DNA of 64,000 bases from Pseudonocardia sp. (GCA_052386505.1 JBQTKB010000017.1:6236-70235), one strand, 5' to 3'; shown: positions 1 to 64,000, counted from the first letter of the stretch. The notes: generated by a model from the letters alone, not told the origin. Numbers and translations: made by a program.

Positions 1-326
1 TTGGCCTGGTCGCCGGACAGCAGCATCTCGGCCGCGGTGAACAGTAGGTATCCGGTGCCACCGAGCACCAGGAACCAGGTAGCCCTGACCGCCGACCGCG
101 CGGCGACCAGCCCCACCACGCCGGCGCCGATGTGTACGAGATTCGCCAGCGGTGAGGTGTTGAGGACGCCCAGGAACGTCATCGGGGCGCCGAAGCCGCC
201 GTCCGACGAACCGGTCGACCCGACCAGCAGGCCGGCGATCCCGAGCAGTAGCAGAACTCCGCCGACGGCGGCCGCGGCGATGTGCGGCAGCCGCACGGCG
301 GTTGTCGGACCGGTCGGCCGTGCCAT
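1..326 (-). CDS. DUF4383-like membrane protein (5' part; runs off the window edge)
   Basis: Not in the ORF track. Manual translation from ATG at 326 gives MARPTGPTTAVRLPHIAAAAVGGVLLLLGIAGLLVG...FLGVLNTSPLANLVHIGAGVVGLVAARS...WFLVLGGTGYLLF, with hydrophobic helices and an N-x-x-H motif typical of DUF4383. Confidence 0.6.
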   Translation of the reverse strand, partial: MARPTGPTTAVRLPHIAAAAVGGVLLLLGIAGLLVGSTGSSDGGFGAPMTFLGVLNTSPLANLVHIGAGVVGLVAARSAVRATWFLVLGGTGYLLFTAAEMLLSGDQA

Positions 327-461
327 GCCTTCGTGCCGTGCGGTCTGTGGTTCGAGAGCCACCGGAACCTCCTTCTTCCGTTTCTGGCCATTTCTGGCCT
401 GTGGGCAACAGCGGTGTGTGCTGTTCTGTCTGCCGATCAGGCCTTCCCCGCCAGGTGCCGG

Positions 462-1655
462 CTACTCGTCCTGATCTTTGTGTCCCTGCCCACGCCGACC
501 GGCGGTTCGGCGTTGCTGGTGGGCGTCCGCCCGGGCCACCAGGACCCGGTCAGTCCGGTCGGCGAAGACCTCATCGGCGTAGCGCAGCAGCGCGGCCAGG
601 GCAGCGACGAACGGCACCGCGAGGAACGCTCCGGCGACGCCGTAGAGCGCGGCGCCGGCGGTGACCGCAAGCACCACGACCGCCGCGTGCAGCCGCAGGG
701 TGCGTCCCTGCAGGATCGGCTGCAGCACATTGCCCTCGATCTGCTGGACGCCGACGACGATCGCCAGCACGACCAGCGCGGCCGTCAAGCCGTTGCTGAC
801 CAGTGCCACCAGCACCGCCAGCGCGCCGGCCACGACAGCCCCGGCGATGGGCACCAGCCCGCCGAGGAAGGTCAGTACCGCCAGTGGAACCGCCAGCGGG
901 ACCCCGACGATCAACAGGCCGGCCCCGATGAACACCGCGTCGAGCAGCGCGATCGCCACCTGGGTGAGCAGGAACCCCTGGGTGGTGTGCCACACCCGGC
1001 CCAGGGCCTCCGCGATGTGCCCCCCGGCCTTGCCTCCACCGACCCGCCGCACCCACGGCAGGAACCGGTCACCGTCCTTGAGGAACAGGAAGGTCAGCAC
1101 CAGCGTCAACAGGCCGGTGACCACAGCGGACCCGACCGCCGTCAAGCCGACAAGCAGGCCGGACGCCACGCTCGTGGCGCTCTGTCGCAGCTGGTCGAGG
1201 GCCTGCTGGAACGCGCGGTCGATCTGGCCGTCCGCGAGCTGGAAGGGCGGGCCGACCAGCCATTGCCGGACCTGGTCGACGCCGCTCAGCGCCGCGTCGA
1301 CCACATTGCTCAGCTCGTTGGCCAGCTGCGGGACGATCAACATGAACGCGACACCGAGCATCCCGAGCGCCAGCAGCAGTACCGTGGCGGAGGCCAGCGC
1401 GGCGGGCCAGCGACGCCGGCGCAGCCAACCGGTCGGCGGCCACAGCAGTGCCGCCAGGATCACCCCCAGCAGCACCGGCAGGACCACCACCCACAGCCGC
1501 GCGAGCAGCCACCACAGACCGGCCAACCCGACCGCGAGCACCAGCAGCCGCAACGTCCACTGAGCGCTGGACGCCACGGCCTCGCCGATCAGCCGCGAGC
1601 GCACGCCGGTCGCTCGTCTCCCCGGCGCCGGGATTTCACCATCGTTGTCGCGCAC
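462..1655 (-). CDS. AI-2E (PerM-like) family transporter
   Basis: 397 aa multi-TM protein with IPIAG-like (VPIAGA), QQIEGNVLQP and GVAGAFLAVP motifs. Confidence 0.9.
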   Translation of the reverse strand: MRDNDGEIPAPGRRATGVRSRLIGEAVASSAQWTLRLLVLAVGLAGLWWLLARLWVVVLPVLLGVILAALLWPPTGWLRRRRWPAALASATVLLLALGMLGVAFMLIVPQLANELSNVVDAALSGVDQVRQWLVGPPFQLADGQIDRAFQQALDQLRQSATSVASGLLVGLTAVGSAVVTGLLTLVLTFLFLKDGDRFLPWVRRVGGGKAGGHIAEALGRVWHTTQGFLLTQVAIALLDAVFIGAGLLIVGVPLAVPLAVLTFLGGLVPIAGAVVAGALAVLVALVSNGLTAALVVLAIVVGVQQIEGNVLQPILQGRTLRLHAAVVVLAVTAGAALYGVAGAFLAVPFVAALAALLRYADEVFADRTDRVLVARADAHQQRRTAGRRGQGHKDQDE

Positions 1656-1674
1656 TGGCGCACCTCACCGGAAT

Positions 1675-2397
1675 CTATGCGCTGCTCGGCAGGCCACGCA
1701 GCGACACCTCGGTCTTCGTGAACTGCCGGGCGGACGGTACGAGCCCGTGCGCGTGCATCAGACGCCGCAGTCGGGCCGCGGCAGCCTCAGCCCGTTGCGG
1801 ACGGCACTTGGTGGACAACTCCAGGAGATGGCGCCCGTCGGGATAACGGCAACTCTCCAGTGCCAGCCGCAGACCCGCGGCCCGGCCGATCAGCCTGCGC
1901 ACCGAAACCGGACCGAACAGCGCCGGGTCGCCCGCCATCCCGGGCCGGCCCAGGAAGCAGTCCAGAAAGATCCGCTGCTCGGCCGAACCGAGCGCGAGCC
2001 ATGAGTGGGCGGCGGGTGTGGACACGGCCCGGTCCGGTATGGGGTGCTTGATCGCGGCGCACCATAGCGTGCGGGCGGGCAACGCATCGAGCTCCACGGA
2101 CAGCCTGGACAGCTTCCGCACCTCGGGTGGCAGCACCGGGCGCTGCTCGCTCCGCAACTTGACCGTGAGGTCGGAGCCACCTCGCTCGTTGACCCGTACC
2201 CGGACCACCAGGCCGCACCGGTCGAGGCTGCGAGTCGCATCGTCGACATAGTGCAGCTGGCGGGCCTGGAAGTCGCGCAGGCCGAGCAGCGTGGCCAGCT
2301 GGTCATCGTCACGGCCACGCCCGTCGAGCTGGACCTTGAGCTCCACCCGCCGCAAGACGCGTTCGTCCAGCTCGGAGGTCAGGTCGGTCCACAACAT
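1675..2397 (-). CDS. CYTH-like (triphosphate tunnel / 'adenylate cyclase'-annotated) protein
   Basis: VELKV, R-x-L-x-Y-x-D, VVRVR, LTVKLR, LELSTKC and TKT motifs. Probable start ATG 2397; the ORF track extends to 2496. Confidence 0.6.
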   Translation of the reverse strand: MLWTDLTSELDERVLRRVELKVQLDGRGRDDDQLATLLGLRDFQARQLHYVDDATRSLDRCGLVVRVRVNERGGSDLTVKLRSEQRPVLPPEVRKLSRLSVELDALPARTLWCAAIKHPIPDRAVSTPAAHSWLALGSAEQRIFLDCFLGRPGMAGDPALFGPVSVRRLIGRAAGLRLALESCRYPDGRHLLELSTKCRPQRAEAAAARLRRLMHAHGLVPSARQFTKTEVSLRGLPSSA

Positions 2398-2516
2398 GCC
2401 GCTCAGTACGCTCACGCCTTCCGCTCGCCGGACACGTAGGTACCCGGTGATGCGGGTCCCAACCGCTGACCGCCCGAGCCACGTCAGCGGTCGCACCGCA
2501 CGAGCGACCGGCCTGA

Positions 2517-2542
2517 CCAGCCGACTCAGCTGAGTCGGCTGG
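2517..2542. repeat. Perfect 26-bp palindrome CCAGCCGACTCAGCTGAGTCGGCTGG
   Basis: Read directly. A further partial copy (GCCGACTCAGCTG) follows at about 2547-2559. Confidence 0.9.
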
Positions 2543-2575
2543 CCGGGCCGACTCAGCTGTTACGGACTCGGCGAC

Positions 2576-2620
2576 CCGGCGAGTGGCGGGCCGGCGAGTG
2601 GCGGGCCGGCGAGTGGCGGG
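2576..2620. repeat. 15-bp tandem repeat x3 (CCGGCGAGTGGCGGG) plus a degenerate fourth unit
   Basis: Read directly. Confidence 0.9.
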
Positions 2621-2788
2621 CCGACGGGTGGCATTGCGGGACGATGGATACCGCCAAGGCATGCTCGTGGCCGGCCGCGCGCAGCTCCCTGACCGAACCG
2701 CCGCCGGCCACGCCACCCCTGGCCGAATCGCCGACCGGCACGCCAAGCGCCGCCCCTGGCCGAACCGCCCCGCCGAACGGCACGCCAC

Positions 2789-2853
2789 GTGATCGACGTT
2801 TCGGTGCACAAGCGGATGCTGGGCTTCCGCTTCCACACCAGGACAGCGATCAC
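2789..2853. repeat. 65-bp imperfect palindromic element, copy A (REP/MITE-like)
   Basis: GTGATCG...GGTG..AAGCGGA-9nt-TCCGCTT..CACC...CGATCAC. 48/65 identical to 3814-3878 and 50/65 identical to 40922-40986 by ungapped manual alignment. Confidence 0.85.
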
Positions 2854-3727
2854 GCGACTCGTGGCGGTACCGACAGAGCCGCCTTGATCTCGGCGAGTAC
2901 CTCGTCCGGGCGGTGGTTCAGGTCGTCCCAGCCGAACCTGAGCACCGTCCACCCGGCGAGGACCACGCCGTTCTGCCGTCGGCTGTCCCTCCGCTTCCGC
3001 TCCGCGCTGGAGTGCCACGCCCACCCGTCCACCTCGATGGCGACCCGCGGCCGCGGGAACGCCAAGTCCAGCACACAGCCCTCCAGCGCGTAGCCAAGCT
3101 GCCATCCGGTCACTCCGGCAGCGCGCAACAGCTTGACGAGCAGCCGCTCTGCCTCCGATGCCGCCCGGTCGGCGGCCACGGCGAGCAACGTCGCCGAGGC
3201 CCTGGACCCACGGCGGCCGAGATTGCGACAGTGGGCGCGGTACACCGTCGCGAAACGCACATGCCGCTGCAGCGCCCGGTCCAGGAACTCCCCGCCCTGC
3301 GGACCGAGCGCCACTGAGGCCTCCAGAACCGTCAGCGGCGCATCGGTGACGCATACGGAGCGGACGACCACGAGATCGGTCTCCGCGAGAGTCCGCCGGC
3401 GCACCCGTACACCGGGTTGACGGCCGGGCTGGCGATCCCGGGCAACGGTCACCTCGATCACCTCCGGGCAGCCGTCGACAAGCCCCAGCCACCAAGCCGC
3501 CGCAAGCCCGCTGACCGCCGTACGAGGTCCCGCCCACAGCGCGGCGGCACGCACCCTGGCGGCATCGGCTGGCGGGCGGTCGGTGGCCCGGTACACCTCG
3601 GGTGCAGTCGCTCCCACCGTCCGGTGGTCACCCGGTAGCGCACCGAGCGCGGGCCCAGCCCGGCTGCCGCCGCCTGAGCCATGGAGATCACGCCGTCCTG
3701 GCGTCGCAGCAACTGATCGATGCGCAT
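2850..3727 (-). pseudogene. AbiEi-like N-terminal domain + DUF559 (Vsr-like PD-(D/E)xK) endonuclease, one frameshift near 3600
   Basis: Frame 1 from ATG 3727: MRIDQLLRRQDGVISMAQAAAAGLG...WERLHP. Frame 2 continues EVYRATD...SGLAAAWWLG...DLAFPRPRVAIEVDGWAWH...GWTVLRF. The span is 878 nt, one short of an intact 879. Confidence 0.8.
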
Positions 3728-3813
3728 GTCGCCAGGGTCGGCCACCGGGTCCCAACCCGGGGGCAGAACGGCGAAACAGGCCCGATGATCGACCGGGCGA
3801 TGCCGCCGGCCCA

Positions 3814-3878
3814 GTGATCGGTGTTTCGGTGGAAAGGCGGAACCTAGGAATCCGCTTTTGCACCAAAACACGGATCAC
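3814..3878. repeat. 65-bp imperfect palindromic element, copy B
   Basis: GTGATCGGTGTTTCGGTGGAAAGGCGGAACCTAGGAATCCGCTTTTGCACCAAAACACGGATCAC. Same length and architecture as copy A. Confidence 0.85.
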
Positions 3879-3990
3879 CCGGCGCGGTCGAATAGCCGAC
3901 TCGGCGGCCGGCGGCCAGGCGCGGCGGCCCGGCGGCAGGCCCGGCGGCAGGCGCGGCGGCCCGGCGGCAGGCGCGGCCGGGTGGTCGACA

Positions 3991-5013
3991 CTAGAGGGGC
4001 TCGGGAAAGTGGCAGGCGGCCAGATGACCGTCGGGACCGTGCGGCGTGAGCGGCGGCTCCTCGGCGGCGCACACCGCCTGGGCCTTCCAGCACCGGGTCC
4101 GGAAGCGGCAGCCGGACGGCGGGTGCACCGGACTGGGCACCTCGCCGGTGAGCACGATCCGGCGCCTGGCCCGCTCGGCGACCGGGTCGGGTAGCGGCGC
4201 CGCGGACAGTAGTGCCCGGGTGTAGGGATGGCGTGGCGAGTCGTAGATCGCGTTGCGGGGGCCGACCTCGACGATCTTGCCCAGGTACATCACCGCGACC
4301 CGGTGGCTGATGTGCCGCACCACAGACAGGTTGTGCGCGATGAACAGGTACGCCACGCCGAGCCGCTCGCGCAGCTCCGCGAGCAGGTTCACCACGCCGG
4401 CCTGCACCGAGACGTCCAGCGCGGACACCGGCTCGTCCAGCACCACCAGCCTCGGGCTCAGTGCCAGTGCGCGGGCGATGCCGATGCGTTGTCGTTGGCC
4501 GCCGGAGAACTCGTGCGGGTAGCGGTTACGGTGCTCCGGACTCAGTCCGACGGCAGCCAGCAGCTCGTCGACCCGTGCCTGCTCGTGACCGCCTGGGCCG
4601 CGAGAAGCGTCAGCGGAAGGAGCATCTGAACCGTGGATCTCGAACGGCTCGCCGACGATCCGGTTCACCGTCCAGCGCGGGTTCAGCGAGGCGTACGGGT
4701 CCTGGAAGACGATCTGTAGCCGACGCCGGATCTCGCGCATCCGCCGCGGCGCCACCGCGGCCAGCTCCTCGCCGTCGAACCGGATCGAGCCCGAGGTCGG
4801 CTCGCGCAATCGCAGGATGCACCGACCCACCGTCGACTTGCCGCAACCGGACTCGCCGACCAACCCCAACGTCTCCCCCGGCGCGATGTCGAACGACACC
4901 CCCGACACCGCCCGCACCCGCCCGACCGTGCGCGGCAGGATCGCGCCCCCGCGCACCGGGAAGTCCTTCACCAGGTCCCGCACCGCGAGCAACGGCTCCG
5001 CGTCGGTGGTCAC
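3991..5013 (-). CDS. Oligopeptide/dipeptide ABC transporter ATP-binding protein (OppF-like)
   Basis: Walker [22 protein letters not shown] and the C-terminal oligo_HPY ([12 protein letters not shown]) domain. GTG start 5013 overlaps the upstream stop. Confidence 0.92.
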
Positions 5014-6326
5014 CGAGGCCCCCCGCACTCGTCGGACGCCGGGTTCCGCGCTGCCGGCCCACGCACACTCTCCGCGGCCGCCGCACACTCCGCATCCTGT
5101 GCGGCGGCGGCCGGTGTGCCGCGTCCGCTGGGGGTGGTCGGGCGTCCGCTCGGGGTGGTCGGGCGTCCGCTCGGGGTGGTCGGGCGCCCGCTGGGGGTGG
5201 TCGGGCGCCCGCTGGGGGTGGTCGGGCGCCCGCTCGGGGTGGTCGGGCGCCCGCTGGGGGTGTACGGGTTCGCCGCGAGCTCGGGCCAACGGTGGCAGCG
5301 GGCGGCGTGCCCGGGCTCGACGGTCAGCAGATCCGGCTCCCCTGCGACGCATACTGGCGCGGCCAGCGGGCAGCGCGGCGCGAACGTGCACCCGGGCGGC
5401 AGCCGCAGTGGCGACGGTGGGGCACCGGGGATCGGGGTGAGCGGTCGTCCCACCCGTGACGGGTCGGGCACCGAGCCGAGCAGACCCACCGTGTACGGCA
5501 TCCTCGGTCGGGCGAACAGGGCAGCCGTCTCCGCCATCTCGACGATGGTGCCGCCGTACATGACCTGCACCCGGTCGGCCATCCCGGCAACCACCCCGAG
5601 GTCGTGGGTGATCAGCATGATGGCTGCCCCGGTGTCCTCGGTGACCGCGCGCAGGGTCTCCAGGATCTGCGCCTGCACGGTGACGTCCAGCGCGGTGGTC
5701 GGCTCGTCGGCGATGATCAGCGCCGGGTCGTTGACGATCGCCATCGCGATCATCGCCCGCTGGCGCATGCCACCGGAGAACTCGTGCGGGTAGGCCGCCG
5801 CGCAGCGGTCGGGTTGCGGGATGCCGACCCGGCCCAGGGCTTCGACCGCCACCGCCCGGGCCGCCCGCCGCGACACCCCGCCGTGGTGCGCACGGTAGGC
5901 CTCGGCCAGCTGCCAGCCGACGGTGTAGACCGGGTTCAGCGAGGTCATCGGGTCCTGGAAGATCATCCCGATGTCGTTGCCGCGGACCCGGCGCAGCTCG
6001 GTGTCCGGCCGGCCGACCAGCTCCCGCCCGGCGAACCGGATCGATCCGGTCACCGTCGCGGAGCGCGGCAGCAGGCCGGTCACCGCGGCTGCGGTCACCG
6101 ACTTGCCGCAGCCGGACTCGCCCACCACACCCAGCACCTCACCCGCCGCCAACCGCAGCGACACGCCGCGCACCGCCCGCACCACCCCGTCCTCGGTAGC
6201 GAACCCCACGGAGAGGTCCTCCACCTCCAGCAACGCATCCTCATCCCGACGAATGGCACTTTCGTCGGATAGGTTCCGACGAACAGCGCGTTCGCCGGAA
6301 CCGGTGGATGCGGGCCCGCCGGTCAT
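5010..6326 (-). CDS. Oligopeptide/dipeptide ABC transporter ATP-binding protein (OppD-like) with repeat-containing tail
   Basis: [26 protein letters not shown] and [12 protein letters not shown] overlap with oppC. Confidence 0.92.
5122..5268. repeat. 21-bp tandem repeat x6 plus a partial seventh, encoding (SGRPTTP)n in the OppD C-terminus
   Basis: Unit CG[T/C]CCGCT[C/G]GGGGTGGTCGGG read directly. Confidence 0.92.
6250..6294. repeat. 45-bp palindromic element (family 2), in-frame inside the oppD 5' end
   Basis: CGAATGGCACTTTCGTCG-GATAGGTTC-CGACGAACAGCGCGTTCG. 34/45 identical to 29716-29760. Confidence 0.7.
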
Positions 6327-7357
6327 GTCCTCACCCGCTTCTGCCTCGGGTCCAGAGCGTCGCGGAGGCCGTCGCCGATGGAGTTGACCGACAGCCCGAT
6401 CAGCACAATGAGCAGGAACGGGAACCAGAACAGCCAGGGCAGCGTGGCGATCTCATTGCGGTTCTCGTTGATCAGCAGCCCGAGCGAGGCGCTGGGCCGG
6501 CGCACCCCGAGCCCGATGAACGACAGCGCGGACTCCAGGAGCACCGCCTGGGCCACCGTCACCGTGGCGTTCACGATGATCACGTCCACGGTGTTCGGCA
6601 GGATGTGTCGGAACACGATCCGCGGGGTGGACGCGCCCAGCGCCCGGGCGGCCTCCACGAACTCCTTCTCCCGCAGCGAGAGCACCATGCCCCGGATCGT
6701 GCGGGCGATCGCGAACCAGGCGGTGAACAGCGCCAGGATCAGCGCGACGGTCAGCCAGTTGCCGCCGCTGGGCGCCGAGGGCGCGAAGGTGAACGAGTTG
6801 CGCGCCAGCACGGCGGTGACCACCAGCGGCGGGATGCACAGCAGCAGGTCGACCAGCCGGCTGACCGCGCTGTCCACCCAGCCGCGCAGGTAGCCGGCGA
6901 GCGCGCCGAGCACCACCCCGAGCAGGGTGGCCACCAGCGCCACGACCAGCGCGATCTGCAGCGAGAACCGGGTGCCGGAGATGATGCCGGCGAGCATGTC
7001 GCGGCCGATCCGGTCGGTGCCCAGGGGATGCGCGCCGCTGGGCGGCACCTTCGGCGGGTAGACCGCGTCCAGCGTGCGGTCCCACAGCAGCGGCCCGGCG
7101 AACGCGAACAACAGCAGCCCGGCGAACAGCACCGACCCGGCCACCGCCGCTCGGTGGCGGGCGAACCGGCGGGCCACCAACCGCCACTGCGAGGCCGCCG
7201 CCACGCCGGCGAAGCCCGCGCCGCCGTCGGCCCGATCGAAAGGACCGCCCGGACCCGGACCACCCGGCGGGCCGCCCGGCGGAGGACCACCCGGCGGACC
7301 ACCCGGCTGGTGGCCCGGCGGGCCGCCCGGGTTGCCGGGCACCAGCAGGTCAGCCAT
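6323..7357 (-). CDS. ABC transporter permease (OppC-like), Gly/Pro-rich N-terminus
   Basis: HPLGTDRIGRD, EFVEAARALGAS (EAA motif) and RHILPN. Confidence 0.93.
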   Translation of the reverse strand: MADLLVPGNPGGPPGHQPGGPPGGPPPGGPPGGPGPGGPFDRADGGAGFAGVAAASQWRLVARRFARHRAAVAGSVLFAGLLLFAFAGPLLWDRTLDAVYPPKVPPSGAHPLGTDRIGRDMLAGIISGTRFSLQIALVVALVATLLGVVLGALAGYLRGWVDSAVSRLVDLLLCIPPLVVTAVLARNSFTFAPSAPSGGNWLTVALILALFTAWFAIARTIRGMVLSLREKEFVEAARALGASTPRIVFRHILPNTVDVIIVNATVTVAQAVLLESALSFIGLGVRRPSASLGLLINENRNEIATLPWLFWFPFLLIVLIGLSVNSIGDGLRDALDPRQKRVRT

Positions 7358-8348
7358 ATCGGATCCGCGGGTCGAGGTAGGCGTACACCAGATCGGCCAT
7401 CAGGTTGAAACCGATGATCACCACGGCGGTGACCATCATCCAGCCCTGCACCATCCACGGCTCCTTCTTGGTGATCGCGTCCACGATGAGCAGGCCCATC
7501 CCGCGCCAGCCGAACACCGTCTCGGTGATCACCGCGCCGCCGATGATCGTGCCGAGGTTGAGCGCGAAGACGGTCACCACCGGGATCAGCCCGTTGCGCA
7601 GCGCGTGGCGCACCACCACCCGCGACGGTGCGAGCCCCTTGGCCCGCGCGGTGCGCACGTAGTCCGCGCCCAGCGCGTCGAGCATCGAGGCCCGTTGGAA
7701 GCGGCTGTAGAGCGCGAACTGGATCGCCACCAGGGACAGCACCGGTAACAGGAAGGTGCCGCTGTACTGGTAGACCAGCTCGCCGAAGCCCCCGGAGAAC
7801 CCGCCGGGCGGCGGGCCGGCGGTGACGATCCAGCGGCCCAACCCGATGCTCTCCAGCCAGTTGTTCAGCTCGATCCCGCCGTACTTCAGGATCACCGCGA
7901 CGCAGAACAGCGGCATGGAGAACATCACGAACGCCGCGCCGGTGGCCCCGTAGTCGAATATCGAGTACTGGCGCACCGCGCCGAGCACCCCGATCGCCAT
8001 GCCGATCAGCAGGGCGAGGATCTCGGCGACCAGCACCAGCCGCAAGGTCACCCCCAGCGCGCGGCCGATCTCCGGGCGGACCTCGACCGTGCCGTTGCCG
8101 GGCACCACCGTGGTCTTCCAGTCGCCGGTGACGAACCCGCCCGCCCAGTCGAGGTAGCGCTCCACGATCGGTCGGTCGTAGCCGATCCGCTGGTACTGGG
8201 CGGCGATCTCGGTGTCCGCGCGCGGACGTTGCAGTTTCCACTCGGCCAGCGGGTCGCCCATTGCCGTGGTCAGCGCGAACGACAGGAACGACGCCGCGAC
8301 CAGCAGTGGAACCGCGATCAGCAGCCGTCGTGCGGCGAACCGGAGCAC
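7350..8348 (-). CDS. ABC transporter permease (OppB-like)
   Basis: DYVRTARAKGL, HALRN, ITETVF and AYLDPRI motifs. Confidence 0.93.
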   Translation of the reverse strand: MLRFAARRLLIAVPLLVAASFLSFALTTAMGDPLAEWKLQRPRADTEIAAQYQRIGYDRPIVERYLDWAGGFVTGDWKTTVVPGNGTVEVRPEIGRALGVTLRLVLVAEILALLIGMAIGVLGAVRQYSIFDYGATGAAFVMFSMPLFCVAVILKYGGIELNNWLESIGLGRWIVTAGPPPGGFSGGFGELVYQYSGTFLLPVLSLVAIQFALYSRFQRASMLDALGADYVRTARAKGLAPSRVVVRHALRNGLIPVVTVFALNLGTIIGGAVITETVFGWRGMGLLIVDAITKKEPWMVQGWMMVTAVVIIGFNLMADLVYAYLDPRIRYG

Positions 8349-8376
8349 CGCGACTACCCCTGCCCGAGCCGCTGCC

Positions 8377-10176
8377 TCAGCGCTTCTGCCAGGCGAACGC
8401 GTTCCACAGCACCCCGCCGGTGGCCCCGACGTAGCTGACCGGGCCGATGTCCCGCACCGACGCGGAGAAGTCGGGGAGCGAGAACAGCGGCAGGCTGTGC
8501 AGGTCGCGGGCCATCAGCGCGTCGGCCTCGTTCAGGGTGGCCTGGCGCTGGTCGAAGTCGAGCTGGGTGTTCGCCTTGGCCAGCAGGTCGTCGACGGCCG
8601 GGTTGCTGTAGTTGTTGTAGTTGGCCGCCCCGCCGCGGGACTTGCTGGAGTAGTTTCCGGTGATCGAGGACTTGATCGAGCCACCGACCCAGGCGAACAG
8701 CGCGGCGTCGAAGTCGCCGGCCGGGAGCAGCTGGTCGTTGAACGCCTCCTGCCCGTCACCGATGACCTCGATGCCAGCCGGCTTGCAGCTGCCGGCGATC
8801 AGCTGCACGGTCTGCGCGCGGCGGTCGACCAGCTTGTGGCCGATCCGGATGCTGGCCCGCTGGGCGCCCTTGGCGTAGATCCCGTCCGGGCCGAGCACCC
8901 AGCCTCCGGTTTCCATCAGCGTCTTGGCGGCCGCCACGTCACCGGTGCCGATCCCGGCGTAGTGGTCGACATAACCGGACTCGCCCGGGTTGAGCAGCAG
9001 GTTGCCCAGCGGAGCGGCGTTGGGGTCGACGCCGCGGATCAGCTTGGCCACGATGTCCTCGCGGTTGACACACGCCGCGAAGGCCTTGCGCAGCTCGGGG
9101 TTGTCCCGGAACAGCGGGCGGGCCATGTTGAAGTCGATGTGCTCGAAGGTCTGGCCGGCCCGGGCGAACACCGCGAAGTCACCACCGGCGCGCACCTGCT
9201 CGGCGATCGCCGGGTCGGCCTGCGGCTGGATGACCTGTACCTCCTTGTTCAGCAGCTTCTGCACCGCCGACTGGGAGTCGGTCACCGCCGTCGCGGTGAT
9301 CCGCGCCGGCCCACCGGGATTGCCCCACCACCTGTCGTTGCGGACCAGCACGATCTCCTGGTTGCGGGTGGCCCGCTCGATCCGGTACGGGCCGGCGCTC
9401 AGGGCCACCGTCGGGTCGAAGTCGGTCCAGCCCTTGGTGAAGAACTGGCCGGCCCGGCGGACCTCCGGGGTGTCGCGATCCACCGGCAGCTTCGTGATGT
9501 CCGGGATGCCCGCGCGCTGCTCCAGGATGTGCGCCGGCAGCAGCTGGCCGCCGGACTGTGAGGCGATCGACCAGAGGCCGCGGTAGTCGGCGTACGGCAT
9601 GGAGAAGGTGGCGGTGACCGTCCGCCCGTCCGGGGAGCAGTCGAGCTTCGAGACCTGGTCGTACCCGGTCGGGCCGGAGTCGAACACCTGGGCCGCGCCG
9701 TCCCGGGCCGGGCTGCGAGCGGCCAGGTACAGCAGATACATGTCGTCGCAGTCGACCGGGGCGCCGTCCGACCACACCGCCTCCGGTCGCCACTTCCATT
9801 CCACCACCTGCGGGTTCTGCGAGGTGACGGTGACCGACTCCATGTAGTCGCGGTCCAGCTTGAGGGTGAAGTCGGCGTCGACGAAGTACGGCGACGGCGT
9901 CCACAGCGGGACGAAGTACTGGTTGGCCAGGCTGTTGGCCGCGCCGGTGTTGTTGTTGTAGTCCTGGAAGCTCTCGTCGACGGTGATCGCCACGTCGCCG
10001 AGGTCGGGCACCTGGGGTCGGGTGAACGGCGCGTCGACGGCGCCGATGGCGTCGGGCGCCAGGTTCTGCTGCTCGGCCGGGCCGCCGCCGGTGGCCGTGG
10101 TGCCGCCACCGCAGGCGGTGACCGCCGCGACCGCCAGCACGGCGAGCGCGGCACCCATCCGGGAACGGTTCGTCAT
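8377..10176 (-). CDS. ABC family 5 substrate-binding lipoprotein (OppA-like)
   Basis: Lipobox AVTAC, SAGPYRIE and LVRNDRWWG. Probable ATG 10176 with a GGAGG RBS. Confidence 0.9.
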   Translation of the reverse strand: MTNRSRMGAALAVLAVAAVTACGGGTTATGGGPAEQQNLAPDAIGAVDAPFTRPQVPDLGDVAITVDESFQDYNNNTGAANSLANQYFVPLWTPSPYFVDADFTLKLDRDYMESVTVTSQNPQVVEWKWRPEAVWSDGAPVDCDDMYLLYLAARSPARDGAAQVFDSGPTGYDQVSKLDCSPDGRTVTATFSMPYADYRGLWSIASQSGGQLLPAHILEQRAGIPDITKLPVDRDTPEVRRAGQFFTKGWTDFDPTVALSAGPYRIERATRNQEIVLVRNDRWWGNPGGPARITATAVTDSQSAVQKLLNKEVQVIQPQADPAIAEQVRAGGDFAVFARAGQTFEHIDFNMARPLFRDNPELRKAFAACVNREDIVAKLIRGVDPNAAPLGNLLLNPGESGYVDHYAGIGTGDVAAAKTLMETGGWVLGPDGIYAKGAQRASIRIGHKLVDRRAQTVQLIAGSCKPAGIEVIGDGQEAFNDQLLPAGDFDAALFAWVGGSIKSSITGNYSSKSRGGAANYNNYSNPAVDDLLAKANTQLDFDQRQATLNEADALMARDLHSLPLFSLPDFSASVRDIGPVSYVGATGGVLWNAFAWQKR

Positions 10177-10346
10177 CGGCACTGCGGCCTCCAAGGTGGC
10201 GTGGCGCGCCGCGGGCGGTGGCGACGGCGGTGCAGGGATTGTGGCCGACCGCCCGACGCCGGGCTACAGGTACCTGCCGAACCAACCGGTGATCGCCGGC
10301 CACGCCTGCCGGCGGACGGGCAGAGCCGGGCGCGGCTCCCGCCGGG

Positions 10347-12377
10347 TCAGCCGGCGACCGGCCGCCAGTCGGGCGCCGCCGCGATCGGGCCGAGCAGCAG
10401 GGGGCCGGGTCCGATCCCGCCGGTGGCGCGATCGCCCTCCGGGGTGCTGGCCAGCGTCGTGACCACCTGGAACAGCGGGATCGTGGGCAGCTGTCGCCAC
10501 AGCACCGGGTCGATCGCGGTGGCCGCCTGTTCTGGCGTCAGACCGGTGCTCAGCGCCGCGTCGAGCACCGGCTGCAATTCGACCGAGCAGAACCCGGTGG
10601 CGTTGCGCGCGGGCTGGTCGACCCCGGCCATGCCCGGCGGGCAGCCGAAGCTGGACACCGCCTCGGCGGCCAGGTCACCGCCGACCTGCCGGGGCAGCAC
10701 CTCCAGGTCGACCCGGGTGCCGGCCGGCGCCGGCTCGATCACCCCGGACGACGGCCCGGCGGACGAGGTCGGCGGCCCGGCGGACGAGGACGGCGGCCCG
10801 GCGGACGAGGACGACGGCCCGGCGGACGAGGTCGGTGGCCCGGTGGCCGCGACCGGGGGGAGTTCGGGGGACGGACCGGGACCCGGTGTCGCGGTGGCGG
10901 ACGGCGACCCGGCGGGCCCCGGAGTGGCCGGCCCCGCGGTCGCGGGCGCGGACGGTCCGGCGACACCGCCGGTCGGCGCGGGCGCCGGCGGCAGGGTCGG
11001 CTCGGTGTAGAGCACCGAACCCGGCGGGCTCACCACCTGTGCTTCCACCCCGGCCGCCGCGAGCTGGCGGCGGGTTTCCTCGGCGACCTCGGCGAACCGC
11101 AGCCGCCCGGCCGGGGTACCGATGGTGATCCGCAGCGGCGTGCCCAGCAGCGTCCACCGCCCGGCGGCGTCCCGCTGGTAACCGGCGTCGGTGAGCAGCT
11201 GCTCGGCCAGCTCCGGATCCGGCCGGCCCGGCGAACCGGCGGGCATCGTGGGCCGGTAGCCGGGGGTGGTCGGGGCCAGCAGCTGCGAGTCGACCCGCAC
11301 CCCGCCCGCGCCGTTGCCGGTGCCGACCGCGATCAGCGCGTCCCGGTCCAGCATGGCGGCCACCGCGCGGCGGATCCGCACATCGGCGAGCACCCCGGCG
11401 TCGGTGCGCAGGCCGAGCTGCACCACCATCGGTTGGGCGACCGGCTGCAGCCGCACAGCTGCCGGGGTGGTCGGGGGCGTTCCCGGCCCGGGGGTGGCCA
11501 GCTGCCGCAGGGCGGCCAGCCCGGCCTCGTTCGGCCAGGCCAGCGCCAGCGGGAGCGAGCCGCTGCGCAGGCCGTCGAGCGTGCCGGTGGGGTCCGACCG
11601 GCGCAGCACCAGGCTGTCCAGCACGGCCGGGGTGGCCCAGTAGTGGTCGTTGCGGGACAGCACCAGCTGGCCGCGGTCCCGGTCGACCGCGGTGAGCTGG
11701 AAGGGCCCGCCGGACACCGGGATGTTCTCGGCCAGCGCGCTGCTCCAGCTGCGCGGCGCGTTCTTCAGCAGGCTGGCCGGCAGCAGATGGGAGAACAGCC
11801 GCTGCCACTGCGGGTAGGCCCGGGAGAACACCACGTCGACGGCCTTGCCGCCGGCCCGTGAGCGCACGTCGGTGATCAGCTGGTAGCCGGCGGCGTCGAC
11901 CACTCCGGGCTCGCGGCGCATCCGCTCCCAGAGGTAGACGAAGTCCTCAGCGGCGATCGGGGTGTTGTCCGACCAGGATGCGGTCAACGACAACTCGTAG
12001 CTCACCGTGAACGGCGCGGTGGAGACCACCTTCGCGCTGCTGGCCACCGTGGTGTCCAGGACGGGTGCTCCGTCCGGGCCCGGCCGGAACACCGAGGGCA
12101 GCACCAGCGACGCCACCGCGGCCGACACCGGTGAGAGGTCCGACAGCAGGTGCGGGTTGAACCCGGGGCCGAGGTCGTCGACCGCGACCACGAGCTGGCG
12201 CTGCTCGGTGGGCACCGGCGGGGGCGGGGACGGCGGTGCCGCCGGGATGGCCTCCGGCGGGAGCGCGTCGGCGCAGCCGCCGAGCAGGCCGACCAGCACC
12301 AGCACGACCACGAGCCACCAACCGGGGCGGGCCTGACGCACGCCATCGACCTCCTGCTCGCGTGGGCGGGACACCAT
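10347..12377 (-). CDS. SBP family 5 lipoprotein, LpqW-like
   Basis: Lipobox LLGGC, GFNPHLLSD, VSGGPF and RNDHYW. It sits directly after typA, as lpqW does in mycobacteria (synteny inference). Has a Pro/Ser-rich insert. Confidence 0.75.
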   Translation of the reverse strand: MVSRPREQEVDGVRQARPGWWLVVVLVLVGLLGGCADALPPEAIPAAPPSPPPPVPTEQRQLVVAVDDLGPGFNPHLLSDLSPVSAAVASLVLPSVFRPGPDGAPVLDTTVASSAKVVSTAPFTVSYELSLTASWSDNTPIAAEDFVYLWERMRREPGVVDAAGYQLITDVRSRAGGKAVDVVFSRAYPQWQRLFSHLLPASLLKNAPRSWSSALAENIPVSGGPFQLTAVDRDRGQLVLSRNDHYWATPAVLDSLVLRRSDPTGTLDGLRSGSLPLALAWPNEAGLAALRQLATPGPGTPPTTPAAVRLQPVAQPMVVQLGLRTDAGVLADVRIRRAVAAMLDRDALIAVGTGNGAGGVRVDSQLLAPTTPGYRPTMPAGSPGRPDPELAEQLLTDAGYQRDAAGRWTLLGTPLRITIGTPAGRLRFAEVAEETRRQLAAAGVEAQVVSPPGSVLYTEPTLPPAPAPTGGVAGPSAPATAGPATPGPAGSPSATATPGPGPSPELPPVAATGPPTSSAGPSSSSAGPPSSSAGPPTSSAGPSSGVIEPAPAGTRVDLEVLPRQVGGDLAAEAVSSFGCPPGMAGVDQPARNATGFCSVELQPVLDAALSTGLTPEQAATAIDPVLWRQLPTIPLFQVVTTLASTPEGDRATGGIGPGPLLLGPIAAAPDWRPVAG
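10753..10836. repeat. 21-bp tandem repeat x4 (GGCCCGGCGGACGAGG...) encoding SSAGP-containing units
   Basis: Read directly. Confidence 0.88.
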
Positions 12378-12429
12378 CCTCCCAAACCCGCCCTACCGTC
12401 GGCCGGCAGGCCCGCCGGCCGGGATGCCG

Positions 12430-14298
<1,869 letters not shown>

Positions 14299-14686
14299 AC
14301 ACGTGCGGGGGCGGTCTGGGGCCTGAGCGGGCACGCGGGTACTCCTGAAGGGGGAAGGGCGGTGGCTCCAGGGTACCCGCACGGTTACCGCGCGCCGTCG
14401 CCGCGGCCCGGTGACCTGCGTCCCGTCCGGCCGTCGCGAGGACGCCGCGGGGCCGCCGCAGGGGCGCCGCGGGGCCGCCGACGTGCGCTGGCCCGCGCCA
14501 CCGACCGCGCACCGCTCACCGCCCCTCCATGATCAACAGCACCACATGGCTGGCGAACCATGATCGAACAGCCACGGCGTGCCGCTCGGCGAACAACGCG
14601 AGAGCGTGCCGCTCGGCCAAGGGGCCGGGGCGAGCGAATCGGCCGATCGAACATCGGTCCGAGGAGGGTGGGCGAGGTCAGGGACC

Positions 14687-15157
<471 letters not shown>

Positions 15158-15180
15158 CGCCCCACCCTCCCGCGCGACGC

Positions 15181-15616
15181 TCAACGGTCTCCCACCCGAT
15201 AGCCGTGGCCGCGCACCGTGCGCAGCAGATCGTCGGCGCCCACGGCCTGCAGCTTGCGGCGCAGGTAGCCGAGGTAGACCTCCACCGCGTTGCGACTGGC
15301 CGCCTGCTCGCCACCCCAGGCCAGCCGGAGCAGCTCGTCCTTGCTCAATACCACGTCGGGCCGGCTGGCCAGGGCGTAGAGCACCGCGAACTCCCGCGGG
15401 CTCAGCTCCACCGCCCGACCACCCCAGCTCACCTCCTTGGTCGTCGGGCCGACCTGCAGCTCGCCGAGTTGCAGCCGGCGTGTCGACCCCCTGTGCCCGC
15501 AGCTGCTGGAGCACCCCAGAGCCGGACAGCCCGGGGACGAAACCCTCCGCGGTCAGGCGGCGGTGCAGTGCGGTACGTACTCCGGGCTCGTCGTCGACCA
15601 CCAACACTCTGGACAT
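15181..15616 (-). pseudogene. OmpR-family response regulator remnant (two internal deletions plus frameshift)
   Basis: MSRVLVVDDEPGVRTAL...AEGF joins directly to PGLSG...LRAQGVDTP, then shifts frame into RLQLGEL...ELSPREFAVL...VEVYLGYLRRKL...RTVRGHGY. Only 436 nt, against about 680 nt for an intact gene. Confidence 0.85.
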
Positions 15617-15712
15617 CACGGCAAAGCTACGCCCGCCCCGGCCCCGGATCACGCTTCTCAGGTTCTTCTCAGCCGGTTTCCGGGTCGTGGCCCGGTGCGG
15701 GATCATGGCCGG

Positions 15713-16018
15713 ATGCCTCAGCTACTCGATGACGACGGTGTCCAGCGAGCCCTACGCGACCTGCCCGGATGGGAGCGTGACGGCGATGCCCTGACCCGCA
15801 CCGCCGCGCTGCCGAGCTTCCCGACCGCGATCGCGGTGGTGGACGAGGTCGCCGCCCTGGCCGAGCGCGCCGACCACCACCCGGACATTGACATCCGGTG
15901 GCGCACGCTCACCTTCCGGTGCTCGACCCACTCGGCCGGCGGGATCACCGACCTGGACGTCCGCCTCGCGGCGAGCATTTCCGCCGTCCTACACAACGCT
16001 CAACAAGTGACCCAGTGA
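15713..16018 (+). CDS. Pterin-4-alpha-carbinolamine dehydratase (4a-hydroxytetrahydrobiopterin dehydratase)
   Basis: AERADHHPDI and STHSAGGITDLD signature motifs. Confidence 0.93.
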   Translation: MPQLLDDDGVQRALRDLPGWERDGDALTRTAALPSFPTAIAVVDEVAALAERADHHPDIDIRWRTLTFRCSTHSAGGITDLDVRLAASISAVLHNAQQVTQ

Positions 16019-16203
16019 CCCTTTTGGCCTAGCAGTAACTACGTCTCGACTGCACAGCGTAGAGAATCCCCCGAATGCGACTCGGCTTCTTCGCCCTATG
16101 TGATTAGCGTGGCGATGCTCTCCCGCGCCCCACCGTAACGGAGAGTGCGGACCTCGACCCCTCCCCGAGCGGGTCCGCCCCGTCCACCTCCAGAAGGCCG
16201 AGT

Positions 16204-18183
16204 GTGTTCGACGACCGCCTCTCCGCTCCCCTCCCCGGACGGTCACCCGTAGCCGACCCGCCGGGCGTGCCCGAGGCACGCGCGGCCGAGACCCGGACCC
16301 GCGTCGTGCTGCACCGGTCCGACCTGGCGGCGCTCATGGGCACGCCCGCCCCACCGCCCGGTCCGGCGCCGGCGCCCGCGCCCGTCGAGCACCGCCCGGC
16401 CCGACGCGCGCTCCCACCCCGGGTCGCCGTCGCGGTCGGGGCGGTCGCCGCGGTCGGAGTGGCGCTGCGCGCGGTGGCCCTCTACGACACCCCGGCTCCG
16501 CTCGCCGACGAGGCGAACCTGGTCACCCAAGTGGCCGAGCTAGCGGCAACCGGCTCGACCGCCGTCAGCGAGTTGTCCGTCCGGATCGGCGTTCTGGCCC
16601 CGGCGCAGCTCGCCGGCCTGACTCGGATCGGCGGCGGGTGGGAGCGCGCACCGAGTGCGCTCGGCGCGCTGCGCGAGGTCAGCCTGCTGTGCTGGCTGGT
16701 CGCCGCGCTGCTGTGTTGGGTCGTCGGCCGCCGGCTGGGCCTGAGCCGGCCGTGGGCACTGGCCGGGGTCGCCGCGCTGGCGCTGTGCCCCATCGGGATC
16801 GGCGTGGCGAGGCTCGCGGTCGCGGAGAACCTGGCCGTCTGCTGGGCGCTCGGCGCGCTGGCGCTCGCCGGCGGCCCGCCCAAGGTCGGCCGGGCCCAGC
16901 TCCGCACCGACCTGTTGATCGCCGGGTTCCTCACCGTCGCGGCGCTGACCGCGCCACTGGCCGCGGTGTTCGCGCCGGTGACCCTGATCGTCGCCAGCCG
17001 GCACGGCGACCTGCGCCGGACGGCGATGCTCGGGCTGCTCTGTTTACCCGGTACTGTGTTCGCGCTGACCGGCACCGGAGCCCTGGCTCCGGCATCTGGC
17101 GCCGGAGGCCCGGCGAGCTGGTTCGCGTCCGGCTGGCTGGGCCGGGACCTGATGACCATCGGCGTTGTGCTGGTCGTGGTGCTGGTCGGGCTCTGGCTGG
17201 CGCGCTGGCGGGCCTTCGGTGTCGGGATCGTGCTGGTCGCGGTGCTGGCCGCCGCGCTGAGCCTGCCCGCCGACGCGGTGTACCCGTTGGTGCTGCCGCT
17301 GGCAGCGCTGGGCCTGGCGGGCATCGGTCAGGACCGCGCCGCGTCGCTGTCCGGCCACCGACCCGGCTGGGTGGTCCCCGCCGGGATGGTCGGCGCCCTC
17401 GCACTGGGCTGGTCGGCCAACCTGGCCGCGCTGCCCGAGGCCACCGCCCCACCCCCCACCGAATGGGCCCGGGACTGGCTGCGCGGCAACGTGTCGGCGA
17501 CCGAGCGGGTGATGACCGACGACGTACGGCGGGTGGCACTGACCGCCGGCGGGGGCGACTGGTCCCGGGTGGGCACCCCTGCCGGGTGCGCCCGGCAGGC
17601 GCTGCTGTCCGCGGCCGCCACCCCGGCGGCGCGCTGCGCCGACGCCGACTGGTGGGTGCTGTCCGGTGACCCGGGCCAGGGCCAAGGGCCGGGCCCGGGA
17701 GCCACGCTGGTCGCCCGCTTCGGCAGCGACGGGTCCGCCGACCGGATCGAGATCTGGTCCACCCGCCTGGCCGACAGCGCTCCGGAGCGGGAGGCGCTCG
17801 GCCGGCGGGCCGCCGGCCAGATGCTCACCGCGTCCCCCCAGCTGGAGATCTCGGACGAGCTGGCCGCGCACCTGCGCGCCGGGTCGCTCGACTCCAGGGC
17901 GGCCACCGCGCTCGGCGCGTTGCTCACCGAGCAGCCGGTCCGGCTGATCGGGCTGCCGGAGATCGGCGGCGAGCAGGCGATCGGCCGGCCGCTGCGCCAG
18001 TTACTGATCGCCGGAAGTCCCCGAAGCGGTTCGGGTAACGCCGAGCAGCGGATCGTCGAATTCTTCACTGCGCAGCTGGCCCCGTTCCGGCCCTACTCCA
18101 TGGCAACCACTCCGGACGGCGTGCTCGTCCGCTACTCCCCGCAGGGCCCGCCGGGCCTGCTCGACTCCCTGCTCACCCGCTGA
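16204..18183 (+). CDS. Polytopic membrane protein, probable GT-C (ArnT/PMT-like) glycosyltransferase with extracytoplasmic C-terminal domain
   Basis: About 10 TM segments, a DE pair in the first loop (LADEANL) and an RxxxxEN-like motif. The family call is inferred. Confidence 0.5.
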   Translation: MFDDRLSAPLPGRSPVADPPGVPEARAAETRTRVVLHRSDLAALMGTPAPPPGPAPAPAPVEHRPARRALPPRVAVAVGAVAAVGVALRAVALYDTPAPLADEANLVTQVAELAATGSTAVSELSVRIGVLAPAQLAGLTRIGGGWERAPSALGALREVSLLCWLVAALLCWVVGRRLGLSRPWALAGVAALALCPIGIGVARLAVAENLAVCWALGALALAGGPPKVGRAQLRTDLLIAGFLTVAALTAPLAAVFAPVTLIVASRHGDLRRTAMLGLLCLPGTVFALTGTGALAPASGAGGPASWFASGWLGRDLMTIGVVLVVVLVGLWLARWRAFGVGIVLVAVLAAALSLPADAVYPLVLPLAALGLAGIGQDRAASLSGHRPGWVVPAGMVGALALGWSANLAALPEATAPPPTEWARDWLRGNVSATERVMTDDVRRVALTAGGGDWSRVGTPAGCARQALLSAAATPAARCADADWWVLSGDPGQGQGPGPGATLVARFGSDGSADRIEIWSTRLADSAPEREALGRRAAGQMLTASPQLEISDELAAHLRAGSLDSRAATALGALLTEQPVRLIGLPEIGGEQAIGRPLRQLLIAGSPRSGSGNAEQRIVEFFTAQLAPFRPYSMATTPDGVLVRYSPQGPPGLLDSLLTR

Positions 18184-18223
18184 CCGCGAATCACCACCCA
18201 CCCCACCGAAGAAGGGCTCCACC

Positions 18224-19090
18224 GTGAAGCGCCCCCGCAATAAGACCCTGCTCGCCAGCCTGGCCACCACCGTGGCGGCCGCGCTGCTCACCCTCGCCGG
18301 AGGGGGGGTCGCCCAGGCGGCCGTGGCCGAGGCTCCGGCCGCCGCACCGACCGGCTGGGTGCGCCTGGGGCACCTCTCGCCGAAGACCCCTCCGGTGGAC
18401 ATCTACCTGGCCCCGTTCGGCCAGCCCGAGAAGGTCGCCTTCCGTAAGGCCGCGTACGGCAACGTGACGCCTTACTCGTCCCTGCCACCCGGCGCGTACA
18501 CCGTCTCGATGCGCCCGGCGGACGCCCCGGCCACCTCCACCCCGGCGCTCAGCGCGAACGTCGAGGTCAAGGCCGGCGTCTCCTACACCGCGCTGGTCTT
18601 CGAGAACGGCCAGGACGGCACGATCAAGCCCACCGTGCTCACCGACGACCTGGTGGCACCCAGCTCGGGCAACGGCAAGGTGAGGGTGGTGCAGGCGGTC
18701 ACCGGTAAGGCCCCGATGGAGGTCGCGGCGGTCGGCGGGCCGACGCTGGCCACCGGTCTGAACTACGGCGACACCTCGCAGTACGTCACGATTCCCGAGG
18801 GCCGCTGGACCATGGCCATCAAGGACGGCGCGACCACCACCGACGCGACCCTCGACGTGCGTTCCGGCTCGGTGAACACCGTGATGGTGGTCAACACCCC
18901 CGGTTCCGGGCTGAAGCTGGCTCCGCTGCGAGACAGCGCCGGCAGCACCCAGGCACCGACCGGTGGGATCGACACCGGTGCCGGCGGCAGCATCCCGCAG
19001 CCGGCGGTCGCGCTGCTACCCGCGCTGCTGGTTGGCGCGCTGGCCGGTTCGGCCACCGTGCTGGTGCTGCGCCGCCGGTCCCGCGCCTGA
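18224..19090 (+). CDS. DUF4397 secreted protein with C-terminal sorting-signal-like tail
   Basis: Signal peptide, VRLGHLSPKTPPVDIY and KVRVVQA repeats, then PTGGIDTGAGG + hydrophobic helix + RRRSR. Confidence 0.8.
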   Translation: MKRPRNKTLLASLATTVAAALLTLAGGGVAQAAVAEAPAAAPTGWVRLGHLSPKTPPVDIYLAPFGQPEKVAFRKAAYGNVTPYSSLPPGAYTVSMRPADAPATSTPALSANVEVKAGVSYTALVFENGQDGTIKPTVLTDDLVAPSSGNGKVRVVQAVTGKAPMEVAAVGGPTLATGLNYGDTSQYVTIPEGRWTMAIKDGATTTDATLDVRSGSVNTVMVVNTPGSGLKLAPLRDSAGSTQAPTGGIDTGAGGSIPQPAVALLPALLVGALAGSATVLVLRRRSRA

Positions 19091-19104
19091 GGTCCGGGCA
19101 GGAG

Positions 19105-20031
19105 ATGACCCCACCCGTCACCAGGGCCACGCCGGCCGTCCCGGCGCAGCGCTCGGACTCGCCGCGGCCGTGGGCCGGCGCCCTCCCGGGGGCCGACCCC
19201 GGCTCCGGCACCGTCTCGGAGGCCGACCCCGGCTCCGGCACCGGTTCCGGCCGGAGCGCAGCCGCACCATCACCGGAGCGCGGCATCCTCAGGGCACCGG
19301 TCCGGCGCCGGGCCCGGCGGGCAGCGGCCGGCCGGCCGGGCAGCACCAACCGGACACTGCGGCGGTTGGCCGGTGCCCTGGTGGCTCTCATGCTGATGCA
19401 CGGGGTGGCGGTCGGTGTGCTGCTCGGCCCGCGCTCGGGATGGACCTGGGGGACCGCTCCGGTGCGGTCGCTGGAGGCCGACCCGGGACCGGCCGCCGAC
19501 GACGCGCCCTCGGTCGCGGGCGCGGGCGCGGCACGGCGGGTCCCGGGTGGACCGGCCCCACTGCCGGCCGAGGTCGTGCCGCTGCCGGTGGGCCTGTCGA
19601 TACCGACCATCGGCGTCGACGAGCCTGCGCTGATCAGGCTGGGTCGGGCCGGTGACGGGACGATGCAGGTGCCGGTCGACTACGGCGAGGCCGGTTGGTT
19701 CACCGGCGGGCCCCCGCCCGGCGCACCGGGTCCGGCGGTGATCGCCGGACACGTCGACTCCAAGGCCGGGCCAGCGGTCTTCTTCCGGCTGCGCGAACTG
19801 CGGCCGGGTGACCCGGTGGACGTACGGTTGGACGACGGGACGACAGCCCGGTTCGCGGTCGACGGCGTCCAGCAGTATCCGAAGAACGAGTTCCCGACGG
19901 ACACGGTCTTCGGTCCCGTGCCCGGCAGCGCGCTGCGGCTGATCACCTGCGGCGGCAGCTTCGACCCGGTCGCGGGCTCTTACCGGGACAACATCGTGGT
20001 GTACGCGAGCCCGCGCGGCGACTCCGGCTGA
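19105..20031 (+). CDS. Class F sortase
   Basis: AGWF, VIAGHVDS, LRLITCGG and YRDNIVVYA give the His/Cys/Arg-Asn catalytic set. Confidence 0.92.
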   Translation: MTPPVTRATPAVPAQRSDSPRPWAGALPGADPGSGTVSEADPGSGTGSGRSAAAPSPERGILRAPVRRRARRAAAGRPGSTNRTLRRLAGALVALMLMHGVAVGVLLGPRSGWTWGTAPVRSLEADPGPAADDAPSVAGAGAARRVPGGPAPLPAEVVPLPVGLSIPTIGVDEPALIRLGRAGDGTMQVPVDYGEAGWFTGGPPPGAPGPAVIAGHVDSKAGPAVFFRLRELRPGDPVDVRLDDGTTARFAVDGVQQYPKNEFPTDTVFGPVPGSALRLITCGGSFDPVAGSYRDNIVVYASPRGDSG

Positions 20032-20104
20032 ACCCCGGTCGCCTCGACCGTCACGCCCGTGCGCCCCGCCGACCGTCCGGCGGGGCGCAAGGTCGTGTGC
20101 GGGC

Positions 20105-20725
20105 TCAGCTGTCCCCGGCCCGCCGCTCTGCTTCTCGCCGTTCCGAGGCCCGCTCCCGCCGCTCGGCCCGCTCCCGGGCCCGTTGCTCGTCACGCGACTC
20201 CCGGTCGGTCGAGCTGGCCGCGGGCGAGGTACTGGGCCGGGTCGTGGTCGGGCGGGTAGTGGTCGGCCGCAGCCGCGTGGTGCTGGGCCGCTGCGCCCGG
20301 GGCGCCTGGGTGGACGCCGCCCGCGGCGCCTGGGTGGGCGCCACCCGCGGCGGCGGCGGTGGTGGAGGAGGAGGTGTGCCGAACGGCGTCGAGGGCGGGG
20401 GTGCGACGAATGGCACGGACGGCACGGACGAGTCCGACGGGAAGCTCGACGACGGGGAACTCGACGACGAGAAGCTCGACGACGAGGAGCTCGACTCCGA
20501 GGTGGACGGGGACGACGTGGACGGCGACGACGACTCCGGGGAGTAGGTGTACGACGAGGCCGGATCAGGGCTGGACGGGCTGTAGAGCGAGGTGCGCAGG
20601 CCCGGCCGCAGCTCCGGAGCCGGCGGGTCGCCGAGGTCCGCGCCGGTGACCACACCCATCCCCATCACCAGCGCGACCGCGACGCCGGCGATCGAGTGGG
20701 TCGACAGGTCCATATCCCGGATCAA
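20105..20725 (-). CDS. Hypothetical Ser/Pro/Thr-rich protein with N-terminal hydrophobic segment
   Basis: Low-complexity ORF with a signal-like N-terminus, convergent with the sortase gene. Confidence 0.5.
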   Translation of the reverse strand: MIRDMDLSTHSIAGVAVALVMGMGVVTGADLGDPPAPELRPGLRTSLYSPSSPDPASSYTYSPESSSPSTSSPSTSESSSSSSSFSSSSSPSSSFPSDSSVPSVPFVAPPPSTPFGTPPPPPPPPPRVAPTQAPRAASTQAPRAQRPSTTRLRPTTTRPTTTRPSTSPAASSTDRESRDEQRARERAERRERASERREAERRAGDS

Positions 20726-20803
20726 CGACCCACGACCGGGCGAGGATGCGCGGCAGCGTCAGGGAGAAGTCAGAGCAGGGTCACGGACAGGGCCGATGCA
20801 GGG

Positions 20804-21937
20804 TCAGCCGCGGATGGTCAGACCCACCCGTTGGAACTCCTTCAGGTCCGAGTAGCCGGTCTTGGCCAGCGCCCGCCGAAGGGCCCCGAACAGGTTGACC
20901 GTGCCGTCCGGTGCGTCCGCCGGTCCGAACAGCACCGCCTCCAGGCTGTGCCCGCCGGAGCCCAGACCAGTCACATCGCTGCGCGGGAGCGACGGGTGCG
21001 CGGCGGCCGGCGTCCAGTACAGCCCGCCGGCCGGGGCCTCCCGTGCCTCGGCCAGCTGCTCGCCGAGCATCACCGCGTCGGCGCCACAGGCGATCGCCTT
21101 GGCGATGTCGCCGGAGCCGTAGATGCCCCCGTCGGCGATCACGTGCACGTAACGACCGCCGGTCTCGTCGAGGTAGTCCCGCCGGGCGGCGGCGGCGTCG
21201 ACGATCGCGGTCGCCATCGGGACCCCGATGCCCAGTACCGCGTCGGTGGTGGTGGCCAGCGACTCGCCGTAGCCGACCAGCACCCCCGCCGCGCCGGTGC
21301 GCATCAGGTGCATCGCGGTGCGGTAGTCGCCCACCCCGCCGGCCACCACCGGCACGTCCAGGTCGGCGATGAACTGCTTGAGGTTCAGCGGCTCCCCCGC
21401 CCCGGTGGAGACGTGCTCGGCGGAGATGATGGTGCCCTGCACCACGAGGATCTCCACCCCGGCGGCGAGCAGGTGCGGGCTGAGCTCGCGGGCCCGCTGC
21501 GGGCTGACCCGGGCGGCGACCGTCACCCCCGCCTCACGCACCGGGCGCAGCGCCTCGGTCAACAGGTCGGGGTCGATCGGCGCGGTGTGCAGTCGCTGCA
21601 GCAACCTCACCACCTCCGCCGGGTCCTCGCCGTCGCGGGCCGCCGCGACCACCCGACCCAGCTCGACCGCCGGGTCCGCGTGCCGCGCCCACAGCCCCTC
21701 GGCGTTGAGCACGCCGAGGCCGCCGAGCTCGCCGACCCGGATCGCGGTGGCCGGCGAGACGACCGCGTCGGTGGGGTGGGTCAGCAACGGGATCTCGAAC
21801 CGGTAGGCGTCCAGCTGCCACGCCGTGGACACCTCCTGGGACGTCCGAGTCCGCCGCGAGGGCACGATCTCGATCTGGTGGAGGTCGTAGGCCCGCCGGG
21901 CGCTCCGCCCCATGCCGATCTCAACAAGGTCACGCAC
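20804..21937 (-). CDS. guaB3: GuaB3-family IMP dehydrogenase-related protein
   Basis: VRDLVEIGMGRSARRAY, MRTGAAGVLVG, VHVIADGG and LKEFQRV. GTG start 21937. Confidence 0.92.
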   Translation of the reverse strand: MRDLVEIGMGRSARRAYDLHQIEIVPSRRTRTSQEVSTAWQLDAYRFEIPLLTHPTDAVVSPATAIRVGELGGLGVLNAEGLWARHADPAVELGRVVAAARDGEDPAEVVRLLQRLHTAPIDPDLLTEALRPVREAGVTVAARVSPQRARELSPHLLAAGVEILVVQGTIISAEHVSTGAGEPLNLKQFIADLDVPVVAGGVGDYRTAMHLMRTGAAGVLVGYGESLATTTDAVLGIGVPMATAIVDAAAARRDYLDETGGRYVHVIADGGIYGSGDIAKAIACGADAVMLGEQLAEAREAPAGGLYWTPAAAHPSLPRSDVTGLGSGGHSLEAVLFGPADAPDGTVNLFGALRRALAKTGYSDLKEFQRVGLTIRG

Positions 21938-22038
21938 GCGGCAAGGGTATGCCAGTACCCCGACCCGCACCCGCACCGGCGAGTCGCACGCCGCGCCCCG
22001 GTGAGTCACGCACGTCGCCTGGAGTCTCCGGCCGGCCG

Positions 22039-23112
22039 CTACCGGTGGTGGGCCAGACCATCGTGCTGCGCGCGCCCTTCCGGCCCGGCCGGACTGACGT
22101 GCACGGTGGCTCCGACCAGCTTCGGCACGTCGTGCAGCAGCCGGTGGTGCGCGTCGTCGGCGATGGCGTGCGCCTGCACCACGGTGAGCGTCGGGTCGAC
22201 CTCCACCCCGGTCTCGGCGCGCAGCCGGTGGCCGATCCAGCGCAGCCGCAGCGACTCGATGCCGAGCACGCCGGGCACCGAGCGCAGGGAGGCCTCGGCG
22301 GCATCGACGAGCGCCGGCTCGACCGCGTCCATCAGGCGACGGTAGATGTCGACGGCGGCGCCCCTGAGCACGACCAGGATCGCCACCGTGATCAGCAGCC
22401 CGACGATCGGGTCGGCCAGCGGGAACCCCGCCCAGACCCCGATCGCACCGGCCACCACGGCCAGCGAGGTGAACCCGTCGGTCCGCGCGTGCAACCCGTC
22501 GGCCACAAGGGCCGCCGAGCCGATCCGCCGGCCCACCCGGATCCGGTACATCGCGACGACCTCGTTGCCGATGAACCCCACCAGACCGGCCGCCACCACC
22601 GCGCCGACGTAGGCCACCGGCCGCGGCTCGACCAGCCGGCGCACCGACTCGTATCCCGCCACCGCGGCGGACAGCGCGATCATCACGACGATGAACACCC
22701 CGGCCAGGTCCTCGGCGCGGCCGTAGCCGTAGGTGTAGCGACGGGTCGGCGCCCGCCGACCGAGCACGAACGCCACCCACAGCGGCAGCGCGGTCAACGC
22801 ATCGGACACGTTGTGGATCGTGTCGGCGAGCAGCGCGACCGACCCGGTCACCGCGACCACCGCCGCCTGGGCCAGCGCGGTGATCCCCAACCCGACGAGG
22901 CTGATCTTGACCGCCCGGATGCCGTCCGCGCTGGCCGTCAGGGCCGAGTCGACCGAGTCCGCCGGGTCGTGGCTGTGCGGGCGCAGCAGCGAGCCCAGGA
23001 ATCCCCGGACCCCACCGGCATGCCCGTGCCCGTGTCCGGCGCCGTGCCCGTGTCCTTGCTCCTGTCCGCCATGCCCGGCGGGTCCGCCGTGCCCGGCGCG
23101 CGCGGTGGCCAC
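22039..23112 (-). CDS. Cation diffusion facilitator (CDF) metal transporter, His-rich N-terminus
   Basis: ALLADTIHNVSD, YGYGRAEDLAG, ADGLHARTD and LRLRWIGH motifs. Confidence 0.92.
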   Translation of the reverse strand: MATARAGHGGPAGHGGQEQGHGHGAGHGHGHAGGVRGFLGSLLRPHSHDPADSVDSALTASADGIRAVKISLVGLGITALAQAAVVAVTGSVALLADTIHNVSDALTALPLWVAFVLGRRAPTRRYTYGYGRAEDLAGVFIVVMIALSAAVAGYESVRRLVEPRPVAYVGAVVAAGLVGFIGNEVVAMYRIRVGRRIGSAALVADGLHARTDGFTSLAVVAGAIGVWAGFPLADPIVGLLITVAILVVLRGAAVDIYRRLMDAVEPALVDAAEASLRSVPGVLGIESLRLRWIGHRLRAETGVEVDPTLTVVQAHAIADDAHHRLLHDVPKLVGATVHVSPAGPEGRAQHDGLAHHR

Positions 23113-23115
23113 CGG

Positions 23116-24726
<1,611 letters not shown>

Positions 24727-24842
24727 TTATCCGCCGACACCCGCTGGATACCGCAGTTCAGCCGACCGACCTCGTCACCACCACACCCCGCCCGACCCAC
24801 GCGGCGCCACACCCCCGGAGGGAGCCGAGTACCGTGTGTCCC

Positions 24843-25223
24843 GTGTCCCAGGACGCCCTGCCACCCGACCCGTTCGCGGGCGACCCGCACGATCCAACCC
24901 GCGGGCTCGACGAGCTGTCCGAGGTCGACGAGCTGGAGCCGTTGACCGCGGAGGAACGCGCCGAGATCGTCGAGGACCTCGAGGATCTCGCCGTCTATCA
25001 GGCGCTGCTGGAGAGCCGGGGCATCCGCGGTGTGGTGGTCGACTGCGCGGACTGCGGCGAGCAGCACTTCCACGAGTGGGACCTGCTGCGGGCCAGCCTG
25101 TGCCAGCTGCTGGACGAGGGCCAGATGCGCCGGCACGAGCCGGCGTTCGACCCGGACCCGTCTGACTACGTCACCTGGGAGTACTGCCGCGGGTACGCAG
25201 ACGCCATCCTCAACACCACCTGA
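24843..25223 (+). CDS. DUF5319-like protein (Rv3412-like)
   Basis: LPPDPF...DLAVYQALL..RGIRGVVVDCADCGEQH..WDLLR..YVTWEYCRGY, at the syntenic position next to guaB. Confidence 0.8.
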   Translation: MSQDALPPDPFAGDPHDPTRGLDELSEVDELEPLTAEERAEIVEDLEDLAVYQALLESRGIRGVVVDCADCGEQHFHEWDLLRASLCQLLDEGQMRRHEPAFDPDPSDYVTWEYCRGYADAILNTT

Positions 25224-25338
25224 CGGAACCGTAGTCGAGCGTCGACTCGGCCAGGGCGCAGGTAGCACGCCCGAACCGGCGCGGAGAATCCGGCCCGGTT
25301 GGCGGTAATCAACCGGGTCTGAAACGGGCCGTACGCAT

Positions 25339-25378
25339 CGAACCGCCCGCCTCGGATGGTGACCAGGCGGGCGGTTCG
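25339..25378. terminator. Hairpin between convergent genes (14-bp stem)
   Basis: CGAACCGCCCGCCT...AGGCGGGCGGTTCG. Confidence 0.6.
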
Positions 25379-25390
25379 CTGGGTGGCGGC

Positions 25391-26629
25391 TCAGGAACTG
25401 GGCTGCGGAGTCTGCGGGCCCGGCGGAGTCTGCGGGCCCGGAGGGGTCTGCGTGGTCCGGTCCGGCGGCGGGGTCGTCGAATCCGGTTTCGAGTCGGCCG
25501 GTGGCTTGGCCGGAGCGCCTTCGCCCTCACCGGCGGGCTCGCCTTCACCAGCGCCCGGGGAACCGCCCTCGTCCTGCGGCTTGTCCGGCTGCGGCCGCGG
25601 TGACGGCGAGGGCTTGTCCGGCTTGGGCGACGGAGAGGTGGTGGACCCGTCGGGCTTGGGCTTGGTGGGCTCCTCGGCCGGAGCGGGTGCCCGGCGCGGG
25701 TCCGACGAGGCCGGCGAAGGGCTCTGCCCGGCGTCGCCCCTGCCCTGCTCGTCGCGGTCCCGGGGATCGCCCGACCGCGAATCTTCGGACCCCGACCCGG
25801 ACGACCGGGAATCTCCGGAGTCCTCGCCGCGGTCCTTCTCCTCGGATTCGCTATCCCGCTTGCCCGACTCGTCGGTACTGACCTCTTCGCCCTCCTCGGC
25901 GTCCTCGGCCGTCTCGGCCAGGTTCGCACTGCGGCGAGCCAGCTCTTCCTTGGTCTCCTCGTCGGTGACCTTGGCCAGCTCCGGCTCGACCGAGGCCAGA
26001 ACCGCCTGCGCCTCGGACACCCGTCCCTCGGCCAAAGCCTCCCGGGCCGAAGCCAGTGCGATGGTCACCCGCTCGACGGCTTCGACCGACGCGGCACGCT
26101 CACCGTCGAGCGACTTGGAGACGCCCCACAGCGCGTCACCGGGCTTGGCCGTGCCGGCACCGAACGCGACGCCGGACAGGCCGAGCACCACCACCGCCGC
26201 CGCCGCGGCGACCGGCATCAGCCGACGCCGGGACCTCCCGTGCCGGGTGTGGTGGCCGGCCACGATGGCCTCGGAGGCCTGCTCGACCGACACCAGCTCG
26301 GGGATCGGCTCGTCGAGCACCTCGGACCGCCAGGCCCCCAGCATGGCCAGCATCTGCTGGTCGTCGTGGTAGCCGTCGGCCAAATCAGTTCCGAGATCGG
26401 AGTCGAGGCGGTTATCGTAGCCTCCTCCGTAGCTCGGCCGGCCGGACGCGAGCGCGTCGAGCAGCTCGTCGTCGGCCCTGATGGCGAGCAGATCGACCGG
26501 GTCCACGTTCTCGGAGTCGGGGGCTCCGAAGTCATAGGGGGAGTTCGACCTGTGGCCGCTCCGGTCCGGACCGGAGCGGTCCGGACGGCGGCCACGCCGC
26601 GAACCATCACCCTGCCATGGATTGCGCAT
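25391..26629 (-). CDS. rsdA: Anti-sigma-D factor RsdA-like
   Basis: DDELLDALASG...MLAMLGAWRSEV, a TM helix and PGDALWG. Lies downstream of the ECF sigma, as Rv3413c does. Confidence 0.8.
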   Translation of the reverse strand: MRNPWQGDGSRRGRRPDRSGPDRSGHRSNSPYDFGAPDSENVDPVDLLAIRADDELLDALASGRPSYGGGYDNRLDSDLGTDLADGYHDDQQMLAMLGAWRSEVLDEPIPELVSVEQASEAIVAGHHTRHGRSRRRLMPVAAAAAVVVLGLSGVAFGAGTAKPGDALWGVSKSLDGERAASVEAVERVTIALASAREALAEGRVSEAQAVLASVEPELAKVTDEETKEELARRSANLAETAEDAEEGEEVSTDESGKRDSESEEKDRGEDSGDSRSSGSGSEDSRSGDPRDRDEQGRGDAGQSPSPASSDPRRAPAPAEEPTKPKPDGSTTSPSPKPDKPSPSPRPQPDKPQDEGGSPGAGEGEPAGEGEGAPAKPPADSKPDSTTPPPDRTTQTPPGPQTPPGPQTPQPSS

Positions 26630-26644
26630 CAGACCACCTCCTCA

Positions 26645-27214
26645 TTACCGACCCTCGGCCATTGCCTTGCGCAACCGGGCCAGGGCCCGATGCTGCGCCA
26701 CCCGGACCGCGCCGGGGGTTGACCCCACCGCGATCGCCGTCTCTTCCGCGGACAGTCCGTTCACCACCCGCAATACCAAGATCTCACGCTGCTTCTCCGG
26801 AAGTACCTCGAGCAACCGACCCATCTCGCCGGCGGTCTCGAACTGGAGAGCACGTTGCTCCGGCCCGTCCGACACCTCGACGCTGTCCGGTACATCGGAG
26901 ACGGGATCGGATTTGTTACGCCCGGCCGCCCGATGCGCATCGATGACCTTGTGCGCGGCGATGCCGTAGACGAACGCGAGAAAGGGGCGGCCCTGGTCAC
27001 GGTAGGACGACAGAGCGGTGAGGACGGCCATGCACACCTCCTGGGCGACGTCGTCCGCCGAGGCGAACGTGCGCTCCGACCGCCCCAGGCGCGCGCGGCA
27101 GTACCGAACGACCAGCGGACGGATGATCCTCAGGACGTGCTCGACAGCGACCCGGTCACCCGCGATCGCCGCGGCCAGGTACCCGTCGAGCTCCTCGTCC
27201 CTCGAACCAGTCAT
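26645..27214 (-). CDS. sigD: ECF sigma factor, SigD/ShbA family
   Basis: [32 protein letters not shown] and [11 protein letters not shown]. The ORF track extends to 27319. Confidence 0.88.
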
Positions 27215-27430
27215 CGCAGGCGTTCGTCCAGGTGTTACCGACACGGGTCCCTCCAGTGCCCGGGGAGGGTGTGCCGGTCCCTGAAGACGCGTCTTCCCCA
27301 TGGCTTCCCCCGGCATCACGGTAGCCGGTGGGCTGTCGCCGACCGGCAGGCATTTCCACTGGGAAGACGCCCGGGCCCGGAGGCAGGTTGCTCGGGCCCG
27401 TACTACCGGCTCAGCACGAGAGGGTGAAGT

Positions 27431-28027
27431 CTAGGACACCAGCCCCCGACGGAATCCGTGAGCCACCGCCTGGGCGCGATCACGGACGCCGAGCTTGCGG
27501 AACAGCCGGCGGGCGTGCGTCTTCACCGTGTCCTCGGACAGGTAGAGCTCGCGGCCGATCTGGCCGTTGCTCTTGCCCTGACTCATCCCGCGCAGCACCT
27601 GCAACTCCCGCTCGGTGAGCTGGACGCCCGGGTCCGTGGGCGCCCTCGGCGTGGGCACCGCGGTGCTCGCCAGGGTGTGGGCCAGGGCGGCGACCAGCTC
27701 CGGACGCGACGCATCCCACCGCAGATAACCTCGGGCTCCACCGGCGATCGCCGCAGCGATACTGCCAGCGTCGTCGGGGGCCCCGAAGACGATGACATTG
27801 GCCTGCGGATGTGCCGCAACCAGACGCCGCGTGGCCTCCACCCCGGTGGGCACCGCGCGCTGGGTGCCGACCAGCACGACGTCCACCGGCTGCCGGGAGT
27901 ACCGGGCCAGCAGCTCGTCGCCGTGCGCTACGCAGTCGATCCGGTGCACCCCAGGCACCGCGGACATCACTCGCGTCAGCCCCTCGCGAACACTGCGACG
28001 ATCATCGCAGATCAGTACCGTCGTCAC
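27431..28027 (-). CDS. Atypical LuxR/NarL-family response regulator, BldM-like
   Basis: TTVLICDD receiver start and LTERELQVLRGMSQGKSNGQIGRELYLSEDTVKTHARRLF HTH. GTG 28027 with a GGAG RBS. Confidence 0.88.
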   Translation of the reverse strand: MTTVLICDDRRSVREGLTRVMSAVPGVHRIDCVAHGDELLARYSRQPVDVVLVGTQRAVPTGVEATRRLVAAHPQANVIVFGAPDDAGSIAAAIAGGARGYLRWDASRPELVAALAHTLASTAVPTPRAPTDPGVQLTERELQVLRGMSQGKSNGQIGRELYLSEDTVKTHARRLFRKLGVRDRAQAVAHGFRRGLVS

Positions 28028-28196
28028 CGGGACTCCCTCCAGCAGCCGCTTCCTACAGCCGGGTGACACGTCATCCCCCGTATCGGCGTGCAGGGAATCT
28101 ACCTTGACACGATCAGGGAGTAATTTCGCACTCCATTCGAGAAGATTGCGCCGAGCGGCACCTCCCGGAGGGGTGACAGGACTCCGAATGGAGCAG

Positions 28197-29222
28197 CTAC
28201 GCCCCCGAAACGTCAGACACCCAGGGTGAGCGGCTGGCTACCCGACGTCCGAACGGGTCCGCCGAGCGGCGGATCCGGGCCAACGACTCGATCAACCGGA
28301 CCTGGTGTCCCGCCGGGCCGCCCGACTCGGGTGCCCCAGCGGTTTTCACCAGCAACAGCAGCAACGGCCATTCGAGCGAGCCCAACCGGGCGACACTCGT
28401 CCGATCGACGAGCCCCTCCAACGTGTGATACGTCGACGACGCCGGCTCCCCCGCGCACGAGCGCGCCACCACGAGCACCAGTTCCGACTTGAGCTCGTGC
28501 CGGACCGCGCCGGCCCGGCGCGCCAGCCCGACCGCCTGTTCGGCGTGCTCCACGGCCGGTCCCGGCTGGCCGCTGGCCAACGCCAGTTCGGCCCGCACCC
28601 AGTGCCAGCGCACCCGGGGGCGCCACGAGGGGTGCGCCAGTGCCCGCGGCCGCACGTCGGCGAGTAGCCGGGCGCCGAGCTCGAGGTCCGCGGTCCCCAG
28701 CGCGTCGGCGGCCAGCCCGAGCAGGCCGTCCACCCGGGCCGCCGCCAGATCCGCACCCACCGAGTCCACCCCGAACGACCCGTCCCCTTCGGACGCGTCG
28801 TCGCCGGTGTCGACGGGCACCTCCCCGCCGGGGTCGACGGGCACGGCTCCGGCGCCCGCACCGGCGCCCCCGGTGGCCAGGGCCAGCCCCAGGCCGTCCC
28901 AGCGCCGCGCCTGAACGTGCCCACCTAGCTGGCGCAGGTGCGCGCCCCGGGTGATAGCGGCATGCGCGCGCACCCGCCGGGGTACCGCCGGGTCCCGGAA
29001 CAGGCTCTCCAACCGCGCGGCCGCGGCCGCGTATCGCCCCCGGGCCCCGAGCGCGACCGCCGCGGCCCAGCACCACTCCGGGCTGTCCGAGGGCCGCACG
29101 ATGATCGGCGCCGCCGGCGCGTCGCCGAACGCGATCCGCCAGGGCGGGACGGCTTCAGGGGTCGGGTCAATGGACCATCGGACCGCCCGGCGCGCGCGAT
29201 TGTCAACATCCGAGCCGCCCAT
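28197..29222 (-). CDS. Conserved hypothetical protein (Rv3415c-like, helical)
   Basis: AVALGARGRYAAA...HLRQLGGH..AR.WDG...VRWHWVRAELALA, at the syntenic position beside whiB3. Confidence 0.7.
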   Translation of the reverse strand: MGGSDVDNRARRAVRWSIDPTPEAVPPWRIAFGDAPAAPIIVRPSDSPEWCWAAAVALGARGRYAAAAARLESLFRDPAVPRRVRAHAAITRGAHLRQLGGHVQARRWDGLGLALATGGAGAGAGAVPVDPGGEVPVDTGDDASEGDGSFGVDSVGADLAAARVDGLLGLAADALGTADLELGARLLADVRPRALAHPSWRPRVRWHWVRAELALASGQPGPAVEHAEQAVGLARRAGAVRHELKSELVLVVARSCAGEPASSTYHTLEGLVDRTSVARLGSLEWPLLLLLVKTAGAPESGGPAGHQVRLIESLARIRRSADPFGRRVASRSPWVSDVSGA

Positions 29223-29377
29223 TCACCGGAGAGTGCGGAATGTGAGGTGGTCCTCTCCGCGAGCCCTTGTCACCCCCGGAGGCCGCTCCTATGGTGGCTG
29301 TCAAGCGCTTGACCAGTCACACACGACCGAGTTGCGGTTGATGTCCAGGGGCGCGCGAAGGTGGGGTAGGACACGGC

Positions 29378-29674
29378 ATGGCTGACATTCGGAGGCTTCC
29401 CGGTCCGAACGGGGACCTGTGGGACTGGCAGCGCCTCGGCGCGTGCCGGGGCATGGACAGCGCCTTCTTCTTCCACCCGGAGGGCGAACGGGGCCCCGCG
29501 CGGGCCAGTCGGGAAGCCAAGGCCAAGGCGGTGTGCGGCCGGTGCCCGGTGGTCGAGCAGTGCCGCCTGCACGCCCTGTCCGTGCAGGAACCCTACGGTA
29601 TCTGGGGGGGCCTTTCCGAGTCCGAGCGAGACGGGCTCATCCGCACCGGCCGTCGCCGGCTCAGCCTCCGCTGA
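29378..29674 (+). CDS. whiB3: WhiB3/WhiD Fe-S transcription regulator
   Basis: Four Cys (C..CxxC..C), WDWQ and GIWGG. Confidence 0.95.
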   Translation: MADIRRLPGPNGDLWDWQRLGACRGMDSAFFFHPEGERGPARASREAKAKAVCGRCPVVEQCRLHALSVQEPYGIWGGLSESERDGLIRTGRRRLSLR

Positions 29675-29713
29675 CGCCCGCACCGCTCGGCTGAGCGCCA
29701 CCCTCACCAGACG

Positions 29714-29762
29714 AACGAACGGCACTTTCGTCGCGTGGTATCCGACGAAAGTGCCGTTCGTT
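29714..29762. terminator. Perfect 20-bp-stem hairpin between convergent whiB3 and groEL (family 2 palindrome)
   Basis: AACGAACGGCACTTTCGTCG-CGTGGTATC-CGACGAAAGTGCCGTTCGTT. Confidence 0.8.
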
Positions 29763-29779
29763 GTGCTGGGCCAGCCAGG

Positions 29780-31510
<1,731 letters not shown>

Positions 31511-31552
31511 TCACCGGATTGCCGGAGCGGCCTACGTTCGTCCTGACCTAGG

Positions 31553-31849
31553 TCAGTTGACGACCGCGAGCACGTCGCGGGCGGAGAGGATGAGGTACTC
31601 CTCGCCGTTGTACTTGACCTCGGTACCGCCGTACTTCGAGTAGATGACGACGTCGCCGACGGCCACGTCAACCGGAACCCGGTTGCCGTTGTCGTCGATA
31701 CGGCCCGGGCCGACCGCCAGAACCTTGCCCTCCTGGGGCTTCTCCTTGGCGGTGTCCGGAATGACGATGCCCGACGCGGTCGTCGTCTCGGCCTCGCTGG
31801 CCTGGACGACGATCTTGTCCTCGAGCGGCTTGATGTTCACGCTCGCCAC
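31553..31849 (-). CDS. groES: Co-chaperonin GroES
   Basis: [26 protein letters not shown] and YSKYGGTE. Confidence 0.98.
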
Positions 31850-31970
31850 GGGTGTGTCCTCCCCTTCCTGGGGTGATCGTGACCGGATTCCCGGACGGGA
31901 ATCTCCCTGCTGGGAAATGGCGGCTGTGGCGCCCCGCCGTCGCGGGTGCCGGGGCTCCAGTGCCGCGCAG

Positions 31971-31997
31971 TTGGCACTCTACCCACGCGAGTGCCAG
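31971..31997. promoter_or_regulatory. CIRCE element (HrcA operator) upstream of groES
   Basis: TTGGCACTC-N9-GAGTGCCAG matches the consensus TTAGCACTC-N9-GAGTGCTAA. Confidence 0.9.
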
Positions 31998-32093
31998 CCA
32001 ACAACGCCGACCCGCCCGCGAAACTCCGGACGGCACCAAGATTCATCGCGTGTTGGTTTGCCGGGCCGATCACCGCCGGTGTCTGCTGAGTGC

Positions 32094-33758
32094 ATGACCG
32101 TGCCGAACCCGACCCCGCCGAGTCCGACGCGGCCGCCGATGCCGTCCCGCCGGTCGGTCCTCTCGGGCGCCGGTGCGGCCGCGCTGCTGGGCACGGCGGC
32201 GCTGGGCACCGCGGCGATGGCCGGTTGCTCGGCCGGGACCGGCGAGGGCACTGGCGTAGGCACTGACAGCGGCACCGACAGCGGGGGGTCCGCCGAGCGG
32301 CGCAACGGGACCGTGTTCACCCTCGGGGTCGCCTCCGGTGACCCGGGCCCGGATGGCATGGTCCTGTGGACCCGGCTGGCCCGCGATCCGCTGGCCGAGG
32401 ACGGCCTGGGCGGGATGCCGGCCGGTCCGGTGAACGTGCAGTGGGAGTTGGCCACCGACCCCCGCTTCGCCGAGGTGCTGCAACGCGGCGAACAGCGCAC
32501 CGACGCCGAGCTGGGCTACGCGGTGCACGTACGCCCGATCGGACTCGCGTCGGGCCGGGAGTACTGGTACCGGTTCCGGGTCGGCGCGGGTCCCACGGCG
32601 GAGATCTCCCCGTCCGGCCGGACCCGGACCGTCCCGGCCGACGGTGAGCTCGGCTCGCTCACCCTGTGCTTCACCAGCTGCGCGCGCTACGAGCAGGGGC
32701 TCTACACCGCCTACCGGCGGCTCGCCGAGGACAATCCCGATCTGGTGGCCTGCCTGGGCGACTACGTCTACGAGTACGGCGGTGACGAGATCGGCGCGCC
32801 GGTGCGCCGGGTGGCCGGCGGCGAGACCCGCACCCTGGCCGACTACCGGCGGCGCTACGCGCAGTACCACGCCGACCCCGACCTGCAAGCGGCGCACGCC
32901 GCCGCGCCCTGGGTGCTGGTCCCCGACGACCACGAGCTGGAGAACAACTGGGCGGCCGACCTGCCGGAGAAGCCGGACCCGGACTATCCGGCCCGGCGGG
33001 CGGCGGCGCTGCGGGCCTACTACGAGAACCTGCCGCTGCCCGAGTCCTGCCGCCCCACCGGCGGGAGCATCCAGCTCTACCGTCGGCTGAACTGGGGGGC
33101 GCTGGCCGGCATCCACCTGCTGGACACCCGGCAGTACCGCGGTGACCAGCCGTGCGACGACAAGTACCGCAGCGACTGCCCCGAGCGCACCGACCCGGCC
33201 CGGTCGATGCTCGGGCCGGCGCAAGAGGCGTGGCTGCTGGACGGGTTCCGGCAGTCGCGCAGCCGCTGGGACCTGCTCGCCCAACAGGTGTTCTTCTCCC
33301 AGGTCGACCTCACCCCGGGCCCGGAGCGCCGGTTCAACCCGGACGCCTGGGACGGCTACGTGGGCAGCCGCGACCGGGTGGTGGACGGCTGGCGGTCTGC
33401 CGGGGTGCGCAACGCGGTGGTGCTCACCGGCGACGTGCACGCGCACTGGGCGGCCGACGTCAAGGCCCGGTTCGACGACCCGGCGGCCCCGGTGGTCGGC
33501 ACCGAACTGGTGACCACGTCGATCTCCTCGGGCGGCGACGGTGTCGAGGTGCGCGCCGACACCGCCGCGGTGCTCGCGGAGAACCCGCACGTCCGGTTCT
33601 TCAACAGCCGCCGGGGCTACGTCCGCGCCCGGATCACCCCGGACACCCTCACCGCCGACTTCCGGGTGGTCCCGTTCGTCACCCGCCCGGACGCCCCGGT
33701 GGAGACCAGGGCCAGCTTCGTCGTACGGGACCGCCGCCCGGGCCTCGACCCCGCGTAG
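32094..33758 (+). CDS. phoD: Alkaline phosphatase D family protein, Tat-exported lipoprotein
   Basis: SRRSVL Tat motif, MAGC lipobox, FTLGVASGDP, LGDYVYE, DDHE..NNW, LDTRQYR and LTGDVH. Confidence 0.92.
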   Translation: MTVPNPTPPSPTRPPMPSRRSVLSGAGAAALLGTAALGTAAMAGCSAGTGEGTGVGTDSGTDSGGSAERRNGTVFTLGVASGDPGPDGMVLWTRLARDPLAEDGLGGMPAGPVNVQWELATDPRFAEVLQRGEQRTDAELGYAVHVRPIGLASGREYWYRFRVGAGPTAEISPSGRTRTVPADGELGSLTLCFTSCARYEQGLYTAYRRLAEDNPDLVACLGDYVYEYGGDEIGAPVRRVAGGETRTLADYRRRYAQYHADPDLQAAHAAAPWVLVPDDHELENNWAADLPEKPDPDYPARRAAALRAYYENLPLPESCRPTGGSIQLYRRLNWGALAGIHLLDTRQYRGDQPCDDKYRSDCPERTDPARSMLGPAQEAWLLDGFRQSRSRWDLLAQQVFFSQVDLTPGPERRFNPDAWDGYVGSRDRVVDGWRSAGVRNAVVLTGDVHAHWAADVKARFDDPAAPVVGTELVTTSISSGGDGVEVRADTAAVLAENPHVRFFNSRRGYVRARITPDTLTADFRVVPFVTRPDAPVETRASFVVRDRRPGLDPA

Positions 33759-33900
33759 CCCTTGGGCGTCCCCCGGCGGTCCTCGACACGGCGACATCGG
33801 CCCGACACGCCGGATGGCATTTCGACGACCCTGTAACGCCCCGGTCGGGCATGACGACGCTCACACCGCGCACAAAGCGCGAGAATCCGGGAGGGTCACG

Positions 33901-34494
33901 GTGAAGTTCACACTCTGGGGTCTGATGGTGAACCCGGGAATGACGCCGGCCCCGGTATCGAGCGTGCACCGGCAGCAGATGGTGGATCGATACCTCCACC
34001 CGGTTCCACCACCTGCCATGAAGAAAAGGGCCTGCCTGTTCGGCTGGGTGGCGGTAGCCGTTGCAGCCGTTGCGATCACGCTGCTGGTACTCGGTCACAT
34101 CGTGCTCTTCCTCGCCGGGTCGGCCGTGGGCGATCGTCGCGTTCGGCGCCGGGATCGACGTGACACGGACCTACCGGTCGGAGTACGAGAAGTCGTGGCC
34201 GAAGCCGAGTTCGCCGACCCCCTGACGGTGCACGGCCCGGTGCTGGCGGATGTGTCGATGATGTCATTGGTGAACAAATCGGAGAAGGTGACGATCTCCG
34301 CGCGCGACGTCGACGGCGTATCACTCGGGACGTTCACCGAGACGGTCAAACTGCGGGAACTGCAGATTGCATTCCCGAGCGCCGACCGCGGTCAGATAGT
34401 GGCCGCGCTCGAGGACAATGCCGAACTCGAGATGGTGGTCCAGGCGCTCAGCGCGCTGTTGCGGGACCGCAAGCAGCCCCTGTCACTTCTCTGA
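33901..34494 (+). CDS. Hypothetical single-pass membrane protein
   Basis: One hydrophobic helix (FGWVAVAVAAVAITLLVLGHIVLFL) and visibly lower GC. Start codon uncertain. Confidence 0.45.
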   Translation: MKFTLWGLMVNPGMTPAPVSSVHRQQMVDRYLHPVPPPAMKKRACLFGWVAVAVAAVAITLLVLGHIVLFLAGSAVGDRRVRRRDRRDTDLPVGVREVVAEAEFADPLTVHGPVLADVSMMSLVNKSEKVTISARDVDGVSLGTFTETVKLRELQIAFPSADRGQIVAALEDNAELEMVVQALSALLRDRKQPLSLL

Positions 34495-34965
34495 GCCGAC
34501 CCGGGCGGTCCGGCGCATGGTGAACGCGTCGGCGCCGCTGGGGCGGTAGTAGCCACGACGGACCCCGACCACCTCGAACCCGGTGTCGCGGTAGAGCGCA
34601 TGGGCCGCCTCGTTGTCGGTGCGCACCTCCAGGAACACCGTGGCCCGCCATACGTCGGCGCGCTGCAGCAGTCCGCCGAGCAGCCGCCGCCCGACCCCCC
34701 GGCGCTGCATGTCGGGATGCACTCCGATGGTGTGCACCTCGGCCTCCGGTCCGGGCGGGCCGGCCACCAGCGCGAGGCCCGCGTAGCCGACCAGCCGGGC
34801 ACCGTCCCGGGCGGCCAGGTAGTGGTGACCGGCCCGCACCGCGGCCCGGAAGGCCGCCGGCGACCACGGGTCGTCTCCCGGGAACAGCAGCCGCTCCAGC
34901 GCAGCGCAGCCCTCGGCGTCGGCCAGATAGAGCGGGCCGAGGGTGATCGTGTCGCCGGCGGTCAC
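34483..34965 (-). CDS. rimI: Ribosomal-protein-alanine N-acetyltransferase
   Basis: GNAT motifs EVHTIGV..QRRGVG and FLEVRTDN..A..LY...GF..RRGYY. GTGA overlap with tsaB. Confidence 0.93.
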   Translation of the reverse strand: MTAGDTITLGPLYLADAEGCAALERLLFPGDDPWSPAAFRAAVRAGHHYLAARDGARLVGYAGLALVAGPPGPEAEVHTIGVHPDMQRRGVGRRLLGGLLQRADVWRATVFLEVRTDNEAAHALYRDTGFEVVGVRRGYYRPSGADAFTMRRTARVGSEK

Positions 34966-35759
34966 GCGGTGACCCGTTTGCGGGCGGCTGGCGGGACGGC
35001 GTCCGGCCGGCGCAGGTAGCACGGTTCCAACGGGCCCGCGGCGGCACCGGCTCGCACCGCCGCGGCGGCCACCGTGACCAGCCCGATCGGCGACGGGACC
35101 CGGGCCGGGTGCACCGGCAGCCCGAGCAGCGCGGCGTGCTCGTCGGCCACCGTTCCGGCCACCCGGTGCACGCCCAGCTCGGGGACCAGCTCCGCGAGCG
35201 CCGCCGGGGTGTCCACCGCCGGTCCGTGCGCCCGCGCCCCGGTGGTGTCGTAGGCGGCCCAGTACAGCTCGCGGCGGCGGGCGTCGGTGACCACCAGCAG
35301 CGGCTCGCGTGGCCCCTCGGCGAGCGGCTCGCCGGGGCCGGGCGGCGGCTGCCCGGCCGGCGACTGCCCGGGACCGACCGGCGACTGCCCGGCCGGCGGC
35401 TCACCGGGACCGACCGGCGGCTCACCGGCGGCGACCGCGACGGCGATGGCGTCCAGCGAGCAGACGCCGTGCGCCGGCACGTCCAGCGCGTCGGCCAGCG
35501 CGGCGGCGCTGGCGATGCCCACCCGCAGGCCGGTGAACGGCCCTGGCCCCAGGCCGCAGACCACCGCGTCCAGCTCGGCCGGGGTGCGGCCGGCCGCCGC
35601 GCACACCTCGAGCACCGCCGGCATCAGCTGCTCGCCGTGTTGGCGAGCACCGGGCCGCAACCGTTCGGCGAGCACCCGGGGCGGCCCGTCACCGCCGGGC
35701 AGGTCCACCACACCGACCACGACGGCGTCCGTCGCGGTGTCCACAGCCAGCACCAACAC
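34962..35759 (-). CDS. tsaB: tRNA t6A biosynthesis protein TsaB (with internal repeat insertion)
   Basis: LAVDTAT, HGE.LMP, GLGPGPFTGLRVG, DARRRELY and PCYLRRPDA. Confidence 0.93.
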   Translation of the reverse strand: MLVLAVDTATDAVVVGVVDLPGGDGPPRVLAERLRPGARQHGEQLMPAVLEVCAAAGRTPAELDAVVCGLGPGPFTGLRVGIASAAALADALDVPAHGVCSLDAIAVAVAAGEPPVGPGEPPAGQSPVGPGQSPAGQPPPGPGEPLAEGPREPLLVVTDARRRELYWAAYDTTGARAHGPAVDTPAALAELVPELGVHRVAGTVADEHAALLGLPVHPARVPSPIGLVTVAAAAVRAGAAAGPLEPCYLRRPDAVPPAARKRVTA

Positions 35760-35820
35760 ACCGGCGAGCCTACGGCCCAGGTCCGGCATACTGAGGGCGA
35801 CCCGGACGAGGGAGGCTGCC

Positions 35821-36381
35821 GTGACCGAGGTGCTGGTGGAGGACGCCCCGCCCGGTGGCTGGACGGTCGATCACCTCGACGCGCTCCCGGAGAGCCACCG
35901 CCGCTACGAACTGACCGACGGAGCACTCAGCGTGTCCCCTTCGCCCTCCAGCCTCCATCAGTCGGTCGCCGCCCGGCTCTACACCATGCTGGAGAGCCTC
36001 GCGCCAGAGCCGTACGTGGTGACCCAGGCGGTCGAGATCCGGTTCGCCCGCCAACTCACCCGGATCCCGGACATTCTGGTGGTCCGCAGCGACGAACCCG
36101 CCCGGCACTGGTTCGCCCCGGCCGAGGTGATACTCGCGGCCGAGATCGAGTCACCTGGTAGCCACATCGAGGATCGTGCCACCAAGCCCGCGCTGTACGC
36201 CCAGTACGGAATCCCGTACTTCTGGCGCCTGGAACTGGCCCCGGCCCGGATCAACGCCTACCAGATCGGCGCCGGAGGCAGTTACCGGATCGTCGCCGAG
36301 GGCGAGCGGCTCGCGGTCGGGGAGCCGTTTGAGGTGGACCTACCCGTGCGGGAGATGCTGCCGCGCTGGGCTCGGGACTGA
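35821..36381 (+). CDS. Uma2 (DUF820) family PD-(D/E)xK endonuclease
   Basis: YELTDGAL.VSPSP...HQ, PDILVV, EIESPGS...DR..K..LYA..GIPYFW. Confidence 0.9.
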   Translation: MTEVLVEDAPPGGWTVDHLDALPESHRRYELTDGALSVSPSPSSLHQSVAARLYTMLESLAPEPYVVTQAVEIRFARQLTRIPDILVVRSDEPARHWFAPAEVILAAEIESPGSHIEDRATKPALYAQYGIPYFWRLELAPARINAYQIGAGGSYRIVAEGERLAVGEPFEVDLPVREMLPRWARD

Positions 36382-36412
36382 CCCGAGCCCCACCGTCGCG
36401 CAGGCCAGGAGA

Positions 36413-36910
36413 TCAACGCTCGTCCCCCGACTCCACCCGCAGCACCGTGGCCACCCGGCCCTCGTCGGCGGTGGCGCCGCCGCGCCGGCTCAGCCGGACC
36501 AGCAGGTGCCGGCCGGCCAGCGACTCGGCCAGGCCCTCACCCCACTCCACCACCACCACCGCCGTCGCCAGGTCGGTGTCCAGGTCGAGGTCGTCCAACT
36601 CGGCGCGCCCGCCCAGCCGGTAGGCGTCGACGTGCACCAGCGCCACCCCGCGGCCGCCCGGTCCGGGCGGGTGCTCCCGGGCGATCACGAACGTCGGCGA
36701 GGTCACCTGGCCGATGACCCCGAGCCCTCGGCCGATCCCCCGGGCCAGCACCGTCTTGCCGGCACCCAACGGGCCGGACAGCAACACCACGTCGCCGGCG
36801 GCCGCACCCGCCCCGATCCGCTCGCCGAGGGCCTCGGTGTCGGCGGCGGTGGGCAGCTCGACCTCGATGGCCACGCCGGGCCGCGTCGGGAGTACGTCCG
36901 CCGGAATCAT
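36413..36910 (-). CDS. tsaE: tRNA t6A biosynthesis ATPase TsaE
   Basis: LSGPLGAGKT, VTSPTF, HVDAYRL and VEWGEG. Confidence 0.95.
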   Translation of the reverse strand: MIPADVLPTRPGVAIEVELPTAADTEALGERIGAGAAAGDVVLLSGPLGAGKTVLARGIGRGLGVIGQVTSPTFVIAREHPPGPGGRGVALVHVDAYRLGGRAELDDLDLDTDLATAVVVVEWGEGLAESLAGRHLLVRLSRRGGATADEGRVATVLRVESGDER

Positions 36911-38019
36911 GCGCGCCTGCGCAACCGACGGACCACCCCACCGCGCCGGGGCGCCACCCGGGCCAGCAGTTCGGCGATCTCGGCGTCCAGGACGTCGGGC
37001 TGTTCGAGCATCGCCATGTGCCCGACTCCGGGCATCCGCATCAGGGCGGCGTCGGGCAGCTCGGCGGCGATCCGCTCGCTGTGCGCGAACGCGATCAGCT
37101 TGTCGGCATCGCCGGAGACGATCAACGTCTCGCAGTGAGCCAGCGCCGGCAGCGCGGCCAACCGGTCGTGGCTGCCGAGGGTGTCGACGAAGTCCACCAG
37201 CGCGTCCACCCCGTTCGCGTTGATCATCATGTGCACCAGGTCGACCAGCCACGGCTCCACCGCCCGGTCGCCGTAGGAGTAGGCGCGGGTGATACCCCAG
37301 ATCAGGTCGCTGCCCAGGGACCGCACGCGCTCCACCAGCCCCGGCTGCCAGGCGGCCAGAGTGCCGACCGCGCGGGTCAGCGGGTTGAGCCGGGACAGGA
37401 ACGTACCGGGCAGCCCCGAGCTGGCCACCTCACCCGCCGAGGTGGACAGCAGCACCACCCCGGCCACCGGATCGCCGAACAGCTCCGGGTGCGACTCGGC
37501 CAGCGCCATGATCGTCATCCCGCCCATCGAATGCCCGACCAGCACGACCGGCCCCTCGGACGCGAGCGCGCGCAGCACCGCGTAGAGGTCGAGCCCCAGC
37601 TGGGCCAGCGTGCAACTGGAGCGCTCGGCACGCTCCGAGCGGCCGTGGCTGCGGTGGTCGTAGAGCACCACCCGGGTACGCGGGGCCGGCAGCTGGGCCA
37701 GGCCGCGGCGTTGGAAGTGCCAGCAGCGGCGGTCCAGGGCGAAGCCGTGCACCAGCACGACGGTCACCTCGCACGGCTCCGACCCGGGCGGCTCGATGAC
37801 CTCGCAGGACAGCCGGGCGCCGTCGTCCGCGGTGACCGAGCAGCCGCGCCCCGGCGGCAGCAGCCCCAGCTCGGCGGTCGTCGTGGTACCTGACCGCCGG
37901 CGTTGCGCGGCCAGCCGGTTGCGCCGGTACGCCACGCCTACCGCGGTGCCGGTGGCCGCCGCGCCCAGCACACCCCCGGTCAGCCGACCGGCCATCCGCC
38001 AACCGTTGGGCCTGCTCAC
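36907..38019 (-). CDS. Alpha/beta hydrolase
   Basis: LVHGF, YDHRSHGRS, GHSMGG nucleophile elbow and GHMAMLE. Confidence 0.9.
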   Translation of the reverse strand: MSRPNGWRMAGRLTGGVLGAAATGTAVGVAYRRNRLAAQRRRSGTTTTAELGLLPPGRGCSVTADDGARLSCEVIEPPGSEPCEVTVVLVHGFALDRRCWHFQRRGLAQLPAPRTRVVLYDHRSHGRSERAERSSCTLAQLGLDLYAVLRALASEGPVVLVGHSMGGMTIMALAESHPELFGDPVAGVVLLSTSAGEVASSGLPGTFLSRLNPLTRAVGTLAAWQPGLVERVRSLGSDLIWGITRAYSYGDRAVEPWLVDLVHMMINANGVDALVDFVDTLGSHDRLAALPALAHCETLIVSGDADKLIAFAHSERIAAELPDAALMRMPGVGHMAMLEQPDVLDAEIAELLARVAPRRGGVVRRLRRRA

Positions 38020-39311
38020 CGCGCCCCTTCCGTCACTGATCCGGTGGACCGCTCCCCGCCGGGGTGCCGGGCCGGGCCGGCCGTCCCGGTTGTCGAAAAG
38101 CCCTGCACCACCGTGCGCGACACCCGGCCGAGCCGCAACCCGGTGACGATCTCGTAGTGGATCGTGCCGAGCGCATCCGCCCAGTCGTGCGCGGTGGGCT
38201 CGCCGCCCTCACCCGGACCGAACAGCACCGCCGGCTCGCCCTCGGCCACCGGATGGTCGCCGCAGTCGACCACCACCTGGTCCATGCACACCCGGCCGAC
38301 CACCGGCAGCCGCCGGCCCCCGATCAGCACCCGCATGCCGCCGACCCCGCTGGGCGGACCGCTGAGCCGGCGGGGCACCCCGTCGGCGTAGCCGACCGGC
38401 AGCAACGCCAGCGTGGTCGCGGCGCGGGTGGTCCACTCGTGACCGTAGGACACCCCCTCGCCGGCCGGTACCCGCTTGACCAGCGCAACCCGGGTGCGGA
38501 AGGTCATCGCCGGGCGCAGGCCGAACTCACTCGGCGGCGGGCCGATCGGGTCCAACCCGTAGACCGCGATGCCCGGACGCACCAGGTCGTAGTGCAGGTC
38601 CGGCCGGGTGAGGGTGGCCGCGGCGTTGGCCAGGTGCCGGATCGGGCGCAGGCCGGCGTCGGTGGCGACCCGCCAGGCCGCGTCCAGTCGCGCGGCCTGC
38701 TGGTACAGGCTCGGGTGACTCGGGACGTCAGCGAGCGCCAGGTGCGACCAGACCGCCACCACCTCGAGCAGGCCCCCGGCCTCGGCCTTGGCGGCCGCGG
38801 TGACCAGGTCCGGCCAGTCGGCGGCGGGGCACCCGTTGCGACTGAGCCCGGTGTCGATCTTCAGGTGCACCCGGGCGGGGCAGCCGGCGGTGATCGCGGC
38901 GGCCCGGACGGCGGCCAGCTGGCGGACGGAGGCCACCCCCAGGTCGACGCCGGCGGCGACCCCGGGCCGGTAGTCGTCGCCCGGCAGGTCGAGCCAGCTC
39001 AGCACCGGCGCGGTGATCCCGCCCTCGCGCAGGGCCAGCGCCTCGGCGATCGTGCACACGCCCAGCCAACTCGCCCCGGCGGCCAGCGCGGCCCGCCCCA
39101 CGGCCACCGCGCCGTGCCCGTAGCCGTCCGCCTTGACCACGGCCATGGTGGCCGCGCCGGACGCGGCGGCCCGGCCGGCCAGCAACGACACGTTGTGCCG
39201 GACGGCGGCCAGATCGACCACCACCTCCGCGCGAACCGGGTGCGTGGCGGCCTGCTCGGCGACGGCCGTCGTCTGCGGGGTCGCGGCCCGGGGAGTGACC
39301 GGCTGGGTCAT
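38016..39311 (-). CDS. alr: Alanine racemase
   Basis: MAVVKADGYGHG (PLP Lys), HLKIDTGLSRNG, GYADG and GRVCMDQ. ATG 39311. Confidence 0.97.
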   Translation of the reverse strand: MTQPVTPRAATPQTTAVAEQAATHPVRAEVVVDLAAVRHNVSLLAGRAAASGAATMAVVKADGYGHGAVAVGRAALAAGASWLGVCTIAEALALREGGITAPVLSWLDLPGDDYRPGVAAGVDLGVASVRQLAAVRAAAITAGCPARVHLKIDTGLSRNGCPAADWPDLVTAAAKAEAGGLLEVVAVWSHLALADVPSHPSLYQQAARLDAAWRVATDAGLRPIRHLANAAATLTRPDLHYDLVRPGIAVYGLDPIGPPPSEFGLRPAMTFRTRVALVKRVPAGEGVSYGHEWTTRAATTLALLPVGYADGVPRRLSGPPSGVGGMRVLIGGRRLPVVGRVCMDQVVVDCGDHPVAEGEPAVLFGPGEGGEPTAHDWADALGTIHYEIVTGLRLGRVSRTVVQGFSTTGTAGPARHPGGERSTGSVTEGAR

Positions 39312-40816
39312 CCCGTCATTGTCCCACCCGCCCCCGACACGTCCGCCGCGCGCACCCGCCGGATGGCCTCCGGTACCGCCGCGAGCAGGGCCGACGCCCC
39401 GATGGGCACACCCGGACCGGGGTCCGCGCCGGCGGCCAGGCTGGCCGCCAGCCCGTGTACGTACGTCGCGCATCCGGCGGCCCACCACGGCTCGAGGCCG
39501 GCCGCGAGCAGCGCGCCGATCAACCCGGACAGCACGTCACCGGACCCGGCGGTGGCCGCCCAGGATCCGGTCGACGGGTGCACCAGGGCGCGGCCGCTCG
39601 GGTCGGCCACCACGGTCACGTGCCCCTTGAGCAGCACGGTTATCCGCAGCCGGGCGGCCGCCCGCCGGGCCGCGGCGACCCGGTCGGCGCCCACCTCGCC
39701 GGCGATCCGGGCGAACTCACCGGCGTGCGGGGTGAGCACGCAGGGCAGCTCGGCGGCGGCGTCGGCGAGGTCGGGCGAGTTTGCGAGCAGGGTGATCGCG
39801 TCGGCGTCCAGGCAGGTCGACACGCCGCGCTCCAGCACCGCCGCGACCACGTCCCGGCCGGTGACCCCGGTGCCGATGCCGGGTCCGACGGTCCACGCCT
39901 GGGTGCGCCCGGTGTCGGCCACGGAGCCCGCCGCGACCACCTCCGGCCACCGGGCACGCACCACGTCGGCGGCGCCGCCGGCGAAGCGCACCATGCCCGA
40001 GGTGGCGGCCACCGCCGCGCCGGCCGCCAGCACCGCGGCCCCCGGGTAGGTCGCGCTGCCGGCGGCCACCCCGACCACCCCCTGGGTGTACTTGTCGTCC
40101 GTCGGGCCGGGCACCGGCCAGCGCGCGCCGACGTCGGCCGCCTCCATCACCCACAGGTCGGGTTCCGGCGGCAGGTGGGGAGCGAGCCCGAGGTCGACCA
40201 GGGTGATCGGTCCGCACCGGGGCGCGGCGAGTGCGTGCACCGGCTTGTGTGCCCCGAACGTCACGGTGGCCGCCGCGCGCACCGCCGGCCCGTCGACCGC
40301 GCCGGTGTCCGGGTCGACCCCGCTGGGCAGATCCACAGCCAGCACCGGTACCCGCGCGTCCTCGGCGGCCGCCACCAGCGCGGCGGCCGGCGGACGCAGC
40401 GGGCCGCGACCGGAGATCCCGACGATCCCGTCGACCACCAGGTCGGCCGCCCTGGTCACCCGGTCCGCCTCGCCGTCCGGGAGGGCACCGGCCAGGTGGG
40501 TCCGGCCCCGGGCCCGGCGCAGCGCGGCCAGCCCTGCGGGGTGGGCCCGGTCGGGGTCGAGCAGCACCGCGTCCACCCGCACCCCCCGGCGACGCAGTTC
40601 GACGCCGGCCCACAGCGCGTCCCCGCCGTTGTTGCCCGCGCCGACCAGCAACGTCACCCGCCGCCCGGCCACCCCACCGGCGCGCTCCGCCAGCAGCCCG
40701 GCGGCCCGCGCCGCGACCCCGTACGCCGCCCGGCGCATCAGTGCGCCCTCGCGGGTACGCGCGAGCAGCACATCCTCGGCGGCCCGCACCTGTCCGCCCG
40801 TGAAGATCCGCCTCAT
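39308..40816 (-). CDS. nnr: Bifunctional NAD(P)H-hydrate epimerase/dehydratase
   Basis: GAGNNGGD, DLPSG, DKYTQG, LTPHAGEF and ATAGSGDVLSG. Confidence 0.94.
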   Translation of the reverse strand: MRRIFTGGQVRAAEDVLLARTREGALMRRAAYGVAARAAGLLAERAGGVAGRRVTLLVGAGNNGGDALWAGVELRRRGVRVDAVLLDPDRAHPAGLAALRRARGRTHLAGALPDGEADRVTRAADLVVDGIVGISGRGPLRPPAAALVAAAEDARVPVLAVDLPSGVDPDTGAVDGPAVRAAATVTFGAHKPVHALAAPRCGPITLVDLGLAPHLPPEPDLWVMEAADVGARWPVPGPTDDKYTQGVVGVAAGSATYPGAAVLAAGAAVAATSGMVRFAGGAADVVRARWPEVVAAGSVADTGRTQAWTVGPGIGTGVTGRDVVAAVLERGVSTCLDADAITLLANSPDLADAAAELPCVLTPHAGEFARIAGEVGADRVAAARRAAARLRITVLLKGHVTVVADPSGRALVHPSTGSWAATAGSGDVLSGLIGALLAAGLEPWWAAGCATYVHGLAASLAAGADPGPGVPIGASALLAAVPEAIRRVRAADVSGAGGTMTG

Positions 40817-40866
40817 GGAGTCCGAGGCTAGGCGGTCACCGAACCCTGCGCCTGCCCCGTCTCGCC

Positions 40867-40909
40867 GGCCTTCCTCGACCGTCGATCACCAAGCCGGTCG
40901 AGGAGGGCC
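40867..40909. terminator. Hairpin downstream of glmS
   Basis: GGCCTTCCTCGACCG...CGGTCGAGGAGGGCC, a 15-bp stem with one G-U pair. Confidence 0.6.
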
Positions 40910-40921
40910 GGTCCGCCGACC

Positions 40922-40986
40922 ATGATCCGCGTTTCGGTGCGGAAGCGGATACCAAGCTTCCGTTTCCACACCGGAACGACGACCAC
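40922..40986. repeat. 65-bp imperfect palindromic element, solo copy C
   Basis: ATGATCCGCGTTTCGGTGCGGAAGCGGATACCAAGCTTCCGTTTCCACACCGGAACGACGACCAC. 50/65 identical to copy A with no gaps. Confidence 0.85.
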
Positions 40987-41034
40987 GGCATCCAGGGGAC
41001 AGCGCCACGAACGAGAACGGCGGCTCCGAGGCTT

Positions 41035-42861
41035 CTACTCGACCGTGACCGACTTGGCCAGGTTGCGGGGCTTGTCCACGTCGCGGTGCAGAGCGACGGC
41101 GGCGTGGTAGGCCAGCAGCTGCAGCGGGACGGACAGCAGGATCGGGTCCAGCTCGGGCTCGTTGCGCGGGATCACCACGGTGTGGTCGGCCAGCTCGGCG
41201 GGCAGCGGGCGGTGCGCGATGGCGATCACCGGGCCGCCGCGCGCCTTGATCTCGGACAGCGTGGAGGTGTTCTTGTCCAACAGGTCGTCGTCCGGGACCA
41301 CCGCCACCGTCGGCATCTCCTCGCTGATCAGCGCCAGCGGGCCGTGCTTCAGCTCGGCCGAGGGATATGCCTCGGCGTGCACGTAGGAGATCTCCTTGAG
41401 CTTCTGCGCCCCCTCGCGGGCCACCGGCCAGCCGCGCCGACGCCCGACGAAGAACACACTCGGGTGCGGCGCCAGTTCGGCGGCGATCTCTGCGATCTCT
41501 TCGGAGAGCTGGAGAATCTGCTCGACGTGTGCGGGTAGCTTCCGCAAACCCTCCACGATCCGGGCGCCCTCGGTGGGTGAGAGGTCACGGATCCGGCCCA
41601 GGTGCAACGCGAGCAGCGCGAACACGACCACCGTCGAGGTGAACGACTTGGTGGCCGCGACCGACATCTCCGCTCCGGCGTGCAGGTAGACCCCGCCGTC
41701 GACCTGGCGGGCGATCGTGGAGCCGACCACGTTGATCACACCGACCACCCGCCCGCCCTTGCGCTGCAGCTCCTGCACCGCGGCCAGGGTGTCCACCGTC
41801 TCCCCGGACTGGCTGACCGCGATATAGAGGGTGTCCGGCTCGACGACCGGGTTGCGGTACCGGAACTCGCTGGCCGCCTCGCAGGTGGCCGGCACCCGGG
41901 CCAGGTCCTCGATCAGCTGGGCGCCGAGGTCCCCTGCGTAGCAGGCGCTGCCGCAGCCGAGGATCTTCACCCGGCGGATCTCCCGGGCTTCGCGCACGGT
42001 CAGGTTCAACCCGCTCAGCCGGGCGGTGGAGAACCGTTCCTCGATCCGGCCGGCCAGCGCGCGGCGGATGGTGACCGGTTGCTCGCCGATCTCCTTGATC
42101 AGGAAGTGCGCGTGGTCGCCGATCTGTGCGCCGACGATGTCCCAGTCGATGGTGGCCGGGGTCTTCGCGGTCGCGGTGTCGTCCAGGGTGAAGGTGCGGT
42201 AGCCCCCGGCGGTCAGCGTGGCCAGCTCGCCGTCGTCGAGGTAGACCACCTGCCGGGTGTACCCGACCAGCGCCGCCGCGTCTGAGGCGACGAACATCTC
42301 CTTCTCCCCGACCCCGAGCAGCACCGGGCTGCCGTTGCGCGCCACCACGAGCCGGTCCGGGTGCTCGGCGTCGAGTACCGCGAGCCCGTACGCGCCCACG
42401 ACCTGGCGCAGCGCGAGCCGTACGGCCTGCTCCAGGTCGTCGGCGCCAGCGGCGAACGCCGCGGCGATCAGGTGCGCGACCACCTCGGTGTCGGTCTGGC
42501 TGGAGAACTCGGTGCCGTCGGCGGTGAGCTTCGCCCGCAGCTCGTCGGCGTTCTCGATGATCCCGTTGTGCACCACCGCGATCCGCCCGCTCTGGTCGGT
42601 GTGCGGGTGCGCGTTGTCCGGGGTCGGCCCACCATGGGTGGCCCAGCGGGTGTGGCCGATTCCCGGCGAGCCCTTGAACCGGGCCGGCAGCTCGGCCTCC
42701 AGCGCGGCGACCCGGCCGCTGACCTTGCGCACCTTGAGCCCGGTGCGGGTGGTGACCGCGAGTCCGGCGGAGTCGTAGCCGCGGTACTCCAGCCGGGTCA
42801 GTCCCTGGACCAGGATCGGTGCCGCGTCCTGCGGGCCGACGTAGCCCACGATTCCGCACAT
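41035..42861 (-). CDS. glmS: Glutamine--fructose-6-phosphate transaminase (isomerizing)
   Basis: MCGIVG, EYRGYDSAG, GHTRWATHG, SQSGET, ELKHGP and RNLAKSVTVE. Confidence 0.98.
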   Translation of the reverse strand: MCGIVGYVGPQDAAPILVQGLTRLEYRGYDSAGLAVTTRTGLKVRKVSGRVAALEAELPARFKGSPGIGHTRWATHGGPTPDNAHPHTDQSGRIAVVHNGIIENADELRAKLTADGTEFSSQTDTEVVAHLIAAAFAAGADDLEQAVRLALRQVVGAYGLAVLDAEHPDRLVVARNGSPVLLGVGEKEMFVASDAAALVGYTRQVVYLDDGELATLTAGGYRTFTLDDTATAKTPATIDWDIVGAQIGDHAHFLIKEIGEQPVTIRRALAGRIEERFSTARLSGLNLTVREAREIRRVKILGCGSACYAGDLGAQLIEDLARVPATCEAASEFRYRNPVVEPDTLYIAVSQSGETVDTLAAVQELQRKGGRVVGVINVVGSTIARQVDGGVYLHAGAEMSVAATKSFTSTVVVFALLALHLGRIRDLSPTEGARIVEGLRKLPAHVEQILQLSEEIAEIAAELAPHPSVFFVGRRRGWPVAREGAQKLKEISYVHAEAYPSAELKHGPLALISEEMPTVAVVPDDDLLDKNTSTLSEIKARGGPVIAIAHRPLPAELADHTVVIPRNEPELDPILLSVPLQLLAYHAAVALHRDVDKPRNLAKSVTVE

Positions 42862-42869
42862 GGTTGCTC

Positions 42870-43136
42870 CTATCCGTAGACGATGCGGCGCAGCTGCCGG
42901 GCCGACAGCGGAGGTGGTACCACCCGCCGATCGGCCAGCTCGGCGCCGAGCACCGCGAATATCTGGTCGTTGTGCAGGCCCCGGTCGCGCAGCTCCCGGT
43001 GCCGGCGGCGGACGAGGTCCTCGAGCGGCTCGTCGAAGTAGCGCAGTACCTCGGCCACCACCCGCCGCGACTCGCTGTCGGTCAGCGGGGTGGTGCGCAC
43101 GAGGTGCTCGACGAGATCGTCCGGCACGTCCACCAT
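42870..43136 (-). CDS. Small conserved helical protein directly upstream of glmS
   Basis: 88 aa: DDLVEHLVRTTPL...VLRYFDE...VRRRHREL...LSARQLRRIVYG. Its stop is 8 nt before the glmS ATG. Confidence 0.75.
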   Translation of the reverse strand: MVDVPDDLVEHLVRTTPLTDSESRRVVAEVLRYFDEPLEDLVRRRHRELRDRGLHNDQIFAVLGAELADRRVVPPPLSARQLRRIVYG

Positions 43137-43174
43137 CACCCCGGTATCGTCACCCGGAGCCGTACCGAACTGCA

Positions 43175-43202
43175 AATATCTGCCCGAATTCGGGCAGATA
43201 TT
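43175..43202. promoter_or_regulatory. Perfect 28-bp palindrome AATATCTGCCCGAATTCGGGCAGATATT (candidate operator)
   Basis: Verified base by base. Lies in the divergent intergenic region between the small ORF/glmS unit and the hydrolase. Function is inferred. Confidence 0.6.
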
Positions 43203-43306
43203 GCACAACGACCCGGGGCCGCTCGGCGGCAGGCCGCGGGACAGCTCGGTACGCCTCGCCCGGGTCCTCGTCGGCGACCACCACCGAGGTGGGATACCGT
43301 CTCGCC

Positions 43307-44155
43307 GTGGCCCGCACCCGAACCCCGGCCGGTCCGGAACTGCCGAAGTCGCTGCCCACCTCGGCCCGCAAGCTGGCCGGAGTGCTCTCCCGGCCCGGCC
43401 CGAACCCGGTGCTGCGCGGCGACCTCGGCCTGATCGGCATCCCCGGCGTCATCTATGCCCCGACCGCGGGCCTCGGCCTGCCGGCGGTGGCGTTCGGCCA
43501 CGACTGGCTGCAGAGCCCCGACCGCTACCTTCCGCTGCTGCGGCACCTCGCCTCCTGGGGAATCGTCGCCGTGGCTCCCGGGTCCCAGCGCGGGCCGGTG
43601 CCCAGCCACGCCCGGTTCAGCGCCGATCTGCGCACCGCGCTCGACGTGTGCGTCGGGGTGCGGCTGGGCGAGGGCACGATCAGCGTGGACCGCCGGCGGC
43701 TGGCCCTGGCCGGGCACGGCATGGGTGCCGGTTGCGCGGTGCTGGCCGCGGCCGATCGCACCGGCCAGGACGCGGTCGCCGCCGTGGTCACCCTGGCCGT
43801 CGCCGAGACCAGGCCGTCGGCCATCGATGCGGCCCCGTCGGTCAGCGCGCCGAGCCTGCACCTGGCCGCCGGCAAGGACCAGATCAGCCCACCGGTGGCC
43901 GGCGCCGAACCGGTGGCCGAGCGCTGGGGTGGCCCGTCGATGCTGCGGATGCTGCCCAAGGCCAACCACCTCGGGTTCCTCGACGGCCGCGGCTGGGTCG
44001 ACGCGCTGCTCGCGGGCAAACCCCAGTCGGCCACCACCACACTGACCCGCGCCCTGGTCACCGCGTTCCTGCTGCACGTCCTGCTCGACGAGAGCCGCAC
44101 GTCGGATCTGTTGCACGGCAAGCTCAAGGGCACCGAGCTGCTGCTCGACCGCTAG
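43307..44155 (+). CDS. Alpha/beta hydrolase (dienelactone hydrolase/chlorophyllase-like; Rv3438-like)
   Basis: GLPAVAFGH.W, HLASWGIV and LAGHGMGAG. The nucleophile position reads G-H-G-M-G rather than G-x-S-x-G. Confidence 0.75.
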   Translation: MARTRTPAGPELPKSLPTSARKLAGVLSRPGPNPVLRGDLGLIGIPGVIYAPTAGLGLPAVAFGHDWLQSPDRYLPLLRHLASWGIVAVAPGSQRGPVPSHARFSADLRTALDVCVGVRLGEGTISVDRRRLALAGHGMGAGCAVLAAADRTGQDAVAAVVTLAVAETRPSAIDAAPSVSAPSLHLAAGKDQISPPVAGAEPVAERWGGPSMLRMLPKANHLGFLDGRGWVDALLAGKPQSATTTLTRALVTAFLLHVLLDESRTSDLLHGKLKGTELLLDR

Positions 44156-45066
44156 CCGCCGCCCCGCGTCGGCCGGTCGGCGCCCCCCGGCCGCGCGGCG
44201 CCCCGCGACCCCGCGACGTCCGGCGGCTGGACGGCGTCCGGCAGCTGGGCGATCCGTACGCCATCGGCCTGCTCGCCCCGCCGCGCCGCCGTGTCCGGCA
44301 GCAGCACGCCCGCCGCCGGCCCCGGGGTCGGAGTCGACCCGCCGTCCGGTTGCCCCGGCTCACCCGCGACCCAGCGCGGCACCTCGCCCGCCACCCAGCG
44401 CGGCACCTCGCCCGCCACCCAGCGCGGCTGCTCCACCGTCGGCCAGCGCGGCTGCTCCACCGCCGGCCAGCCACCGTCCGTGCCGAGCAGCACCGGCAAC
44501 CGCTCCAGCGCGGCACCCACCTCGGCCCGCAGGGTACGCAGCAGTTCGGCATGGCGTTCGAACCGCCGCGCAGCGTCGGCGCCGGTATCCTCCCGACCCG
44601 TAGGCGCCGCCACGGGATCGTCGGCCGCCCGCAGCATCCGGCGGACCACACCGTCCAGCAGCTCACCCGCGCGGTCCGCTGCACCGTGCAGGCCCGAGGC
44701 CAGTGCGCCGGTCTCGGCGGCCAGACCCCGGCATTCCAGCCCCACCCGCTCACAGGTGGAAGCGCCCGATCCACCGACGCCGGCCACCGCCGCCAGCGCG
44801 AGCGCGACGTCCTCGGTCTCCAGCCGCACCCGTTCGAGCTCATCGGCCACCATCCGCAACCACCCGGGCCACACCGAGCCGAGCGCGGCCACCCCGGACT
44901 CGTCGACGTCCGACCAGCTCGACACCGGGTCGGCACCGGGAAAGGCCTGCCCGGCACACCACACCCGGTACCCGGACGCCCCGGCCCGCAGCTCGTCGAG
45001 CAGCGCGCCCAGCGCGGGGCCCAGTACCGGACCGGCGTCGCCGGGACCAGCCGACGGGTGGGTCAC
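44152..45066 (-). CDS. Hypothetical protein (position of mycobacterial Rv3439c)
   Basis: Ala-rich helical ORF with a GTGA overlap to the upstream gene. Contains a 24-bp x4 repeat. Confidence 0.5.
   Translation of the reverse strand: MTHPSAGPGDAGPVLGPALGALLDELRAGASGYRVWCAGQAFPGADPVSSWSDVDESGVAALGSVWPGWLRMVADELERVRLETEDVALALAAVAGVGGSGASTCERVGLECRGLAAETGALASGLHGAADRAGELLDGVVRRMLRAADDPVAAPTGREDTGADAARRFERHAELLRTLRAEVGAALERLPVLLGTDGGWPAVEQPRWPTVEQPRWVAGEVPRWVAGEVPRWVAGEPGQPDGGSTPTPGPAAGVLLPDTAARRGEQADGVRIAQLPDAVQPPDVAGSRGAARPGGADRPTRGGG
44371..44466. repeat. 24-bp tandem repeat x4 (two subtypes)
   Basis: CCAGCGCGGCACCTCGCCCGCCAC x2, then CCAGCGCGGCTGCTCCACCG[T/C]CGG x2. Confidence 0.88.
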
Positions 45067-45374
45067 CGGGCCCACACCGGTAGCTCCGCCGGCCGGCGAA
45101 CGCATCGCAGGGCCAGCACCGCTTCGGCTTCACCGAGCAGCAGGCCGACCCGTTCGGCCCGGAGCAGGTCGGCACACTCCAGCAGCGCCGCGGCCTCTGC
45201 CCGCAGTCCGAGCTCCAGCCGCGCACACCGCTCGGCCACCCTGGCGGATCCTGGTGGGCGGTCCTCGGCGAGCAGCCCGCCCAGCCGGTGCGCGGCGGCC
45301 AGCAGGTCGCCGGCCAGTGCCGTCAACCGGTCCGCATCCTGCTGCAGTCGGGTCGGATCAGCCTCGATCTCCAT
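45063..45374 (-). CDS. Small helical protein, possible WXG100-like / type VII secretion target (position of Rv3440c)
   Basis: 103 aa with an IEADP..L...A..L start typical of ESX-like helical hairpins. No clear WXG motif. Confidence 0.5.
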   Translation of the reverse strand: MEIEADPTRLQQDADRLTALAGDLLAAAHRLGGLLAEDRPPGSARVAERCARLELGLRAEAAALLECADLLRAERVGLLLGEAEAVLALRCVRRPAELPVWAR

Positions 45375-45455
45375 GACCGCATTGCACCCGCCGCGGGGCC
45401 CGGCCGGGGCGGAAAGCCCGGAAACCTTCGCGATCGCACACGAGCCCGCGACCGC

Positions 45456-45914
45456 TCAGGTGGCCGGGCGTGGTCCGGGCGGCCTGCCGAGCAGGCGCTC
45501 GACCGCGTGGCGTGGATCGAGTCGTTCCAGGCCCGACACCTCGTCGAAGATCCGATCCGGGGTCACGACCAGGCTGATGCCCTGGCGCAACGCGGTCGCG
45601 GCATGCACCGCGTCGCGCATGCCCAGCCCAGCCACGCTCGCCACCAGGCTGAGCGCGAGCCGCAGCTCGGGCACGCCGAACTCGTGCAGTCGGCAGAGCG
45701 CGGCCGCAGCGAGCGACTGATCGCGAACTGCCGCGCCGTCCAGTCCGCGCCGACGCAGCAGGTGACCGAACTCCTGGACCAGCTCGACGCTGGCCTCGCC
45801 GTTCAGCGATCCGTCCTGGCAGTGACGCAGCAACTCGCGGTACGGATCCCGGTACGGGTGGTCGGTGCCCCGCGCGTAGACGAACACCGCCGTGTCGAAC
45901 AGGAACCTGGTCAC
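45456..45914 (-). CDS. vapC: VapC PIN-domain toxin
   Basis: FDTAVFVYA, VQEF, RDAVHAA and TPDRIFD give the acidic PIN residues. Confidence 0.9.
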   Translation of the reverse strand: MTRFLFDTAVFVYARGTDHPYRDPYRELLRHCQDGSLNGEASVELVQEFGHLLRRRGLDGAAVRDQSLAAAALCRLHEFGVPELRLALSLVASVAGLGMRDAVHAATALRQGISLVVTPDRIFDEVSGLERLDPRHAVERLLGRPPGPRPAT

Positions 45915-46168
45915 TGGTGGGTCGGGTACATCAGCTCGATCTCGGCCTTGAGATCCGTCCAGTCCCCGACCTCGATCGGCTCCGCGTCGAGCAGCAGGCG
46001 CGCAGCCTCACCGCGGCTCACCCCGTCGACCGGGAACGCGATGTCGATCGCCTCTCGGACCAGGTTGCCCACCGAACTTCCCCGCCGCTCCGCCTCCCGG
46101 GCGAGGCGAGCCAGCCGTTCCTCGTCGAGCAGCACCTGGAGCCGATGCGTCAAGACTGCCACACGCAT
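45911..46168 (-). CDS. vapB: VapB-type RHH/CopG antitoxin
   Basis: HRLQVLLDEER...LAREAERRGSSVGNLVREAID. 4-nt overlap with the toxin. Confidence 0.85.
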   Translation of the reverse strand: MRVAVLTHRLQVLLDEERLARLAREAERRGSSVGNLVREAIDIAFPVDGVSRGEAARLLLDAEPIEVGDWTDLKAEIELMYPTHQ

Positions 46169-46175
46169 ACCGTAG

Positions 46176-46195
46176 CATGCACATACCGGTGCATG
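46176..46195. promoter_or_regulatory. Inverted repeat CATGCAC-N6-GTGCATG, probable VapBC autoregulatory operator overlapping a -10-like CATGCT
   Basis: Read directly, 8-27 nt upstream of the antitoxin ATG. No RBS visible, which suggests a leaderless mRNA. Confidence 0.6.
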
Positions 46196-46230
46196 TTGAC
46201 CTCAGCGGTCGGCCCGGTGCCCGCGGCCGG

Positions 46231-47571
46231 TCAGGAGACCGCTCCGACCACGGCGGCGAGCCGACGGGCCAACCGCTCGGCGGCGTCCTCGCTGGGTGCC
46301 TCGACCATAACCCGGACCAGCTGTTCGGTGCCCGAGGGACGCAGCAGCACCCGACCACGCCCGGCCAGCTCGGACTCCACCTCGGCCACCGCCTCGCACA
46401 CCCGGGCCGACGCCGCGACGCTGGCCTTGTCGGCCACCGCGACGTTCACCAGCACCTGGGGCAGTGCGACCATCACCGCAGCCAGCTCGGCGAGCGTCCG
46501 TCCGCTCTGCGCCATCCGGGCCATCAGCCGCAGCGCGGTCAACAGGCCGTCTCCAGTGGTGGCGTACTGGGACAGCACCAGGTGACCCGACTGCTCGCCG
46601 CCCAGGGCGTATCCGCCGGCCCGCAGCTCCTCCAGGACGTAGCGGTCGCCGACCGCGGTCGTGCGGACGGTGATCCCGGCCTCCTGCATCGCCAGATGCA
46701 GCCCGAGGTTGCTCATCACCGTGGTGACCAGGGTGTCAGCGGTCAGCTCACCGGCGTCGCGCAGGGCCAGCGCGAGCACCGCCATGATCTGGTCACCGTC
46801 GACCACCTCGCCGTCGGCGGTGACCGCCAGGCAGCGGTCGGCGTCCCCGTCGTGCGCGATGCCCAGGTCGGCACGGTGTCCCCGGACGGCCTCGGCCACC
46901 TGGTCGAGGTGCGTCGAGCCGCAGCCGTCGTTGATGTTCAACCCGTCCGGCTCGGCGTGGATCGCCAGCACCTCAGCGCCGGCCCGACGGTAGGCCTCGG
47001 GGGCCAGGGCGGAGGCTGCGCCGTTGGCGCAGTCGACGACCACCCGGACACCGCCCAGCCTCGTCCCGGACGGCAGCGCCGCCAGCAGGTGATCGAGGTA
47101 TCGCCGGCCGCCGTCAGCCAGATCGCGCACCCGTCCCACCTGTGCGCCGGTGGGCCGCGCCAGCGGCTCGTACAGCCGGGCCTCGATCGCGTGCTCGACC
47201 ACGTCGGGCAGCTTGTGCCCGCCCTCGGCGAACAACTTGATCCCGTTGTCCGGCATCGGGTTGTGCGACGCGGAGATCATCACGCCGAGATCGGCACCGA
47301 GATCGGCCACCAGGTGCGCCACCGCCGGGGTGGGCAGCACGCCGGCCCGCAGCACGTCCGCGCCGGCCGAGGCCAACCCGGCGGTCACCGCCGCCTCCAA
47401 CATCTCGCCGCTGGCCCGCGGGTCACGCCCGACCACCGCGAGCGGCCGGTGCGAGCGGTCCGTCTCGGCAAGTACCCGAGCGGCGGTCGCGGCCAGGGCC
47501 ATGCCGAGTTCTGGTGTGAGTTCGGCGTTGGCCAGGCCGCGGACCCCGTCGGTGCCGAAGAGCCGACCCAT
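46231..47571 (-). CDS. glmM: Phosphoglucosamine mutase
   Basis: [23 protein letters not shown] and GGEQSGH. Confidence 0.97.
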
Positions 47572-47589
47572 GGAGCGGGCGACCCCGGG

Positions 47590-48189
47590 TCAGCGCTTGC
47601 TGTACTGCGGAGCCTTACGGGCCTTCTTCAGGCCGTACTTCTTGCGCTCCGTGGCCCGCGCGTCCCGGGTGAGGAAGCCCGCGGCCTTCAGCGCCGGCCG
47701 ATCATCGGCGTTGAACTGGATCAGCGCCCGGGCGATGGCCAGCCGCAGCGCACCGGCCTGCCCGGAGATGCCGCCGCCGTGCAGGCTGGCGAACACGTCG
47801 AAGGCGTCGACCTTCTCGATCGTGGTGAACGGGTCCTTCACCAGCTGCTGGTGCAGCTTGTTCGGAAAGTAGCTGGCCAGATCGCGGCCGTTGAGCCGGA
47901 AGTTGCCGCTGCCCGGAACCAGCCGGACCCGCACCACGGCCTCCTTGCGCCGGCCGACGGTCTGCACCGGCTTGTCGCCGGCGACCCGCGCGACCACCGG
48001 CTTCTCGGCGGCCGGGGCGGGGACCTCGTCGGCCCGCGGTGCCCCATCGGTGTCCGACGCCTCGTCGACGACCGGGGACTCCTCGGCCACCGGGGAGTCG
48101 TCGGTGCTGTCCTGGTCGGGGGTGCTCACGTGCTGCGCCTCTTCCGCTGTGTCGATTTCCGCGGCGGGGCCGCGGTCAGGGGCGGTCAC
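47590..48189 (-). CDS. rpsI: 30S ribosomal protein S9 (long acidic N-terminal extension)
   Basis: [20 protein letters not shown] and [19 protein letters not shown]. Confidence 0.97.
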
Positions 48190-48629
48190 TGGCTGACCTG
48201 GGTGATCTCGAAGGGCGCGGGCTGCTGGGCGGTGTGCGGATGGATGGGCCCTGCGTACACCTTGAGCTTCTTGCCCTGCGCGCGGCCGAGGCGGTTCTTC
48301 GGCAACATGCCCTTGACCGCCTTCTCGACCAGCCGATCGGGATGCTTCTCGATCATCTCGCCGACCGAGCGCTGGCTCAGACCGCCGGGGTGGCCGCTGT
48401 GCCGGTAGACGAACTTACCCTCGCGCTTGTTGCCGGACACCGAGATCTTCTCGGCGTTGACGATCACCACGAAGTCTCCGGTGTCGACGTGTGGCGCGAA
48501 CTGCGGCTTGTGCTTGCCCCGCAGCAGCGTGGCGGCGTGGGTGGCCAGCCGGCCCAGCACGACGTCGGTGGCGTCGATGACATGCCAGGCGCGGGTGACC
48601 TCGCCGGACTTCGGACTGAACGTGCGCAC
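48186..48629 (-). CDS. rplM: 50S ribosomal protein L13
   Basis: [30 protein letters not shown] and KGMLP. GTG 48629. Confidence 0.98.
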
Positions 48630-48752
48630 GGACCTACCTCGTCGTCTCTGGCTGGAACCACTGCTGGCTAAGACCACTGCCCGGGCCCGGACTATGGCCG
48701 GCCCTGGGGTGCTCGGACGAGCGGATGCCCGCTCGCAGCACAACGGCTTTCG

Positions 48753-48782
48753 AGGGTACCCGCCGCGATCCGGCGGGGTCAA
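48753..48782 (-). promoter_or_regulatory. Putative sigma-A promoter of rplM-rpsI (TTGACC-N18-TACCCT)
   Basis: Read on the minus strand. Confidence 0.55.
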
Positions 48783-48806
48783 AACGGGTCCGGCTACGCC
48801 GCCGGC

Positions 48807-48840
48807 GGTCGGGCGGCCCCCCGATTCGACCGCCCGACCA
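48807..48840 (-). terminator. Hairpin after the esx pair
   Basis: GGTCGGGCGG...CCGCCCGACC, a 10-bp stem. Confidence 0.55.
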
Positions 48841-48854
48841 CCCCGGTCATCCCG

Positions 48855-49142
48855 TCACGTCCAGCGACGTGCGTTCGCCTGCTCGACCTGCTGGTAGCCG
48901 TCGTTGGCGCGACCGACCGCGACGCCGATCTGAGCCAGCACGGCAGTCAGGTCGGCCGCCGCGGTGTCCCACTGCCGCTGCTTGACCTGGTAGTCCGCGG
49001 CGGCCTGGCCGCTCCAGCTGGCGACCATCGGCGCGAGGTAACGCTTCAGGTCCTCCAGCTGCGCGGTCATCCGCTGCGAGGTGCTGGCCACGTTCTGCTG
49101 GGCGTTGCCCAGCTCACCGAAGGCCACCTTGATCTCGGTCAT
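48855..49142 (-). CDS. WXG100 ESAT-6-like protein (EsxT-like)
   Basis: 95 aa with a central WSG and C-terminal YQQVE. Confidence 0.92.
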   Translation of the reverse strand: MTEIKVAFGELGNAQQNVASTSQRMTAQLEDLKRYLAPMVASWSGQAAADYQVKQRQWDTAAADLTAVLAQIGVAVGRANDGYQQVEQANARRWT

Positions 49143-49155
49143 CTCTTCTCCCCTC

Positions 49156-49467
49156 TCAGCCCAGCGCGCCGCGGATCGCGGACAGGCTCTGGGCCTGCTG
49201 GTCCTCCTGCTGCTGGTAGGTCACACCGGAGCCCTGGATCGCCTCGCCGATGCCGCGCAGGGCCTCGTTGAGCGCGCGGGCGTCGGTGTCCCAGCGGGCC
49301 ATCAACCCCTGGAACGCGGTCGACGCCTCGCCACGCCACGTGCCGGCCAAGGGCGCCAGCTGGTTGCGCAACGCGGCCAGGCCGGCCTGCACCCGCTCGT
49401 TCGTCCCGAAGACGTGCTGCGCGGCGCGCTGCATCTCCTCGGTGGTCGTCCCGTACCCGATTGCCAT
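49156..49467 (-). CDS. WXG100 CFP-10-like protein (EsxU-like)
   Basis: 103 aa with a central WRG and the YQQQE secretion signal. Confidence 0.92.
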   Translation of the reverse strand: MAIGYGTTTEEMQRAAQHVFGTNERVQAGLAALRNQLAPLAGTWRGEASTAFQGLMARWDTDARALNEALRGIGEAIQGSGVTYQQQEDQQAQSLSAIRGALG

Positions 49468-49617
49468 CTGTGTTCCCGCCTCGTCTGTGGTCAGGTGGTC
49501 CCGGGCCGGGCGGCTCGGGTGACCGCGACGGTGTCACCCGGGCGGTCGCGGTGATGGCGGAACGACGTATTTCGTGTGCGATCGCGAACGATCTCGGCGC
49601 TGCCCCACGGGTACGCC

Positions 49618-50277
49618 TCAGCCGGCTCGGCGGGCCAACGAGGCGACCACCCGGCCACAGGCCACCCGGACCGCATCGGCGCCCGAGGGGGTGTGCTGGC
49701 AGCCGACACTGAGCTGGAGGTCGCGGTCGAAGATCACGTACCAGTCCACCGTGGCACCGCGCAGTGGCTGGGTCTGGTGATAGGCGATCACCTCGCGGTC
49801 GGCGAACCTCGCGGACAGGGTGAACCCGGACAGCCGCGCGCCACCGGCCGCCTCGCGCAGGTACCGCTCGCGCAGCTCCCGGTAGGCCCGGTCGGGTTCG
49901 GCGGCGCTGTCGTAGCCCAGGGAGGTCTGCTCGACGGAGATCAGGTCGGAGCCGGCCGGCGCCGGGCCCGGGGTGAGCAGCGTGCGTCGCCGCTCCGGCC
50001 AGCCACCGGTGTGCCGCCACCCGGCCGGCAGCGCAAGCTCGTAGTCGTACTGCGCGAGCACCCCGGCGGGAACTGACGGCCCGGTCACCGCCCCGGCCGG
50101 CCGGTCCGGCAGCCGGGCGGCCAGCAGCCCGCTGAGCAACCCCAGCGCAGTCACCGCGAGCGTCACCCGGACCGCGGGACCCCGGCGGCGCCGGGGTGGC
50201 ACCGCCGGGAGCAGCCCGGCACCCAGCTCAACCCGCTCAGGCACCCGCGCACCCCCCGGGTTCACGCCGGCCGCCAC
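49618..50277 (-). CDS. Type VII secretion-associated protein, Rv3446c-family C-terminal domain
   Basis: TM helix, then LPAGW, LISVEQT and WYV..D..QLSVGCQ. Lies between eccC and the esx pair, as in ESX-4. Confidence 0.75.
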   Translation of the reverse strand: MAAGVNPGGARVPERVELGAGLLPAVPPRRRRGPAVRVTLAVTALGLLSGLLAARLPDRPAGAVTGPSVPAGVLAQYDYELALPAGWRHTGGWPERRRTLLTPGPAPAGSDLISVEQTSLGYDSAAEPDRAYRELRERYLREAAGGARLSGFTLSARFADREVIAYHQTQPLRGATVDWYVIFDRDLQLSVGCQHTPSGADAVRVACGRVVASLARRAG

Positions 50278-50280
50278 CCG

Positions 50281-53200
50281 TCACGTCTCCTCCTCCAGCA
50301 GCGCGACCTGCACGCGGCGCGGTGCCGAGCGCCGGCCGAGCAGCACACCGCGCCCGGGCGGCTGGGCGGAGAGCTTGACCCCGTCGAGCAGCGGACCCTC
50401 GTCCGGGCTGCCGCTCATCAGCAGACCGGGGGTGGCCAGTTCCCGCAGCCGGGAGATGACCGGCTCGAACAGCGCCCGGCTGGCGCCACCGCTGCGCCGG
50501 GCCAGTACCAGGTGCAGCCCGACGTCCTTGGCCTGCGGCAGAAACTCCAGCAGCGGCAGCAGCGGGTTGGTCGCGCCCACCGCGCCGGCCGGGGTGGCCA
50601 CCAGGTCGTAGTCGTCGACCAGCACGTACACCTCCGGGCCGGTCCACCACGAGCGGTCACGCAGCTGCCGCTGGGTGACCTCAGAACCGGGCATCCGCCG
50701 GCGCAGCGCGGCCGCCACCTCACCGATCACCGACGACGCCGTCCCGGCGTTGCTGGCGTACCCGATCAGGTGGCTGTCCGGGACGGTGCCGAGCATGGTG
50801 CGGCGGTAGTCCAGCATCATGATCCGGGCCTGGTCGGGCGCCAGCCGGGTGGTCAGACCGCGAGCGACCACCCGCAGCAGGTTCGTCTTGCCGCTCTCCC
50901 CGTCGGCGAAGCAGAGCAGGTGCGGCTCGGCGTCGAAGTCGATCCAGACCGGCTCCAGCCGCGCCTCGTCCACCCCGATCGGCACCGCGTGCTCTGCCCG
51001 CCCGCCGTCCGTGCCGCCAACCCCCCGGCCGACGACCGCCCGGCCCGGGGCGGTCCGGGCCGTCACGGCCGGGCTGGCCATCAGCTCGCGGTGGGCGAAC
51101 TGTTCGGGCAGCAGCCGGACTCTCGGCACCGCAGGCCCCGGCCAGGCAGCCGCGATCGCCCGGACGACGGCGGCCGGGCCACCGTCGGGCAGCTCCGAGA
51201 GCAGCGCAAGTGGAACGAGCATCGGCGCGGACAGCTCAGGGCGGGCGATCACGCACTGCCCGCCGTCCGGCGCCAACCCGTACCCGGGCCGCGCCGGCAC
51301 CACGGCCGCCTTGCGCCGGTCGACCTCGGAGTCGACCGGATCACCCAGCCGCAGCTCGAACCGGCTGCCGAGCAGGTCCTTCAACGCCGGCCTCAGCTCC
51401 GACCAGCGGCTCGCGGACAACAGCAGGTGCACCCCGTAGGACAGGCCCCGGCTGGCCAGCGGCAACAGCTGGGCCTCCAGCTCCTCGTAGTCCGAGCGCA
51501 GGGTCAGGTACCCGTCGACGACCAGCACCACGTCACCGTGCGGATCGCCGCCGTGCACATCACCGCCGTGCACATCACCGCTGTCCGACTCACCGGCCGC
51601 GCGCCGGCGGCGGTAGTCGGCGGCGGACTCGATCCCGGCGTCCCGGAACGCCCGCTCACGGTCGGCGAGCAACCCGGTGACCTCAGCGATCGTGCGCCGC
51701 ACCAGGTCGGGCTGGTGGCGGTCGGCGACCCCGGCCACGTGCGGCAGCTCGTCCAGCACGCCGAGCAGACCACCGCCGAAGTCCAGCGCGTAGACGGTCA
51801 GCTCGCGCGGGGTATGCGACAGCGCCAGGCTCAGCAGCAGGGTGCGCAGCAGCGTCGACTTGCCCGACTGTGGGGCGCCGACGACCACGCCGTGGCCGGC
51901 GGCCCCGGACAGGTCGGCTACCAGCGGATCCCATCGCTGGTGGTAGGGGCGGTCGATCAGCCCGACGGGCACCCGCAACCCACCCGGCTCCCGGGTACCC
52001 AGCCCGCGCGGGCCGCTGCCCAGCGGGGCGAGCAGCTGGTCCAGCGGTGGCGGCTGGTCCAGCGGCGCCAGCCACACCTCGTGCGCCGGCGGGTCGCCCA
52101 GCCGGTGCCCGGCCATCGCGGCCACCATCTCCTCGAGCACGGTGGGGGTCGCGGCGCCCGCCGAACCCCCGTCCGGCCCGGAACCGCCGGGCGCGACCAG
52201 CTCGGTGCCGGTCCGCGACTGCGCGCCCCCGGCCAGCGGTGCGCCCAACACCATGGTGCGCGCGAGGGCCACCTCGTCGTCAGAGGGGCCCACCCGGGCG
52301 GCGGTGAACACCCGGGGCCGGGACCTCAACCCGGTCGTTCCCGGTCGGCCGGCCGCCGCCGGACCTGGCCCGGCGCCGAGCACCCGGGGCGCCGAGACGT
52401 AGGCGGCCCGGAACCGGACCAGCTCGTCGGTGCCCAACGCCAGGTAACCCGAGCCGGGCATCGGCGGCAGGTGGTAGGCGTCGGGCACCCCGAGCACCGC
52501 CCGGGACTCCGCCGGGGAGAACGTGCGCAGCGCGATCCGGTAGGACAGGTGCGACTCCAATCCGCGCAACCGGCCCTCGTCGAGGCGCTGCGAGGCCAGC
52601 AGCAGGTGCATCTGCAGCGACCGGCCGAGCCGACCGATGGTCACCAGCAGGTCGATCAGCTCGGGACGCTGGGCCAGCAGCTCGGAGAACTCGTCCACCA
52701 CCACCAGCAGCGCGGGCAGCGGCTGCAGGTCCGCACCGGTCCGGCGCAGCCGCTCGTAGTCGTGCACGCTGGCCACGTTCCCGGCCGCGCGCAGCACCTC
52801 CTGCCGTCGGTTGATCTCGCCGGCCAGCGCGTCGGCCATCCGGCCGACCAGGGACAGCTCGTCGGCCAGGTTGGTGATCACCGCCGCGACGTGCGGCAGC
52901 TCGGAGAGCCCGAGGAACGTGGCGCCGCCCTTGAAGTCGATCAGCACCATGTTCAGCTCATCGGACGGGTGGGTGGCGGCCAGGCCCAGCACCAGGGTGC
53001 GCAGCAGCTCGGACTTGCCGCTGCCGGTCGCCCCGATGCACAGCCCGTGTGGACCGCAACCGCCGCGCGCGGACTCCTTGAGGTCGAGCAGCACCGGGTC
53101 GCCGGACTCCCCCAGCCCGATCGGCACCCGCATGCGGTCCGCGGCCGACCCCTGCCACCGGGTGCGGGACAGCGCGACCGCATCCGGCGCCTCGATGCCC

Positions 53201-54483
53201 AGCAGCTCGGGCAGGTCCACCGTGGTGCGCAGCGGCTTGCCTGCGTCCGGTTCGCCGCCACCGGGCGCCCGGTAGCGGGCCAGCCGCCGGGCCAGTGTGG
53301 TCGCCTCGGCCAGGCACAGCCGGTCGGGCCGGCCGATCCAGCTGGGCGGCTCGGTTCCGCCCGGGTCGGCCTGCACGCCGATCCGTTCCGCCTCGACGAG
53401 CATCCGCAGCTCGCCCCGCTCGTGCGGTACACCGTTGGTGGAGGTACCCGGCCCGGGCGGATCGCCGATGCGCAGCACGGTGACCTCGGGCCGGTCCAGC
53501 CACTGGGCGCCACTGCGCCGCACATCCAACCCGTCGACCACGACCAGCATCCGTGGCGGGGTGGCCGGCGGCGCGGCCGCGGCGGCCGACGCGGCGAGCC
53601 AGTCGGTGACCTCACCGGCCCGCGAGGTGACCATCCGCAGCGGGCCGATCTCGTCGGTCAAGGAGGGATGCGCCGCGTGCGGCAGCCACTTCACCCAGTC
53701 CCACGCCGGCCAGGACCGCTCGCCCGCGATCACCACCAGCCGAGCCTCGGCGGGGCTGTGCCAGGTTGCGTACTGCGCGATCATCGCCCGGGCGGCTGCA
53801 CGGGTGGACGAGCCGTCCCGGTCACCGCCGGTGGGCTGCAGGCACACCCGGCGCACGTCCCCGCTCAGCGCCACCGCCACCGGCAGGTCGGGCACCACCG
53901 AGTGCGCCCGGATCAGCCGGCGCAGCGACCACGCGCAGACCGGCTCCAACTCGTCGAGCGGGCCGGTCTGCGGCGCGACCAGCCGGGTGGCCAGCCGCTG
54001 GCGGCCCCGGCCGATCCGGACCTGGCCGAAGTCGGGGTCGCTGTCGCGGCGCTCCCACAGCCGCTCGCCGTCGATCAGCCCCAGCAGCGCCGACGGGTCC
54101 GGATGGGTCCACTCCAGCGACGCCCGCTGCGCCGCCGCTACCCCCCGGATCCGCCGGCGCACCTGTGCCAGGTAGCGCAGGTAGTCCCGCCGGTTCTCGT
54201 CGGTCTCCGCGCGGTCCGCGCCGCCCCGGCCCATCCCGCTGGCCATCATCCCGACGGTCGACAGCGCGAACATCCCGCCGAACAGCCACGAAGTCGGGTT
54301 GTTCACCCCCATCACCATGACGAACCCGATCGAGCCGAGCAGCATCGCGGCGGGCAACAGCTTCTGGCCCAGGCCGGCCGGAATGGGCTTGGCCGGCTCC
54401 GGGGGCGGCTCCAACGCCAGCTCGCCGCCGGGCAGCCGCGGCGGTGCCGTTCGTGGCGCGCGCCGCCGTGCGCGGGTAGTCAT
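50281..54483 (-). CDS. eccC: EccC FtsK/SpoIIIE ATPase (single-chain EccCa+EccCb, about 1400 aa)
   Basis: Two N-terminal TMs, LWERR, and three ATPase domains (GATGSGKSE, GAPQSGKST, DGESGKTN). ATG 54483. Confidence 0.95.
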   Translation of the reverse strand: MTTRARRRAPRTAPPRLPGGELALEPPPEPAKPIPAGLGQKLLPAAMLLGSIGFVMVMGVNNPTSWLFGGMFALSTVGMMASGMGRGGADRAETDENRRDYLRYLAQVRRRIRGVAAAQRASLEWTHPDPSALLGLIDGERLWERRDSDPDFGQVRIGRGRQRLATRLVAPQTGPLDELEPVCAWSLRRLIRAHSVVPDLPVAVALSGDVRRVCLQPTGGDRDGSSTRAAARAMIAQYATWHSPAEARLVVIAGERSWPAWDWVKWLPHAAHPSLTDEIGPLRMVTSRAGEVTDWLAASAAAAAPPATPPRMLVVVDGLDVRRSGAQWLDRPEVTVLRIGDPPGPGTSTNGVPHERGELRMLVEAERIGVQADPGGTEPPSWIGRPDRLCLAEATTLARRLARYRAPGGGEPDAGKPLRTTVDLPELLGIEAPDAVALSRTRWQGSAADRMRVPIGLGESGDPVLLDLKESARGGCGPHGLCIGATGSGKSELLRTLVLGLAATHPSDELNMVLIDFKGGATFLGLSELPHVAAVITNLADELSLVGRMADALAGEINRRQEVLRAAGNVASVHDYERLRRTGADLQPLPALLVVVDEFSELLAQRPELIDLLVTIGRLGRSLQMHLLLASQRLDEGRLRGLESHLSYRIALRTFSPAESRAVLGVPDAYHLPPMPGSGYLALGTDELVRFRAAYVSAPRVLGAGPGPAAAGRPGTTGLRSRPRVFTAARVGPSDDEVALARTMVLGAPLAGGAQSRTGTELVAPGGSGPDGGSAGAATPTVLEEMVAAMAGHRLGDPPAHEVWLAPLDQPPPLDQLLAPLGSGPRGLGTREPGGLRVPVGLIDRPYHQRWDPLVADLSGAAGHGVVVGAPQSGKSTLLRTLLLSLALSHTPRELTVYALDFGGGLLGVLDELPHVAGVADRHQPDLVRRTIAEVTGLLADRERAFRDAGIESAADYRRRRAAGESDSGDVHGGDVHGGDPHGDVVLVVDGYLTLRSDYEELEAQLLPLASRGLSYGVHLLLSASRWSELRPALKDLLGSRFELRLGDPVDSEVDRRKAAVVPARPGYGLAPDGGQCVIARPELSAPMLVPLALLSELPDGGPAAVVRAIAAAWPGPAVPRVRLLPEQFAHRELMASPAVTARTAPGRAVVGRGVGGTDGGRAEHAVPIGVDEARLEPVWIDFDAEPHLLCFADGESGKTNLLRVVARGLTTRLAPDQARIMMLDYRRTMLGTVPDSHLIGYASNAGTASSVIGEVAAALRRRMPGSEVTQRQLRDRSWWTGPEVYVLVDDYDLVATPAGAVGATNPLLPLLEFLPQAKDVGLHLVLARRSGGASRALFEPVISRLRELATPGLLMSGSPDEGPLLDGVKLSAQPPGRGVLLGRRSAPRRVQVALLEEET

Positions 54484-54615
54484 CGCGGACCGTCCTCCCG
54501 GTTTGACCGAAACGCCCTCACGGCCGAAGGGGCACCGCGATACTAGGAACCGGTGATCGTCCGCCGGGGCGGATTGGGAAATCCCGATCGCTCGGCACAC
54601 TGTCAGGGAGGCAGC

Positions 54616-56109
54616 ATGAGCAGGCTGGAGGCCGCCCGCTTCTGCCGGGTCACCGTGCTCGCGCCGCGCAACCGGATCGACCTCGCCCTGCCCACCGACC
54701 TCACCGTGGCCGAGCTGGTGCCGATGCTGTGTGAGCTGGCCGGGGAGTCCCGCCCGCGCGGCCGCGCCGGTCGGCCGGCGCCGGGTTCCGGCGGGCCGGG
54801 CCACGGGGGGATCGCGCCCCCGAGCATCTGGTGCCTGGCCGCGGTGGCCGGCGCGGAGCTGCCGGCCGGCTCGACGCTGGCCGGTCTCGGGGTGCTCGAC
54901 GGCGACCTGCTGCGGCTGCGGCCCCGGGCCGAGGCACCGCCGCCGCCGGTGTTCGACGACCCGGTGGACGCGGTCGCCGAGGTGGTACCGGCGGCGGACG
55001 GCAGCCCCGGCCCGTGGGGCCACCAATCGGCGACAGCCCGACCTGAACCGCTCGCCCTGCGGCCCTGGACCCGGCGCTGTCGACGCGGCGCGGGCCTGGC
55101 GATCGGCGGTGTGGCGCTGGCCTCGGCCGCGGTGCTGCTGGCCGCGACCCGGGAGCTGGGCCCGCTCGCCGCCCCGGTGGCGGCGGTGATCGGCGGGCTG
55201 GCCGCCGTGGCCGCGCTGGTCGGGACGTCGCACACCGTCCGGCTGGACCCGGCGGCCGCGGCGCTGCTGGCCGGCGGATCCCTGCCGCTGGCCGCCGCCA
55301 GCGGGTTCGCCGCGCTGCCCGGGGCACCCGGGGCCGGGCACCTGCTGCTGGCCGCCGCGCTGGCCGCCGCCGCGGGGGCGGCGTCGCTGACCGTGTTGGG
55401 CGCGCCGGCGCCGCCGCTGGTCGCGGTCACCCTCACCGCGACCGCCTGCGCGGCGGCGGCGCTGCTGGCCACCCTCGGCGTCGGCTCGGTCGGGGCGCTG
55501 GCCGCCGGCGCGGCGGCGATCGCGCTCGGTGCACTGCCCGTGCTACCCAAGATCAGCGTCCGCCTCGCGGGACTGCCGCCGCCGGTGGTGCCCACGACCG
55601 CCGAGGAGATGGCCACCGCCGACGCCCAGTGGCAGCTCGACTCCGCCGACGACATCCGCCACCATGCCCGGCTGGCGCACGCCTACCTGGGTGGCCTGGT
55701 CTCCGGCGCGTCGGCGGTGGCCGCCGCCGGTGCCGCGCTCGCGGCCGCCACCGGCGGCCTCGCCGGCGCCGTCTTCGCCTCGGTGGTGGTGGCCGTGCTG
55801 CTGCTGCGTTCCCGGGCCTACGCCACCGCTCTGGCCTCCGGCGCCCCGCTGGTGGCCGGGGTGGCCGCCGGCCTCGCCCTGGCCGCCGGGCTCGGCGCGC
55901 TGGGGCCGGTGGCGCTGCGGCTGGGTGCCGGGCTCGGGCTGCTGGTCGCCGGGGCGGTGTCGCTCGCCCTGGTGTGGGACGGCGCGACGCGCGCACCCTC
56001 GCCGGTGGCCCGCCGCACGGTGGACATCCTGGAGGCGGTGCTGGTGGTGGCCGCGTTCCCGCTCGCGCTGTGGGTGATGGACATGTTCCACGTGGTCCGC
56101 GGCCTGTGA
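54616..56109 (+). CDS. eccD: EccD type VII secretion membrane component
   Basis: N-terminal ubiquitin-like domain (RVTVLAP..DLALP...GVLDGDLLRL), PVFDD and about 11 TMs. Confidence 0.92.
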   Translation: MSRLEAARFCRVTVLAPRNRIDLALPTDLTVAELVPMLCELAGESRPRGRAGRPAPGSGGPGHGGIAPPSIWCLAAVAGAELPAGSTLAGLGVLDGDLLRLRPRAEAPPPPVFDDPVDAVAEVVPAADGSPGPWGHQSATARPEPLALRPWTRRCRRGAGLAIGGVALASAAVLLAATRELGPLAAPVAAVIGGLAAVAALVGTSHTVRLDPAAAALLAGGSLPLAAASGFAALPGAPGAGHLLLAAALAAAAGAASLTVLGAPAPPLVAVTLTATACAAAALLATLGVGSVGALAAGAAAIALGALPVLPKISVRLAGLPPPVVPTTAEEMATADAQWQLDSADDIRHHARLAHAYLGGLVSGASAVAAAGAALAAATGGLAGAVFASVVVAVLLLRSRAYATALASGAPLVAGVAAGLALAAGLGALGPVALRLGAGLGLLVAGAVSLALVWDGATRAPSPVARRTVDILEAVLVVAAFPLALWVMDMFHVVRGL

Positions 56110-57698
56110 ACCGGCGGTCCCGCCGCGCCGGTCTGCCGGCCGCGGTGCTCGCGGCGGGTGCGCTGGCCGCCGTCCCGGCGTCGGCCACCGCCCCGGCCCC
56201 GGTCGTGGTCGCCGGCACCCAGGTCGCCGCCGCCGGCGATGGGGGCGCCGCGCCCGTGAGGATCGACGCGGCCGGGGCGCGGGGCGACGGCGGGAGCCTC
56301 CCGGCGGCCGGGGCGCGGGGCGACGGCGGGAGCCTCCCGGCGGCCGGGGCGCGGGGCGACGGCGGGAGCCTCGCGGCGGCCGAGCCCGGGTCCGGCTTTC
56401 CGGAGCCGCCACCGGTGGACCTGCGCCGGCTGCCGGCCGACAGCCGGCCCACCGCGTTGACCGGCCTGCGCCAGACCAGAGTCTGCGCCGACCCGCCTGC
56501 CCCGGAGGCTGAGGCGCTGCCCGGCCTGCTGTGGGCCCAGCGGTCGATGCGGCTGCCCGAGCTGTGGCAGTGGGGCCGCGGCGCCCACGTGCGGATCGCG
56601 GTGATCGACAGCGGAGTGGCCCGGCACCCCCTGCTCGCCGACCGGCTGATCCCCGGCGGCGACTACGTGGCCGGCGGCACCGGGCTGGCCGACTGCGAGG
56701 GCCACGGCACCGCCGTCGCCGGGATCGCGGCCGCGGCGGCCGATCCCGATACCGGGTTCGCCGGACTGGCCCCCGCGGCCGAGCTGATCGCCATCCGGCA
56801 GAGCAGCGCCACCTACGTGACCACCCGGACCGACGGCACCGAGGTCCCGGCCGGCGACACCAACACCCTGGCCAAGGCGATCGTCCGAGCGGTCGGCCTG
56901 GGCGCCGACGTGATCAACATATCCGAGGTCGCGTGCGTTCCGGCGCAGCGGGCCGGGGTCACCGGGGCCGCGGTTCAGGCTGCCGTCCGCTACGCCGCAG
57001 AGCGTGACGTGGTGATCGTGGTGGCCGCCGGCAACCGGGGCGCCGGCGGCGCCGCCGGGGGCAGCCAGTGCCCGGTCGACTCCGGCACCGACACGGTGGT
57101 GCTGCCCGCGTGGTACGACGAGGACGTGCTGGCCGTGGCCTCCATGGCCCCGGACGGGACCGCGTCGCAGTTCGGCATCCGCGCGCCCTGGATCGACGTG
57201 GCCGCGCCCGGCGAGCGGGTGGTCTCGCTGGCGCCGGAGGGCGCCGGGCTGACCGACAAGTCCTCGGGCCCGACCCAACAGGGTGCCCTGCAGGGCACCA
57301 GCTTCGCCGCGCCGGTGGTGGCCGGGCTGGCCGCGTTGATCCGGGCCCGCTACCCGGAGCTGACCGCCCGCCAGGTGATGGACCGGATCAGCGCCACCGC
57401 TGACCGCCGCGAGGCCGGGCGCAGCGTGGCCACCGGGTGGGGCGTGGTCAACGCGCAGGAGGCGCTGAGCCGCACCCCCGCCGCCCTCCCCGCCCCGAGC
57501 GTGCGGGACGGCTTCCGGCCGGCCGGCGCCGGGCTGCTCCCGGCCCCGCCCCGCAACCCGGATCCGGGGGCCGCCTCCGGTGCGGTGTGGGGCGGCTCGC
57601 TGGCCCTGGTGGCCGCCGTCGCCGCCGCCGCGGTGGCGGTGCTGCGCTCGCGCGGCCGCCACCGTGCCGAGGCGGGAACCTTCCCCCACCACCGCTGA
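56106..57698 (+). CDS. mycP: Mycosin subtilisin-like protease
   Basis: IAVIDSG, DCEGHGTAVAG and GTSFAAP catalytic triad, plus a C-terminal TM. GTGA overlap with eccD. Confidence 0.95.
   Translation: MNRRSRRAGLPAAVLAAGALAAVPASATAPAPVVVAGTQVAAAGDGGAAPVRIDAAGARGDGGSLPAAGARGDGGSLPAAGARGDGGSLAAAEPGSGFPEPPPVDLRRLPADSRPTALTGLRQTRVCADPPAPEAEALPGLLWAQRSMRLPELWQWGRGAHVRIAVIDSGVARHPLLADRLIPGGDYVAGGTGLADCEGHGTAVAGIAAAAADPDTGFAGLAPAAELIAIRQSSATYVTTRTDGTEVPAGDTNTLAKAIVRAVGLGADVINISEVACVPAQRAGVTGAAVQAAVRYAAERDVVIVVAAGNRGAGGAAGGSQCPVDSGTDTVVLPAWYDEDVLAVASMAPDGTASQFGIRAPWIDVAAPGERVVSLAPEGAGLTDKSSGPTQQGALQGTSFAAPVVAGLAALIRARYPELTARQVMDRISATADRREAGRSVATGWGVVNAQEALSRTPAALPAPSVRDGFRPAGAGLLPAPPRNPDPGAASGAVWGGSLALVAAVAAAAVAVLRSRGRHRAEAGTFPHHR
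56268..56375. repeat. 36-bp tandem repeat x3 (AAGARGDGGSLP) in the MycP N-terminal region
   Basis: Read directly. Confidence 0.9.
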
Positions 57699-57711
57699 GC
57701 TGGCCGTCGGA

Positions 57712-57767
57712 GATCCATCCGGGCCGATCCGTCCGGGCCGATCCGTCCGGTCCGATCCATCCGGGCC
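57712..57767. repeat. 14-bp tandem repeat x4 (GATCC[A/G]TCCGG[G/T]CC) between convergent mycP and eccB
   Basis: Read directly. Confidence 0.88.
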
Positions 57768-57802
57768 GGTGGGAAACTGGGCTACGCGACCGGCGGGGCC
57801 GC

Positions 57803-59263
57803 TCAGCCGGTCTCGCCGGATCCGACGAGACCGTCGACGGTGTGCAGGGCGGCCTGCAGGTCCAGCACGGGGCCGGCGGGCAGCAGCCGAAGGACCTGCT
57901 CGGGCGCGGGTGCGGCCGACTCCGGCTGGATACCCAGCGCGGTCGCGGTCTCGTTGCCGCCGTTCTGGCCGGCCGCCACCAGGTACCCGACGCCGGTGTC
58001 CGAGATAAGCCACAGCCCGCCGCCGTCGCGGCCGGAAACTCCACGCACCACGGTCGCCGCACCCGGCGGCACCGACACCGCGTCCACGTTCGGGCGGGGA
58101 CCGTCCGCTCTGGCCAGCTCGGTGCGGGTGCGGCCGGGCGGCAGACCGGGTTCACGGCCGACGGACAGCACGCCGCCCTTGCCGTTGACCCCCCATTGCC
58201 AGCACACCGCGCGTCCGTCCGGTCCGGCCAACGGCCGGGGCATCACGCCGGGGTACCCGTCGAGACCGGCCAGCCGCGCCCGGTTGACCGCGTTGACCTG
58301 CTCGGCCCGCACCGAGGGCGGCTCCTCGGACCGGTCGATGCCGGGCGCGGTCCGCAGCAGGTTGGCCACCGGACGCGAGATCGCCTGCACGCCGCCGGCG
58401 AGCACCAGGTAGTGCTGGTCGCCGGCCGTGTCGGCGACCCGGACGACCTCACCCACCCGCGCGGCCAACCCGTCGGGCCCAGTGGAGCCGGCGCCCGGTA
58501 CCGCGGGCACCCGCAGCGCGCGGCCCTCCGGAACGGCACTGAGCAGGGCGTCGCTGGCGGTGCGCTGCGGGGCGTCCACCAGGTCGTAGGCCCGCAACAG
58601 CTCGGTCTCGTCCTCGAGCCGGTAGCGGCGGTTGCCGGTCACCAGGTACAGGTCGCGTTCCGCCGATCGCAGCAGCACGGCCGCGGGGTCGGGCAGCGGG
58701 GTGGGCGCGGCGGCACCGGCCACCACGATCGTCTCGGTACGCGGTTCGACGGTGTCGCAGACCGCCCAGGCACCGGGGTTCGGTAGCGGCTTGCCGGCGG
58801 CGGGCAACGTGGCGGCCGCGCCGGGTACGGCGGCGGCGGCGGTGCGGGGCGCGGTATGCAGTGCGGTGTCGTCGACGAACACCGGCTCCGCCTGCCCGTC
58901 GGTGCCGGCGCGGCCGCCGGCCACCCGGCCAACAGCGGCGAGCACCAGGCGGGCGGCCGCCAAGTTCTGCACCGGCACCAACCGGGCCTCCGGTACCCGG
59001 ATCACCGCGTACATCTGTCCGGACTGCTTGGCGGCCACGATCTGGTGCTGGTCCCAGGCCTGCTTGCCGGTGAGCTTGGCGTAGGCGAAGGTGCCGGCCA
59101 GAGCCAGCATGGCCAGCATCAGCCCGGTGATCACCACCCGGCGCTGACCGCGGACCTCCTCGTGCAACAGCGCGGGATCCCGGCGGGCCAGCGCCGACTC
59201 GACCCGGCGCTGACCGAACCGGTAGGCGTCCAGCTGCATGCGGGTGACGGGGTCCCTGGCCAT
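57803..59263 (-). CDS. eccB: EccB type VII secretion component
   Basis: TRMQLDAYRFGQRRVESAL, one TM, PVQNLAAARL, WAVCD and LWLISDTG. ATG 59263. Confidence 0.93.
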   Translation of the reverse strand: MARDPVTRMQLDAYRFGQRRVESALARRDPALLHEEVRGQRRVVITGLMLAMLALAGTFAYAKLTGKQAWDQHQIVAAKQSGQMYAVIRVPEARLVPVQNLAAARLVLAAVGRVAGGRAGTDGQAEPVFVDDTALHTAPRTAAAAVPGAAATLPAAGKPLPNPGAWAVCDTVEPRTETIVVAGAAAPTPLPDPAAVLLRSAERDLYLVTGNRRYRLEDETELLRAYDLVDAPQRTASDALLSAVPEGRALRVPAVPGAGSTGPDGLAARVGEVVRVADTAGDQHYLVLAGGVQAISRPVANLLRTAPGIDRSEEPPSVRAEQVNAVNRARLAGLDGYPGVMPRPLAGPDGRAVCWQWGVNGKGGVLSVGREPGLPPGRTRTELARADGPRPNVDAVSVPPGAATVVRGVSGRDGGGLWLISDTGVGYLVAAGQNGGNETATALGIQPESAAPAPEQVLRLLPAGPVLDLQAALHTVDGLVGSGETG

Positions 59264-59405
59264 GGCGCTCGTCCACTTCTTCCACGACTGGCGAGCCGGC
59301 GACCACCGGCGCGACCACGGTAGCCCGGTGATCGGCACCGGTGGGGCGGATCCGTCGATGTCACCTAAGCCCGCCCGGCGGTGCGCCCAGCCGCGGCGGC
59401 AGGTC

Positions 59406-59882
59406 TCAGCCGGGCTGCCCGATGTCCTCGTACCACAGCTCGGGTCGCGCGTGGATGAACCCGGACATCAGCTCCACGCACCGCCGATCGTCGAGCACGG
59501 TCACCCGGACGCCGTGCTCGGCCAGCCAGTCGTGGCCGCCGGTGAAGGTGGTGGATTCACCGACCAGCACCGCGCCGATGCCGAACTGGCGGACCAGCCC
59601 GCTGCAGTACCAGCACGGCGACAGCGTGGTGACCATGATCGTGTCGCGGTAGTCCCGCTGGCGGCCGGCCGCCCGGAACGCGGCGGTCTCGGCGTGCATC
59701 GACGGGTCGTCGTCCTGTACCCGCCGGTTGCGGCCCCGGCCGAGCAGCGACCCGTCGGCGGCGAACAGGGCGGCACCGATCGGGATCCCGCCCTCGGCCA
59801 GGCCGGCCCGTGCCTCGGCCAACGCCACCTCGAGCAGCGACCCGGACGGCTCGGACGGCTCGGACGGCTCGGACGGCATCAT
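59406..59882 (-). CDS. Nucleoside/cytosine deaminase (zinc-dependent, CDA fold)
   Basis: HAE and PCWYC motifs. The N-terminal (PSE)n comes from a 9-bp repeat at 59843-59877. Confidence 0.9.
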
Positions 59883-60736
59883 TGGACGCTACCCGAGCCC
59901 GAGCCGGGTCCGACCGGGCCGGAGTCGGCCTCGCGGTGCGCTGGCCCGCGCAACCGGCGGGTGGTCTCGGCACGGGCGGCCAGTTCGGCGGAGTCGGGGT
60001 AGTCCACCGCCACCAGGGTCAACCCGTGCGCCGGAGCCACCGTGACGTCGCTGGCCCGCTCCGCGTGGGAGAGCAGCGCGCCGGGCCACCCGGGTGGCCG
60101 CTGACCGCGCCCCACCGCGAGCAGCGCGCCAACCAGGCTGCGCACCATGGAATGGCAGAACGCGTCGGCGCTCACCTCGCAGGCCAGCACTCCGTCCTCG
60201 CCGTCCAACGGCACCCAGCCGCAGCGCTGCAGCTCACGGATGGTGGTCGCGCCCTCGCGGCGGCGGCAGTATGCGGCGAAGTCGTGCTCGCCGAGCAATC
60301 CGGCGGCGGCGACGTTCATCGCCTCGACGTCCACCGGGTACGGCCAGGAGAGCGTGTCGCGGGCGCGCAACGGCTCGGCGCCGTGCGCGGTAACCGCGAC
60401 CCGGTAGCGGTAGTGCCGGCGTAGCGCGGAGAACCGGGCGTCGAATCCGGGCGGCGCGACCGACGCCGCGCGGACCCGCACGTCCGGGGGCAGCATCCGC
60501 CCCAACCGCCGGGGCAGCGCGCCGACCTCGACGTCGTCCGGAAGGTCGACGTGTGCCACCTGACCGGTCGCGTGCACCCCGGCGTCGGTGCGACCGGCCA
60601 CGGTCAACGACACCGGCCGGCGCACCAGGGTGTCCAGGGCCTCGGTGAGGACCCCACACACGGTGCGCCGGCCGGGTTGGACGGCCCAACCGGAGAAGTC
60701 GGTGCCGTCGTAGCTGATGTCCAGCCTGACCCGCAC
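59879..60736 (-). CDS. truA: tRNA pseudouridine(38-40) synthase
   Basis: [28 protein letters not shown] and AFCHSMVR. Confidence 0.97.
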
Positions 60737-60762
60737 GGGCAGCCGGACGTCCAGCGGTTCGG

Positions 60763-61602
60763 TCAGGAGCCGTCCTTGTCCCGCTGCGAGGCCGGCAGCT
60801 GGAAACCGGCGGCCTCGGCGGCCTCGGCGTCGGCGAACCAGACCTCGGCCACCGTCCGGTCGTAGTGTGAGGTACCGGGCAGGTGGTACAGCTTCGAGTC
60901 GTCGTTACCCTTGACCGGGAACCCGTCCGGCTGGCCACCGTCGGCCAGCGGGGCGTGGCTACCCGCACCGTACGGACCGGCGATCTCGGAGAGATCGTCG
61001 GCCGCGTCCTCGGCGGCCTCGGCCGCGTCCAGCGACTTCTCCGCCTCGGCACTGCCCGGAGCGGCCTCCTCGGCGGCGACCGCCGCGTCGAGGGCCTTCT
61101 CCGACGCCTCCTGCGCGGAGTCGGCCGCCTCGGTCGCGGCGGCGGAGGCGGCCTTGTCCGACTCGGCGGCCTTCGGGGCCCTGGCCTGCGACTCACCCTT
61201 CGAGCTGGCCACCCGACGCGCCCGGTCGGCCTCGCTGCTCACCGTCTCTGTGGTGATCAGCTCGATGACCGCCATCGGGGCGTTGTCGCCCTTGCGCGCC
61301 ATCGTCTTGGTGATCCGGGTGTAGCCGCCGTCGCGGGTGGCGAACAGCGGGCCGATCTCGGCCACCAGCCGATGCACGACGTCCTTGTCCCGGATGACCT
61401 TGGCGATCTCCCGGGTGTTGTGCAGGTCGCCACGCTTGGCCTTGGTGATCAGCCGCTCCGCGTAGGGGCGCAGCCGCTTCGCCTTGGCCTCGGTGGTGGT
61501 GATCCGACCGTGGGTGAACAACGAGGTGGCCAGGTTGGCCAGAATCAGTCGCTGGTGAGCCGGTGATCCGCCGAGGCGGGCGCCCTTCGTGGGCTGGGGC
61601 AT
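60763..61602 (-). CDS. rplQ: 50S ribosomal protein L17 with Ala/Glu-rich linker and extra C-terminal domain
   Basis: L17 core ([35 protein letters not shown]) plus about 155 extra residues. ATG 61602. Confidence 0.95.
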
Positions 61603-61686
61603 CTTGCGCTCCTTCGTCACGCTTGTGAGTGGCGGGTGCGGCTATAGCGGCATTCGCCACTCACAGCCAAGTACGGGTAGCCGGGG

Positions 61687-62727
61687 CTACAACTGCTCGG
61701 TCTCCGCGTAGTCCTGACCGTCGTCGCCCAGCTGGTCGGGGTCGAAGCTGTCGGCGTCGTAGTCGCCGACGGCGGAGGGGTCGAACCCGGGGGGGCTGTC
61801 CTTGAGCGCCAGGCCCAGCCCGACGAGCTTCATCTTCACCTCGTCGATGGACTTCGCGCCGAAGTTGCGGATGTCCAGCAGGTCGGCCTCGCTGCGCCCG
61901 ACGAGCTCACCCACGGTGTGGATGCCTTCGCGCTTGAGGCAGTTGTAGGAGCGGACCGTCAGGTCGAGCTCCTCGATCGGCATCGCGAAGGCGGCGATGG
62001 TGTCGGCCTCCTGCGGCGACGGCCCGATCTCGATGCCCTCGGCGTCCACGTTGAGCTCGCGGGCCAGCCCGAACAGCTCGACCAGGGTCTTGCCGGCCGA
62101 GGCCAGCGCGTCGCGCGGGGTCATCGACGGCTTGGTCTCGACGTCGAGTACCAGCTTGTCGAAGTCGGTCCGCTGCTCGACCCGGGTGGCCTCGACCTTG
62201 TAGGTCACCTTCAGCACCGGCGAGTAGATGGAGTCGACCGGGATGCGGCCGATCTCGGCGCCGGAGACCTTGTTCTGCACCGCGGGCACGTAGCCACGGC
62301 CGCGCTCGACGACCAGCTCGACCTCGAGCTTGCCCTTGTCGTTCAGGGTGGCGATGTGCAGGTCGGGGTTGTGCACCACGACGCCGGCCGGCGGCACGAT
62401 GTCGCCGGCGGTGACCGCACCCGGGCCCTGCTTGCGCAGGTACATGGTGACCGGCTCGTCCTCCTCGGAGCTGATCACCAGCTCCTTGAGGTTCAGGATG
62501 ATGTCGGTGACGTCTTCCTTGACCCCGGGGACGGTGGTGAACTCGTGCAGCACCCCGTCGATCCGGATGCTGGTGACCGCCGCACCGGGGATCGAGGACA
62601 GCAGGGTGCGGCGCAGCGAGTTGCCGAGGGTGTAGCCGAAACCGGGCTCCAACGGCTCGATGACGAACCGGGAGCGGGTCTCGGCGAGGATGTCCTCAGC
62701 CAGGCTGGGACGCTGGGAAATCAGCAC
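61687..62727 (-). CDS. rpoA: RNA polymerase alpha subunit
   Basis: [25 protein letters not shown] and [14 protein letters not shown] 62727. Confidence 0.98.
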
Positions 62728-62852
62728 GCGATGTCTCCTTGTCGATCCACGACGACCGCTATTTGACGCCGTGCGGTGCCGGCCGGAGCCGGCGAACCGG
62801 GGGAACTCCCTTCCGTCCCCCCGGGGCACCGCTGGTCGGAGCCGGGCTCCGA

Positions 62853-63458
62853 CTACTTCGAGTAGAGCTCGACGATCAGCTGCTCGGTGACCTGGGTGTC
62901 GATCTGCGCGCGGGTCGGCAGCTGGTGCACCAGGATGCGCATCGTGCTCGGCACGACCTGGAGCCAGGCCGGCACCACGCGGTCGCCCTGGGTCTCCTTG
63001 GCGATGATGAACGGATCGGTGTTCACCGACTTCGGCTTCACGTCGACGATGTCGTACTGCGACACCCGGAAGCTGGGGATGTTCACCTTCTGCCCGTTGA
63101 CCAGGAAGTGGCCGTGGTTGACCAGCTGACGGGCCATCCGCCGGGTGCGGGCCAGGCCGGCCCGGTAGACGACGTTGTCCAGCCGCGACTCGAGGATCTG
63201 CAGCAGGTTGTCGCCGGTCTTGCCATCGCGACGGCTGGCTTCCTCGTAGTAGCGACGGAACTGCTTCTCCAGCACCCCGTAGGCGAAACGCGCCTTCTGC
63301 TTCTCCTGCATCTGCAGGAGGTACTCCGTCTCCTTGATCCGGATCCGGCCGTGCTGGCCGGGCGGGTAGGGACGGCGTTCGAAGGCCTGGTCGCCGCCGA
63401 CCAGGTCGACCTTCAGCCGGCGGGACTTGCGGGTCATGGGACCGGTGTAACGAGCCAT
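62853..63458 (-). CDS. rpsD: 30S ribosomal protein S4
   Basis: [25 protein letters not shown] and [10 protein letters not shown]. Confidence 0.98.
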
Positions 63459-63473
63459 GTCTGTGCTCCCTCC

Positions 63474-63884
63474 CTAGACCCGGCGCCGCTTGGGCGGACG
63501 GCAGCCGTTGTGCGGCTGCGGGGTGATGTCGGAAATCGTGCCGACCTCCAGGCCGGCGGCCTGCAACGAACGGATCGCGGTCTCCCGGCCGGAACCGGGG
63601 CCCTTGACGAACACGTCCACCTTGCGCATGCCGTGCTCCTGCGCCTTGCGGGCAGCGCTCTCGGCGGCCATCTGCGCGGCGAACGGCGTCGACTTGCGGG
63701 AGCCCTTGAACCCGACGTGCCCGGCCGAGGCCCAGGCGATCACCGCGCCGGTGGGGTCGGTGATCGAGACGATCGTGTTGTTGAAGGTGCTCTTGATGTG
63801 CGCGTGGCCGTGCGCGACGTTCTTCTTCTCCTTGCGCCGCACCTTCTTCGGGGCGCCGGCGCCGGATCGGGTCTTGGGAGGCAT
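63474..63884 (-). CDS. rpsK: 30S ribosomal protein S11
   Basis: [22 protein letters not shown] and [13 protein letters not shown]. Confidence 0.98.
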
Positions 63885-63948
63885 TATTCCATCCCCTCCT
63901 TCGACGTCACGGCCGCGGAGCGTCCCTCGGGGCCGAGATTGGTCGCCG

Positions 63949-64000
63949 TCACTTCTTACCCGCCTTCTTCTTGCCGGCCACGGTCTTCTTCGGGCCCTTG
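63949..64000 (-). CDS. rpsM: 30S ribosomal protein S13, 3' end only
   Basis: Manual translation [16 protein letters not shown], upstream of rpsK. Confidence 0.9.

What the first reader, a model, noticed from the sequence alone, without database searches (positions are those of the whole stretch)
2789..3878. AbiEi/DUF559 nuclease gene bracketed by two 65-bp palindromes: candidate REP/MITE-mobilising cassette with no transposase
Seen in sequence: the gene is enclosed by two 65-bp imperfect hairpins (2789-2853 and 3814-3878; 48/65 identical, ungapped). Both have GTGATC...GATCAC ends and an inner (A/G)GCGGA-9nt-TCCGCTT stem. The gene's stop codon is supplied by the end of the downstream hairpin (TGA inside GTGATC). 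A third copy of identical length lies 37 kb away with no gene. Established: REP palindromes flank and are processed by HUH-type RAYT transposases, and DUF559 is a Vsr-like PD-(D/E)xK nuclease. Inference: this could be an analogous system in which an AbiEi-HTH/DUF559 protein recognises and spreads a palindrome family, giving an autonomous 1.09-kb cassette plus solo non-autonomous copies. No target-site duplication was evident.
Basis: partly seen in the sequence, partly recalled or inferred. Interest (0 to 1): 0.8.

Follow-up and report, generated by a model that had tools for sequence, protein, structure and literature searches.

The report
Nuclease gene bracketed by cognate palindromes
A broken nuclease gene in a soil Pseudonocardia belongs to a large, undescribed actinobacterial family of 1.1-kb cassettes, in which the gene sits between two 63-65-bp palindromes that look like its own protein's binding sites, and the whole unit is gained, lost and flipped between housekeeping genes.

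Summary
The window holds three 65-nt palindromes. Two bracket an AbiEi-fold/Vsr-like (DUF559) nuclease gene, which is inactivated here by a 1-nt deletion.

In 83 related loci (49-100% protein identity), 57% carry such a palindrome upstream and 52% downstream. Only one further copy occurs in 463 kb of flanking DNA. A 38%-identical Tsukamurella homologue is bracketed in the same way.

In 28 of 46 downstream palindromes, the TGA of an invariant TGATC box is the gene's stop codon. The four half-sites of a cassette share lineage-specific boxes spaced about one helical turn apart. Spacers drift, and G:T and A:C mismatches are equally frequent. These features point to double-stranded protein-binding sites of the AbiEi-operator type, not REP-like hairpins.

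Sister genomes show the oppF-mshB site empty, with no palindrome. The cassette is inverted at the same site in three contexts.

Most likely this is a compact, selfish, IS-like cassette bounded by its own protein's binding sites. Binding, cleavage and self-mobilisation are inferred, not shown. The REP/MITE-spreading idea is not supported, because solo copies are scarce. I found no published description. Interest is high.

The parts
3814..3878 (.). Upstream palindrome (U), 65 bp. It has two ~30-bp half-sites, each with an outer invariant TGATC box and lineage-specific boxes GGTG.. and ..CGGA.
   Evidence: Equivalent element 37-135 nt upstream of the start in 39/69 related loci. Box structure.
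3730..3813 (-). 84-nt spacer between U and the ATG. This is the presumed own promoter and a short or absent leader. It contains a weak GGGACC-N16-CGAC match to the ECF-type motif seen in relatives.
   Evidence: GGAAC-N15-18-CGT in 31/80 loci against 70/9136 background windows. No sigma-70 consensus here.
2850..3729 (-). AbiEi-fold DNA-binding module (residues ~1-195) fused to a Vsr/EDxHD-like DUF559 nuclease (residues ~195-290). It is a pseudogene here, through a 1-nt deletion at about 3595-3597.
   Evidence: Pfam, PADLOC AbiEi 1e-23, AF2 model pLDDT 88. Foldseek hits 6Y8Q and 3R3P. Frameshift. Intact twin is P0001.
2789..2853 (.). Downstream palindrome (D), 65 bp. Its terminal box supplies the gene's TGA stop (2850-2852).
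   Evidence: The stop is the TGA of TGATC in 28/46 related loci.
40922..40986 (.). Solo palindrome with the same box type, between the glmS stop (41035) and the start of a YjeF/NAD(P)HX-repair gene (40816).
   Evidence: Conserved at the same site in a species with 89% GlmS identity (L103) and absent in three others. Related strains have the canonical GATCAC end.
3879..3990 (.). GC-rich tandem-repeat filler between the oppF stop and U. It is part of the inserted DNA relative to empty sites.
   Evidence: TRF. Empty oppF-mshB sites have only 9-27 nt here. Tandem repeats run at 1.19/kb beside cassettes against 0.29/kb elsewhere.
2497..2788 (.). Tandem-repeat-rich filler between D and the next ORF. 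The gene beyond it differs between relatives, so synteny breaks at this edge of the cassette.
   Evidence: TRF. The right-hand neighbour is mshB in L002, His_Phos_1 in L107, and an unknown ORF plus an AI-2E transporter here.

Best explanation
The 1.09-kb unit is a decayed member of a large actinobacterial family of compact, self-contained cassettes. Each cassette runs: palindrome, then own promoter, then a gene for an AbiEi-type two-domain DNA binder fused to a Vsr/EDxHD-type nuclease, then a second palindrome that usually provides the stop codon.

Shown:
- The palindromes occur almost only beside these genes.
- Each is a pair of ~30-bp half-sites. Each half-site has an invariant outer TGATC box and two lineage-specific boxes about one helical turn apart.
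- All four half-sites of a cassette carry the same boxes, while the spacers drift.
- The constraint is symmetric on both strands.
- The whole unit, with both palindromes, is present, absent or inverted between the same housekeeping genes in related species.
- Putative catalytic residues are invariant in a 26-sequence alignment.

Inferred:
- One AbiEi module binds each half-site, as in the AbiEi and Rv2827c operators.
- The upstream site controls the gene's own promoter.
- The two sites act as the ends of the unit, as transposase-binding terminal repeats do in an insertion sequence.
- The nuclease domain cuts at or near them, perhaps at the invariant box. Host repair then promotes the cassette's spread, inversion and loss.
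- Solo palindromes are extra binding sites or scars.

In this window the gene is dead.

The confidence given is for the whole chain, including self-mobilisation. The binding-site part alone I rate at about 0.7-0.75.
For: Association. Strict palindromes occur upstream in 39/69 loci and downstream in 35/67, with 1 further copy in 462,779 nt of distant flank. Loci scored negative carry variant palindromes. An assumption-free comparison of upstream and downstream flanks is positive in 40/63 loci, where about 3 are expected. A 38%-identical Tsukamurella homologue is bracketed in the same way.

Site anatomy. Arms within a locus are ~70% identical whichever pair is compared, against 42% between loci. 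Within-locus agreement is 0.91-0.97 at positions 14-17 and 0.77-0.88 at 24-28, but 0.47-0.52 in the spacer. G:T and A:C mismatches number 100 vs 90 and 102 vs 101.

Protein. The model matches AbiEi 6Y8Q (E 4e-8) and the I-Bth0305I nuclease domain (TM 0.77). D221, E232, D234 and H239 are invariant.

Precedents. AbiEi and Rv2827c operators are pairs of 23-bp inverted repeats 3 or 13 bp apart. Each repeat binds one monomer, within -1 to -131 of the start (PMC7319586). I-Bth0305I is a homodimer that contacts ~60 bp (PMC3239194).

Unit behaviour. The oppF-mshB site is empty, with no palindrome, in L108 and L109, and filled in the window, L002, L107 and L030. The cassette is inverted at the same site in three contexts. 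At least 14 genomic contexts are occupied. The stop codon lies in the terminal box in 28/46 loci. A promoter motif abuts U. This compact layout is that of insertion sequences (my own knowledge, Mahillon and Chandler 1998).
Against: - No binding or cleavage data exist.
- No target-site duplication was seen, and no pair of near-identical cassettes at different sites. The closest cross-site pair is 81-83% identical.
- Contigs of four soil metagenomes show no excision or inversion junctions.
- Many cassettes sit at the same position across species, so they are mostly inherited vertically.
- The family is absent from 50,697 phage records. It gives one distant hit in 72,556 plasmids.
- No PD-(D/E)xK enzyme is known to transpose DNA on its own.
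- Box identity correlates no better with the wHTH than with other domains.
- Junctions in filled sites lie 110-290 nt outside the palindromes, so the ends of the insert are not sharply defined.
Confidence: 0.45

Rival explanations
1. The gene is an autoregulated stand-alone nuclease and does not mobilise itself. It could be a defence effector, a fused toxin-antitoxin-like protein, or a repair enzyme. U is its operator. D is a second operator, which could allow DNA looping over the 1-kb gene, or a roadblock. The nuclease acts on other DNA. Copies at different sites arose by ordinary duplication, recombination or horizontal transfer of a tight functional unit.
For: The protein has an AbiEi fold, and U has AbiEi-type operator architecture 59-84 nt upstream of the start. 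Cassettes persist at fixed positions across species with conserved catalytic residues. The solo site is conserved in two species, as a regulatory site would be. No recent transposition or excision was seen. An ECF-type promoter motif suggests stress-regulated expression.
Against: It does not explain several observations:
- A full second palindrome is kept at the 3' end and supplies the stop codon in 28/46 loci.
- The unit is gained with both palindromes into 9-27-nt intergenic spacers.
- The cassette is found inverted at the same site three times.
- Rearrangements and tandem-repeat filler cluster at its edges.

In addition, no AbiEii toxin or other defence partner lies nearby.
Confidence: 0.33
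2. The protein recognises the palindromes as single-stranded hairpins and spreads them through the genome as non-autonomous solo copies.
For: The gene is flanked by palindromes, as RAYT genes are flanked by REPs. Solo copies exist in the window at 40922 and in L003 and L103. L045 has a local array of four.
Against: Solo copies are few: one per 64 kb here and one in 463 kb of other flanks. Each cassette has private boxes, not a shared genome-wide family. There is no G:T over A:C bias, and an arm matches its own partner no better than arms of the other palindrome. The protein has no HUH domain.
Confidence: 0.07
3. The palindromes are ordinary transcription terminators, insulators or mRNA-stabilising hairpins. 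They have no relation to the encoded protein and accompany the gene only by linkage.
For: They lie in intergenic positions after stop codons (oppF, glmS and the gene itself). They are predicted to fold stably. Some relatives carry an unrelated perfect hairpin after glmS.
Against: No T-tract is present and no terminator-like site was scored. Mismatches show no strand asymmetry. Conservation is box-wise at sequence level and shared by all four arms, not pairing-wise. The palindromes are about 1000-fold enriched beside one gene family.
Confidence: 0.05

Closest known systems
AbiEi / Rv2827c antitoxin-repressors and their operators (type IV AbiE toxin-antitoxin systems)
   Same: The two-domain AbiEi fold covers residues ~1-195 (Foldseek 6Y8Q, E 4e-8; PADLOC 1e-23). 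The operator architecture also matches: a pair of long inverted repeats with a short gap upstream of the gene's own start. Published operators are 23 bp + 3 or 13 bp + 23 bp. Here each half-site is ~28-31 bp, with a 3-9 bp centre.
   Different: There is no AbiEii (DUF1814) toxin partner. A Vsr-like nuclease is fused to the C-terminus instead. A second, equivalent palindrome sits at the 3' end and carries the stop codon. The whole unit behaves as a discrete insertable cassette.
EDxHD / Vsr-like homing endonucleases (I-Bth0305I)
   Same: The catalytic domain has the same fold (3R3P, TM 0.75-0.77, 25% identity; profile E 1.6e-4). The protein is multidomain, and a homodimer contacting ~60 bp of pseudo-palindromic DNA matches the 63-bp palindrome in size.
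   Different: The gene is not in an intron, intein or phage. The palindromes lie inside the inserted unit, and empty sites contain nothing like them, so they are not a classical homing target. The invariant box is at the outer ends of the site, not its centre.
Insertion sequences
   Same: The unit is compact, with protein-binding repeats at both ends, a promoter next to one end and the stop codon inside the other. It shows presence/absence and inversion polymorphism and occupies many genomic contexts.
   Different: It has no DDE, HUH, serine or tyrosine transposase. No target-site duplication was seen and no recent identical copies. Each end is a full palindrome, not a single inverted repeat.
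REP elements with RAYT transposases
   Same: The gene is bracketed by imperfect palindromes related to occasional solo copies.
   Different: Copy number is low, palindromes are private to each cassette, the constraint is of double-stranded type, and the enzyme family is different.
Tn7 TnsA
   Same: It is the only well-known case of a PD-(D/E)xK restriction-like nuclease that cuts transposon ends (my own knowledge).
   Different: TnsA needs the DDE protein TnsB and other partners, and none is present here. Structural similarity is negligible (Foldseek E > 2).

Membership tests
REP/RAYT system | HUH Y1 (RAYT / TnpA_REP) transposase gene | tested here: not met
   Pfam finds AbiEi_4 plus DUF559/MTES_1575 only. 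The fold matches AbiEi and a Vsr-like nuclease.
REP/RAYT system | Short palindromes dispersed in tens to hundreds of extragenic copies | tested here: not met
   There are 3 copies in the 64-kb window and 1 in 463 kb of flanks of 83 loci. No whole-genome census was possible.
REP/RAYT system | Recognition as single-stranded hairpins | tested here: inconclusive
   G:T and A:C mismatches are equally frequent, and self-arm complementarity equals cross-arm similarity. Both argue against a strand-specific structure. No biochemistry was done.
AbiE type IV toxin-antitoxin | AbiEi two-domain antitoxin fold | tested here: met
   Foldseek 6Y8Q E 4e-8 over 196 columns. PADLOC AbiEi 1.4e-23.
AbiE type IV toxin-antitoxin | Adjacent AbiEii (DUF1814 nucleotidyltransferase) toxin gene | tested here: not met
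   The neighbours are oppF and an ORF with no Pfam hit. The gene tables of related loci show no DUF1814.
AbiE type IV toxin-antitoxin | Operator of paired long inverted repeats at the gene's own promoter, bound by AbiEi | tested here: inconclusive
   The architecture and position fit. Binding cannot be tested in silico.
EDxHD / Vsr-like homing endonuclease | Vsr-like catalytic domain with conserved acidic and His residues | tested here: met
   3R3P TM 0.77. Profile hits to 3HRL (1e-9) and 3R3P (1.6e-4). D221, E232, D234 and H239 are invariant.
EDxHD / Vsr-like homing endonuclease | Recognition site lies in the gene-less allele across the insertion point | tested here: not met
   The empty oppF-mshB sites (L108, L109) contain no palindrome and no TGATC box.
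EDxHD / Vsr-like homing endonuclease | Residence in a group I intron, an intein or a phage genome | tested here: not met
   The cassette is intergenic and chromosomal. There is no hit in 50,697 phage records.
Insertion sequence | Known transposase class (DDE, HUH, Ser, Tyr) | tested here: not met
Insertion sequence | Terminal repeats at both ends, and presence/absence between related genomes | tested here: met
   Palindromes lie at both ends. Filled and empty oppF-mshB sites exist. The window also lacks the cassette that follows the orthologue of its ORF ending at 20031 in L047, L058 and L067.
Insertion sequence | Target-site duplication and recent identical copies at different sites | tested here: not met
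   No duplication is recognisable at diverged junctions. The best cross-site pair is 81-83% identical.

The most novel reading that the evidence does not exclude
These cassettes may be a new class of bacterial mobile element. An AbiEi-type DNA-binding module fused to a Vsr-like PD-(D/E)xK nuclease would recognise its own palindromic ends and cut there, perhaps at the invariant TGATC box or on an extruded cruciform. Host repair would then move, invert or delete the 1.1-kb unit. Actinobacterial Ku/LigD end-joining could explain the messy repeat-rich junctions. Box specificities would diversify so that paralogues in one genome do not cross-react.
Probability: 0.3. Interest if true: 0.85.

Novelty: new variant of a known kind. 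Interest (0 to 1): 0.72.

Why it matters
DUF559/AbiEi-domain genes are among the most common uncharacterised genes in actinomycete genomes, and no function is known for them. They come as a fixed cassette bounded by palindromes that match the gene lineage. That gives a concrete, testable hypothesis for the protein's DNA target, with binding-site sequences predictable locus by locus.

The finding also links the AbiEi repressor fold to a nuclease effector. It may reveal a transposase-free way for a gene to move, and it may explain local synteny breaks. If specificity is set by two short boxes, the family would be a natural library of long-site, programmable DNA binders and nucleases.

Tried and rejected
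- Rfam, at gathering thresholds, found nothing in the window.
- The exact-core pattern scan of 185,579 species genomes gave only 4 hits, 2 of them relevant. The family is too diverged for one pattern.
- A strict Watson-Crick palindrome finder missed most copies, so I replaced it with a scan anchored on the end boxes.
- Chimeric-arm test for insertion into a pre-existing palindrome: outer-outer and inner-inner arm similarity equals self similarity, so there is no signal.
- Flip/flop test of the palindrome centres: mostly ties, with 9 direct and 4 flipped. Uninformative.
- Search for excision or inversion junctions in contigs of soil metagenomes: none found, but contigs drop rare variants.
- Domain-specific covariation between protein and boxes: all domains correlate alike (0.51, 0.61, 0.54), so phylogeny dominates.
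- Search for a second paralogue in about 0.5 Mb of flanks: none.
- Plasmid and phage collections: one distant plasmid hit and no phage hit.
- A possible relic upstream of typA in the window (14520-14660, several TGATC motifs) could not be established.
- The 130-nt spacer in L110 is unclear.
- Literature: no paper combines DUF559 with AbiEi, and none relevant combines it with palindromes.

Full report
**1. The observation**

The window is high-GC actinobacterial DNA. GlmS and OppF orthologues place it in Pseudonocardia, on an 88.9-kb contig.

Three 65-nt imperfect palindromes lie at 2789-2853, 3814-3878 and 40922-40986, all in the same register. Ungapped identities are 48/65, 50/65 and 42/65. 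None is expected by chance. Folding z-scores run from -3.6 to -7.6. No further copy was found in the window.

Between the first two, on the minus strand, lies one gene, with ATG at 3729. Its TGA stop (2850-2852) sits inside the palindrome's terminal box. The product has AbiEi_4 plus DUF559/MTES_1575 domains.

The gene is broken by loss of one G in a GGG run near 3595-3597. Run X1, which matches the window exactly, shows the same deletion. Three other soil metagenomes and seven contigs carry the intact 292-aa gene, P0001.

**2. The association is general**

The protein has more than 1,400 homologues, mostly named as Pseudonocardiaceae. I collected 80 metagenomic loci (49-85% identity) and added genome and MAG loci.

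I scanned for TGATC...GATCA ends 62-63 nt apart with at least 70% pairing.
- A palindrome lies 37-135 nt upstream of the start in 39/69 loci.
- A palindrome lies at or just after the stop in 35/67 loci.
- Both are present in 20/54 loci.
- Only one copy lies in 462,779 nt of flank more than 500 nt from the gene, and it belongs to an array next to a cassette.

Loci scored negative carry bracketing palindromes with other ends, for example GCGATTTGTGTGC...GCACACAAATCGC.

An assumption-free comparison of upstream and downstream flanks detects a shared element in 40/63 loci, where about 3 are expected.

A 38%-identical homologue on a Tsukamurella replicon (Mycobacteriales) is bracketed by TGCGGTGGAT...ATCCACCGCA palindromes.

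In 28 of 46 downstream palindromes, the ORF's stop is exactly the TGA of the TGATC box.

**3. What the palindromes are**

Within a locus the two palindromes share locus-specific internal sequence, whereas different loci differ. The four arms of a locus are about 70% identical to one another, however they are paired (own partner, same side, or crosswise). Arms from different loci are 42% identical.

Conservation varies by position:
- TGATC is invariant.
- Positions 10-13 drift, with within-locus agreement of 0.47-0.52.
- Positions 14-17 agree at 0.91-0.97 within a locus, against 0.28-0.73 between loci.
- Positions 24-28 agree at 0.77-0.88 within a locus, against 0.30-0.38 between loci.
- The boxes lie roughly one helical turn apart.

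G:T and A:C mismatches are equally frequent. There is therefore no sign of selection on an RNA or on a single DNA strand. Pairing as such is not what is conserved.

This is the signature of a double-stranded, two-fold symmetric protein site made of two half-sites of about 30 bp. Wholesale conversion between copies would homogenise the spacers too, so selection on the boxes is the better reading.

**4. The protein**

An AlphaFold model (pLDDT 88) matches AbiEi of Streptococcus agalactiae over residues ~1-195 (E 4e-8). Its C-terminus matches the catalytic domain of the homing endonuclease I-Bth0305I (TM 0.75-0.77), followed by DUF559 3HRL and Vsr. PADLOC AbiEi models score 1e-23. D221, E232, D234 and H239 are invariant in a 26-sequence alignment.

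Two published systems give close precedents.
- AbiEi and Rv2827c bind pairs of 23-bp inverted repeats separated by 3 or 13 bp. One monomer binds each repeat, within -1 to -131 of their own start codon (PMC7319586).
- I-Bth0305I is a homodimer that contacts about 60 bp of pseudo-palindromic DNA (PMC3239194).

The 63-bp palindromes fit both precedents in size and layout.

No AbiEii toxin gene is nearby.

Between the upstream palindrome and the start codon, 31/80 loci carry GGAAC-N15-18-CGT. This resembles an ECF-sigma promoter and ends a few bases before the start. It occurs in only 70/9136 background windows.

**5. Behaviour as a unit**

Relatives share at least 14 genomic contexts, usually short spacers between housekeeping genes.

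At the window's own site, oppF and mshB are 9-27 nt apart, with no palindrome, in a Pseudonocardia MAG (L108) and in P. acaciae (L109). The window, L002, L107/L024 and L030 hold the cassette, together with 110-290 nt of GC-rich tandem-repeat filler outside the palindromes.

The cassette is inverted relative to the same flanks in three contexts: L030, L101 and L079.

The L030 cassette is 81-83% identical to a cassette at another site, but only 63-67% identical to those at its own site.

Single palindromes can be missing. L081 lacks the upstream one that L067 has. L028 lacks the downstream one and 2 kb that L036 has.

The gene to the right of the cassette differs between close relatives. Tandem repeats are four times denser beside cassettes.

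Against recent mobility:
- No near-identical cassettes occur at different sites.
- No target-site duplication was seen.
- Metagenome contigs show no excision junctions.
- The family is absent from phage records and almost absent from plasmids.
- No second paralogue lies within about 0.5 Mb of flanks.

**6. The solo copy**

The third palindrome lies between glmS and a YjeF-type gene and has the same box type as the cassette. It is kept at the same site in a species with 89% GlmS identity (L103). It is absent in three other Pseudonocardia.

Related strains have the canonical GATCAC end where the window has GACCAC. So in this strain both the gene and one invariant box of the solo site are mutated. 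That is suggestive, but it is a single case.

**7. Interpretation**

I rate it likely (about 0.7-0.75) that the palindromes are cognate binding sites of the cassette's own protein, and that the upstream one is an AbiEi-type operator.

The layout is that of an insertion sequence. The unit is compact, a site sits at each end, the stop codon lies in the end box, and the unit is gained, lost and inverted as a whole. The most economical reading is therefore a selfish cassette whose nuclease acts at its own ends. That step is inference only (about 0.3-0.45).

The main rival is an autoregulated stand-alone nuclease that does not mobilise itself.

I found no description of this arrangement in the searchable literature.

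Noticed in passing
window 6242-6294 and 29707-29769: A second, unrelated palindrome family (CGAACGGCACTTTCGTCG-N9-CGACGAAAGTGCCGTTCG). One copy lies at the oppC/oppD junction and the other in an intergenic region.
   Followed up: no
window 2576-2745 and 3902-3977; also L002, L030, L036, L107: GC-rich tandem repeats (15-32-nt units) sit just outside the palindromes. Across 84 loci, tandem repeats run at 1.19/kb beside cassettes against 0.29/kb elsewhere. This filler is absent from empty sites.
   Followed up: partly
L070-L074, L083, L085, L089, L092, L097-L100, L022, L111 and others, between the upstream palindrome and the start codon: A GGAAC-N15-18-CGT motif resembling an ECF-sigma promoter ends a few bases before the start codon. 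It is present in 31/80 loci against 0.8% of background windows, which suggests leaderless, stress-induced expression. A second group of loci shares a GTT(C/T)CCCGAAACGGCC...GATGCTG motif instead.
   Followed up: partly
window 5100-5288: Seven tandem 21-nt units fall in the overlap between the 3' end of the oppD ORF (5010-6326) and the mechanical 5' extension of the oppF ORF (3991-5391). They encode a PTTPSGR repeat near the OppD C-terminus ([14 protein letters not shown] in the oppF reading frame).
   Followed up: no
L104 and L105, about 4327-4375 (P. petroleophila, P. saturnea): Where the window has the solo palindrome after glmS, these species have a perfect ~46-nt hairpin of other sequence. 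It shares the 9-mer AGCGGATAC with the solo palindrome's core. The downstream gene also differs.
   Followed up: no
L045 10924-11456: An array of four palindromes lies downstream of the cassette, made by tandem duplication of a ~310-nt unit that holds two different palindrome variants.
   Followed up: partly
L036 854-2858 compared with L028 and L029: A 2-kb insertion/deletion starts right after the nuclease gene. It includes the downstream palindrome and separates cassettes that are 95% identical.
   Followed up: partly
window 40983: The solo palindrome's non-canonical GACCAC end is specific to this strain. Three soil metagenomes have GATCAC. The same strain also carries the frameshifted nuclease gene.
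   Followed up: partly
window 14520-14660: The region upstream of typA holds several TGATC/CGATCG motifs and a direct repeat of GCGTGCCGCTCGGC. Other Pseudonocardiaceae have a cassette at this position, so this may be a relic, but that is not demonstrable.
   Followed up: partly
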